DNA of 64,000 nucleotides from Spizellomyces punctatus DAOM BR117 (GCA_000182565.2 KQ257452.1), one strand, 5' to 3'. Counted from the first letter of the stretch, positions 1 to 64,000 are shown. Notes: a model not told the origin generated them from the sequence alone. Program-made: numbers and translations.

Positions 1-98
1 CCCATGTGTGAAGGGCCGGGGAGGGGGGGAACGCAGAGTACCCGCGCTACAACTCCCCGCTCATTTTTCTGCGATACACACACATTAAAACCCCGACG

Positions 99-2629
99 AT
101 GCACACCCCGACAGCACTCTTACTCCTTCTCATCGCTTTGGTGACCCTCCCGACCGTCTCTGCGTTCGGTGCAGGCAATATTCCGTCCATTGCGTTTGTG
201 GAGGGCAAGGCGTTTCGACATGGTGATATTGAAGATGTGATTGCGTCGCTGGTGTTATCGCAGGGTGCTATTTCGCTTTTGAGTAAAAAGTTTGGGGGGT
301 TGGATGTGAAGAGGGTTTATTTCGGTAATTACACAAAAACACAAAACAATTATTGTGCATTCTTACAAGAACGAAACTCTTACTTTTTTCTTTTCGTTAG
401 GGAATTGGTTACGAGATTACTCTCAAGCCATTGACGTCGGCACACTCTCAAAAGGCCTCAACAAAACCACCTTGGTGACCCTCGTTTCCATCCTCGGGTT
501 TCTAGCCTTTGGATACGCCACCGCCGAATTCGAAGTCACCGAAGATCGGTTAGGATGTTACCGTGCCGAAGAACACATTGATAACCCAAAAGGATACGCT
601 GATGGTCAAGATGCACGGAAATACGACCCAGGACTTCGTGGACCGGTTGACCCGCGTGAACTGGAGATTGACCCACGAACAGGGTTAAAAAACTATATCG
701 CAAATGAAGGGGGTGGGTGGCCTACTTCCTCTGCTTTTGTCCGTGCGACACTCGAACGTGCGATTCAAGCTTACCGCTCTGGAAACGAGTATGAGGGGTT
801 TAGACTCTTGGGTACCGCGTTGCATACTTTGGAAGATTACCCAGCTCATAGTAACTTTGTTGAGCTTGCCTTGATTGAACTTGGGTATGATTCTGTGTTT
901 CCGTTTGTTGGTGAAGCTACTGCGTTTCGGCAGGGAGTGGATTCACGTACGGGGAGGAATCGTCCTATTTATCCCATTGTGACTGGAACGTTTGGTGGAG
1001 CCGATTTTGTTCATTCCTTGTTGGGCGAAGCCACGGATCACGTCTCCGCTGCTTCGATTTCCTCGCTCAACAGCGAAATGGAGGCTGCTAAACGGTCTTT
1101 TGATGACAACTCCCTTCCGGATCTGTTATCCAAGGTCCCGGGTATGGAAGACGTGACGCGTCAGGTCCGTGACGTTGAACGCGCGCCCGTGAGCACCGAC
1201 CCCGCAGAAATGAAGGCAAGCGTATGGAAGATTTTGGAGTTGCGTGATCGGATCGTCAAGGGCGTTGAAATGACGATTGAAAAAATTCCTGGTTTGAGCT
1301 GGCTTTCGGAAAAGATTTCCGAGACGGTTCAAGTGTTTGTTTTGACGCAGCTTGAGGTCCGTTTTTTATTTTATTTTTATTTTTTTATGTGTATGGCCAG
1401 TGTTTTCTTTTTTTAATTTTTCGTTTTTTTTTTATAATAGCCGTATATGAAACCCATCATGCAGCAAGTCGTTGGTAAACTCCAAAACACGTCCGCAGAA
1501 ATCGTCAACGCAGATTCCCAGCGAGAAATCTTTACCAACCCCCATTGCTCGGATCCAACCCATTCGCTCTTATCCAAGGATCATTTTGATTTATTCTTGA
1601 ATGAGGTGCAGATTGTTGCATATGTTTGCAAAAAATGGAATTTTGAATGTTTATTGACTTTTCTATTAGCCTGCAGGACTCGTCGCCAAAGTCATTGTTG
1701 AACACATTGTCAAAGCTGTCGTCAAGGCCTGGTCAACCTCTGACGCCTCTGCCACGTCCGAAGCCATCAACCTCGCCATGCAAGTCTTTGTTCACCCTGC
1801 TAATTTAGGGTTCGCCAAAACCCCGTTGCAAACTCAAATGTTGGACGTGGTTCGCAAATGGGCTGATGAGAATCGAAGCATTTTGGGACAATTGGATAAA
1901 GCTAGTGTTATGGCTGGACGGAATAGGAGGCATCCTGAGACGGCTGGGCGAGGTTGTGGTGGTGGGTATATTCCACCCCCTCAGCCACAAGCGCAGGCGA
2001 CTTATGGACAGTCTTCGGGAGCGTATGGACAGCAGGGTCCCTCGCCCTCTGGGTATGGGCACCCTCCTAGCTCTGGCTATGGCAATCAGACCGTCCAACC
2101 ATCCGGTTATGGAAATCAGGGAGCTCCGTCTTCTGGCTACGGACATCCTCCTAGCTCTGGCTATGGCAATCAGACGGTCCAACCATCCGGCTACGGAAAC
2201 CAGGCACCTCCGTCATCCGGCTACGGACATCCTCCTAGCTCTGGTTATGGCAATCAGACGGTCCAGCCATCCGGCTATGGAAACCAGGCAGCTCCATCAT
2301 CGGGCTACGGACACCCTCCTGGTTCTGGCTATGGCGATCAGACGGTCCAACCACCCGGTTATGGAAATGCACCTCCTTCATCTGGCTACGGTGCCCAACC
2401 CCCGCAGCCATCTGGATACGGCCATCCTCCCAGCAGTGGCTACGGCGCCCAACCCACTGGATACGGAACGCCTTACGCCCAACCTCAAGGCTACAGTGCT
2501 CAACCACCGGTTCAGACCTTTCCCCAACCGGAACAAGGTGGATACCCTGGCGCAGGTTACGAGGGATCTACTCCTCAGTTTCCTCAACCGGATGGAGGGT
2601 ACGGGAGTGGGAATCAGCAATGGCGGTAA
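99..2629 (+). CDS. HET-C (heterokaryon incompatibility protein C) family protein with signal peptide and G/Y/P/Q/S-rich repetitive C-terminus; 4 exons
   Basis: Motifs FGAGNIPS, FRHGDIED, YFGNWLRDYSQA, EEHIDNPKGY, LHTLEDYPAHSNF and SDPTHSLLSKDHF. GT-AG introns 325-400, 1357-1440 and 1606-1669 join the ORF pieces in frame. Confidence 0.93.
2048..2385 (+). repeat. Coding tandem repeat, about 4 copies of an 84-nt unit (28 aa, SGYGHPPSSGYGNQTVQPSGYGNQxAPS)
   Basis: Directly visible in DNA (CCTCCTAGCTCTGGCTATGGCAATCAGAC recurring every ~84 nt) and in the 1778..2629 translation. Confidence 0.9.
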
Positions 2630-3374
2630 GAAGAAGAGGCTATCAAATGGGTTTTGTTGAAAACCGTCCAATGGTATCATCGTGTAGTAGGCATGGATGT
2701 GTTTAAATATAGACTTGGTTTGCATCTTTTATAAGAGTGGTTGGGAGTTTTCATGTGTGGTGTGGTGGTCCCAACTGGAATATGTTTCGTCTGTGGTACT
2801 GACTAGCTTGTTCAAAAGAGTTTCTTGCTCATTTTCCGTTCTGTATCGCCATTCTATGGATGCAAAGAAAAAGTATAAACGAAGGGACTTCACCATTTTA
2901 TGCCAATTACAGAAGTATACAGGCTGCCCACTTTTTTTCCGCGCAAGCTTGCTTGAACGCTTCCCATTCTCTACTGCATTTCGATCGATCTCCTATGTTT
3001 GTTGGTCAGAGTATGAATTTGCGTATACAAGAACATTAGCGTATGTACCGTTATGTTTTTGTAGACATTCCTGTAGCTCCTTTGAGTCGCATACAAGAGA
3101 TGGATCTACTTTGCGAGGTTGGGACATCTGTGTGTGATTTCCCTTGCAAGCTTGTCATCGTGTCCTTCTTATCCGCCCTCTTACTTGTCACCTGACTATG
3201 TCGTTACGTTTTTGCAAATGAAATTCATTTGTAGACATAAGTTGATAACACCCGTTTAGGGTAAATTGCGTGATCAAGTCACGTTTAAGCGTTGTGTGCG
3301 TGTCTGGGTTTATTTCCAGAAAGTGTTTCCCCTCGTTTTCTTCTTCCTTGTCTTTTGAACATGCGCATGGCAAG

Positions 3375-5233
3375 ATGAAGTTTGCCAAACAGTATACAGA
3401 GGCCTATAGGGATCTTCCGCCGTCATGGCCTGCGTTTCAGTACAAGGCATTGAAGAAGAATATCCGAAGAATTGTTCAAGGTAGTGTTGTCCTCGAGCTG
3501 TAAGGTTTTTTGGTTGTGGTTTTTTTTTTGCTTATTTTCGATATGGTTGACAGAATTGGAGGAAAAAGGGATTGTCGTGCATGATGCGCCGAGGTCCAGT
3601 GGAATGCGACATTGTACGATCGACTATTTTCTTGAAGGTATGAGAGAAGCATCCAGGTGTCCATGGGAGGTTTGCGTGTTTTAAAACAGTATATCTGTGA
3701 TTCAACAGGGAACCTCGAGCCTTTTATTGTCGTCAATCTCCAAGATGAGATGCAGCCAGTCAAAGTACCCGAGACTGATTTGCCACCATGTCAATACAAC
3801 AAGGTGGACCCCTTCCCATTATTGCAGGTCAAGGATGAGGACGAGGGGTTGGCGATTGAAGTGGGGCCAGGGGCGCCCTGTGGGTCTGGGTCATTGCGGA
3901 TAAAAATTACCTCGAGATCCATGAAGAATTTGAATGAGTTTTTCCAGACGTCTGGGGGTGAGAGTCCTGTGGAGGACAGCCCAGTAGAGGACAGGAAGGC
4001 TGTACCAGCTCCCTCGGAACCCATACCGGTTCCTTTTGCGCCGTCTGTAGCAAGGAGGGGGAGTATTAGTCGTAATGACTCGTCGCCGCCAACACCGACA
4101 CTTGATATACCCTCCGCGCGACAGCGACTGACCGTCAATACAGACATGTTTACCAGCCTGGAGGAAACAATGCTGTCCCCGGGTACACCGCCAGATGAAA
4201 GCGGTAGTGTCAAACTGTTCTTGAAGACAGACCACCAATTCTTTCATGAACTCGCTACGGCTGTCAACTCCATCGCGCAGTTTGAAGACTCACTCAAGAC
4301 GACGTTTCAATCCAACCTTGATACCCTCTCCGATTACCTGTCCACTGCGGCCTCCCCGTATAACAAGGACATGTATGCATGGCGAAAGGTCCTTGCCGCG
4401 TACCTCGAGTCAGAAATTTGGCTTATCAATGGAATCAAGGACCGACCGGTCATGTCCTCTCGAGAGCAGCTGGCTGCTTTTGAACGTACCGCACGAGGAT
4501 CCCTTCAAATGACACTAAAGTCGTCATCATCTACAGCGGCGTTAAATGTGTTCTTGCGAATGAATCGCGAAATGCTGGCCATGAAGCAATTTGATGAGAT
4601 TAATCACACCGCTGTTCGAAAGATTTTGAAAAAGCACGATAAACGAACAAGGTTGACGGCCAGCACAGGGTTTGCAAGATTTTTGGAAGAGCAGTCTTTT
4701 TTTGTAGATAATATTGCTAGAGCGATTGTCTTCACCATTCAGGTTTGTGGTAAATCTGTAGTTTTTGGTTATGGACTTTGAGACTTACATGTTCACAATT
4801 AGGAGAGGCTCGTCACAGTTATTCCGCAACCAGAAGATTACTCTTGTCCCATTTGTCAAGACGTTTATTGGAAACCCATCCGCCTGGTCTGCGGTCATGT
4901 GTTTTGCGTCCGGTGTCTGGTAAAGGCCCAAGTACGCAATGTCAAGAACTGCCCCGTGTGCAGACATGTCGACGCTGTGGAAAAAGCGACGGCAGAGCAA
5001 TTGGGTACGTTTATGTGAATGACGACAAGTTTAATGAATTTTTGATGGCTCATACGATGGATGGTTTTGTAGATGTTGCGCGTATGAATATGATTAAACT
5101 GTATTTTCCAAAAGAAGTTAAACGTAAAGCTATAGATAGTGGACGGGAACGGGCTGCCGAAGATCTTCAGACCATGTTTGGTGAGATTGTGCCTCCCCCC
5201 AATGATTCGCAGTCCTCATGCCTTATCTTGTAA
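3375..5233 (+). CDS. SPX + RING-finger E3 ubiquitin ligase (Pqr1/NLA-like), C-terminal CaaX
   Basis: SPX N-terminus MKFAKQY...YKALKKNI and SPX end INHTAVRKILKKHDKRT. C3HC4 RING CPICQDVYWKPIRLVCGHVFCVRC...CPVCR after intron 4743-4802. Ends SSCLIL*. Confidence 0.9.
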
Positions 5234-5558
5234 ACTTGATTTGAGAAGGAACTGTATATATATATGTAAATCCAAGTTTGTGTATAAGTTTTATGTTTTA
5301 TTAAATTAGGTTTTTTTTTGTTTGTGAGGATTTTGTTTATTCATAATGGTTGAAATCTTAAAGGTAGAAAGGTTGATCGAAACTTGCTTACGCGCTGGCG
5401 TTTTGTTAATGATGATGTAACGTTGGGGTGCCAGCACCAAGATGTTGGCTTGCCACATGTTAACCCATCTCACAAGGCCTTTGCGGCGCATCCTCCCTTC
5501 ACACACACTATTTCACTTCAGATCCTCATACAAATACACTTTACAAAGTAAACTCAGC

Positions 5559-6865
5559 ATGACAACCACATCTTCAACTTCACTACAAGAAACTTTGGAA
5601 ACGTCCTCGATCGATATCACACACCCACCTTTGGACCAATCCGGGTTGGAAAACGTTGCGAATTTTAGAGACGTTGGACGGAATTACAACGTCGATGCGG
5701 ATGGGTTTGTAGTTTTAGGTATCCGTCCTAATGCATCGGGTACTAAAACTTTCTTCTACCATGCAGCCGTGAGGAATCCACTGCGTTAAGAGAAGGGAAT
5801 TTGTATCGCTCTGCACGGTTAGGTGCGTGCACATGCACATTCATATGAAAAGATGCATGGGATGAAGAAAACTGACAAAGATTCTGGCAGACGATGCAAC
5901 CTCCGAGGACGTCAAGGTCCTGCAATCCCGGTACAACATTAAAACCGTCATTGACCTCCGATCTGAGTAGCGTATTGAATTACCATGACTGTTAAAACCC
6001 AAGCCTCATTTACTTACAAACTGTCATTACCAGTCTAGAACGAAAGGAATGCGATCATGTTGCTTCTACGTTTCTCTTTTCGGCTATTGAGGAAGAAGTT
6101 CAAGAGGAACTCTCGCCGATGCATACACACAAGTCATCTTGTTTCCAAACTCAAGTCCTGCCAGAAGAGTTTAGAAATGGGAAACGGACGCGGTATTCGA
6201 TTGAGTTTGCTGGGGAGGATTTTAGAAAGTATTCGGTTTGGAAACCTTTGGGGGTGTTGACCAAATTGTGAGTCTTGTTGTTTTTGCGTAATGACAAACA
6301 TTTTTTCTTTGTGTGTTTATCATCAAGATTCGTTTAGGNNNNNNNNNNNNNNNNNNNNNNNNNNNNNNNNNNNNNNNNNNNNNNNNNNNNNNNNNNNNNN
6401 NNNNNNNNNNNNNNNNNNNNNNNNNNNNNNNNNNNNNNTATAAAAGTTGCCAGAATCAGAAACTTATCGTCCCGGCCTTGATAACAGGCCCTAAAACTCA
6501 TGTCCGTCCCCGAAAATTATCCCGTACTCGTTCATTGCACGCAAGGCAAAGACCGTACAGGCATTGTGATCGCCCTCGCCTTGTCATGCGCCAACATCCC
6601 CCTCGAACAAATCCTCCTCGACTTTTCTCGCTCTCAAAAGGGCCTGGCCTCCCAGCGTGATACCATGGTGAAGGAAATGGCTAAAGCGGGACTGGATCCC
6701 TCTTTTTCTGATGCCCCCGAAAATGTTATGAGGGATACTTTTGGTTATATTGTTGATAAGTATGGAAGTGTTGAAGAGTATTTGGAGACCAAGGGTTTTA
6801 CAAAAGTTTGGAGGGAGAGGCTGAAGGCTTGTTTGACGGCTTCGGACGAGGGTAGACAAGAGTAG
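5559..6865 (+). CDS. Protein tyrosine/serine phosphatase, Y_phosphatase3 family (interrupted by N gap)
   Basis: NFRDVG, LYRSARL, TVIDLRS and the catalytic HCTQGKDRTG; several GT-AG introns; gap 6339-6438. Confidence 0.88.
6339..6438. other. Assembly gap (100 N)
   Basis: Run of n. Confidence 0.99.
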
Positions 6866-7127
6866 ATGTGCTTTAGACAGGGGTGCTTTTTTTGGGGCTG
6901 ATTATTTTGGAGCACTATTGTAGATGGCAGATTATGTAGTAATTCAAGTACATGAGCGTGAATAACTCACAAGTATATACGACAAACATTCGCAAAGGCA
7001 GAGTACAATATTTGAGATGTTCCCATTGGACAATTTCTCCCAAGTTTGACTAATAATTTACAAATCCCAAGCTTTGGTACAGCCTTACAAAAAGTTTAGA
7101 CAAAACCAATCACATTAGCCCAATATA

Positions 7128-7675
7128 TTATCCTCGTTGAAAGTTTAATAGCTTTATGAGAATATCTGGTCTGGCTATGAAAGATTTGACACCAACGGTT
7201 TTGATCAGAGAGTATGTACACACTGCTAGGTATAACATTGCGCAACATACCTTGCTCCCCCCACATAACAGTTCCATTCGATTTTGCTACCCGGTTCTTG
7301 TCAACATTCTTGTAGATCTCTGGTCTCTCTATCGTCAAGGGAGAGCATGTCAAACGATATGAAATCATTTAAAACATGATTTCGTCCAATGTTGCCCACC
7401 TGACCCCTCAGGATCTTGCATCCTATACTGCATTGCCATCCACGCTACAATAAAAAATCACGGTTTATCCCCTGCTTTTCGCTCCACCTGCGCATTTGTC
7501 AACGTACTGTCATTTAGATGCTGTGCAGCTTCTTTGTGGTTGAAGGCTAGTGTCAAGAGGGATTTTGCGTCAAAGGATTTTCCTCGAGCTAGAGTTTGTA
7601 TTGATGTTTAGTTGGACGGAGGCTGCTGGCGTGCGGAAAGCAACGGTACTGACCTCTTGAGGTATCCCTTGACAT
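7128..7675 (-). CDS. Small 90-aa hypothetical protein, 5 exons (not represented in the ORF track)
   Basis: Exons 7675-7654, 7588-7508, 7444-7400, 7328-7251 and 7174-7128, with donors GTCAGT/GTACGT/GTGGGC/GTATGT, join to a 273-nt ORF: MSRDTSRARGKSFDAKSLLTLAFNHKEAAQHLNDTWMAMQYRMQDPEGSERPEIYKNVDKNRVAKSNGTVMWGEQARPDILIKLLNFQRG. Confidence 0.78.
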
Positions 7676-7966
7676 GATGTAATTGATTGTGAGATCGTGA
7701 CAATATGGGAGGGAATGGGGGAGTGGGAAGGGTGGATTTGGAGCGTGCGCAGTAGATGTGGATGGAGATTGGTTTATCAAGCGGTGCTGGGGATAATAGT
7801 GATTCTTTGTCAAGATGGGATGCGGAAAGGACCCAAAGGCGGATGTCACGGTCCGTTGGTGGATTCGAACCATGTCCTTTTGTTTGGATTTGGTTTGGAG
7901 CTTGTTGAGGAGTGCGATACTCGTACTGTAACCTCACCATCAACTGACGAGATTGGAGGTAATAAG

Positions 7967-8652
7967 ATGGGCGCCCAAAGCTCAAAAGCAGCACGGAGGT
8001 TCCCACCACGACCAACCTCAGGTGCATCTCCATCCACACCAACACCTACGCCGACAGCGACACCTTCCGCCGCCCCACCTCACATGAACCTCGGGCCTCA
8101 TCAACCACTACATGCCAATCAAGCTACGACGGCATCCACAGAGACAAAAGAGGATCCCCGAGAGGAGCATAAGCGACTGTTGGAGCATTATCAACAGATG
8201 GCTTTTGATGTGCATTCTATACCCAAGCGAGAGTACAGAAAGGTGGGATACCATTGTGCCAAAATTCACAATTTATGCATTCTCCTGACACAAATGTACG
8301 ACAACAGGACAACGAACTTCTCAACATTCTGGCAAAACGCGACCAAAACACTGTCCAAGACCAACGCCCCCCATCCGCCCAAACCCTTCCAGGTACCCTC
8401 AGAAGACTACCTACCCGTGATATAGCAGATCTATTTGCCCTCCGACGCATGGCAGGCCCTGCTGCATGGCCTCCATCCAAACTGGCGGAAAAATATGGAT
8501 TGGATGAAAAGATAGTGGACATTTTGTTGAGATATTATAATACCCATGAGACGGTTGGGATGGCGGGAGGGAGTGAGCGCATGGATGGGATTTGGGTGGA
8601 GGATTTGGTGGAGTTTCGAAAAAGGGAGGCCAAAGGAAAAGGGGGTTTGTAG
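7967..8652 (+). CDS. NDUFAF4-like complex I assembly factor homologue (N-myristoylation signal)
   Basis: Starts MGAQSSKAARRFP. Intron 8243-8307. C-terminal WPPSKLAEKYGLDEKIVDILLRYYNT resembles the NDUFAF4 C-terminal motif (recognised from memory). Confidence 0.62.
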
Positions 8653-8839
8653 ATTGTATTCGAACTGGGATTTGGTATCTTAGTGTGGAGGTGATTGAAA
8701 ATGGCACTAGAACTCATTATTATCCGGATTAATCCGGTTAGTCATATCGCATAATCAGCATCCCCTCTATCACTCAGATTGGTGTGGCATGCATGCTAAT
8801 GTTTTTTTTTAAACTGCGGTGAGGCGCATGTCAAAGGTC

Positions 8840-9181
8840 TATAAAAGGGGGGCCTTTTGCTGTCTCTTTCCTCTTTCCTCTTTACCCATCCTCAACTCTC
8901 AAAGCATCTGCCAAACACTCAAGCAACTCTCAAGTCCATCATGAGAGTACTGCTCTGGTGTTGAGGACCTCACCCTCCCAACTACAACAACAACATAACC
9001 CCTTGCAAATACTATTATTACTATGCTGCAACAATCACAGGTATTTCTTGCTGATTTTCCCACGCCTGTATTCCGAGTCTAATTCTGATCTACCTTAGTA
9101 TCTGAACATCCTCCAACTAAAGAATTTCGGAAGGATTTCTCTCGTGTGGTGGGCTTAGTTACCCGGTTAGAACAACCGTAA
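8840..9181 (+). other. Putative small spliced transcription unit (micropeptide or ncRNA)
   Basis: TATAAAA at 8840, CT-rich tract, CA-rich leader, ATG 8941, and canonical intron 9041-9098 (CAG|GTATTT...CTAAT...TAG). Confidence 0.5.
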
Positions 9182-9549
9182 TGTATTGCATGTGTAATTG
9201 GGCCTAGTGGTAGTTAGTTAGTGGAATCGTGCTGCTTTTCACGTACCCCAGTTCAACCCAGGCTGGAACCTGTCGCGAGTTAGGATAGGTTATGAAGGGT
9301 TGGATAGGCTGGCTAATTGTAAATTAGAACCGGCTGTAGTGGGTTGGAGGGAGAATTTGTCCCTAGTGACATTTTCTACCACCTGCACAACTAATATTTA
9401 TATCGAATGCATTGGGTGGACTGCATTCAAAGCCGCCCTGAACGTTATTCACCTTGAATGGAACACGTGATTAGCGAACCAGTGTCAGCCAACTGTCAAA
9501 GATCGTCCACAGATCTTGCACCTAGAGGTTGACATTCCACCGCGACGGA

Positions 9550-10444
9550 ATGGCAACTTTTAGTAGATTACTTGCCCGCATGGGCAACCATATGAACGTT
9601 CTCACGAAATGTTCAAGACCCTTTGTCACATCGTCTTCTGTGGCAGCCTGGTCAGGCACACCGAAAAAGCAGTACATCAAACCCTCCCCTCCCAGTAACC
9701 TACCTCCAAAGTCATCCGAGCCTCGTGGTACGGAAAAACGAGCCGTAAGAGCCGAAGCACTGCGAAAGGGGCCCTTGGCCACTGACTTGTTCACTGGCAA
9801 TGGCCAACAAGGACAAGGTTACTACAAAAATGTCGCGACCGAGCCTCTGTCAAAGGAAATTGCTACAAAATTAATGCGACCTGTGAAGGTAGAGGACCTA
9901 GAGATTGACCCTGGTAGGTGCAAGTGAATGTGATGTATTCGGTATGTGGAGCTTCAACATGCGCGTTCACTCTAGATCGCGGATACGTGTATTTGAAAGA
10001 GGCCACATATAGAGAAATGTTGGATGACGCTTTTGGACAAGATGGTACATTTGGAATATTTTTTCCATCGGATTTTTACCATGTCTTACGATGATTGCAG
10101 GGTGGAAGCTAGTCCCCGTAACCCCATTTCAAGAAACCAGTAGCGGAAATGTCGTGTATCGTGCATACACACTCATTGTCAACGACCGCTTTGTCTCTGA
10201 AGCGATCGGTGATTGGTCTGTCGCCACAGCCGGTAGCAGGGCTGCCGCTGAAGCAAAGTGCGATCACGCGGCGTTGGTGCGCGTTGGAAAGGATCTTGGC
10301 ATGGCCAGTGAGCTCTGGGATCCCGTGCGGAGTAACCAATTGAGGGATGCGAAATTCACACAAGAGTGGATCGTGGATCCAAAGTTGGGCAGCAAACGGA
10401 GAGTGTGGAGGGAGAAGAAGGTGTCGAAGGCTCCCGGATTTTAA
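9550..10444 (+). CDS. MGM101: Mgm101-like (Rad52-type) mitochondrial genome maintenance protein, divergent
   Basis: Mitochondrial-type presequence; EPLSKEIATKLMRPVKVEDLEIDP, AFGQDGWKLVP, RFVSEAIG and KDLGMASELWDP. Introns 9914-9975 and 10045-10100. Confidence 0.8.
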
Positions 10445-10885
10445 TGTAGAGCGAGTCAGTCTTCCGAGACGGCTTTTGCGTACCCATTTTTTGTTTTATA
10501 TGTTCATTTTACCTGTATTTGGTGTATAAATGATATATTTTGGATCCTGCTATGAGGTTTTTGAGTGGAGTGATCAATCTCGTGCACGCCTGGCAAAAAT
10601 CAGTTAGGATGAAGCTCATAAAATGCAGCAGGTCCCTCGATGGATAGTTGATTTAAAACCACCATAGAACAGGCCAGTGCCATAAATGCTTTGCTTTTCT
10701 CCAAAATGGTGGGTAATGCACATTCCAAGCCGTCTTATTATTATTAAATTACAGTCCAATGAAGTAGCAATTTACAAACTTTGCAAAAGTATAAAATCGG
10801 TAATGTTGCCTTCTCCATTCTCCAACCGAGTAGGCTAGGACAATGGGCACCGACTATTTATTTCAAAAGCGCATAGTGAGGGTGT

Positions 10886-12081
10886 TCAATGAGAAAAGAA
10901 AGGCACAGCTGTAAGGGGTGTACTTGGAACTGCGGCCCCTCCAGCCCCTCCATTGAGAACCGTCGATGATGAGGCTGTCGTGCCGCCTGATGATGCACTG
11001 CTTACACTCAATGTAGGTGGTCTCTTTGGTTTTCCAACCCCAGCATCATTTCGTCCTGGCACAGCTGTCTCCAATCTTGATATGGACGGTCGCTTTTGGT
11101 GTCGATTTTCGGGTGGAGGGAGGAGAAGGGTTTGATCTGCGCTGGTCGGTGGCGTCGATTGCGGTTGATTGTTTTGAGTGATGTCTCGGAGGCGCTGAAG
11201 GGGATGATCTAGGCCTTGTGTTAGGCTGCTCCAGATGAAATTGAATTCGGCGTCAACGTTTGCGCGGACTTGGGGGTCGAGACTAAAGTCGCTAGTATGT
11301 ACAAGGCACGTACGTGTCAGCTTCTCCACAAATCTGGTATTATATATGTAGAATCTTGCCGCACTTACATATAGTGATCGTTTCCACTATCCGCCTCCAG
11401 TCGTGCAACCTCGACAATGCCGCTATCTTGCGATCCCAATCGTTCTCGCATCCCAACGGACCCAAACACAACCTTTAGAATCACACTTTGATGTACCACT
11501 ACAAACAAAAGAAAGAGAGACTTGAAACTCGGTATGAAGTTGCAAACTGTAAGCCGGGCATACACACATTCCCGATTTGCTCTCGCTTACCTCCATTGAC
11601 CTCGCAATCCTCCCCCAACCTGATTACATCCCCTTCATTTACTTCCACCTTTCGACTTTCTTGTCCTTGCGGACTCAACCGTTGTCCATTTACGAACGTC
11701 CCACTAGAGCTTTTTGTATCTTGGATCCAAAGCTGCATGGTGTTTCAAGGTCACCTTTACCAGCCCTATCATCTTAGTGCAAGAGAATTTGACATTTTCC
11801 GCCCATCACAAAATCCAATCATGGCATGTTGTCGCGAAACCACTTTCGACGCAAACTTTAAACTGGTGGCTCCTGGATCGTCCTTATCCAACAGTCGCCC
11901 TATGGACATGGGTTGTCCGAGGTCGACCACTCTTCGGTTGCGTGTGACATTGTTGAGAGGGATAAAGGAGACTGTGTAGGGGTGATCGGCTGTACATGGA
12001 GTAAAGTGTAAATAAGCTAGTTAAAGGCGCGCATTAATACCAAGGCAGCTCACCATTAAGGTGTGTGCTGTCCTGCATCAT
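10886..12081 (-). CDS. FHA-domain protein (Vps64/Far9/Dma1-type FHA, low-complexity tail)
   Basis: FHA motifs SIGR, FASKVVSRQHA, WIQDTKSSSGTFVNGQRLS and GDVIRLG. Multi-exon; one junction lacks a canonical donor. Confidence 0.82.
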
Positions 12082-13060
12082 GTCGTGTATGGGAGATCCT
12101 TTTGTAGGAAGGATATCGCCAAGGAAATTGTGCCGGAAATGTGTGTTGGTTCCGGTTACTAACGTCGAGTATTACCTATCCCGCAAAGGTAGATGCAAGA
12201 CATTACCAGTCTTACGCTCGCTTGCTCACCTCGACGCCTCCAACATCAAGGGTATTCCTCCTGGAGTGCTGGTGTTTTGATTACGGCAGCAGCACACTTG
12301 AGGCTTTGCCCAAGCGCGGACAACACGCGTGGCACACACCAATGGGGTCGTGAGCACACGGAGGTCCCGGAGACCAGTTGATATCACGTTTGGGGCAACA
12401 TGCAAGTGGGCCCTGTGGTTCACACACAATCGGTGAGCCCTTGGGTTCGTGGCATCAATTTGGATATGCGAATGGATTGGGTATCGCTGATGAATTTGGT
12501 ATCACACTTGTTGCACGTTAGTATGGACGTTGTAGAAAAGCACATTTTGGCAAGCGAGCATTTCTTGGGCAATGTGCAATGTAAAGAAGATCCTATTATG
12601 TGCTCACAACTGCGGGAGGATCCGCTTTTAGGCAGGTTTTTCCGCTTGATGACGACAACATTGAAGCACCAACATGACCAATAAACCTTGATTTTAAAGG
12701 TTAAACCCATCAGTTTGACGTCCATCTTTAAGCTTTTTTCCTTCATGCGATCCTGTATTTGGTCAAGTCATGCTTTTGCTGATCGTCCTGAAGCGTTTGG
12801 TGTGCAAACTCGCAGTTCTTTATTGGTAAAAACATGTGGCGTGAATTGCATAGCAACGCGGTCGTTATGTACGTTTATGGAAGCGGCAAAAGCGGAGGAA
12901 CGCTGTCCGCACCACACGACTTTTGGACGGTCGTGCGTTATTACTGTTTTATCCGCCTTTAGAGCGGGCTTTGTATTATATTACTCCTACTTATGGATCG
13001 AGAGTGTGTCCAAGCCAAATTTCAAATCCACCTATTTTCTGGAATTTTAGTTTTTCAACA

Positions 13061-14918
13061 ATGCCTCCATTAGTTCCAAACTCTGAACAGATCCCCTCAG
13101 AACAACCTGGGGATTCCGAGACGGTCAGCGACATTCCACGAGTGGCTATCGTCGGATCTGGTCTTGCAGGTTTAAGTGCCGCATATCTCCTTTCTGTCAA
13201 TGGCTACACAGTCGATCTGTACGAAAAGAGTGGGCGGTTGGGTATGGCTGCGGCCAATGTCACCGTTCCAGGAGTTGAGGGCGAGGAGGAAGTGGTCATG
13301 GATGTTCCCATGCGATCGTTCTTCCCTGGTGAGCTTCCTTTGAAAGACGGTTCTTTCGAAGCTGTGGAAAATGTCAGTTCTAACTGCGTTTTATCCAGAA
13401 CACTATTCGCACCTAACCGCACTGTACAAATATCTGAAAATACCTTATCATGCATCAGAGAATAGCATGTCATTCTCAACCTACGTGCCCATAGCAAAGT
13501 CCTATGCGGAACAATCGGCGGCTTCCCTGGACACCGCACCCTATTTTTCCTTTTCTTGCTTTAAGATACCTTTCACATCCGTTTCAATTTCCTACCCGGA
13601 CTTGCCTTCACCATTGGCCTTTTTAAGCGCATTGTTTCAAGCTATCACATCAGCGATATATGCGTTGCGTGTGATGTTTGGCTACGTAAAGCTTTTGGTG
13701 GTCGTCAAGTACCTGGCCGCAAGGGGCCAGCTGACACCCCAAGGACCATTGAAAAATGTCACATTAGGACAATTTTGGGATTTGTATGGAATCGGCATGG
13801 AGTTTGTTGAGGGGGCTTTTGAACCACTGTTCTGCGGTGTTTGTACGTGTTCAACAGATGTATTGAGAGGGTTCCCTGCTGTGGTCATACTCGGTAAGAA
13901 TGCCGGTTGCAGTGCGTATTGACAAACTTGGACTTGTACTGACAGCTTGTACTTCTCAACAGAATACGTCGCGCGGGCTATGCCATTTGGCAAGATGTCT
14001 TTTGTATCCATTGGGGTTCAATCTGTTTGCGAGGCGCTTTCCAAACCCGTCAGAAGAGTGTTTTTAAACACATCTGTTGAGTCCGTGCATTCCAGCTGCG
14101 ATACAGTCGATAATCTTTCCGACCTGCTGGACTCGCCGCACCTAGTGGTGCAAACGTCAAGCGGAACACGGCGACTCTATAACCATGTGATTTTTGCAAC
14201 ACAGGCGAATCAGGCGGCAAAGATTCTACAGGCGTCGAAAGACTTTAAGAAAGACCTTCCGGCGCAACGACAAGTGGAAGTCCTTGAAAAATTTCTATAC
14301 GCAAAGAGTTTGGTGGTGTGCCATACAGACGAAGCATTGATGCCGGCAGACAAGGAGGTTTGGCGGTGTCTGAATTTCTTCACTACAAAAGAACAGTCTT
14401 TGAGCCGCAACGAAATCGATGGATCAAAGTCATCGGGGCCCACTACGCAATCGGTTCTCCCGTACGATGCATATGCTACATCTTCCTGCACCCACTGGTT
14501 CAATCGATCCCATCCGTCCCTCGCTCACCCCAAAGCCCCAAACTATTACCAAACAACCAATCCTCATGCTCTCCCATCACCTTCGCTCACGCTTTCGAAT
14601 ACCTCCTTTGAGCGTGCTGTTGTGACAATGTCCAGCTGGGCGGCGCTTGAGTCTTTGGACAGTGTTCAGGGAACTGGTGGAAGGTGGTTTGTAGGAAGCT
14701 ATGCTTGGGATGGTATACCCCTGTTAGAAGGATGTGTTGCAAGTTCGGTGAATGTGGTGAGTAGGATTTCCAAGCGGGACGGAAAAACAAATGAAATTCG
14801 TGTGCCGTGGTCAAATCTTGTCGGTGGCGATAGTTCGGGGCATATGGACATTCCATGGGTGGTGGTGGTCTTTGGGCTCGCAGCTGCTGCCGCGGCCGCG
14901 ATGGTGACATTATCGTAG
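13061..14918 (+). CDS. FAD/NAD(P)-binding oxidoreductase (amine-oxidase-like, COG2907 type) with C-terminal hydrophobic anchor
   Basis: Rossmann VAIVGSGLAGLSAAYLL..YEKSGRLG, DVPMRSF, HVIFATQAN, VCHTD and WFVGSYAWDGIPLLEGCVAS; two introns. Confidence 0.85.
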
Positions 14919-15209
14919 AAATAGACGATATATGATGTATAGAAATTATCTTATCCCAATGTAAGTGTGTCAGAAATACAAATGATACAGTTTCGATCGC
15001 AAAAATGTTTCTACTGTAACGTGTCTGGATTACTGGATTAACAGTCGACGCGCCTTTGAACTGTTCTCGGACTTGTTCAAAAACGCAGTCGCAACGATTC
15101 AGAACGCATTTCAAAGAACCCTCTACAGGTTTCTCGTTTCCTTTGTTGCTTGCGATAAATAATAGCGAGCACCACTCCGCTTAATGAACTTGTACATTTC
15201 TTCCACACA

Positions 15210-16247
15210 ATGGTATGCTTTCATCTTTTTCCTTCGACGTTTTGGTAGCGGATTCACAGTTGGGACGTACTATCTAGACCACGCTGGATACTCTTTCACC
15301 GGCCGTCTTGAAACGGCTATCCAAAGGTGCTGATATGTCTTCAACATAAACGCTTACGCGAAAACTGCATGCTGAATGATCTCTCCACTGTCTTTATAGA
15401 ACTGTTGGACCTCAGCAAGGATCCACCAGAAGGCATCAAGACTATACTGAACATGGATAATATCACAGATGTGCAGGCTTGGATTCAGGGGCCGGAGGGT
15501 AGCTGTTTCTAGACCTGTTTGCCAGATATCGCTAGAGTTCTAACCGCCGTTTCCAATGACGGTATAGGGACACCATACCAAGGGGGATGCTTTCGGGTAA
15601 AGTTGACTTTGGGAGGGGACTTTCCCACCGCTCCGCCAAAAGGTATTCACTTGTATGTATGTATGAATGAAGCAAAATGGGCGCTAATTGTCGTATGGTA
15701 GGCTACTTCTTGACAAAGATCTTTCATCCGAATGTATCCAAAACTGGGGAAATTTGTGTGAATGTTTTGAAAAAGGATTGGAAAAAGGAGTATGGGATTG
15801 GACATATTCTCCTGGTAACCACAGTTCTGTAATTTTGGTGTATTTCGTGCGCTCACTTGATTGTTCTTTTCTGCTTCAAAGACAATCAAATGTCTTTTGA
15901 TAGACCCGAATCCAGAGTCCGCATTGAACGAAGAAGCGGGCCGTCTCCTACTAGAAGACTATAGTGCATATGCCAAGCATGCAAAGCTCATAACGAGCAT
16001 CCATGGCATTAACAGAAGCATACAATTCGGAAAGCTCCAAGAAAACTGTGATGATACAGAGGCGACCAAAACACGAAGATCGGAAAAGATGTGCGAGAAT
16101 ACCGGACCAAACATTAAAGCGGCTGCGGGAGCTGCTGAGGTGTTGACAATCAACAATGGGGGCACGACTAGCCCCAAGAAACGAGGGGCGGATAAAAAGC
16201 TTGAGCAAGCCAAGATGGATAAAAAGAGAACGCTGAGAAGGTTGTAG
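15210..16247 (+). CDS. UBE2S: Ubiquitin-conjugating enzyme E2 S
   Basis: [54 protein letters not shown] and the C-terminal DKKRTLRRL. The first exon is ATG only (intron 15213-15277). Confidence 0.92.
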
Positions 16248-16689
16248 ATGATCTGGGATTGGCAATATTTATTTAGTCGTAAACGGGGCTTATCGTCTCC
16301 GCAAAGGCCATTTTTCCCTTTGTACACCTTTGTGCTGAATGCGCTTTATCTGGTTTTGAAAGCACACAGTTCCATCGTGCACTGTCGCACCTTTTAAACA
16401 AAATCAACTCCCAGTGGCTATGCACTTGATAAATATCCCAATTTGGACATATATGTCTTCCCTGAATTGGGAAATGACACTTCAGCATTCTATATTTCAC
16501 CGGGGCGGGATTCCGACTTCCGGTAAGGTGCTTTGCCCATTGGTGCGAGATCTACGTAGGTTATCCGTAAAGCCTCATCTACGGAGCTGTGGTTGTCGGG
16601 TTGGAGTGCCTCGGCGGGAACCCGCTGGATTTTGTTTGCACATTTACACTTGCATCTCCTCGCGTCAAAGAGTGTGAAAATAGATACAT

Positions 16690-19600
16690 ATGCATAAACG
16701 AACCACGGCCAACGGCCACCAACAAAGCGGTGGATTTTCCTCAAAGGCTTCGAAATATGAAAGCTTGCCATCAAACGGGAAAATTCCGTCACTCAAGGAG
16801 GGCGGGCGCCCCTCCAACTTGCTTTTGAGCGTTGGTCTCTTGATATGGGTTGCGTTGTTGGCAACGTTTGGAATAGTGCGACACCATACCTTGCCCCAAC
16901 CTTTGCCGGCAAACAGTGTTGGTGCTGATGGGATAACCCCAGTGGTAAGTTCCGGACAGAAGCTTGCAATCGACGCATAATACATATGCATAATAAATGA
17001 TTGACGTGGATTGGCATCTAGTTTTCGGAAGACCTTGCTCGGGAAACCATTCGTGAACTCACAAACACTATTGGCCTCCGTGTTGTGGGGACTAAGCAGG
17101 AGGAGATGGCAAAGGAGATGATATTGGAAAAATTATACGATTACCGGAATCAGTCCAGTGACAATCCTCATATGACACATTTTGACATTGATGTTCAGAT
17201 GGCAGATGGATCTCATCGCTTTGATCTTATGGGTCAAGGTAAATGCGGACTGTTTAAGATCATGCGTTAATTATGCTTGGTCATCGCTGACCATCGCTAC
17301 CTGATGCAGCTGTCTTGAAAACCTACTCAAACATTACAAACATCCTTGCCCGTCTGTCATGTGGACCTAAATGCAATGAAAACGCCATACTTTTAAACTC
17401 CCACTTTGATAGCACCATCGTGAGTCCCGGTGCCGCAGATGACGGCGTAGGCGTCGCAGTGATGCTAGACCTTGTCCGCGTTCTGTCCCAAACCCGAAAA
17501 CCATTGAGGAATTCCGTGATCTTCTTGTGGAATGGTGCTGAGGAGACTCTGCAGGATGCTTCGCACGCCTTTGTTACGCAGCATGACTGGCGGGATAGCA
17601 TTCGTGGTGTGATCAATCTGGAAGCCATGGGACAAGGCGGCAAAGAGATTTTGTTCCAGGCTAATTCAAAACAGATGGTTGATGCCTATAAACGGGCTCC
17701 CCACCCCCACGGAAGCGTTCTGGTATGGGATATTACCACTATTTGCTTATAAGTAAAATAATGTTATGTTGACGACGATTGTCCTGCGTTTTCTAGTCGA
17801 ACGATGTCTTCCGCACCGGATTGGTGATGAGTGATACGGATTTCCGGCAATTTCGGGATCATGGAGGACTTGTCGGACTGGTATGGTGCCTTGTTAAGCA
17901 TACCTTGATTGGTTAAGCCTTTTTGACATGCTGGATTGTTTCAGGACATGGCGTATTATACAAATAGGTGAGTTGAGTGAACGATGCAACTCTCCAGCTT
18001 GTATTTATAATTATCAACCGCCTTATGAAGCTATCTGTACCATACGATGCTGGATGTGGAAGAAACAATAGAAAAGGGCTCCATTCAAAACTTTGGGGAT
18101 AACGCCTTGGGGATATTAGATTACCTTCTATATGAGGCCGATCTCACGGAGATTGAGCAGAATGATGATATCATTTTCTTTGATGTTATGGGTGTGTAGT
18201 AGGTACGCTCGTCACTAGTGACCCCTTTTTTTGAAATGGTACCTTCCACCTTTAGGTTTCTTTTTTGTTCACTACTCGTGGGACACTGCTCATGTTTTTA
18301 ACGGAATCCTCATCCTTGTGGCCGTTTGGTCTGTTCTGGTAACCTCGCCTTTCAAGAAGCTATCGCCTTCCGCAAGGCTGCGAGCTACCATAACGGTAGC
18401 TTTTGCGACAGCGGCAAGTCAGTTGGTAGCTACGGTTATATGCGCTGTCCTTGGCGCTTTGCTTTTTGCTGCCAAAGTGCCGATGATGTGGTTCGCGCGA
18501 GAGTGGTATGCGCTGGTGCTCTTTGCTCCCGCTGGGATCCTCGGTAAGCACCCTGTGGTTGCGCACAGCCTGAAATCTCGTAACCTTTGCGTTGTGTACA
18601 GGTGCCTTGTTGCCGCAAAAATGGCTGCAGAATGCCTCCATCGGACAACCCAAACTTGATGAAATTGGAAGAGCCAAGAAAGAAGTGACCGACCATGCGT
18701 ATGAGAATGCTTCTGATCCTATTTTAGAAAGGGCTGCATATGATGGACTTGTGCTCTTCTTTACTGGAGCGATTTTTGTTGCTGGATGGTTCAAGATTGG
18801 TGCAGGGTATCTGATGGCTATCTATCTATCTGGACTCTTGCTTGGAAAATGGGTGGACCTCATTTTCGGTGGATCATCATCCAAAGTTCAGCATCTCCAT
18901 CCACTCGTCTATTTTACGGCCTCCTCTACACTTGTGTTTACAACGGAGCTGTTAATCTGCGCCGTATATCTTTTTGTTCCAATCACTGGACGGATGGGAG
19001 CGGATACTCCTGTCGACGTGATCATGGGTATCCTGGCTGGGGGGCTCCTATTTTTTGCCATCTTCATTTTGGTACCCTTTGTGCATCGTCTTGGGCGGAG
19101 GCAGGTTAGACAGCTTATCACTGGCCTAAGTGTGTTGACGCTTCTTATGATCGCGTTCTTTGTGACGTCGGTTCCACCGTATGATCAAATGCATCCTAAG
19201 GTATGTACGCATTGTGGATGTGTTACTACGCACCTCCGTAGACTAAATTTTAACCGATGTTTTAGCGAGTCTTTGTCGGCTATAAAGAGAATGTCACAGA
19301 TAACTCAAGGGAAGTCCTGCTATCCCATGCCGACCCTGCAGGTTTTCAACAGATTTTGGCAAAGGTTGAGGCCGAACTTGGGTCAAAGCCCGTGTATCGC
19401 GGAGCCTCTATGACTGACCGAGATTGGAGTTCTATCTACCCGTTCAGGTGCGTCAGGACCACGATGGTAACCAATATGACTGCAGATTAACACATCATTA
19501 TTATGCAGCCACTTTATTGAAGGCTACTCCTTCAATGTCTCGCATCTCACCGCCCTAACACCTTCACCAGCCCCAGCACCGCAAATAAGCGTTGAAATAG

Positions 19601-20067
19601 ACAGCTACGATGAGAAGACTGACCTCCGGACGCTCTCCATTCGTTGCTACTATCCGCACTACATTTGGACTGTCCTCTCCTTTGAGGGCTATGTCATTGA
19701 CTGGTCATTGTCGGACCGAAGCATGGTAGATCCATCCATGCCCAAACGATACCGCATCCGCAACGCAGGAGGCTACACAACCAACTCGTGGAATCTGACT
19801 CTAACCCTCAAGGGCCGCGACAAGATCCAAATGGAGATTAGCGGTTTGGAAAGAGATGGGTTTCATGAACTTGTTGTTGGGGAACCAAAAGTCCAGAGCC
19901 ATCGGAGGGGTGTCGGTGAAGCTCTTGGAAGAGTGGAGATTGGACAGAGCTGGAAATGGAGTGATCGGTGGGGTAGTGCGGCGATTTTGAGTCGAGTTGA
20001 AAGTGTTATGCCTGATTGGACGACAGGCCTTTTTGTTGGCTTGGTGGTAAAGACATTTGAGTTGTAG
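16690..20067 (+). CDS. M28 family membrane metallopeptidase (ERMP1/Pff1-like)
   Basis: LNSHFDS, GAADDGVGVAVM, WNGAEE, INLEAMG and SDTDFRQF, followed by a multi-TM region; many introns. Confidence 0.9.
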
Positions 20068-20444
20068 GTTTTTTAGGCGGGAAAATGAGTAGATTAGAAA
20101 TTAGAAGAGTGGTTTTTGGGGTACGCTTTATCTTGTTTTATGCATATTCCCAGTTTTTTCTTTGTGAGATACCTCTCGCTTTGATGTGCTTTTATTGGAG
20201 ATTGTATTTGACGTTTGAGTAGTCAAGTCGTGGTGTTGATAGCAGAGGGCTGTTCCGTTCTCGTAAAGAATTTCCTGACTCTGGGCAGGAAGACTGATAT
20301 TTTGACGTAACGAAATCAGTTTCCTTTATACACATTTAAACCAGACCTACTATTTTGTCGGTCCTCCCCTAACCCTTTCGTGTTTGTATCTTGCTCAACA
20401 TCTTCTAAATCGACCCATCTCATCAGAAGTTACATTCAAGCAAT

Positions 20445-20831
20445 ATGCCATCCCACGACCCACGATCCAGCCGCGTGAATGAACTCCCATCAGCAGCCAT
20501 GCCGCACGTAGTCAAACCCTTGGCGCCAAACTACGCCGAAGAAGAACGACAAGCAGCAGACCTCAAACTCGCCTCAATAGCCAAAGCCAAAGAACAAGGT
20601 CCCGATATTCAAAAAGGATCCGAAGCAGCTCAATTGCAATCGGAGGCTGATCGGGCTTCGCGGGCTGCTCAACGGGATGGTGCGAGGGATACTAGGGCAT
20701 TTCCTAATGCTTTTGCTAGTGCGAGTGATACAAAGGATGAGGAGCGGCATTTTGGGGAGATGGTGGCGGATGTGGGGCAGAGGGCTAAAGAAACTAGGCA
20801 GGGAAGGGGGTTTTGGGGTAGGCCGTTGTAA
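20445..20831 (+). CDS. Small hydrophilic 128-aa hypothetical protein (single exon)
   Basis: Uninterrupted ORF rich in A/E/R/Q/D with a good start context (CAAGCAATATG). Confidence 0.7.
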   Translation: MPSHDPRSSRVNELPSAAMPHVVKPLAPNYAEEERQAADLKLASIAKAKEQGPDIQKGSEAAQLQSEADRASRAAQRDGARDTRAFPNAFASASDTKDEERHFGEMVADVGQRAKETRQGRGFWGRPL

Positions 20832-20984
20832 AGTTGTTTTTTCTTGTGATTATTTTGGAAAATCTATACTGCGGTATCGTTTTCATTTGCGCAAGTTTTT
20901 TTTTTTTTTTTACAAGAGTGTTGAGAATTATTTTATTTCAGAGGTAGTTTTGGATTACAGTAACTTCTAATACAGATATGGGAA

Positions 20985-22258
20985 TCACATTATCCAGTAG
21001 GTTATGGCCACCATGAGGGCACCCAAAGCCGATGCACTACCTCCACCAACAGTCTTCACACCCGCATTCTTTTTGTTTTCGGTCGTAGAGCTGTTTGAGC
21101 CATTGTTGGGCGTCACAGTGTTGGAAGTGGGCTGATTAAATACTCGCAAGGTCTCATCTGCCACAAACTTGTGAGCAATGGTCGTGGGATGGGTGTTATC
21201 CCAAAAGAGATACGAATTCGGAGTCGGGCATGTTGTAATGAGGGAGGGGTCCTTGTTTACAGAAGTGTCCAATGCCGTTGGGGTAGTACCGGGAGAAAAG
21301 GATAAACAAGGTGCCGTAACGTTGGTCAAGTTGAAAGAAGTAGGATTGGAGATGGCACGGTTAAAGAGACTAAAGAGATCGACCAGATCAATTCTTAATC
21401 CAGGGGTGGATGCAACTAGGTCTTTGATGCCTTTTTCTAGGGCTGCATTATGTTGGGTTGAAAAGGATGTGGCGAGCTGAGCGAGTGCGTCGGGTGGGAG
21501 GCCAGTAGAGTTTGAATTCTTTGTTAAACGGGTAAACGATGGAATTTTGGCAAAATCAGGAAGGGTCATCACCACCATTCGGGAGGCTTTAAGGTTGGAT
21601 GTGTGGAGGGATTTGATAAATGCGACGACTGAACCGGCGATGGTGCTCGTTACAGGTAGGCCGCCTGCAGCCAGAGTGTGGAGATAATCGTTTGCTCCGA
21701 TAAAGATTGGGTAGAGTGTTGTAGTTGGGTCTGGAAGCGTCGTGGTGTTTCCGAGATACCAGGCCAGTTGTTCATTGACGTCTGGTGGATATGTGTCATT
21801 TCGAGTGGATGCCCTCAAGGGAAGGTTCTGGCGATTTGCTACAGCCTGGGTAAGATGGGTAGAGGATCAGTGTCCACGTTCCATATTGCAATATCGACGA
21901 CTGTAATTGCAAATATTGGCAATGTGTACTCACTCCACCGTACGCTTGATTGACCATGGTCGCATTGTTCAGCGCCTGAGCAATGTATTCCACCCACACG
22001 GGACCATTGGAAAAGCGTCCTTGATAGTATGGTGCGACAGGGAAACCATAGATTTTTTCAATGTTGCCAGTGTCGGAAAACGAGTCCCCAAAGACGACGA
22101 CAGTTTTGACGGGCTGTGACTTTTGGGAATGTGTCAATATCTGTGTAGGTTAAATGTCCTTTCTATTTTGCGCTTACATCACGACGAAACCGTGTTGCAC
22201 TCGCCGCTATGAACGTCGTCAACAATACATAAAGCGTCGACGCACGAAGCAGCAACAT
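20985..22258 (-). CDS. Secreted SGNH/GDSL lipase-esterase, probable GPI anchor
   Basis: Signal peptide MLLLRASTLYVLLTTFIAASA; VFGDSFSDTGN, GRFSNGPVW, IGAND and FWDNTHPT. S/T linker followed by a hydrophobic C-terminus. Confidence 0.9.
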
Positions 22259-22738
22259 GGTGGACAAGAGTGTCAAGTGGGCAAGAGGTGAGAGCAAACC
22301 AGAAAGGCGGACGGAAGTTCAAGTCCTCCATGTTTAAATAAAACCATCTTGCGTGACAAAAAGTCAATTTCAAAGCCGGGTAAAAAAGGTCCAACATGGG
22401 GGCCGTTTGGACGCAATTCAAGGAAATAACGTAAAAATATAAAGGGCACAAAGGCAAAAGGAAATCCAGTATTTCCCTTGTTTATTCGCCGTGGTGGTAC
22501 CGCGCGAGAGACGAACGGAAAATGAAAAAATAATGGGAACTTGCAAACGAGGGGTCACTTTGAAGGTCAAACACTGTCTGCTCACTTTGACAAGGCAAGA
22601 ATAAGAGCATACATTCGCATACTCCAAACAATAGTATAGTGGTGGTTTTTCTGTCAACCATAGCGAGCAGTGTCACTGAGCTGCTTTTCACTAGGAAATC
22701 GGGGTCCTCAGCTGCGCAAACTTATGGCAGTACAATAG

Positions 22739-22788
22739 GTGTGCAAGTGTGCAAGTGTGCAAGTGTGCTAGTGTGCAAAGTGTGCACA
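22739..22788. repeat. Tandem 8-bp repeat (GTGTGCAA-like) x5-6
   Basis: gtgtgcaagtgtgcaagtgtgcaagtgtgctagtgtgcaaagtgtgcac. Confidence 0.85.
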
Positions 22789-23582
22789 CTACATCGTATG
22801 TGCCTTTGCATCAACCGTCCACTTGCTTTGCCGAAATAGTCCGGCTGTTAAACCCCAAAAATCAAAGCCTATCTCCCATCTGTAAATCATAGTAGACGTC
22901 TCCCATCTCCAACCGGAAACCCCCCCCCCCCCCCATATCCGCAAGATATCGGCAAAAAGGGCCATCCAAAGGTGTTCATCCTCAATCAGGGAGACAATTC
23001 GATCCCAATCACGTGAAGCCATTTATCATTCCATCCGGATATAATCAGATACCTCAACGTCGTTCCCAGTTTGCCGCTTGCTAATCCACCCATATTTTGT
23101 ATCTCTGCAATTATTGCGCGACGCTTTGACATCACTCCTCTCATCATTCCTTCTTGTTTTGTTGAGCCGATTGCAAAAACCATTTTATTAAAAGTATTGG
23201 GAATTTAGATATCTTGCATATTATCATTTGCATTACAAACACATTACATTGATTAACGGATGAGTTCCGCCCATCACTTGTAAACCAACCAATGAACGCA
23301 TCTCCGAATAGATCCATATCACATGAAATAAATCCGTTCCCTCCCGCATTATTATTTGTCATCGCTAAAGACACATTACCCATACTTGTGTCACCCATCA
23401 ATCCAATGATATCCTTATATGGCTGCATATGGATATATGGAATATTCTATTGAAAAGAACAAGCCATACGATGAGTCATCCATGGAATAAACGGGAAAGA
23501 TTATCACATAATCTATTATATCGCCACATGAACGGCTTTGGTTATTTGCCACTTTTTCTTCCCATCGATGCGCCCAGTTTCC

Positions 23583-24056
23583 TATAAATACCCCCTCGTC
23601 TTCACTCCCTCGCTCTTCTTTTTCAACCCGCTCTGGCTTTTTGTTCTTGTTGCTTGTTTAAAAAGGTTCGTGCTTTGGCACGGGGGTTCCCTTTTTATTT
23701 CCTTTATCGCGCGGGCAAAAAACGTGCTGTGGCATCTCATCAACTAGGTAAGATTTGGCTTATCGCTAAATCATCACCCACAAAAGAGTGAGAGAACCAT
23801 ATGGTTTTTGGGTCTTGTCAGTGGGTGGGAATGGAGTGCACGTTTCGTTGTCGCGTCTGTCCTCCGCGAGGAAATGACGACATTGGCTAATCATCTTCCG
23901 AGATATGAAATATATAAAGTTCTTGTTTGGAGGGCTTGTGAACAAAAGGCTATTGGAAAAAAAGCTAAAAGAAGAACTGTCGTTCTTGTTTACTTGTCTG
24001 ATGGATGAGTAGCTTTGGCTCCCTACTAATTGTTCATATATATATTCTCTTTAAAG
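23583..24056 (+). promoter_or_regulatory. PMA1 TATA box and 309-nt 5'UTR intron (23748-24056)
   Basis: TATAAATA at 23583, CT-rich tract, donor AG|GTAAGA, branch TACTAAT at 24024, acceptor TTAAAG at 24056; ATG at 24095. Confidence 0.7.
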
Positions 24057-24094
24057 GGATTTAATCATTACCCACGATCACCCGCTTTGAACAA

Positions 24095-27000
24095 ATGTCC
24101 AAACCCGACCCCCACATAACGATGGATATGGATCAAATCCACAATCCAAATTCAAGGAATTACCTGTCGGCTGGCGGCAACGGCCATACGGATCACCCAC
24201 CGAATTATTCCTCTAACCCAAGCACGACCATTGATATCCACGAAGACCAGCACACGCCGGCGGACGGCAATGCCCACAAGCAGGAACCTCATCCCGAGGA
24301 TATTGAGCAGCTTCTCAAAGAGCTCGAAGCAGAAATCACTGACAAGACGCATTCTGGAGAACAAGAGGATGCTGAAGAAGAAGAAGGCCAGAAAGCTATT
24401 ACCGTATCCGAAGATCTCTTAAGGACAGACCCCAAAACCGGATTGACCACGGAAGAGGCGGACAAGAGGAGAAGAAAGTTTGGCCCTAATCAGCTTGCAG
24501 AGCACAAGGAAAACATGTTCTTAAAGTTTTTAATGTTCTTCAGCGGACCGATTCAGTATGTCATGATTGTAAGTATACAGCTCCCATCCGAATTCTCTGG
24601 CGCTTTAAATTAGTGGTGATTAATTACACGGCATCTGTAGGCTGCTGCTGCACTGGCTGGTGGATTACAACACTGGGTCGATTTAGGAGTTATCCTCGGA
24701 CTCCTTCTCCTCAATGCCGTTGTCGGATTCATGCAAGAATACCAAGCTGGCAACATTGTCGCCCAACTTAAACAGCAGTTGGCATTGAAGGCTACTGTCG
24801 TTCGTAACAGCAAAGTAGTCGACATTGAGGCTGTCGATATTGTTCCAGGTGATATTGTCAAGGTCGATGAAGGTACCATTATACCGGCGGACGGAAGAGT
24901 GTTGGGCGAGAATTGTTTCTTGCAAGTTGATCAGTCAGGTATGCTGCCACATTGAGCGTAATGCGACTCTGCTTTTTTACTCATTGCCCAACTCTGCAGC
25001 ACTTACTGGTGAATCCCTTGCTATCGAAAAGCACCACAATGACGACTTGTATTCGTCCTCGGCTATCAAGCGCGGCCACGGCTTCATGGTTGTTACAGCC
25101 ATTGGCGATCATACCTATGTCGGTCGCACTGCGGGATTAGCGTCAACCACCCAGACCCGGGGCAAATTCACAGAAGTTCTCAACTCTATCGGTTACATTC
25201 TCCTTCTACTGGTTGTTTTCTGGATCCTCGCGATTTGGATTGCTGGCTTTTTCCGTAGCTTGGGCATTGTGGACTTACTGACGTATGCACTGATCATCAC
25301 CGTGATTGGTGTTCCTGTTGGTTTGCCTGCGGTCGTTACCACCACGTTGGCAGTCGGCGCCGCGTACCTCGCAAAGAGGCAAGCCATCGTTCAACGTCTT
25401 TCTGCGATTGAGTCGTTGGCAGGTTGCGAGATCCTCTGCTCGGACAAAACGGGTACCTTGACCAAGAACAAGCTCGTCCTCCACGAGCCGTATTTGATGG
25501 ACGGAGTCGATGCCGATACCCTCGTTCTCGTCTGCGCGTTGGCCTCTTCACGAACCAAGAAGGGTCTCGATGCCATTGACAAGACTGTTATGCTCAGTTT
25601 GCTCACGCATGACCGCGCCCGTCAAGAAATCAAGAGATACAAGACGCTCGAGTTCCAGCCCTTTGATCCCGTTACGAAACGAATTGTAGCGGTCGTCGAA
25701 GATGATGAAGGAAACCGTATTACATGCGTCAAGGGTGCACCTCCTGCTGTACTCAAGTTTGTCGAACAAGATCACGCCATTGACCGCAAGGTTCTCAAGG
25801 AATACAATGAAAGGGTCGCCGAGTTTGCATCTCGTGGATTCCGATCTCTTGGTGCTGCCTGGAAGAAGGGAGACGAACAATGGGAAATCCTCGGTATCCT
25901 CTGCTTGTTTGACCCACCTCGCGATGACACTGCAAGGACTGTAACTGAAGCTAAAGAGCTCGGGCTCAAGGTCAAGATGCTTACAGGAGATGCCGTCGGC
26001 ATTGCCAAGGAAACTGCGCGCCAACTTCAGCTCGGTACCAACGTCTATAACACCAAGAGACTTGTCGGAGGCTCCCTGTCAGGATCCGAGTTGAACGACT
26101 TTGTGGTTGCAGCCGATGGTTTCGCGGAAGTCTTTCCAGAGCACAAGTACATGGTAGTTGATATCCTCCAAAAGCGTGGCTTCCTCGTTGCCATGACGGG
26201 TGACGGTGTCAATGACGCACCGAGTTTGAAAAAGGCCGACGCGGGTATTGCTGTGGAAGGAGCGTCTGACGCAGCAAGGACGGCTGCTGATATTGTTTTC
26301 CTTGCACCTGGTTTGGGTACTATCATTGATGCTATCAAAACATCGAGGCAGATCTTTCACCGCATGGTACGTTGTTGTCGTGGATGCACAACTAGTATTT
26401 CGGGATATTAATGCAGCCTAATCTACCCTTTATAGTACTCTTATGTTGTCTACCGTATCGCTCTCTCTCTGCACCTGGAGATCTTCCTTACTACATCCTT
26501 GATTATCCTTGACGAAACGATCAACGTCCAGCTGGTTGTGTTCCTCGCCATTTTTGCGGATATTGCCACTCTTGCGATCGCCTATGACCGTGCCCCGTTC
26601 TCTACCGAACCTGTCAAATGGGATCTTCCTAAAATCTGGGGTTTATCCATCGTCACTGGTTTGCTGCTCGCTGTCGCAACTTGGGTACTTTACGGCACGC
26701 TTTTGATCGATGGAAAGGGCATTGTCCAAAATTACGGTGGATTCCAAGAGATCCTGTTCTTGGAGGTCACCTTGACTGAGAACTGGCTGATTTTCATTAC
26801 GCGGTCGAACAGGACGTTGTGGGACACGTTACCTAGCTGGCAACTGGTTGGTGCTGTTCTTATCGTTGACATTATTGCAACGCTCTTTGCCATCTTTGGC
26901 TGGTTCACTGGCGTTCGCACCGATATTGTCACTGTTGTCCGTGTCTGGATCTACTCACTCGGTGTCATGGCGATCATCTCTCTCATCTATTACGGCCTTG

Positions 27001-27383
27001 CCAACTCCAAGATTTTCTCCAACCTCGTACGCGGTCGTATCAATCGTCGTCAAAAGAACAAGGAAGACTGGCTGTATACCCTTGAGCGTGTGTCCCGCAT
27101 GCACGAGCAGTCTAGCTGGAAGCATCAGCCGCGCAGGCGCCGCCGTCCCAACGATGACGACCTTTCTGATGTTGAAGAGGAGGACGATGACAGCGGATCG
27201 ACAGCGGATGATATTGGCGTTCCTCCACCTCGCAGTGCGCGTAGACGTCCCTTGACGTGGAAGGACGAGGACTCTGGAAGCCATCTTGCAACGCGCCAGT
27301 TGAGGACGCGCAAGTTGAGTGTCGATCCTGATATGACCGATTCTGAGGATGAGTCTGCAGAGGCCATTAAAAAGTTACTTTAA
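24095..27383 (+). CDS. PMA1: Plasma membrane H+-ATPase (P3A P-type ATPase)
   Basis: [44 protein letters not shown] and [10 protein letters not shown]. Introns 24569-24640, 24939-24999 and 26367-26435. Confidence 0.97.
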
Positions 27384-27819
27384 AAAAGGTTGACACCAAA
27401 CATTATAGAACGTGTTTTTTTTTTGCTGGGGCATTGGTTTGAATAAAGAAAGCAAATATATCTCATTGTGTATTTCAAAAATCGGAAAATATATAAACTC
27501 GTAAAGAGAAAATCAATGTGCATTTTTGTTTTTTTCTATACGTGATTTAATGAATCTGACCTGACGGCTTTGTTGGCGATAACTTTAATTTTGATTTTAT
27601 GCATTCTTTGAGGGGGGTCATGAAAAAAAAAAAACAATATCAAAAAACGAAATCCCACTGTGTGTTGAAAGTCGGAACCAGCCATTGAGTCACAATCTCA
27701 AATGAATTACGTAGTGTGGCGCAATCCCATTACGTACTGATGACGATCATCCCTCGTGCAGGCAGGAGAGGTGGTTTTTCTTGTGCATTTGGGCTTTTTC
27801 AGGTTTCCGTTCCCTGACT

Positions 27820-28385
27820 GCACACACACACACACACACAGAGAGATAGACAAGGGAAAACGGGCCAATAGGACAAGAACTTTAGAATGTGTTGAAAATA
27901 AAAAATATTGGCAGATCGTTGGGGGTAAATACCAGCAGGAACGGAATAGAAAAGAGTTTTGTTTTATGCCCTTTGCAAAACATTATTATAAAAAAACACT
28001 GGATTTGACTATTTCGTTGATTCCCCCCTCTTGTTCAAAATGATGCAATGCCTTCCAATAGCCACAACACGGGTTAAATACAGTACATTTAACAAGCAAG
28101 CAAAAGGGTAACATTAAAAAGACCCTTTTTGATATTTGGGGTATAGGGTGGGGAACAACAAACTAAACTGGGGGTATGTGTGGTGGTGGTGGATTTGCAG
28201 CCGATCAGTCGATGACGACGTAATGCGGTAGTGTGTGTGTTAGTGGAAGGGGGGGGGGGGGGGGGGGTGCTTGTGTGTTTCTTGCACTCTGCTTACAGAA
28301 CACTCTTTCAGAGACGTACACACACAGAGAGAGAGAGAGATGGGGATTTGAATTTGTTATTACCGTTTGGAAGAGAGAGAGAGAC
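27820..28385. repeat. Microsatellite-rich intergenic tract: (CA)n, (GA)n, poly-G
   Basis: (CA)n at ~27820-27840, G-run at ~28249-28267, CA/GA runs at ~28318-28340 and 28372-28384. Confidence 0.8.
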
Positions 28386-29037
28386 GGAATTTAATGGCAT
28401 ATGGATAAACAACACTTTTTGCCACTTAAGTTTGTCGTATATATGTTAAAGTGACGACAGAACAACGAAATTAAAAAAATACAGCCTTTTCCTTCTATCT
28501 CTCTCTCTTTCTTACTGTTCAAGCACTTTTGAACGCCACATTGTGTGTATTTCTTTTTTTTTTTTCTCTCCCCTCCATTAAACATCTTTTTGGCACACAC
28601 TTTGTCATCGTCGTCGTCTCTCCCTCCCCCACAAGATTGATTTTGTTGATTACTTGTTTCCCTCTCCCGACGTTGGATGAATGACGGTGGTGATGACGCA
28701 TGCGTCTGCAACACTCTGAAATTTAGGGTTATTCATCCCAAGGGACAACCTTTTTAGCTGCATTATTGTGTGTTTTGAGAGGTGCTATCTTGTGTGTGCT
28801 TTCTTCCGCCGTATTTCTTTTTTCTTTTTGGTGCCATCGAGTTATTCGAGTTTCTTACGACGAAAGCACGTTACGTCGATCAGGCGTGTCTGCACATCCC
28901 TTGTCGGGAACAACCCTTTCACACCTCTCCTTCCATCACCTCCACTACCATACGCGGAACAGTCTAGTCTCCGCATTCGCCTAGTCTCGACTCTCCTTGG
29001 TTCAAATTTCGGTTCGTCTTGTTCGAAAATCCCGACG

Positions 29038-30361
29038 ATGGGGGAACTCGACCATCCCGTCCCACCACCAACCCCACTATCACCACATCACTGCGCACCC
29101 TCCGCCTCTGCTCGGTCTTCGTTTTCGTCGCAAACGTCCGGAACTTCAACCTCGTCTCGGAATCAGACACGAACGCCGACACCCCCAGTCCAAGAGCCCC
29201 AGAGGACACGAAAACGAAATCTGGATGCAGCAGTATCACTGCCTGCTGATGCAACAGTGTTGAAACCACCATCAGTCATCGATGGTGGTAACTTTCACCC
29301 AAATCAGATTGACCAGCGCACTCTGCATAACGGTGCTCTCCCATCTACTACCCCCCAACTTCTTCCCCGCTTACCCCCCGTCAACGATCTCAATCTGAAT
29401 TCGAGTCGTCAACTCTACCCTTGGGACATGAAACTCCCCGATATCCAACAACCGCACATCTTGAACCCGCCAGCGCATTCTGTCTCGCTACCCTCACTTG
29501 GGCCCCTAACAACCTCACAATTCAGGGACGTGGACCTGGATTCGACACGAACCAAGCGAGCACGTAAAGCCAACATGGCACCGAACCTATTAAAGCCTAT
29601 TCAACCAATTCTTTCCCAACTTGTCCCGACGTTGGTAAATCCTTCATCCCTTTCCCCAGTTATGACGAGTATGCCGCAACGACAAGAGCCGCAATCATAT
29701 AGTGGTCGGGATTCAGGGTCGAGTGATGACCCTCCTAAAAGCCAATCGCAAGATCATGACTCTGATTCAGAAAACGGCATAATGGATCGCGGAGCGAATG
29801 TAGCGAGTTCTTTGAAGAGAAAGAGAAATGCATCGGACGAGTACGATGTAAAAGAGTCTAAATTGGCGCATAAGCGAAAAATGAACGCAGGCATGTGTTT
29901 TACTTTTATTACTATCTGGCTTTTGTTTAGGGCGTGATGGCTTAGCCCTTTCTATTATCTTTATAGAAGCCGCTAGAAGGTGCCGAGAACGGAAAGCGCA
30001 GCGCATCCAAAGTCTCGAAGACCAAATCACAACGGTTGAACAATCCAACGCAGAACTCATTATGCGCAACGCCATTCTTGAGAACGAACGACGAGCTTGG
30101 AAAACGACCGAAACCAGTCTTCGAGACCGGGTATCCAATTTAGAAGACCGATGCAAAGAGCTGGAAGCCCAGCTGCAGAATGCAAGGATGGGATTATTGT
30201 TTCATGCTGCAAGTCAGACTGGGAGTGGGTTGGGAAGTCCGATTTCACCAGAGGCGGAGTTGGAGGAGTCCCAGGGTGCGTTGAAACAAGAGGGAACCAA
30301 CAAAGTGGATACAAAGGACGAGTCAGTGGTGGAGGCACCTGTTGTGGGAACTGAGACTTGA
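29038..30361 (+). CDS. bZIP transcription factor, Gcn4/CpcA-like basic region with long zipper
   Basis: KRKMNA|EAARRCRERKAQRIQSLEDQITTVEQSNAELIMRNAILENE is formed by splicing the GC-AG intron 29891-29966. Confidence 0.85.
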
Positions 30362-33300
30362 AAAAACTGGGTTAAAATGAAAACTCTTTTAATGTGTTGA
30401 TCTTACGTCAGTTTTTTCCTGTTGTAGTTGTTTTGTCCCTGCTTTTCTGTAAATATTACCTGTTTCCGGGAGAAACGTACGTTTTCCCAATCAGTATTAG
30501 ATGCGTTTCATTGTTTGTCCTCGACTAAAGCCTGTTAGGACTTGTAGTCGGACAAACACCTGCACAGAAACACACATTTGGCCATAGCAGAATTTTGCAC
30601 ATGATTGCAATGCCAAAGAAAACTAATTCTTCTCGAGCGTTCTGGTAAGAATCATGTTGTGTTCTTCAGTGGAAAGTTTGCCATCATGATGCAAAGCATT
30701 GGATAAAGTGTCAGAAACAAAGCATCACAGCCAAGAGATTGGAATTCAGTATCTCTATAATCCACGCCAAACGCCAGAACCGTGCAATTGGCGAGGACAC
30801 TCCATACATTTGCCATTCGTTAGCCCATAGCGTACCTGTGATTCCCTGATTATACCTTTCTGGACTATGTATCCAAAGCCTGCAATGTCTTTTCAAGAAC
30901 AATTAAATGCTACAGATAAATTGGCGACCCGTCAAGTCGCAAGGGTGATTTTAAAGATGGCAGGATGGCATTCGGATTGAGGATCAATTTCTGATTTCAT
31001 CCCCTGCGATTAGTTTCTGTATTTCGTTCCAGCTTGCAGTATGATCCGTAACTAGGAGCTTTCACCATGAATGAGCATATCTCAACTACGATATTACTAG
31101 TTTTTAAACGTTATGAAGACAAGGAAATGAGTGATCGATAAACCAGGCCGATATGTAGGTCGAACAACTGAGCAACAACCCTTCATGATCACGTGGCTAT
31201 ATCAAAGGTTGCTCTGAATTTGACAATTGCCAACTTTTGTTTGTACGCACTCCATCTGGGCATAGTACACTGGCCAGTCGCGAGTATGGCCAAATAAACA
31301 AAAATGTGGAGTAATAAGATGAAGATGTGCTCAAAGGCGGGGATATTTTCTCATTGGGAGTACCTTTTACAGCAAAACCGTCCATAATGTTCCCCGCTGT
31401 ACAGATTGCCCCATTTTCATCGATTCAATCACCAAATATATCCCAAATCAAGAGAAATGGGTGCAAGGAAGGCGAACACTCTGTATTGTGATCGTCATTA
31501 TGGAATTTATGTGGTTCCCAGTGGATTTCGTCGGGGACTTTGCTAATATTGGTTTTTTGGATGGCATTATGGAAATTAGTTGGACCATCCGTAAATTGGG
31601 GGTTGATGACAAGTGACGTCTACTTGGCTCCTACCAGGCAGCAACAGAAAGTTTTTGGCAATGAAGGAATGTTTACAGTCTTGAACTTTTTGCGTATCTG
31701 GATTTCATTTGCATGTAGACTGCTAAGCAATTTAAAAAAGGGCTGGGTAGTTAAACCTTGTCCACAATTATTTTTACCCTAGACTCGCGTGGCCTTTTGA
31801 CTTGCGTTTATTTTTTGCTCTGGTTTGTTCTCCAAAACCTGGTTTTGCCCAACTTCTTAACGAAAATCTATGAAATCCACACCGTTTTACACGGTTCAAA
31901 CTGTCCTCTCCTGTTGGATTTCACTCTTCGTTATTTAAAGTAATACACCCATCGTAGTCATAGTTATACCACTTCCCACCAGGAATCCGCTCAGAGAGTT
32001 AAAATTTCGGTATCAAAGCTCATGATTCTTCTATCGTGGTGCAGTCATCTGGCGATGGGACGGACTCGTATTGGTACGAAAACCAATTTTGGTTTCTTAT
32101 GCACTTGCAAGTCGAAAACCGTCCCCATGAAATCAACTCTATCAGATTCGGTGTTGTCACCGTAGTCATCCGTCGTTTGTTTCTGACATAAATTACTCTC
32201 GCTTCCACCGTGCTGGTGGAGCAATTCTCAACCGTCCAGTACGTTTCTGATTGTTTTGCCAAAGTCGCCAATTTCCTTTCTCGCGAGCCAAACAAGTCTG
32301 TACGTCTACGCCCTTCAAGACTCTGTTCATTGTGCAAAAATCGAGTGGAATGGACAAGATTATTGCGGTTCCCGGTTCTTAAGTTCAATGCGATAATGTT
32401 GGCCCATGATACCCTATCTAACATCTTTGGTGCCCGTAGACTATTTTTACTAGAGAAATGACTTTGTATACTTTTGCTGGAAGAGTTTGATTTCCTGATG
32501 GAGCTCGAATAGATGAAATATTGTTACGATCCGTCTGAGGCAGAATAGGATACAATTATCCGTAGAGAATGGGCTAATCACTGCTTTCGAGGTCGTCGCC
32601 AGGCAACAATTCGCCCGCTGAAGGGCCATGTTGTTTTGGCATGCGGGTTTGCTTGACCAACTGCTTGTACAACAGGATAATGCTTGATACAAGGTGTTCT
32701 CTATGATTCGTCAGGTCAACACTATTTCTTTATTTTCACAGAATATTACAAGACCAGTGCAACTACTGCCTTTCTCCTTGCTGCCATTATTCTTTTCCAA
32801 TGCAGCAGACCAAAAATCTCCTCATCTGCGCACTTGGTGGCATGTCGAGAATGCTTTTGATCTGGTTAAGTCTTGATCCCGCAGATCCGCGTGAGATCCG
32901 CCGTGATGTCCAATCTCGTCTGTTGTGTTTTCAAATGAAGCATGCACTTGCTTTAGGAGGTTCTCATTTTCGTTACCGCATTGTTCAATCTCTGTGACGC
33001 AATGTCGAAATCGGGGGTGCCGCTAGAGTAGTAGCAGGAGGACTGCTGCGTCTTAAACCTACCAGTCCATGGAAGACTGATGATCGCTATCAATGTTGTA
33101 ATTGTTTATTTCTCAACACTATTATAACAAACAACTGCTGTTGGTGTTGTCATCTTGCTCATTATGGATGCCGCATGCAAGGTACATAATCTCGAGTACT
33201 CTCACCGTCCTGCTGACGGTGATGATAGCCAGATCCGCCAACCGGAGATCAGTGTAATCTTTTTTACAGTATATGCACAGGGCGATACAAAGTGATAGAC

Positions 33301-33409
33301 TATATTGTCTTTTGATCCACCTCTGCAACTTTTGTTTTGGGCATTATGAACTATCGCTATTTGTTGCATCGCCGGGCGCCTGATGGATCTATCCAATTGT
33401 TATTGACTA

Positions 33410-34200
33410 TTGCCAAGCTTGTTTGGACTTGGTTCTGGTGATGATTTATCGTCGTGTTTTACTGGTCGATTGAGGCTCGGGACTGCCCGACAAGGCTATT
33501 TGGATAAGAATGACTTGAAGAAAGGCGGTGTGGTCAAAGAAGATATTTTATACCAGGTATATAAGACAATTCTACCACATTTTTTAAATTTGACAAGTTG
33601 GTCTAGTGGTTTACAGATCACCTACACCTGTTATTCAGATCCCAAAAGCATCAAGACATTGATTGCTGTCATTTTACTAAGGCTGGTCGCAGCGGAAGCC
33701 ATCTGTCTCGTGCACGGTATCTCACTCTCCTCTTGGCGCAATGAAGGGATCAATGCGTTGGCATCAAGTGCAAATTGGGTTAGTTTTTGTTTTAAGCTTG
33801 CTGATCAAGATTGGGTGAATACGTGGAGAGCAGCGAATTACCTCACAATCACAAACTGCTCACCATGGGCTGTTACTACTCAGGCTTTCGCTTTGGACTT
33901 GGGTTTCAGCATTATTCGTTGTATCTGGCAGGGATAGATCAATGGCTATTTCCTCCATCTATGGTATTTGTTTGTCTCAGTATTGCGGCAACTTGTGGAA
34001 AGTCACCCGATCATTCACGAACTGAGGCGTGTACCTATCATCCAATACCTGGTCTGACATGCTCGTTATATACTGGAAATGACGTTGCAAAGTATCATTA
34101 CTGCTGTACACTCGAATTAGACTGAGCAAAAACAAACCCGCAGCTGGCAGTGCCGTCGCCAGAACAAGGTCAGGGATTCCGCGCTTTGTTTTTTGTGTAT
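33410..34200 (+). pseudogene. Possible decayed multi-TM membrane protein gene (DUF6534-like)
   Basis: FTGRLRLGTARQGYL...ILYQ|ITYTCYSDPKSIKTLIAVILL...ICLVHG, with intron-like 33557-33616. Downstream fragments break across frames. The family resemblance is from memory only. Confidence 0.3.
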
Positions 34201-34684
34201 ATCCATCGTAAAACATAATTTGACATTTCCCTTAACCTGGCCAGGCATATTAGAGAATATTATAGTTGGAACGATGCATTCATGTTTGGGAGAAGATGCC
34301 TAGAACTACGCCCATAGAGTAATGAATAGTAGTAAGACAATTTGAAACTAACTAAAGTGCTACAGCGGTAATACTAGAGAATGGACCGAAGCAGTGTAGT
34401 GATGGACTCTCAAATATATTGTAAGTACATTGAGAAATTGGAAAAATGTATAATACGAAAAAGAAAATCCTACGCTATGTACGAACACTTGGTACAGCTC
34501 AAAATACCCGTTAATCCTTGATTGAGAAAAAAAGCAATTCGCGCGAGCCAAGTCGGTGTCTGCTCCAGGTTTTTGTTTGTAAACCCTATACGAGACCAAA
34601 AAGCAACCTAGGACCCAATGTTCCAAAGTAAAAAGACGGTATTTACAGGTGTACTTGCCAAAATAGATTGTCGCGAAGAGTTTC

Positions 34685-36139
34685 TTATTTCAATGGGTTC
34701 TTGACCATGAGAGAAATCACCTCAAACAGCACATCGGCAGCCGCCTAATAAAAGAGTTGGTTAGCATGGGGAACTAATCTAGGCATCGTTCATATACACA
34801 TTTGCTTACCATGGTGGTCAACTCAGCGTTGGTATCATATGCTGGGGCAACTTCGACCACATCAGCACCGACAAGCTTCACGCCGTCCAAAGACCTGATA
34901 ATGGTGCGAAGTTCCCGAGTAGTCCAACCACCGGTTTCAGGCGTGCCAGTTGCAGGAGCAAATGCAGGGTCCAGCACATCAATGTCGATGGAGAGGTACA
35001 CCAAATTGTCGCCTACTGCCTTCTTGATCCTCTCGGCAATGCCCTTGGTACCAATCTCATCAATGTCACGGGCTTCGATAATGTGGAATCCGCATAGTGC
35101 ATCATTGTCGTAGTCAGAGGGACCTGAAAGTGTGGGTACGGATACCAGCGTGGATGGAGCTTCCGTTTTTGATCAAACCTTCCTGAGAGGCGTGGTAGAA
35201 ATACGTTCCGTGATTGTAAGCGCCCTGCTCCGACTTTTTCCCACCAAACACTTTTGGCTTCCATGTGTCGATATGGGAATCAAACTTAAAAAAAAAAATG
35301 TAGCAAGGTGAGATATGGTCAAAGTACTAGGTAAGGTAAGATTGACGTACATGAACGACGGAAACGGGTCCATAAGCCGAAGCGATACTTCTCAAAATGG
35401 GCAAAACAATGGTATGGTCTCCACCAAGAGTCACCAGACGAGGGAATTGAGCAGCAAGCGTACCAGGGAACAACCGATGTGCGGCCGGTGTACGATGCAA
35501 CAATTCCTTGTGTCCATACTGCATTTGTTCAATGGCCAGAGCATTGTCGTAGGGTGTGACTGGGACGTCACCACAATCTATTATCTTTGCCCAGCTGTTG
35601 AAAGGGTTGACGTTTTGGGGAACATTGTAACCCTGTCATGAATACAGCGATTTTAGTAGATGCTCTCATAAGTTGAGTAAAAAGTTACGGCAAAACTCAC
35701 CCCGTAAAGAACAAGTCGCTTACTGCCCTGTCTAATACCGGCAGGTCCGAACCGAGCACCGGGACGGTAGCTGGTAGCAGTATCGAAAGGCAATCCAAGA
35801 ATAGCAATATCGTAGTCAACATCCTTGTCCTTCCAACACCTCTCGCTCGGAAGGTGTGCAAAAGTTGTAATGCCAGAGAAAACACTACATGATTTTCAAT
35901 TAACATTGTGTGTCAAAAAAACAAACGTTAACTGATCGTGCAAGGATATCAAACTTTTACCTGTCAGCAGTAACTTCACCGTCACCCGGGATAGAATGCT
36001 CAGCAGAACCCTTGTTGAAAGTAGATTGACCGTTCATAACCACTTGATACAGGTCGTTCCCTCCATGTGGGTAAGCACGGCCTTTACACGAGAAATAGGC
36101 TAATACAGCCAAACTGCTTAGAAGCGCCGAAGTGAGCAT
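34685..36139 (-). CDS. Agmatinase (ureohydrolase/arginase family) with signal peptide; 1-nt frameshift at ~35135 in this assembly
   Basis: [68 protein letters not shown] and [10 protein letters not shown]; four introns. Confidence 0.9.
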
Positions 36140-36284
36140 TGTAGAGATGTGTCGAGGTAGAGGTAGTGGGACGATCTTGTACAAGAACTCTGGCATATGG
36201 AAGATGGTTGAGTGTGGGGTTGCATTTTATAGAAAAAAAGGATATAATGAGGTCGGGTAAAACCGTAGAAAAGACAAGAAGTCA

Positions 36285-36591
36285 AGATAAGATGGAATAT
36301 TGGATGAAATAAAAGTATTTGACGATTCTGTAGGCCAAAATCTCCTTTGTAAAAAAAAAAAAAGTTATAAGTAGGTCAAGTCTAGTTGGTTAACTTTTGC
36401 CTATCTTTTAATTATTTCGTAAAGAGAAATACTTGAGTGTTATCAAATATTATTACATAACGGGATTTTTGAACGCGGTCCCGATCGGCTCGCTTTTCGA
36501 TGAGACCATCTTTCTTTAAGCAAGATATCCGATAAGCACAATGCGTAGAGACAAACGTTTAAGACATTGTATGCTTCAGATACCATGATAA
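36285..36591. promoter_or_regulatory. Cluster of 5 HGATAR (GATA-factor) sites in the agmatinase/MATE divergent promoter
   Basis: AGATAA 36285, CTATCT 36401, TTATCA 36440, CGATAA 36530, TGATAA 36586. Confidence 0.5.
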
Positions 36592-36786
36592 AGTAGTATC
36601 TTCAGAAATTACAAAAAAGAAAATGGGCAGGCTATAATTGGAAGGGGAATTCAGCTTAACCCCATTTACATGGCTCGGAAAACTTTTAAAAGTCGAACAT
36701 CCTTTTTACTACCATTTCCAAAACAACAATCATCTAGAGTTTCTTCACATTTTAATCCTCCATCTAGTAGAAGTATATCCGGCATT

Positions 36787-38519
36787 ATGACTCTATTTTC
36801 CCGTGAGCTTGAAGACGGNNNNNNNNNNNNNNNNNNNNNNNNNNNNNNNNNNNNNNNNNNNNNNNNNNNNNNNNNNNNNNNNNNNNNNNNNNNNNNNNNN
36901 NNNNNNNNNNNNNNNNNNNNNNNNNNNNNNNNNNNNNNNNNNNNNNNNNNNNNNNNNNNNNNNNNNNNNNNNNNNNNNNNNNNNNNNNNNNNNNNNNNNN
37001 NNNNNNNNNNNNNNNNNNNNNNNNNNNNNNNNNNNNNNNNNNNNNNNNNNNNNNNNNNNNNNNNNNNNNNNNNNNNNNNNNNNNGTGCATTTGCCTTTAT
37101 GTTCGTCATGGTCACTGGGTGGGTGATGGCACTTGGATCCACACCCGCATTAGGTATCCATCCTTTTGAGCCTTTCCTCCGCTTTATACCTGTCAAACTA
37201 AAATCATCCGCTCAATCTCTCGCATAGACACGCTCTGTTCTCAGTCATGGACGGGTGCCGAAGATCGACATGAAGTTGGCATTCACCTACAAAGAGCACT
37301 CATGATCCTCTCATTGATGTACATCCCGATTGCCCTCCTTTGGTTCTTTGCCGAGCCGGTTTTACTGGCTTTGGGACAGGAACCAGAATTAAGCAGAATG
37401 AGCGCTTTGTTTATGAGGTGGTTGATTCTGGGTGCCCCTGGGTATATTTACTTTGAAGCCATCAAGTACGTTCACACCGTTCGTTATCCTGATTTTTTTC
37501 AGCACCTCATCGTTTTCCTTCATTAGAAAATACTTGCAAGCTCAAGGCATCATGCATGCTTCTACATTGGTATTAATGATCGCTTCTCCTCTCAACCTAC
37601 TCTACCTCTACCTCCTCGTACCCAAACTCGGCTTCATTGGCGGCGCAATTGCAATCTGCATCACATACTGGTCAATGCTCATTCTCCTTATCGGGTACGC
37701 AGTGCTCATTAACGGATCAGAGGGCTGGGGCGGTTGGTCTCGTAAATCCTTGCAGCAGTGGGGAACATTTTTGAAGCTCGCTATTGCTGGGATACTGATG
37801 GTTGGCAGCGAATGGATTGCTTTTGAAATTGTGGCTATTCTGGCGGGGTGGTTGGGAACCGTTCCGCTTGCGGCACAGAGTGTGGTTATGACTGCGGATC
37901 AGATCTTGAATACGGTGGGTACATGAAATCTCATTGTTCAGATACGCGGAAGACGGATAATTAATGTTCTCATTTGTTATGATGACAGATTCCTTTTGGT
38001 ATATCAATCGCAACTAGCAACCGCGTTGGTAACCTTTTAGGCCTTGGCTGCGCTCGCCGAGCACGCATGTCCTCTTATGCGTCGGCCTTCCTTGCTGCTA
38101 CAATGGGTACCATCATGCTCATAACTTTGATGCTCTCCCGCACAACTCTCCCCCTTCTCTTCTCATCGTCTCCGGAAGTAGTGGACCTGGTTGCACGGGT
38201 TCTTCCGTACGTGGCTCTCTTCCAAATCGCCGACGGTCTAGCCAATGCGTGTGGAGGGGCGCTGCGTGGAATGGGACGACAGAAGATTGGGGCATGGTGT
38301 AACTTGATCGGATATTATGTTTTGGCATTACCAATGGGTGTCGCCTTGGCATTTAAAGGTCGTATGGGTTTGATTGGGCTTTGGGTTGGACAGTGCGCTG
38401 CATTGTGCATTGTAGGGGTATTGGAATTGGGAGTCATTTCCTTGGGAACGAATTGGCGAAAGGAAGTTGAGTTGTGTAAGAAACGAGTAGCGATGGGGGA
38501 GATATGCGGTGGACATTAG
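36787..38519 (+). CDS. MATE family efflux transporter (5' end uncertain, spans gap 36819-37084)
   Basis: ALDTLCSQSWTG, GIHLQRA, LLALGQEPELS, YLQAQGIM, SEWIAFE, LAAQSV and GGALRGMGRQKIGAWCNLIGYY. Confidence 0.88.
36819..37084. other. Assembly gap
   Basis: Run of n. Confidence 0.99.
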
Positions 38520-38748
38520 AGTCCATAACTGGTGACATTATAGTTAGAAACGTTTGTAATTAGGTAGTTGTCTTCAAACACATACACACACTTTAACATT
38601 TGTCACAAGACATGTATACACTTTATATATATTTTTACAAAAGAGAATCATGCGGAAGACTGAACTCTATACACACTGACTCACCGCCACCTGCATAACC
38701 TAGTCAACAAACGGTACCAGACGCTGAAAAAAGCACGAATCAGTCTTG

Positions 38749-39744
38749 CTAATTGTTGATATTCAACTGTGACCAACACATACCTAGGAATGCACGCAGC
38801 GAGGGTAACAGGTTAGCTGCAAGTTCCATTTCTTTCAGATGCGATGTATACAAAAGTGAAGGAGAGATTGGGTTCTCCGAAAGCGAGGGTGATGATGACC
38901 GTGAGAGTGGGGTTGCTTCCCTGACCAAACCGGTGGGAACCGGCATTGGAACATACTACAAGACAAGAGAAGCCGCCTAGGATCAGGTTGTCCTGATTGA
39001 CCAAACGGGCAACCGAATACTTGCCGATTCTTTAAATGACAGCGTGATAGGGGTGATAGGGGTGATAGGGGTAATAGGTGAACCAAGGTTCGGCTAAACA
39101 GAATGTTCCAAACTAGGATCACCTATCTACAGACGACATCAATGTGAAAAACACCACTTGCCAAAGCTAGCGTCTCTTGTATAGTATCTGATGGAGTGTC
39201 CGACACGGTATGAAGGAGCTGATCGAAGACACATGGCTTGGCGCTCAGCTCCATGGGTGCATCCAATGACGAGAGTAATGATTCCAGGTCAGCTTGAGTC
39301 GAATCGCATATGGATGCTGGCGGCGTTGGCGGAAACAAGTCTTGGACTTCAACTGGAGCAGACTGCGTTGCTTGTTCGCCTTGGCCATCCACAATGCGGA
39401 CAAGCATACTTTTCAGTCGTGTGACCTCACGTCGAAGGTCTGCCACTTCTGTCTCTTTTTCTTTCAGAGCTGTGGTCAATCGCGTCTCTCCTTCGCGAAG
39501 AAGACTGACTGTGCGCTGAAGGTCCTCCACAGTGCTTTCAAGGCCAGCATAATACTAAGAGGATAGATTCATGAGGCGAGAATTGGGCAAAAGCAGTGGA
39601 CCATGCTCTCACCTCCATCTTTTTTGCTCGAAAGGCTGCTTGCGCTGTTCGGTTGCGATCCTTGCGCTGTTCATCTGTGAATATCCTGTGACGCCCTCGC
39701 CTCTTTTGTTTCGAGGACTGGAAAGCAGGGCAAAAGTTGGACAT
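38749..39744 (-). CDS. bZIP transcription factor (AP-1/Yap-type basic region)
   Basis: RKDRNRTAQAAFRAKKME|YYAGLESTVEDLQ... zipper. GT-AG intron 39612-39555 and GC-AG introns 39161-39094 and 39024-38956 give one open frame. Confidence 0.82.
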
Positions 39745-39891
39745 GACAAATGCTGGAGTAAAAAGGCTAGTAGACAAATCTTGTAAAAAAAACAAAGAAT
39801 GTTCAAAGTGCCTTGTGGGGAGTGTTTTCCCCCCACAAACGGGTTAAGCGTTGGAATCCAGCCAGATCCAACCAGTTGAATCTACAAGTGA

Positions 39892-40154
39892 TTATCTTAT
39901 CGTTTGGAAGATAAGCGACAAACTTGAAATAACATCTGGCACAGAAAGAAGGCAGAAGGGAGATTATGGTTTCTCTCTCTCTCTTTGCTACTCAGCCCTT
40001 TTTGTTACAGGGCTTTTGCAAGATAAAGTCTTTGTTATCTTGCAATGCAGAGAGAGGCATGTCAAACGCGAGATAGGGAAACAAGAGGTGTGACATCTCA
40101 CACATGTGCATCTCTCTCCACACACACACACACAAGAGAGATGATTCCCTATCT
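39892..40154. promoter_or_regulatory. Cluster of 7 HGATAR sites in the bZIP/permease divergent promoter
   Basis: TTATCT 39892, TTATCG 39897, AGATAA 39909, AGATAA 40021, TTATCT 40035, AGATAG 40071, CTATCT 40149. Confidence 0.6.
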
Positions 40155-40319
40155 TTATTTTCTTACATACAGCATTTTATTAAAAGTAGATTCGACATCT
40201 CGTTTTTTTACATAAAGAAATATCCCTTCTTTCCAATGTCTTGTCTATAGTGTTAATCTCTTGTTTCTTACTCGAGCCTCCTTCTTGGATTTGTTTCTTG
40301 CATATAAAGTTGTCCAAAT

Positions 40320-40982
40320 NNNNNNNNNNNNNNNNNNNNNNNNNNNNNNNNNNNNNNNNNNNNNNNNNNNNNNNNNNNNNNNNNNNNNNNNNNNNNNNNN
40401 NNNNNNNNNNNNNNNNNNNNNNNNNNNNNNNNNNNNNNNNNNNNNNNNNNNNNNNNNNNNNNNNNNNNNNNNNNNNNNNNNNNNNNNNNNNNNNNNNNNN
40501 NNNNNNNNNNNNNNNNNNNNNNNNNNNNNNNNNNNNNNNNNNNNNNNNNNNNNNNNNNNNNNNNNNNNNNNNNNNNNNNNNNNNNNNNNNNNNNNNNNNN
40601 NNNNNNNNNNNNNNNNNNNNNNNNNNNNNNNNNNNNNNNNNNNNNNNNNNNNNNNNNNNNNNNNNNNNNNNNNNNNNNNNNNNNNNNNNNNNNNNNNNNN
40701 NNNNNNNNNNNNNNNNNNNNNNNNNNNNNNNNNNNNNNNNNNNNNNNNNNNNNNNNNNNNNNNNNNNNNNNNNNNNNNNNNNNNNNNNNNNNNNNNNNNN
40801 NNNNNNNNNNNNNNNNNNNNNNNNNNNNNNNNNNNNNNNNNNNNNNNNNNNNNNNNNNNNNNNNNNNNNNNNNNNNNNNNNNNNNNNNNNNNNNNNNNNN
40901 NNNNNNNNNNNNNNNNNNNNNNNNNNNNNNNNNNNNNNNNNNNNNNNNNNNNNNNNNNNNNNNNNNNNNNNNNNNNNNNNNN
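40320..40982. other. Assembly gap
   Basis: Run of n. Confidence 0.99.
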
Positions 40983-42543
40983 ACGATCTCGTGCTCTGAT
41001 CTGTTGGTTGACCGGATGGATCAACACTATTGGACAAGTTTCTCTCGTATGCTCCATTGCGTTCGGTGGAGCATCCATGATCGCGGCATTTATTCAAGTA
41101 GCGACCGATGATAGCATTATTTTGGATTCTCGCCAAATCTACGGAATATGCCTTGTCATTTTGGTGGGTTAGCAGTGCTCAACACGTTTGTAGTTTTCAG
41201 TTATTCCTAATGGTTATCTTGTGCAGGTGGTGTACGGACTCATTAGTGGCCTTGCCACATCCATTATAGCGAGACTGCAAGTGTACTTTGCTACTGTCAA
41301 CATACTCTCCTCAATTGCCATTGTCATTGCCCTGGTTGTGACCGCATCAAACAAAGGCAACGTCGTGCCAGCCAAGACTGCATTTTTTGAGGTGAGCACC
41401 CTGTTCGTCCCTCCCACTTTTTGGTACGATACTGATATAGAACTTTTCGATTTTTCAGTTCACAAACAACATCAGCTGGCTCAACAGCCCCGGCTTTACA
41501 TTTCTCATCTCGACAACAGGTCCACTCTGGTGTTTGACGGGATACGACAGCGCGGCCCACATTTCGGAAGAAAGTTCCAATGCATCAACTGCCGCTCCCA
41601 GAGCCATCATATACGCCGTATCTGCGATGGGCGTACTGGGTTGGGCAACAATGCTCGCAATCTCTTTCGTTACGACGGACGTGACCAGTGTGGTTAACTC
41701 GACTTTGCCTTTGCCCATGGCCCAAATACTGTTGGACAACATGGGAAAAAAGGGAATGCTGGCCGCTTGGTTCTTTGTAACTTTGACACAGATCGTTGGT
41801 GGTATTCCTCAGGTTAGTTACAATAACCAGGTCATACCAGACGACCTTTTATCATCTTCAATTCCTGATATATCCTCTCCTTTTCATAGTGCATTGACGC
41901 ATCGCGAGCAGTATACGCATTCTCCCGAGATGGCGCTCTTCCCCTGTCTCGCTACTGGCGCCGCCTGAATCCGAAAACTCTCACACCGATCCATGCTGTG
42001 TGGTTTGTCGTCTTCAGCTCCGCCGTGTTGGGGCTTCTTGCCCTCGTTAACTTGACAGCGGTTGAAGCCATCTTCAACTGTGCTGCACTGGCATTGTACA
42101 TTTCGTACGCCATTCCAATTTTGATGCGGATAACATACGGCCGAAAGACTTTCCAGCCGGGACCATTCTCACTTGGATCTTTCAGTGTTCCTATTGGCAC
42201 CGTTGCATGCTGTTTTGTCCTTGTTCAGATCCCTGTGCAGCTATTCCCGCTAGGACCGGTTACAAACCCTCTGGACATGGTATGTTCATGATATTATGTC
42301 TTGTTGAGTGTTACCACTCATATCAATACCTTTATTGTACAGAACTACGCTGTGGTCGTGCTAGGCACTATTCTCATTGGTTCCTTGGGCTGGTTTTTCC
42401 TGGGTGCCCGTAGATGGTTTCAAGGTCCTCGTCTTACAATCTTGGAAGGATCTTCCACAGCAATGGAAATAAATTGCGACAATGAAAAGATTAGAAAGGA
42501 GATGGAGAATGAAATAACGTGGACTGCTGGGCAAGCCGTATAA
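40983..42543 (+). CDS. APC superfamily amino acid/choline (ACT) permease, GABA/polyamine transporter-like (UGA4/TPO5 type); 5' end in gap
   Basis: WLTGWINTIGQV, TGYDSAAHISEESSNA..APRAI, SRAVYAFSRDGALP, FQPGPFSLG, NYAVVV and ARRWFQGP. Confidence 0.88.
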
Positions 42544-42844
42544 ATGGAGGGGATCTATGGAGAGTCGATGTACATTTTTGTGACATTTCTTTTTGTATGC
42601 ATATTATTTTGATCAATAGTTGATATTTACCAATGTTACCAGTATATTGTTCAGCCATCAAAAAAGTTTTTTGATTTACTTTCATCTTGCGATGATAACT
42701 GACAGTGTAAAGTGCAAATGATGGGCATCATATCAATGTGGCTTAGCAATTGATTAGAATGCATGGCTCCAACCATGACGCGGAATCGTCATCGTGCTCG
42801 TCAGCTCATCTCGCGCAACTTTGGGCCAACCTCAGATCACTCTC

Positions 42845-43639
42845 ATGAACTTGAATCCTCATAAAATGCGCTCCCATCATATAGTCCGCTTATACAGCAG
42901 TGCTGCCACCAAGGCGACAACCGCTGCTCCACAGCAACCGCCACCACCACCGTTGAACCCGTCCTCCCTTCAGTACACAACTCCCATCCTGTCAACTTAC
43001 TCCACCCGTCTCGCGTCTCACACATCCAGTATCAAATCCCCAAGATGGACGTACAAGGGCCCACCAAATACAGCCTGGCGACACGCCGCAATCCTCATCC
43101 CTCTTTGCACAGCACACGGAAAACCGTCCATTTTATTCACGATGCGATCCTCAAAACTACGGCGTCACGGAGGTGAGGTCTCTTTTCCAGGGGGAGCCGT
43201 TGACCCCGGGGATAAAGACGTGATTGCCACAGCGTTACGAGAAACCCATGAAGAAATTCTGATACCGCCAGACCATGTGACGGTATTGGGTCAGTTTCAT
43301 CCTTTACCGGACCGGACACACTCGATTTTGATTCATCCGATTTTATCGCATATCCATACGCCTCATTCCCTAGTTCCTGAATCCATGCCATTTAATCCTA
43401 CTGAGGTAGAAGAAGTCTTTTGTGTTTCGTTAGAGGAGTTGTTGGGTATGCAGACAGAGACAGAACACTTGCGGGGTGGAAAGCGACTGGTTAGGAACTG
43501 GAACGTGGGTGAAAAGAGAATTTGGGGATTGACGGCGTGGGTACTAGAAGCTGTGCTGCGAGTGGTGGTGGCTCCGGGTGGAGTGAGCGAAGAATGGAGA
43601 GAGGCATGGAGAGCAGAAAGAGGCATCTCAAATGATTGA
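42845..43639 (+). CDS. Nudix CoA pyrophosphatase (PCD1/NUDT8-like), single exon
   Basis: LFTMRSSKLRRHGGEVSFPGG plus Nudix box TALRETHEEI, NPTEVEEVF and IWGLTA. Confidence 0.9.
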   Translation: MNLNPHKMRSHHIVRLYSSAATKATTAAPQQPPPPPLNPSSLQYTTPILSTYSTRLASHTSSIKSPRWTYKGPPNTAWRHAAILIPLCTAHGKPSILFTMRSSKLRRHGGEVSFPGGAVDPGDKDVIATALRETHEEILIPPDHVTVLGQFHPLPDRTHSILIHPILSHIHTPHSLVPESMPFNPTEVEEVFCVSLEELLGMQTETEHLRGGKRLVRNWNVGEKRIWGLTAWVLEAVLRVVVAPGGVSEEWREAWRAERGISND

Positions 43640-43684
43640 TATCCCAAAAAGAAATACAGCCAATAAATGAATATAGAACCTTTT

Positions 43685-45144
43685 CTAGACACTGCCCGCT
43701 GCCAATGCTTCACTTAGAACCACCTCATCCTTACTGCTATTCCCCTTAACAATGTTTCTAATATAAAATTCCCCAGCCTTGTAACTCGATCTAACCAATG
43801 GTCCACTCGCCACATACTTGAACCCCAAACTTTTGGCAACCTCAGCCCAGTGGTCGAATTTGTCGGGATGAACATATTCGGCGACCTTCATATGCTTCTT
43901 GGTGGGTCGCATGTACTGGCCGAATGTTATAACGTCGACGTCAATGGCTCGGAGGTCTATATTGACGGATACAACATCAGTAGCGGTTCAACTGGCTTCC
44001 AATCAATAGCCAGTTCACATACCCTTCATAGCTTGCAAAACCTCTTCGTCCGTCTCCCCCAATCCCAACATCATGGACGTCTTTGTAACCAAATCCGAGC
44101 GCATCTTTTTGGCATGCTCCAGCACACTCAGCGATTGTCGAAATGTTGCCCGACGGTCTCGAACATATTTGGTAAGATTTTCAACGGTTTCAACATTATG
44201 TGCGTAAACATCGAGGCCGGACCTTGCGACCCGGGCAACATCTTCAAGTTTGCCTCGAAAGTCGCCCGTCAGGCATTCTACAAGAATATTGGGCGCTCTG
44301 AAAAATTACAAAGTAATGAATAAAAGGGAACGGGCTTGTCAACATAATATAACACACTTTGACTTTATCAACTCCACAGTCGTCGCAAAATGATCTGCTC
44401 CCCCATCGGCCAAATCATCCCGATCCACTGACGTTAAAACAACATAATCTAATCCCCATCGCGATATTGCTTCCGCAGTTTTTTCCGGTTCATCCGGATC
44501 CAAAGGTTTTGGTGCCCGATTTGTTTTAACGGAGCAAAACCGGCATCCTCTTGTACATTCATCCCCCATAAGCTACCCCAAAACATTCAAACTTTGAATC
44601 TTTGAAACATGGAACAACCATCACTCACCATTATGGTTGCCGTAGCAGTTTTATCCTCCCCACCACCCCAGCATTCTCCAATATTGGGACACCGCGCTTC
44701 CTCACAAACAGTATGCAACTTGAGGCCCCGCAAATCCTTTTTGAGACGGGCAAAATCCTCGCCGACGGGTATATCCGTTTTCAGCCATGAAGGAAGTCGT
44801 ACGTGACTAGCATAATACCCAAAAAACATTAGTGATCTCAATGGTAGGACAATGGAAGGTATGAAAATGCGACAAAACAAAACCAACTTTTTTCGTCGTA
44901 ATGCACCGCCTGTTGTTGTTTTGACGGGTTCCCTCAACTCCAACGCTTCCTCAACACTCAATTTATCCGATGCAGCTATAAAGTCGCCTAGATTGGGTCC
45001 ATTGGCGAGCTCCTCTGAGAACTTTCGTTGTTTCCCGTCATGTCGAGTCGTTGTCGCCAAGGTTCGACTTGACAATGACCGTGAGATAGCAGGAAAGGAA
45101 GGACGTGTTTGCAAGGCAAACCGTATCGATGTCCGTGCACTCAT
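43685..45144 (-). CDS. LIP5: Lipoyl synthase, mitochondrial (radical SAM)
   Basis: [33 protein letters not shown] and [13 protein letters not shown]. Confidence 0.96.
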
Positions 45145-45424
45145 CTTGTAAGTAACAATGCAAGTCTACTTGGTAGCTAACCAACCCTGGTTCTCCAAAA
45201 GCTTGGTGTTGCTGATAAACTTGTCCCCAACGACAATTCCATGTGGCACAGCAAAAAGACCAATATACCCAAATATGGATGCCGCGCATCATCGTCTTGT
45301 TTTCCGCCGATTCTTTTACAAACTAACTGTAAAAAATCGCCTACCCTATTTGTGACAAGAGAAAGATTCTAGTGTTATGTACAAGTGACTTCCTCGCAAC
45401 CCTCGAAAGCTACCCTCCACCCCA

Positions 45425-48400
45425 TCACACGCTAACCAAAACTTCCTTAAAGACAATGTCAACAGCCTCCCGTTTGATTAATCCACCGTCACTCTCATCC
45501 ACTGTTTCCTCCACAGTCTCAGCTTCTTCAACTTTTTCTGTAATCGCATCCACCACAGTGTCGTCAGAGACCCTCGGCACCATGAAAGAGTTCAAAAAGG
45601 ACATGATCATTTGGGTAGGCGGGGGTAGGACGTGGGATGGGGCCGAGATATCAAAGACTATAGCAGATGTAGCCTTGTAGGGTTGAGCAGTGGGTTGCGT
45701 GGGTTGATTTTGGTATAGATTCGTTAGGGACGTGCGAGAGGAAGGTTGTTCTTCAATCTTTTTCTGTAAGAAAAATACCATTAGTATTTATTCAACATGA
45801 GAAACGATCCCGCTGACCACTTACAACAACACGGGGTCCCTCAGTATCATTTTGACTCAAAACCTCTAATTCACCATTTTGATTCAATAGAACCAAGTCG
45901 GACTCTGCCTTCTTGGGCCTGAACACCGCCGAGAAGCAAGGTACAGCAAGGGATGACGATGCCAAGGGTGTTGGTGATCCAGTTTCAAAAATAAGTAGAC
46001 GTGTCGCTGTCCTCCGAATTGCAGGAGAGTGTTTCGATCCAGGCAAGCTATCCTCATGTGCCAGGACAACGAAACGAGATTGGCTTGGGTCAACCGCAAT
46101 GGAATGCACGTGTAACCGGAGTGACCATAGTACTACACGACAAGAATAAGTCCCATGGAATTATCAGCCAAGTCTGCAACGCACAACTCACATGTGCAGC
46201 TGAGAAGGTTCCAAACATATACCCGGTCGTCTGTGCATGATATCAAATGTGATGTACCAACAGCTCGGACACGTCGAATGGGTGATCGGGGAAGAGGAGA
46301 TGCGAGGACCCCATGTAAACGAGAGCCAAATGCGTCCCATATGGTGATCAACTGCAGTAAACATTCAGATAAGTATCCCCACGTCATTCTTAACACGGAT
46401 GTTAGAGACTATACCTGTCCGAACGCGATTGCTATGATCGAACCATCGTTGGAAAATGTCGCATCATATGCGGGGAGGTTTTGGTACGTTCCCCACGATG
46501 TGCATAGCCAGTGTTCTAATACGACGAGATATTGTCGTTAGCCTAATACGTCAAGTAATCCTACAAACTACAATAGCACCTCACCCTTCACGTCGCTGTG
46601 TGCCGTTTTTGCCAGTTGCCATATCTTGAACGTTCCATCCTCGCTCGTCGTGACGGCGATCAACGACGTTCCACTGATCTTCAAGCTCGTAATGGGTCCC
46701 TTGTGGGGTTGGTCCATGCGCGTGACCACTTTGTAGCTAAAATAGACGAGTCAAAAACGAATCTTGTTGCGGGCGTCTACGAGATGATTCCTTACCTTTG
46801 GGCATTTTCATCGTACTCCCAAAACTTGAGGAAATTTTGCGACTGACCATCTTCAATCGAAGTTCGTTCTTCACTCTACAAAACCGCCACGCCACGTCAA
46901 CGCTTCGCAGATCCGTTGCGCAAGAGCTTCGACTACATACTGTTGCCATCCATGCCGCGTCAGCAGAGAATGCCACATGCGTGATACGCGCATTTATACG
47001 GCTTCCATTGCCATCGTCCAGCTGAGAAACTGGATTGGGTATGACTTCAACCTATTGTATCTAGTATCAGCGGACAGTCCCGATCAATCATTTTGCCTCG
47101 AATACTTGTTACCTGTAATACTGATGAATCATCTGCCACGTCGTAAAATTGGAGATGACCAGGATATCCTTCTAATACAATCGCCTTGCTCTTAGGTTCC
47201 ACCAATAGCCCAGTCCGGAGTGTCTGCTGATCCCCGATCGACGTTGCTATGACCCATAGTCTGATCAACACACACAGACCTGATGATACGCATACAGTCC
47301 TTAAACTCACCAAACTGCAATCCAGTTACAACCCTTTTTACGGTCAAATTTATCGCCGATATCAACCGAACAGTGTTATCCTTATGATACAGTGCATATG
47401 AAGTCTGGTCGGGGCTGACGGCAATAGAGAAGATTTCTGACCCCAACCGCGGAAGGAACTGTTTGTGTCTCGTACGCAGCTGCCAGACAACCAGAACCAT
47501 TTCATTTCCACCAGATAGAAGATATCCGCCTGACGATGGGCAAGGTTAGTGCGTTGCCCCGACTAAATTGGTAAACCCCCCGCACTGCGTACCGTCACTT
47601 GTGAACGCGAGATCGTTAACCCTATGCGGGTGCCAGTGTAGGACTTCACGTACGGCATTCTGCTTTGAAGTTGCTATGACATTGTACCTGAATAACAAGA
47701 TACGATCAGTATCGTCAATAAGACGCTGTGAGCAGAATTCCGCTGGTACCAGATGGTGATGCGTCCTCGGATATCGCCAACCGCAATACTTTGGCCTGTA
47801 GGGTGTACGGCGAGGGAAGTAATCTCTTCGTCTGATTCGTATCTGTAACATCAGCAAGCACGTTAAACCTTACAGTAGGACCCAACAAGATCAACAAAAC
47901 CCGTACCTAGAGAGCTCTGACAAGGAGTCTGTATCGAAAACTGCCGCCATTGCCCGACTCGCGACAGCCATATAATTTCCATCGGCTGACGCCTCCAACG
48001 CCAACAAGGGCTTTTTTGTCTTCAGTAGCACCTTCTTCTTACGTGTCTCAAACCCGAAGCGGTGACATGTGTATTTCACGGACCTTGCGGTGGTTTCCGA
48101 GGCCGTCTTTTCCTCGCTTTGGGTTATGACGTATGCGTATTTGGGCTGTTTGGGGTTAATCACCATATCGGTGATGTGTTCGCCCACATCCCAAAACTGC
48201 CAAATAATAGAGCCATGTCAGTCTAAGTTGTTATGTACAATCTTTTTAAAATTCCTACGCACCTGAACAAGACTTCCTCCTTCAATATTCCAAAGACGAA
48301 TAATGCCATCCGACGATGCCGTGTATAGCTACGAGCCAAGAACGTTCGAGTGGGTACACGTCCGACACCCGATGTTACATCACATGTGATTCATACCTGG

Positions 48401-48848
48401 AGCGGGTTTGCGGGGTTGGGTTGAACTGCAGTGCAGACTGCTTGTTCCAAGTAAGAGGACAAGGACAAGACATGAAGGGGTAACCCAGTAGATGTATTGA
48501 AAACTTTTATACGTGTCGCATTGAAGGTGATAAATCGACTAGGACCCGCCCAGCTGAATGAATAAAAGCGGAACTAGGCGGTAAATGACTTATAGAGCAG
48601 TCATACCTCGAATCCGCTGTAAATATCACCCGTTTATCAGAGATTCGACCTCCTGCTTTGGCAGTGACCCGCCAAGAGACGCCTCTAGTAGCAGGGACAC
48701 CAGCTTCCTTGCTATTGGCGAGGTCATCCGCAGCTTTAACCTCTCGTCTGTATCGCCTTTGCCCTCTGGCCGGTCTACTTCTCTTCTTTTTCGTGCCATC
48801 GACCTCCTGGCCCGCTTGCGGGGTCGTCTTTGCGGTCTCTGGTGCCAT
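45425..48848 (-). CDS. UTP17: WD40 t-UTP subunit Utp17/Nan1/WDR75
   Basis: GGRISDKRVIFTADSR, LHWHPHRVNDLAFTSDG, LLSGGNEMVLVVWQL..KQFLPRLG and C-terminal PSHVLPP; many introns. Confidence 0.88.
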
Positions 48849-49305
48849 GACGGAATCTGCAAATGACAGTGATCTGCAATTGGAACTGGACATGCTTTTG
48901 CTTATCCTGCGCCACGTCAAAAAAATTACACTCTTACTTCATCATTTGGTAAGCCTTCATTCAAGTGTGAAATTGGATGTTTGAAAATGGGACGAGTAAG
49001 ATATAGTGAGCGCAAGCTAGAACAAGACTTTTGATCTAGGGCTTTAGGGATTTTGAGTCCGTTGCATATTAAAACTTAATTCTGTTGTGATTTGTTTTAA
49101 CAGTATCTGGGTTGATGCATATTGAGACCTCCCTTGGAATCCTCTTGGACATTTGTCTTTTCACCCATCGCAGGTCTACGTTTATTCATTCAAGAAAACA
49201 CGGGTTTCTCCGTAAAGCTTTCCGCTAAAACAAATCCGCCCCTCCGCTTGGATTTCACACCTTTTCCGCTATCACCTCTGATCAAATCACGTTTGCTAAT
49301 GAAAG

Positions 49306-49314
49306 ATGACTCAT
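49306..49314. promoter_or_regulatory. Perfect Gcn4/AP-1 site ATGACTCAT upstream of TAL1
   Basis: Sequence match 85 nt before the ATG at 49399. Confidence 0.45.
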
Positions 49315-49398
49315 ACAATCTTTCGCTTTTCGTATTTGGATTTGCCCGTGGTCATCGCACACTCACCCCATCTGCCACCAACATAAAGTTAACTCATC

Positions 49399-50571
49399 AT
49401 GTCATCCACACTCGACTATCTCAAGCAGTACACCACCGTGGTCGCGGACACGGGAGACTTTGAATGTACAGTGTTTCAACAAGGACTTGTTGTTGGAACT
49501 ATACTGACCTGCCTTGCCTTTCCTTCACAGCCATCGCTGCCTACAAGCCCCAAGACGCCACAACAAACCCATCGCTCATCCTCCAAGCGACCCAAAAACC
49601 AAACTATGCTCACTTGATCGATACTGCCGTCCAGTACGCCAAGAAGAAGGGTGGAAGCCTTGATGAGCAGGTCGAACTCGCGGTTGACAAGTTGGTTAGT
49701 TCAATAATGAAGAGAAACTGTCCAAAATTTTCAAATATCTAATGCATGCGTTAGTTGGTGAACTTTGGTTCCGAAATCCTCAAAATCGTCCCTGGCCGAG
49801 TCTCAACTGAGGTTGATGCCCATCTGTCCTTCGACACTGAGGGTACCATCAAGAAAGCTCTGGAAATCATTGCTTTGTACAAGGAGGCCGGCGTCGACTC
49901 TAACCGAGTCCTCATCAAGATTGCTTCCACCTGGGAAGGAATTCAAGCTGCCCGCGTCCTCGAACGCGATCACAACATTCACTGTAACCTCACCCTTTTG
50001 TTTTCCTTTCCACAAGCTGTTGCCTGTGCCGAAGCAGGTGTGACGCTTATCTCTCCGTTTGTGGGACGTATTCTGGACTGGTACAAGGCAAAGACTGGAA
50101 AGGATTACCGGGGTTCCGAAGACCCTGGCGTCCAGTCTGTCCAGAAGATCTACAACTATTACAAAAAGTATGGCTACAAAACCATCGTCATGGGTGCCAG
50201 CTTCAGAAACGTGGAGGAGATTGAAGAGCTGGCTGGCTGCGATTTCTTGACGATCAGCACGAAATTGTTGGAGGAATTGGCTAAAACGACCAAGCCTATC
50301 GAACGCAAGTTGAGTCCTGAGAAGGCGCAGGCTTTGGACATCCCCAAAGTGTCTTACGACGAGAAGAAGTTTAGATGGGAGTTGAACGAGGATGCTATGG
50401 TATGCGTCGGGTTATGATTATCAGTACTACGTTGGTGTGTGATTGGATGCGCATTGAATAACTGACAAAATTTCTAACTAGGCAACCGAAAAGCTTGCTG
50501 AGGGTATCCGGAACTTTGCTGCGGACGGCAGGAAGCTCAAGGACAATATTAAAGCGAAACTCCAAGCGTAG
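49399..50571 (+). CDS. TAL1: Transaldolase
   Basis: [56 protein letters not shown] and MGASFRN; 3 introns. Confidence 0.97.
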
Positions 50572-50725
50572 AGCGCAGGATTTAGCTCTAGAACGGGGCA
50601 CTATGTTCATAGCATCTACACTCTTGTGGTCTGATCATGCACTTTTGCATGAGTGCACATATCTGTAATGAGCGCAACAGGGATTCTGTAATGTAGTTTC
50701 TGTGTGACAGTTTTATGCAGTGTTT

Positions 50726-53202
50726 TTATCGGATACTCTTATCTAGCATCTCTGGATCCATCAGTACCACGTCTCTCAGCACCTTGCCAAACGTGAGGCT
50801 GACTGCATCCTGGAATTTTGCGAGAGCATCCAGAGGTGAATCAGTGTCCTGTAGCGGATATGCATTCCGGAGGATCGAGCGCAGTTCTGCCATTGGCATT
50901 GGAAGCTTCAATTCTACAGTATGAGAACAGTTCAGTACAGATTGAAACATCCACAAACAAGAAAAAAATGGTGTCTCTAAAACACACCTTCCAGAAGATT
51001 CCCAACGCTCTCGACTAAACTCGGAAACGCTTTAGCAATATTTACCAAAACCCCTACAATCGTTTCCGTCCAGCCTTCTACCCGTGGGGGAAAAGGAATT
51101 GTCGTTGCCGTGTCCCTGGACGCCTTAAGGTGCTTGTTATATTTGGAGAGATCAAGGCACAGGTGGGCGATGTTGGGTAGAATCAAATGCTTTGCTTGGT
51201 GGAGACTTGTAGAAAATGAGCAACACAATTCTGATACTACAAATCACACACTCTGGTGAAGACGCACCTTTTTTCGATTGGATAGGTTTCGCCCAACCAT
51301 CCAAACAATTGCAATCCAAATACCCTAACGCGAATATTCGGATGCTCGAGCATGCCTGGGACAAAATCAAAACACACATCTGCACAACAGTCGGTGTTTT
51401 ATTGATACGGGGTCTGCGGTAATGAAAACCAGAACAAACGCACGGACATGGAACACATACGCATAGAAGGCACGCCCTCCACAACCCCCTTTAATATTTC
51501 CACCGGAAACGTCTGGAATGCGACAACGCGTATCAGAATTGGATCTTCAATGAACATCTGGTGAATAAAGTCGTATATAAAGGGGCGGATTGATTCTGGA
51601 GTGGTAAAGCGTGAGAAGAGTACGTTCTTGGACGTCAAACGGCAGAACTGGGTATTACCCTCGCCGCCGACTAGTCCTTCGAGAAGACATTGGATGATGG
51701 CCGCGTCTTGGGTTTGTATGAGGGTATCTATTGTTGTTGGAGGTAGGTATGCCTCCGGCTAACCAACCCCACATTAGTAAGTTTGCTTCACCTCCTCTGG
51801 ATGCACAAATTACAAACCTTTATTCCGCCGGCCCATAGTTTCCTCCATCGATGTTTCGAGGCAATCATGTAATACGTCAAGACCTATCCAATTCCCCATC
51901 CGCGAGCGGTCAAAAACCTGTCCAAGAAAGGACATGCCGATAACGCTTACCCGCAGGAAAATTCTTAAGGCGCCTCGTCTGAATACCTCTCGACATGAGA
52001 AGACAATCAATGGATCCATAACGAGTGTATGGTGATCATAAGGCTTTGCATTCCTATCGAAACTTTTCTTAATACCAAGCATTACGGTGGAGAGGCAGAC
52101 GCGATACGAACAAAGGCCTCAAGGTATTCACAGTCGCCAGACATGTTTCACGGGGATTGATCGTGTATAATGATATCCAAAGGGAAAAGAATTGTGTGCT
52201 GATGTCTGATGTGGTTCTAGTGCGCTGTTATATCAGCCGTGGTGCGTGTCAATGCTATATCGGTGTGTGACATACTGAGGGTTTGTGATGCGGGGTAGTA
52301 GGTTTGTGGTAACGGTCGCGAAATGAGTTTGGAGGTCCATCAATGTTAGGGAATCCAGATACGATATAACTGGCGATATCCCCCATTTCGAAATCTCAGA
52401 AAATGGAAATCGTGTAATATTAACAATGTCGCTGCTCTCACCTGCACGAAGATCCTCTTCTTTCCCACTACTTAATAAAATATTGACATCCGCTGCCTCC
52501 ATCTCTTTGCCTATCAAAGCAAAACCCCTGACAGCCGCGGGCACCACCGCACTCTTGTCCCTGCAACCCTCCTCGCAGAGAAATCCACCGACATCGAGAA
52601 CCTCTGGATACTGGGCGCACATGAGTGCCCAGAAACGAGGATATAGAGTGTGGTATGTGGGTTGGTTTGAAGGATCCTCGACATGAGAGAGAATTTGCTT
52701 CGTTGGGATACGGTCCAAGAGGTTATCGGTATACTCCTCCACTGCACATTACAGTTAATAGCGAGTACGACAACGGGTGCTCTGCAAAGTCGGACATACA
52801 TTCGTAGATGGGATCACCGCCTTGTTTTTGCAGACCTGATCTTCGTTCCTCTACCATATCGTTATAGAGCAAAACGTAGTATAAAGCAAGGACATGTCGT
52901 GCTGATATGGTCTTCCGGTTTTCAAATAGGAGAGCTATATCTGCTTCAGATATCCCGGTTACCGGTCCTCTTTTACCAACACTGGAAACCTCATATAGTC
53001 ACTACCGAAAACATGGTCCAACTGAGACGAGTGTAAACTACCTTTCGACGTATAGTTCGAGTGCTTTCGGCAAAACAGGGTCCAGCGGGACATGGGCATT
53101 CTTAATTTGGTCGAAAGTCCACTGCTGAATGTCTACATTGGGTTTGGGTAAGATGTCACCGCGAAGGATCTGGCAGACTATGCGGGTAGATAGGGAAACC
53201 AT
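50726..53202 (-). CDS. INTS2: Integrator complex subunit 2-like protein (C-terminal half only)
   Basis: IQQWTFDQIKNAHVPLDPVLP, YTDNLLDRIPTKQIL, DPLIVFSC and IHQMFIEDPILIRVVAFQTFP...GVPSM(H)CLDFVP match, in order, INTS2 blocks as recalled from memory. Confidence 0.8.
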
Positions 53203-53333
53203 TTAAGTTTCATTCCCAAGATCTACATTCACCTCCCTTTGGCCGACGAGGTGTCAGGTGCTAAGTCGCGCGTTCACAGTCGCGTTGCCAGCGAACGGGC
53301 TCTTGAGCATATTCAAATACTCACGACATCAAA

Positions 53334-53866
53334 ATGTTGAGCAACACAAAGGTGAATGTCCCTTGCTTCAAGTTCACATGCCGTTCAGATCGACCTTACA
53401 TAAATCCATGTAGCCCTCAATGGACAGCGCAATCCGAAAGCTAAAGGTTCAAACGGGCGCAGTAAAACGGTACGCAACGTCGTGCTGCTGCTGGCCTCAA
53501 CAATTCCTAACGTTCATCGTACCAGCATAAGCAAGGACCTTTCATATTATGAAAAGGAAGCAGCTAAACAGCAGGAACGAATCGATAAACTCGTCGCGGA
53601 CGGAGCTGACGAACACGACATTCGCAAACAAAAAGAGGTATTGGAGGAGACCAACCAGATGCTTCCAGAGAGTAAAAAGAGGCTTGCAGCTGCGTATAAA
53701 GAGTTGGCGGATTTGGTAGAGAAGTATTTGGTAAGTAGAGATTTGCTGAGCTGTCTTTCTAATTGGTATTGATGGGGCCTCTCTGCAGAGTGCTGCTGGA
53801 TCTGAGGAAGTTGCACCTGAGGAAGTTCTAGCTGCTCAAACAGTGTTGCAAGAAGTGCGGGTATAA
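53334..53866 (+). CDS. TBCA: Tubulin-specific chaperone A (TBCA/Rbl2)
   Basis: RKLKVQTGAVKRISKDLSYYEKE...GADEHDIRKQKEVLEETNQMLPESKKRL; 3 introns. Confidence 0.92.
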
Positions 53867-53896
53867 TAACCAAGATGTACATATAATATAATAATT

Positions 53897-56800
53897 TCAT
53901 AAATATCTACGAACATCCCCGATCGCTCCGATGCACTTCTTGGCCTGTTCCCTCACCAACACGGCCCCATCCCCAGAGCACATCCCCTTTAACTTGGCCA
54001 TAACATCATGAATGCTAATAAACTGGGTCATCTCCGCATCCGACAAGCTTCTTACAATATGATACAAAATGTGCAATAAGTTTAATCGAACCATTGTTTC
54101 AGGGTGAGAGAGATGTGAGCAGATTTTTTGACCGAACAAGGAATAGCGGGCAATCGAGCGGCAGATCTTCGACGATGCCACTAGGATTCGTTGGAAGGGA
54201 GTGAGAATGCTTTCGAATGTTGCCGCTTCAGCTTGGCAGAATGCCAAGACCAACTTTTCCGCGTGGTGCGACAAGCAGAGTTGACTCTCGATTTGGTCGC
54301 TGTCGTTCGACATCCTGCGATTATTCGATCAATATAATTATCAAGATATATTGCCTCACTTCATGTTCGGTTGACAGTATGCTTACCATGTGGAGATAGC
54401 CTCGAGCGCGTCCACTTGCCAGCATGGATCCACTAGTAACGAAATGAACGACAACAATGCACCGTTCTGCCACAGTATTTTCCTGCATGTAGCACCAGCA
54501 TTGACCATATCGGTCAAGATTGGTATGGCAAATTGCTTTAGAGGACTTCTCGTTTCCACAAAGCCTTGAAGGCAAGGCACGGCACCCTCAAGAGCAGCCG
54601 CTAGTTGCCGAGATTTGTTGAGACGACACAGGTTATACAGAGCATTCAAGGCTTGGTTTTGGATATCCTATGCATGCAGATGTCAGACACCACTTTGGCA
54701 TAGTTTAATCGACTAACTTACTGTGAAAAACGGTCCATCCCGCAAGGTCAATATTTGACACAGCGGTCGAATTACATCCGCTTTTTCAAGTGACCGCAGG
54801 GTTTCTGAATGCATGGTAACGTTCTTCACGCATTTTAAAACTTTAACCAGTATTGGGGCAGCCAATTGTGGTACGGTGTTCACTATCCCTGGAATAACCA
54901 TATTTAGATATGAAAAGTGCAACCGCGGACGTAGCTCGAATCAGGACATAGGTCAGGCATACCTCTGATGCAAGCGTCTTTTGCGAGCGACTCCTTGAGC
55001 GATACGTCGCCTTGAGAAAACATGACCAGCATATTGGCAATCTGATCAGTGTAACGATATGCTTCTGGATCCGTATCTTCATTCAGTTCACCAAAGACCC
55101 GTGATAATGATCTCAGTAGCCCGTGCTTCACGAAGAGATGGCAAATATCCGTTCGAGGGGTGGAACTCTATGAGTAGGCAACAGAGTTAAACTCGTCCAG
55201 GATGATTTTGTTAGCATGGTCCCACACCTGCAATTCCAACACTCCGGATATCCCGTCAATACCCGAAAAAATTAGAACCTTCGACGTCCGATAATCAACT
55301 TCCAACAGATTAACTAGCGCCCGAACACCACCGCACGCCATAAACATCCGTAGTGAGTTGGAACTGGTGGTGCAGACGCGTTTTAAGAAGAGCGCTGCTT
55401 CTTCACGGACGTTGAGACGATACTCTGAGTTCGTTAAATCAATGAGCGTATTCAGCCCACCAAGTAGGCATATGTTCTCCTGTATCAGCATGTCACGCTG
55501 TGCGCTCTACCTTGGTATTTAAGGGTTAGATTATCACTGTGGAGGTACCCTGGGTGAAAACCACGGACCTTATTTATCAATCGTAACATTGTCCACTGTA
55601 ATTGCTCGTCTCTTTGGAATTTCAGCGCATCCAGTATAGGCCCGATAGCATGATGAGTGATTAGCATTTTACTCGCTTGAGGATGAGTGTCAAGCAGAGC
55701 CAACTGACAGATGAATTGCATAACTGAGTTACGATGATGGATGAATGACGATCTTAACGGCCCAACCTACCGCTGCATCGCAGCTACGGCACAATACATT
55801 AGGGTCGTCCTCTTTTCGTAGGCGTTCGATGAACTCCACGACGCCCGATGTCATTGGTAGGGTATAGTCCTTCGCAACGGTTTCCTCGAATGCTGTACTA
55901 GTGATCAAAACGTGGTGGGATCCAAAGAGGAAACGCTAAGCTTCTTACCCATATTCTCCAGGACGCTTAGGAAAGGATCGTCTTCCGTGTCGCTATCTTC
56001 CTCGGAAGGCTTACTGGCAGCTGGCAACGCCAGCCAGCATGGGGCCTGCGATATGTTTACGTTAAATATACTTCGTTGTAAAATACAGAAATGGTATAGA
56101 AAGACACCTTGTGATCACTGGCATCAGGGCCCTGTTGGTCTGAATAAACGAAACTCTCATCATCAACAACTATCACTGAGGTAGTTCGTTTTTGCGCATT
56201 TAATACAACCTTTGCTTTTCGCCTGTAAATTCACATCAAATGGTTCAAAGTCGTTGTCCCAGACATCGCTACTCATGTCCGGTTCGCACAACTCCTCAAC
56301 GTCTGCTTTTGGAGGATTCGACGACGCAGTGAACTTTGTCGTGGACGCTGGTCGCAAAGGAGATGAGCGATCTGTTGTTGCCCGCTCTATTTGGAGGAGA
56401 AGAGTTTTGTTTATATACGTGACATGTGATAAAGATGTTATACTCTGAAGGCGCACTTTCACGGCTTCCTTTGCTTTGGGAGCTTGGAGATCTTGGAAGG
56501 CTTGACGCAGCTCTGGCGATTTGTCCGTCGTTCATGTCCTCTAGAATGTATTGCTGAAGATCTCGCGCCACTACCTGCAGAAATGTTACTATGCTACCTA
56601 TTTACCAAGTGGATGTGTCCGCCACGAAACCCTCACCCTTCTTCGTGCACTTTCGATCCATGGATGCTTTAGAAGCCTTTTGGCAGAGATCCGCAAATTG
56701 GCGTCTTTTTGAAAGCATTCCATGAGAAAATCTCGGAGCATCTGCCTCGAAGGGAAAGATCCCAAGTCAATATAGCATGATGCAATTGATGCGACAATAT

Positions 56801-58193
56801 GACACGTACCACAGAGGTTTGGGCAGGTAGGGATGGATGATCATCGTGAACAATGCGAAATAGCGCCGACATTGGTGCGAGTGTGTGATATGGTGGGTGA
56901 CCTTGTAGCAATTCAATGGCCGTGCAGCCGACACTCCTAGAGATCCATGTCTCAGCAGATGCACAAAATGGCTTTTGATTTTTTCAGTACCAAATGTCGG
57001 ACGCAGTCGTGGCACCGTGCAGTTCAATAACTTCAGGGGCCACTTTAAACAGGTGGTACATCGCCATGAGATAAAGAGCCTAGTCTGCCGAAAAACTTGC
57101 GGAACTTACTCCAATACGGAGATCCGGCAAATACTTTATTTGTAGCGTTAATCTTGCTCGCAATACCGAAGTCTGCCCAAATGCTGTGGGTTACTATCAA
57201 AGACCCAAGTATAGAAAATTATAAGAATTATACCGGCCAGCTTGACCTGCCCTTTCTTAGTTGTAAGGATGTTCTGCAAATAGGAGGAAAACCCTTCCAG
57301 TTATTATCATACTTGAGCTGATCGGCTGAAGTACCTACCGCAGCCTTGATATCACGATGAATGACACCTTGTTCATGCAAATAGACTAGACCCTCAAGTA
57401 CTTGGGCAATATAGAGAGCAACGAGATGCTCCGGAAAGCGACCAAATCTTCTACAAATATTCGACAAGGACCCATTTTCGCAGTATCTTCATGAATGAAA
57501 CAGATACCGGGTCATTTTATGGAAACGCGATTGAAGATAGAGATAAGATCTCAAGTGCCTACTCCATAATAATATTCAAGTATTCGGGCGTCTTGACAAA
57601 TCCTAGATATTGCACAATGTTGGCATGCTGGTTGGTGTCGCCAATCAATAACGATCCTGATGGCTTTTAACAATTATGTGATACATGCGGACTCACATTC
57701 AGCTCCTTCAGCAAATCAATCTCTCCCTGAAAGAGCAAGTCAGATATGAATAAGCCGAGAATGTTTATCAACTTATAACGGGAGTACCGCACCGTAATAA
57801 GAGTCAAGTCGGGTTTCGCGATATTGGAGAGCCGGAGCTGCTTCACGGCCACGACCTCTCCGGTCTCCGTAACAAGGCCAGAATACACGCACCCAAAGGC
57901 ACCCTTTCCCAAGCAATCTCCCAGTTGAATTGCATCTGCCAAGATAATCGTCATGGAGTGTCAAAGTGGGCATAGATCGGCCAGAAAGACATGTCCGACC
58001 AAATGGACAATCGATTACATAACGCGTTCTCATCACGTGATGATCGAGGAATCGGACCTGTGGGAGTTCGCACTTTTGAATCAATTGTGGAATCAACGCA
58101 TGGCACGTAATGCAGCCTCGAAATCCTTTTTGCTGGACTCGGATTTGTTTGACCCTGAGGACGGAGGTGGGTGCTCCACAGTAGGTGCGTCAT
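53897..58193 (-). CDS. Cdc15/Cdc7(Sp)/SepH septation-mitotic exit kinase
   Basis: [55 protein letters not shown] and [12 protein letters not shown]-like C-terminus with [18 protein letters not shown] and SPLKQFAIP. Confidence 0.9.
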
Positions 58194-58268
58194 GAACTTG
58201 TAACTTTTAGTTTGACCTGCTGCATGCAACTAGGTGCAGCCCGATCTACGGTGACCGATGCTTCCAAT

Positions 58269-61200
58269 ATGACCTTGGAAGCGGAAGAGCCCACCATTCC
58301 TGCGGTGTTGTCAGATACCCCCACGTCGGATGAGCTCGCAAAAAATTGCGAAACTTCTTCTGTCGGGGACACAGTAGCTGCCATCGCTGTACCGCCAGGG
58401 ATCACCGTGAGTTATTCATCTGTGCTTGCAGGTAAGCAGTGGAGACAGACTGTTACTGACCCCCTCTCAGGTGCCATTATACCCGCTCTTTCAGCGTCCT
58501 ATAAAAAAGAATCTGAAAAAATGCCCTAAGCCCATGCCCAAAGATACTAGTACAACCACAACGCGCCAACCAGCTTCACAGGTCTGAGTTTTCAAAAGGC
58601 AAATCGCTTTAATGACATACATCTCTGAATGCGGATCATCTGCATTCCGTCGCAGACCAGAACGGACTCTGCTGTCCTTGTCGGAGAAAGTCAGCCACCC
58701 CTCCAAGTGCCTGCTCTCGTCTCATCGACTACCCCTTTGGCTCCTCCTGAAAAATCTATTAACGATATCCTCAAATCGAAGGGTATATCGAATTTCTTCA
58801 ATCCTCGAAGGACCGAAAACGGCAATAATGCACGTCAGGGCTCAAAACAAGCGGTCACAGCATACTTTCCCGACTCATTTTGTTGCCATGTTGGTGCAAC
58901 GCATCACTTGACTGGTCAGACCAGTAATCTGGCACCCGGATTTCATCCCAAATCAGATACCAGCACGGATCTCCAGCCCAGTGGTGATAGTATCGGAGCG
59001 ATGCATGACTTTCTCAGAGGTCGTACTACCCGACGCGTGTGTCAAGAGGAGAAAAAGCTCAGCAGCGGTCAATCTATTCCCAAAGTGAAGGCCAACAGAT
59101 CTGCTCTCTCGCGCCTCCTGCGTTGTCTGTACTCGTCCGATGCTCTCTTTACTCCGGCATGCAAAGCTTTGTACGATCAACTAATCAGCCCAAGCACCGG
59201 CTTCGGACCAGACGGCTCGATATTCAGTGACAAGCCGCTGGGACGACAACAGGAGGACGTGTCCTCAGCTCTTGAGCGTTGGCTAGAACACTGGAAATAC
59301 GCATCTTCCCACAAACCTCCGAAGAAGCGCAGAAAGCGGACTAGTGGTACGTGAAATTTGGCAGTGTGGACACACACAACCTGCTGAACTTTGAGGGCAA
59401 CAGGTTCGGACTCCGAGTCTCCGCTGAGTGATTGGGAAGATTATTGGGATGTGGAGTGGAACGCAGCCTCTAAGAATATCATGCTGATTGGCGCTCCGGG
59501 ATCTGGAAAGACCAGGTTAATACATTCGGCAGCAAAACGCTGCGGGTATAACGTATTGGAGATCAATGCTAGCTGCAGACGTAGTGCTAAAGACATTTTA
59601 ACGATTCTGACCGAGGCGACGCAGAGTCAGGCTCTTCCACCGAAGGACGGGGTCAAGTATCAAGAATGGGAACTATATGATACAAGGGATGGCCCACCCT
59701 TGCTGGAGCAACGTGAAGAGTCTTTGAACGCAGAGAGCGACGGTTTGGATGCATCCCAGGCAATTGTAGCTGTCCAGCAACTGGAAGGCGTGATACGAAC
59801 TGCCAAGAAGACGCGACGGCAAAACCTGATATTTTTCGACGAAGTAGACTTTTTGTCCGAGGATGATAAGGGGTTCTGGAAAAGCGTACTCACGTTGCTC
59901 GAAAATAGCAAATGCCCGGCTGCCTTCGCTTGCAATGGCAAGTCTTCATATGTCATTTGTTTTGTTGGGTACCATGAGTCTAACATTGCTGCAGATAATC
60001 CTCTGACACTGTCAAACCCAAGTATATCTAGCACCACGCTTCCTCTCCTCAAGGATCTAATCACTCCCCTGTACTTTACCCCGCCAAGCGTAGAAGAGCT
60101 AACTTGCTATAATCATCTGACACTTTTGTCCTTAAACACCTGGATCGAGGATCCCAGTGACCTGGCAAGATGGTCTGAGGCTGCCCGAGGAGACATCCGG
60201 AGATGCGTCCATCGGCTGCCGTTGGCGCTTGTGCCATCTTGCCGAGAGAGCAACTTGTGTGTTCATTGCGCGGAGGAGGAATTAGAGGTTGAGATGGTAG
60301 ATGTTGAATTGACGGACGCAGAAAAGGAGAACACGTTCTGCCTGATGCAATTACCGCCACAGTGTGGGGTGTCGTTCGAAGGAGCCGAGTCATTGGATTT
60401 TCTGCAGCTCAATAGTCCTATCTCCCATGACCCCCAGACTACGTCACCAGAGAGTACATATGATCCAGAGGATACCAAGCCGCCCACCACCGCCAACGGA
60501 CTTTATCCGGACTATGGCAGCTCAATCAACACCGCTGCGACTTGTACTGAAAATTTGTCGTTCATGGATACGGTTCTGCGTTCAACTCATTGGCGAATAT
60601 CACAGGTAACCAGCTTTTCATGAATCTTATCGACAGCGCTCCTGACTTCCGTCTTTTTGGCTGCCAAGATGCAAGAACCAGAGTTAGCATCTACATCCAT
60701 AGGCATGAACGCAGATGCATTATATGCATATTGTTCTATTGTTCAACCAGTATCATATCCAGTGGATGCAGCATCTGGTCTATGGGAAGAATTTTGGGAG
60801 GTGGACGTTCATGAAGAGAGGAAAGAGAAAAGGTATCTCGTTACAGTTCCTTTCGACATGTCTATCAATGCAAATTACTCAATGGACGCTACGATCTGCA
60901 ATACAGACCAGACTACGGAGATCTTGGTGATTTAATCTCATCAGGCACACCTGAACGCACTCTCGCACTCGATATTCTCCCCATGTTGACTCTGATGTTC
61001 CGATTGGATCGTGAAGATCCGTCAGCGCCCATCAGCGATTCGACTGAACTCGCGTCTCTCCTGGTAAAACGGCGGTTGCGACGATCTGCTAAACGCTATG
61101 TGAGGTGGTTCGATGGCATGGTGCCTGAAGAAATTGCCAATGCCTACGGACGAATAGCGTATGGCACAGGACCTGAGAATGGACCGTCGTTTGCAGAGGT

Positions 61201-61270
61201 GCTGAAGAAGAGGATGCAGGAGGCTCAGGCTCAGTTGGTTTATGAGGTAATGGACGATCAAGAGTGTTAG
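58269..61270 (+). CDS. ELG1: Elg1/ATAD5 RFC-like PCNA unloader (AAA+)
   Basis: Walker A GAPGSGKT, LEINASCRRSAKDI..EATQS, Walker B FFDEVD and DKGFW. PIP-like SKGISNFF. GC-AG intron 59938-59994 restores FACND. Confidence 0.83.
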
Positions 61271-61414
61271 ATTAGCTGTTTTGTTTATATAGAGTGCCAG
61301 ACAATAGAGCAATTGTAGATACTATTGTATTTGGTTATCTTGACGGACCGTCATGGGTTGATGAAGGGTGATATATATACAAAATAAAATTAAAAAAAGG
61401 GCACCTATGCACGT

Positions 61415-64000
<2,586 letters not shown>

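What the first reader, a model, noticed from the sequence alone, without database searches (positions are those of the whole stretch)
34685..42543. Candidate nitrogen-regulated agmatine/polyamine utilisation gene cluster
Seen: four consecutive genes in two divergent pairs, namely secreted agmatinase <-> MATE exporter and AP-1-type bZIP <-> ACT-family amine/GABA permease. The two promoters hold 5 and 7 HGATAR sites (7 within ~265 bp), and the block is bordered by a gene-free island. Known: agmatinase converts agmatine to putrescine plus urea, UGA4/TPO5-type permeases move putrescine or GABA, MATEs export organic cations, and clustered GATA sites mark AreA/Gln3 nitrogen-catabolite targets. Inference: a self-contained module for scavenging guanidino-amine nitrogen, with extracellular or vacuolar hydrolysis, amine uptake, cation efflux and a cluster-specific regulator. 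I know of no description of such a cluster in early-diverging fungi.
Basis: partly seen in the sequence, partly recalled or inferred. Interest (0 to 1): 0.75.

Follow-up and report, generated by a model that had tools for sequence, protein, structure and literature searches.

The report
Fungal guanidino-amine hydrolase and transporter cluster
Four neighbouring genes of the chytrid fungus Spizellomyces punctatus (a secretory-pathway agmatinase-like enzyme, a MATE transporter, a small bZIP regulator and an amine/GABA-type permease) look like a small nutrient-scavenging cluster, and its enzyme-transporter pair is also neighbours in distant fungi.

Summary
The window is Spizellomyces punctatus DAOM BR117 (100% hits). 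The four genes exist as described, SPPG_01827-01830 by consecutive accessions (01829 and 01830 were seen, the other two are inferred). They are an arginase-family ureohydrolase with a signal-like N-terminus, a MATE transporter, a 187-aa Pap1-type bZIP and an ACT-family permease.

- The enzyme gene carries a +1 frameshift in a 3-base run (35134-35136).
- Both transporter genes are cut by N gaps.

GATA sites:
- The bZIP/permease promoter holds 7 HGATAR against 1.6 expected (0 of 5000 local shuffles). It is the densest spot in the 64 kb (1 of 300 block shuffles).
- The enzyme/MATE promoter holds 5 against 2.4 expected (404 of 5000), which is not exceptional.

New evidence:
- Enzyme-MATE linkage recurs in Rhizophlyctis rosea, four Pseudocercospora species and a sister Spizellomyces.
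- S. pombe SPAC11D3.06-.09 are annotated MATE (used as a vacuole marker), transcription factor, amino-acid permease and agmatinase.
- Both gene trees follow the fungal phyla, so the linkage is vertical.
- Bacterial relatives lack it (1 of 80 loci).
- The bZIP and the permease are not shown to be linked outside the genus.

Substrate (agmatine or 4-guanidinobutyrate), nitrogen control and co-expression remain untested.

The parts
30380..34684 (.). ORF-poor stretch bordering the block on the upstream side
   Evidence: 65 ORFs of >=40 aa gave no Pfam match at threshold. One weak zf-Vps39_C hit lies at 32192-32458 (E 0.0064, below cut-off). No repeats, no Rfam family and no tRNA. AT skew is -0.13 to -0.16 over 31600-34000.
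34685..36139 (-). Arginase-family ureohydrolase gene ('agmatinase', KND02744; SPPG_01827 inferred). It has 5 exons and a signal-like N-terminus.
   Evidence: Pfam Arginase E 1.9e-36 and 4.6e-13. tblastn exon blocks 36139-35963, 35886-35701, 35632-35135 (with one in-frame 66-nt intron), 35133-34804, 34744-34688. GGDH, DSHID, DIDVLD and EVAP motifs are present. Closest relatives are chytrid proteins at 75-88% identity.
35134..35136 (.). +1 frameshift in a 3-base G run (C run on the coding strand)
   Evidence: All 4 of 4 homologs and the sister-species protein align up to 35135 and resume at 35133. The deposited model P0356 skips the 7 residues IRTTLSG that sister-species P0357 has.
36140..36787 (.). 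Shared 648-bp promoter of enzyme and MATE, with 5 HGATAR sites (36285, 36401, 36440, 36530, 36586) and one TTACATAA (36453)
   Evidence: for the sites; 5 against 2.36 +/- 1.47, 404 of 5000 shuffles (tested on 36140-36660). for TTACATAA.
36788..38519 (+). MATE transporter gene (KND02745; SPPG_01828 inferred), interrupted by the N gap 36819-37084
   Evidence: Pfam MatE. P0121 is 100% identical. The full-length sister protein P0338 (482 aa) starts with the residues encoded at 36788 and aligns at 84-97% after the gap. TIGR00797 scores 246 bits against a cut-off of 147.
39044..39078 (.). Tandem repeat GTGATAGGG x3.9 just beyond the bZIP gene's stop codon. It accounts for three TGATAG matches outside the promoters.
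39123..39744 (-). Small bZIP gene SPPG_01829 (187 aa): exon 1 39744-39613, 58-nt intron, exon 2 39554-39123
   Evidence: for the model. P0358 is 100% identical over exon 2. bZIP_1 27.9 bits and bZIP_2 24.2 bits, both above cut-off. The best solved bZIP is S. pombe Pap1 (1GD2), with an aligned basic region. No PAP1 C-terminal domain was found.
39745..40319 (.). Visible part of the bZIP/permease promoter. It holds 7 HGATAR sites (39892-40154), the perfect inverted repeat TTGCAAGATAA-N8-TTATCTTGCAA (40016-40045), a (CA)8 run (40119-40134) and TTACATAA (40208).
   Evidence: 7 against 1.63, 0 of 5000; 1 of 300.
40320..40982 (.). 663-N assembly gap hiding the permease start and about 113 N-terminal residues
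   Evidence: The sister protein P0339 aligns from residue 114 at 40984.
40983..42543 (+). ACT-family (TC 2.A.3.4) APC permease gene SPPG_01830, 3' part
   Evidence: AA_permease_2. P0241 is 100% identical. The full-length sister protein P0339 matches TIGR00907 '2A0304' end to end, E 5.7e-117, 391.6 bits, below the 598-bit cut-off. Relatives are named UGA4-related, GABA permease or plant BAT1.

Best explanation
The core is a conserved two-gene module inside a four-gene block for nutrient scavenging.

Shown:
- An Mn-type ureohydrolase of the fungal 'agmatinase/guanidinobutyrase' group carries a signal peptide.
- A MATE transporter is transcribed divergently from it across a 648-bp promoter.
- The same two genes are neighbours in other chytrids and in ascomycetes.

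Inferred:
- The enzyme works in the lumen of the secretory/vacuolar system or outside the cell.
- There it splits a guanidino compound (agmatine or 4-guanidinobutyrate) into urea plus putrescine or GABA.
- The MATE, a proton/organic-cation antiporter, carries the cationic substrate or its amine product across the same membrane.
- The neighbouring ACT-family permease takes up the amine/GABA product or the guanidino substrate at the cell surface.
- The small Pap1-type bZIP is a local regulator.
- A GATA factor acts on the bZIP/permease promoter through seven sites, two pairs of them inverted.

Nitrogen control is the likeliest reading of those sites, but it is not shown.
For: Families.

Secretory enzyme:
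- 73 of 78 full-length homologs have an N-terminal hydrophobic core, and 26 of 78 end in ..EL.
- C. albicans Agt1 and Gbu1 are 'predicted to be secreted' (PMC7439472 passages).

Linkage of enzyme and MATE: 9 species had both proteins visible.
- 7 are linked: S. punctatus KND02744/45; Spizellomyces 'palustris' g02447/g02448; R. rosea HDV00_005299/005300; P. musae AC579_5929/5928; P. eumusae, one locus tag; P. fijiensis EME87851/50; P. fuligena, same 306-kb contig.
- 2 are on different contigs (Penicillium odoratum, Rhypophila decipiens).

S. pombe (passages): SPAC11D3.06 is a MatE protein used as a vacuole marker.07c is a predicted transcription factor.08c an amino-acid permease and .09 a predicted agmatinase.

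Other evidence:
- Both gene trees recover the phyla, so the linkage is not a transferred block.
- GATA enrichment of promoter 2, with an 11-nt perfect inverted repeat.
- A mammalian MATE carries agmatine (title of Winter et al. 2011, seen in the reference list of PMC4096761).
Against: - No expression, localisation or activity data exist for this organism.
- The enzyme ORF is frameshifted in this assembly. It is intact in the sister species.
- Promoter 1 is not GATA-enriched beyond chance (404 of 5000).
- The bZIP has no ortholog detectable outside the genus (13 hits, only the self-hit below 1e-30, the rest long unrelated proteins (396-6503 aa) matched over many short stretches).
- The permease has no R. 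rosea relative among 97 hits. It sits on other contigs than the enzyme or MATE in 2 of 2 testable species (Cyclocybe, Scleroderma).
- 2 of 9 species have enzyme and MATE hits on different contigs.
- Substrate is unresolved. Solved-structure scores are close: proclavaminate amidinohydrolase 185.5, agmatinases 185.3 and 180.2, guanidinopropionase 170.6, guanidinobutyrase 165.0 bits. TIGR01230 is only just passed, 176.2 against 174.3.
- Orthology of the S. pombe genes rests on names that annotators gave to hits, not on sequences I saw.
Confidence: 0.42

Rival explanations
1. Only the enzyme-MATE pair is a functional unit. The bZIP and the permease are an unrelated divergent pair that happens to lie next to it, and the GATA cluster controls those two genes only.
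For: Linkage outside the genus was seen for enzyme and MATE only. The bZIP has no ortholog outside the genus. The permease is unlinked in 2 of 2 testable species. GATA enrichment is significant for promoter 2 only.
Against: S. pombe has a transcription factor and an amino-acid permease between its MATE and its agmatinase genes. An ACT/GABA-type permease fits the products of either candidate reaction. TTACATAA occurs once in each promoter, 2 of the 4 loci in 64 kb. That motif test was post hoc: 11 motifs were tried.
Confidence: 0.3
2. The enzyme is released outside the cell and hydrolyses external agmatine. The permease takes up putrescine, and the MATE sits in the plasma membrane and exports toxic organic cations.
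For: The N-terminus is signal-like, and the chytrid proteins have no ..EL tail. The same idea is discussed for C. albicans (PMC7439472 passages).
Against: The S. pombe MATE of the matching gene block is a vacuolar marker (PMC6857596 passages). 26 of 78 homologs end in ..EL, which resembles ER retention (this reading of the motif is recalled). K. lactis guanidinobutyrase activity was measured in cell extracts (PMC4149782 passage). A plain efflux role does not explain linkage kept across phyla.
Confidence: 0.2
3. The GATA cluster marks control by a GATA factor other than the nitrogen regulator, for example an iron-responsive or light-responsive one.
For: HGATAR is shared by all fungal GATA factors (established knowledge, recalled). 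No nitrogen data exist for this organism. Language-model look-alikes of the bZIP include HapX-like clusters.
Against: The gene content is nitrogen-catabolic. SPAC11D3.07c appears with positive log-ratios in a table from nitrogen-limited S. pombe cultures (PMC4614384 passage). The bZIP has no Hap4_Hap_bind domain.
Confidence: 0.15
4. Chance neighbours: four unrelated genes with no shared function.
For: Fungal genomes are compact. Any four neighbours can be given a story. Promoter 1 is not enriched for GATA sites.
Against: Enzyme-MATE linkage was seen in 7 of 9 species across two phyla, with vertical gene trees, and S. pombe has a parallel block.
Confidence: 0.08

Closest known systems
Schizosaccharomyces pombe SPAC11D3.06-SPAC11D3.09
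   Same: Four consecutively numbered genes are annotated MatE transporter, transcription factor, amino-acid permease and agmatinase (passages). Annotators named relatives of the window's enzyme and MATE after SPAC11D3.09 ('putative agmatinase 1') and C11D3.06.
   Different: The gene order and strands differ. I recall the S. pombe regulator as a zinc-cluster protein, not a bZIP; this was not seen in any call. I saw no S. pombe sequence, so orthology of the permease and of the other genes is unproven. That consecutive numbers mean neighbouring genes is nomenclature knowledge, recalled.
Candida albicans Agt1 (agmatinase) and Gbu1 (guanidinobutyrase); Kluyveromyces lactis Gbu1
   Same: These are fungal arginase-family enzymes predicted to be secreted, used to grow on agmatine or guanidinobutyrate (PMC7439472 and PMC4149782, passages).
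   Different: No Candida or Kluyveromyces protein was among the best 120 hits. Which paralog group the chytrid enzyme belongs to is unknown. No transporter or cluster is described in the passages I read.
Fungal nitrogen-catabolic gene clusters (yeast allantoin DAL cluster, Aspergillus proline prn cluster); recalled
   Same: Enzyme, transporter and pathway regulator lie side by side, with divergent promoters and GATA-factor control.
   Different: The substrate is different, and a MATE transporter and a lumenal or secreted hydrolase are involved. The comparison rests on memory, not on a call.
Mammalian MATE1 (SLC47A1) as an agmatine carrier
   Same: A MATE-family antiporter that moves agmatine (title of Winter et al. 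2011, seen in a reference list).
   Different: It is a distant animal relative at the plasma membrane. No substrate is known for the fungal protein.
Bacterial agmatinase (SpeB), guanidinobutyrase (GbuA) and guanidinopropionase (GpuA)
   Same: Same fold and metal-binding motifs. Scores are 165-185 bits against solved structures.
   Different: The bacterial enzymes have no signal peptide or N-terminal extension (they align from about residue 60 of the fungal protein). Their genes have no MATE or ACT-type permease neighbour: 1 of 80 loci each within up to 7 kb.

Membership tests
Arginase/ureohydrolase superfamily (Pfam PF00491) | Profile match above the curated cut-off | tested here: met
   126.4 and 49.7 bits on two exons against a cut-off of 22.
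Arginase/ureohydrolase superfamily (Pfam PF00491) | Metal-binding motifs (GGDH, DxHxD, DxD) and the catalytic Glu region | tested here: met
   [24 protein letters not shown] and VVEVAP were read in the window translation and in P0356. Which residues bind metal is recalled, with support from PMC9772407 passages.
Arginase/ureohydrolase superfamily (Pfam PF00491) | Uninterrupted reading frame | tested here: not met
   +1 frameshift at 35134-35136. The gene is intact in the sister species (P0357). Sequencing error or real mutation cannot be told apart here.
Agmatinase proper (EC 3.5.3.11) | Equivalog model TIGR01230 above cut-off | tested here: inconclusive
   The sister-species proxy P0357 scores 176.2 bits against a cut-off of 174.3. 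NF002564 scores 282.6, below its cut-off of 302.
Agmatinase proper (EC 3.5.3.11) | Closer to proven agmatinases than to guanidino-acid hydrolases | tested here: inconclusive
   Agmatinases 185.3 and 180.2 bits, guanidinopropionase 170.6, guanidinobutyrase 165.0, proclavaminate amidinohydrolase 185.5. The counterpart of the carboxylate-capping Arg72 of GbuA could not be fixed.
Agmatinase proper (EC 3.5.3.11) | [quoted passage not shown] | not testable with these tools
   Needs an enzyme assay.
MATE transporters (Pfam PF01554, TIGR00797) | Two MatE repeats and a family model above cut-off | tested here: met
   P0121 scores MatE 156.6 bits over 2 stretches. P0338 scores TIGR00797 246.2 against 147.4.
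ACT family of APC permeases (TC 2.A.3.4; TIGR00907) | End-to-end match to the family model | tested here: inconclusive
   P0339 covers model positions 1-482 of 482, E 5.7e-117, but its 391.6 bits are below the curated 598.3. Relatives are named UGA4-related, GABA permease or BAT1.
Yap/Pap1 (AP-1-like) bZIP factors | bZIP domain | tested here: met
   bZIP_1 27.9 bits (cut-off 27.6) and bZIP_2 24.2 bits (cut-off 22.3).
Yap/Pap1 (AP-1-like) bZIP factors | Pap1-type basic region (N-x2-A-Q-x2-F-R) | tested here: met
   In the alignment to Pap1 1GD2, the window's NRTAQAAFR lies opposite NRAAQRAFR, at a weak E of 0.073. That this signature defines the family is recalled.
Yap/Pap1 (AP-1-like) bZIP factors | C-terminal cysteine-rich PAP1 domain (PF08601) | tested here: not met
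   No PF08601 match at E <= 0.1. The protein is only 187 aa.
Fungal metabolic (catabolic) gene cluster | Physical adjacency of enzyme, transporter(s) and regulator | tested here: met
   Consecutive accessions KND02744-KND02747 and the window coordinates.
Fungal metabolic (catabolic) gene cluster | Linkage conserved beyond close relatives | tested here: inconclusive
   Met for enzyme and MATE (7 of 9 species, two phyla). Not met for the bZIP or the permease (0 of 2 species).
Fungal metabolic (catabolic) gene cluster | Co-regulation | not testable with these tools
   No expression data were available.
Nitrogen-catabolite (AreA/Gln3-type) target promoters | Clustered HGATAR sites above background | tested here: inconclusive
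   Promoter 2 yes (0 of 5000; 1 of 300 window-wide). Promoter 1 no (404 of 5000).
Nitrogen-catabolite (AreA/Gln3-type) target promoters | Induction on poor nitrogen sources that depends on the GATA factor | not testable with these tools
   Needs RNA-seq and a mutant.

The most novel reading that the evidence does not exclude
The signal-peptide ureohydrolase and the MATE antiporter form an ancient two-gene module kept together since before chytrids and Dikarya split. The MATE loads a guanidino cation into an internal compartment, where the hydrolase destroys it. This would be compartmentalised guanidino-compound catabolism or detoxification. It would also give fungal MATE transporters their first physiological substrate class.
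Probability: 0.22. Interest if true: 0.65.

Novelty: new member of a known kind. Interest (0 to 1): 0.5.

Why it matters
Fungal MATE transporters have no established natural substrate, and fungal 'agmatinases' are largely uncharacterised and often misnamed. A gene pair that stays linked from chytrids to ascomycetes gives a concrete, testable hypothesis for both proteins. It also suggests that guanidino compounds are handled in a membrane-bounded compartment, or outside the cell, rather than in the cytosol. It would add a nitrogen-scavenging cluster to the few known in early-diverging fungi. Because S. pombe appears to carry the same gene set, the idea can be tested in a standard model organism.

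Tried and rejected
- Pfam on the two bZIP exons separately gave only sub-threshold or coiled-coil matches. The spliced database record was needed.
- The library-wide search with bZIP exon 2 found only the protein itself plus long unrelated proteins (396-6503 aa) matched over many short stretches, so linkage of the bZIP in R. rosea could not be tested.
- No solved structure matched the permease at E <= 1e-5.
- The residue equivalent to GbuA Arg72 could not be assigned, so the substrate was left open.
- Canonical Yap/AP-1/CRE sites are absent from both promoters. Only TTACATAA is shared (11 motifs tried, post hoc).
- Rfam and tRNA scans of the window found nothing.
- Bacterial and archaeal relatives have a MATE within up to 7 kb in 1 of 80 loci, and an ACT-like permease in 1 of 80. 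The HMMs were built from fungal proteins and several loci are short, so this is a lower bound.
- A GC-matched promoter control failed for lack of comparably AT-rich windows. A GC-binned table replaced it.
- Literature searches found no description of an agmatinase-MATE cluster and no mention of SPPG_01827-01830.
- The one supplement of PMC4614384 held as text did not contain the S. pombe gene names.
- A second S. pombe trio (toe3, SPAPB24D3.02c, SPAPB24D3.03) was confirmed as neighbours only (PMC4700965 passage). Their functions (regulator, permease, agmatinase 3) are recalled and unverified.

Full report
**Source and genes**

The window comes from the chytrid Spizellomyces punctatus DAOM BR117. 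The MATE exon and a permease exon hit that organism's proteins at 100% identity (P0121, P0241 = SPPG_01830). The four proteins carry consecutive accessions KND02744 to KND02747. SPPG_01829 and SPPG_01830 were seen as locus tags; 01827 and 01828 are inferred from the accession order.

A Pfam scan of all 150 stop-to-stop ORFs of at least 100 aa in the window gave these matches in the block:
- Arginase on two minus-strand ORFs.
- MatE on three plus-strand ORFs, one of them weak.
- AA_permease_2 on two plus-strand ORFs.

Neighbouring genes are unrelated by annotation. A NUDIX ORF starts at 42779 and a lipoyl synthase lies further on. A second bZIP lies at about 29885-30358.

**The enzyme gene (34685-36139, minus strand)**

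- tblastn with four homologs and with the sister-species protein gives five exon blocks.
- The metal-binding motifs are all present.
- All five alignments stop at 35135 and resume at 35133. There is one base too many in a run of three (35134-35136).
- The deposited protein model (P0356) hides this by skipping seven residues. The sister species Spizellomyces 'palustris' has those residues (P0357).
- I cannot tell a homopolymer sequencing error from a real mutation. The otherwise high conservation (exon 2 is 100% identical to a Borealophlyctis protein) argues for an error or a very recent change.
- The N-terminus is signal-like. Of the 120 best homologs I kept the 78 that looked full-length: they start with Met, the conserved motif lies at least 70 residues in, and they are under 500 aa. 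42 fragments or fusions were dropped.
- 73 of the 78 have a hydrophobic core in the first 35 residues. 26 of the 78 end in ..EL. The chytrid proteins do not.
- The literature agrees on this point. C. albicans Agt1 and Gbu1 'are predicted to be secreted' (PMC7439472, passages).

**Which substrate**

Sequence does not decide.
- Scores against solved structures are close: proclavaminate amidinohydrolase 185.5, two agmatinases 185.3 and 180.2, guanidinopropionase 170.6, guanidinobutyrase 165.0 bits.
- The agmatinase equivalog model is passed by 2 bits on the sister-species proxy.
- Fungal genes annotated as agmatinase include true guanidinobutyrases (PMC4149782, passages).
- The human 'agmatinase' hydrolyses guanidino acids, not agmatine (PMC9772407, passages).
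- I could not place the residue that caps the carboxylate in GbuA.

Either reaction fits the neighbouring permease. Agmatine gives putrescine and 4-guanidinobutyrate gives GABA.

**The transporters and the regulator**

- MATE. The sister-species protein (P0338, 482 aa) begins with the residues encoded at 36788, just before the 266-N gap, and aligns again after it. Enzyme and MATE are therefore head to head across 648 bp.
- Permease. It is visible only from residue 114 of its sister-species counterpart (P0339, 542 aa), because a 663-N gap hides its start. P0339 matches the ACT-family model TIGR00907 end to end (E 5.7e-117) but scores below the curated cut-off. Its relatives are named UGA4-related, GABA permease or plant BAT1.
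- bZIP. It has two exons split by a 58-nt intron inside the domain. The spliced record P0358 passes bZIP_1 and bZIP_2. Its best solved relative is S. pombe Pap1, with a matching basic region. It has no PAP1 cysteine-rich domain.
- A search of 1.84 billion representative proteins with bZIP exon 2 found only the protein itself below 1e-30. The other 12 of the 13 hits are long proteins (396-6503 aa) matched over several short stretches and look unrelated.

**GATA sites**

- The counts are right: 5 sites at 36285-36591 and 7 at 39892-40154.
- The window as a whole is not enriched: 154 against 160 +/- 13.
- The bZIP/permease promoter is enriched: 7 against 1.63 +/- 1.21, 0 of 5000 local dinucleotide shuffles. 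It is the densest 265-bp stretch in the window. That count was reached in 1 of 300 block-shuffled windows.
- This promoter contains a perfect 11-nt inverted repeat, TTGCAAGATAA-N8-TTATCTTGCAA.
- The enzyme/MATE promoter holds 5 against 2.36 +/- 1.47, reached in 404 of 5000 shuffles. It is not exceptional, although its 300-bp windows (3-4 sites) exceed most other AT-rich windows (0-3).
- Three further TGATAG matches at 39045-39068 come from a 9-bp tandem repeat just beyond the bZIP gene's stop codon.

**Conservation of linkage, the main new result**

Locus tags, accession numbers and contig lengths in the hit lists show the enzyme and the MATE side by side in these species:

| Species | Enzyme | MATE | Note |
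|---|---|---|---|
| Rhizophlyctis rosea | HDV00_005299 | HDV00_005300 | one 226-kb contig |
| Spizellomyces 'palustris' | g02447 | g02448 | permease is g02450 |
| Pseudocercospora musae | AC579_5929 | AC579_5928 | |
| P. eumusae | KXT06522 | KXT06520/21 | one locus tag |
| P. fijiensis | EME87851 | EME87850 | |
| P. fuligena | KAF7187297 | KAF7187300 | same 306-kb contig, accessions three apart |

- Of the nine species in which I could see both proteins, seven are linked. In two (Penicillium odoratum, Rhypophila decipiens) the hits lie on different contigs; these may be paralogs.
- Annotators named relatives of both window proteins after S. pombe 'agmatinase 1' and 'transporter C11D3.06'.
- In S. 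pombe papers (passages only), SPAC11D3.06 is a MatE protein used as a vacuole marker. SPAC11D3.07c is a predicted transcription factor, listed with positive log-ratios in nitrogen-limited culture. SPAC11D3.08c is an amino-acid permease and SPAC11D3.09 a predicted agmatinase.
- That consecutive numbers mean neighbouring genes is S. pombe nomenclature, recalled.

Gene trees:
- I chose the rows to span the phyla: 31 enzyme rows and 33 MATE rows from about 120 each.
- The MATE tree recovers every phylum-level group (Chytridiomycota, Mucoromycota, Basidiomycota, Pezizomycotina, Saccharomycotina) with starred support.
- The enzyme tree does so for Chytridiomycota and Mucoromycota. One basidiomycete row (Macrolepiota) sits inside Pezizomycotina.
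- The linkage is therefore not a transferred block.

Prokaryotic relatives do not share it. Within up to 7 kb, 1 of 80 loci has a MATE and 1 of 80 an ACT-like permease. The HMMs were built from fungal proteins and some loci are short.

**What is not conserved**

- The bZIP has no visible ortholog outside the genus.
- No R. rosea relative of the permease was among the 97 hits.
- In the two other species where it could be checked, the permease sits on a different contig from the enzyme (Cyclocybe) or the MATE (Scleroderma).
- The S. pombe parallel therefore suggests repeated recruitment of a permease and a regulator to the enzyme-MATE core, rather than one conserved four-gene block.

**Mechanism**

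Shown:
- A secretory-pathway ureohydrolase and a MATE share a promoter.
- They stay linked across phyla.
- The S. pombe MATE of the matching block sits in the vacuolar membrane.

Inferred:
- The MATE moves the cationic substrate or the amine product across the membrane that encloses the enzyme.
- The ACT permease handles uptake of product or substrate at the cell surface.
- The bZIP is a local regulator.
- A GATA factor acts on the bZIP/permease promoter.

A mammalian MATE carries agmatine (title of Winter et al. 2011, seen in a reference list).

**Novelty**

- Five full-text searches found no description of such a cluster and no mention of these locus tags.
- The library lacks most subscription journals, and I could not query genome databases such as PomBase or MycoCosm.
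- Fungal nitrogen-catabolic clusters are a known kind, and this would be a new member.
- Its unusual points are a MATE partner, a lumenal or secreted hydrolase, and enzyme-transporter linkage that spans phyla.

**Verdict**

- The substrate name and the nitrogen control are unproven.
- The strongest new support is for a two-gene core rather than for the whole four-gene block.

Noticed in passing
window 35134-35136: +1 frameshift in the enzyme gene inside a 3-base homopolymer. The deposited protein model removes seven conserved residues to bridge it, while the sister species has them.
   Followed up: yes
window 36196: An in-frame ATG 57 nt upstream of the enzyme start is used in the sister-species model. 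It would put 19 residues in front of the signal-like segment. 73 of 78 full-length homologs have the hydrophobic segment within their first 35 residues, which favours the start at 36139.
   Followed up: partly
window 39044-39078: Tandem repeat GTGATAGGG x3.9 just beyond the bZIP gene's stop codon, which creates three GATA-pattern matches outside any promoter.
   Followed up: partly
window 40016-40045: Perfect 11-nt inverted repeat TTGCAAGATAA-N8-TTATCTTGCAA. It looks like a site for a dimeric or paired GATA-type factor.
   Followed up: partly
window 36453 and 40208: TTACATAA, one base from the Pap1-type palindrome (recalled), occurs once in each of the two promoters. The window has four such loci (the others are at 53396 and 58015). 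This was a post hoc observation among 11 motifs tried.
   Followed up: partly
window 31600-34000: The ORF-poor stretch has a steady negative AT skew like plus-strand genes here, and one weak zf-Vps39_C match at 32192-32458. It may be an unannotated transcript or a decayed gene.
   Followed up: partly
window 28720-30358: A second, unrelated bZIP gene (bZIP_1 32.4 bits on ORF 29885-30358) lies just upstream of the ORF-poor stretch.
   Followed up: no
protein P0001 (Sanghuangporus vaninii): An 852-aa model made of two tandem agmatinase-like units, each with its own signal-like start, ending in KDEL. 26 of 78 full-length homologs end in ..EL, which hints at ER retention in some lineages.
   Followed up: partly
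agmatinase tree: The Macrolepiota fuliginosa protein groups with Penicillium and Aspergillus rather than with other basidiomycetes. This could be contamination or gene transfer.
   Followed up: no
window 1-2626: A Het-C (heterokaryon incompatibility) homolog at the start of the window, in a chytrid.
   Followed up: no
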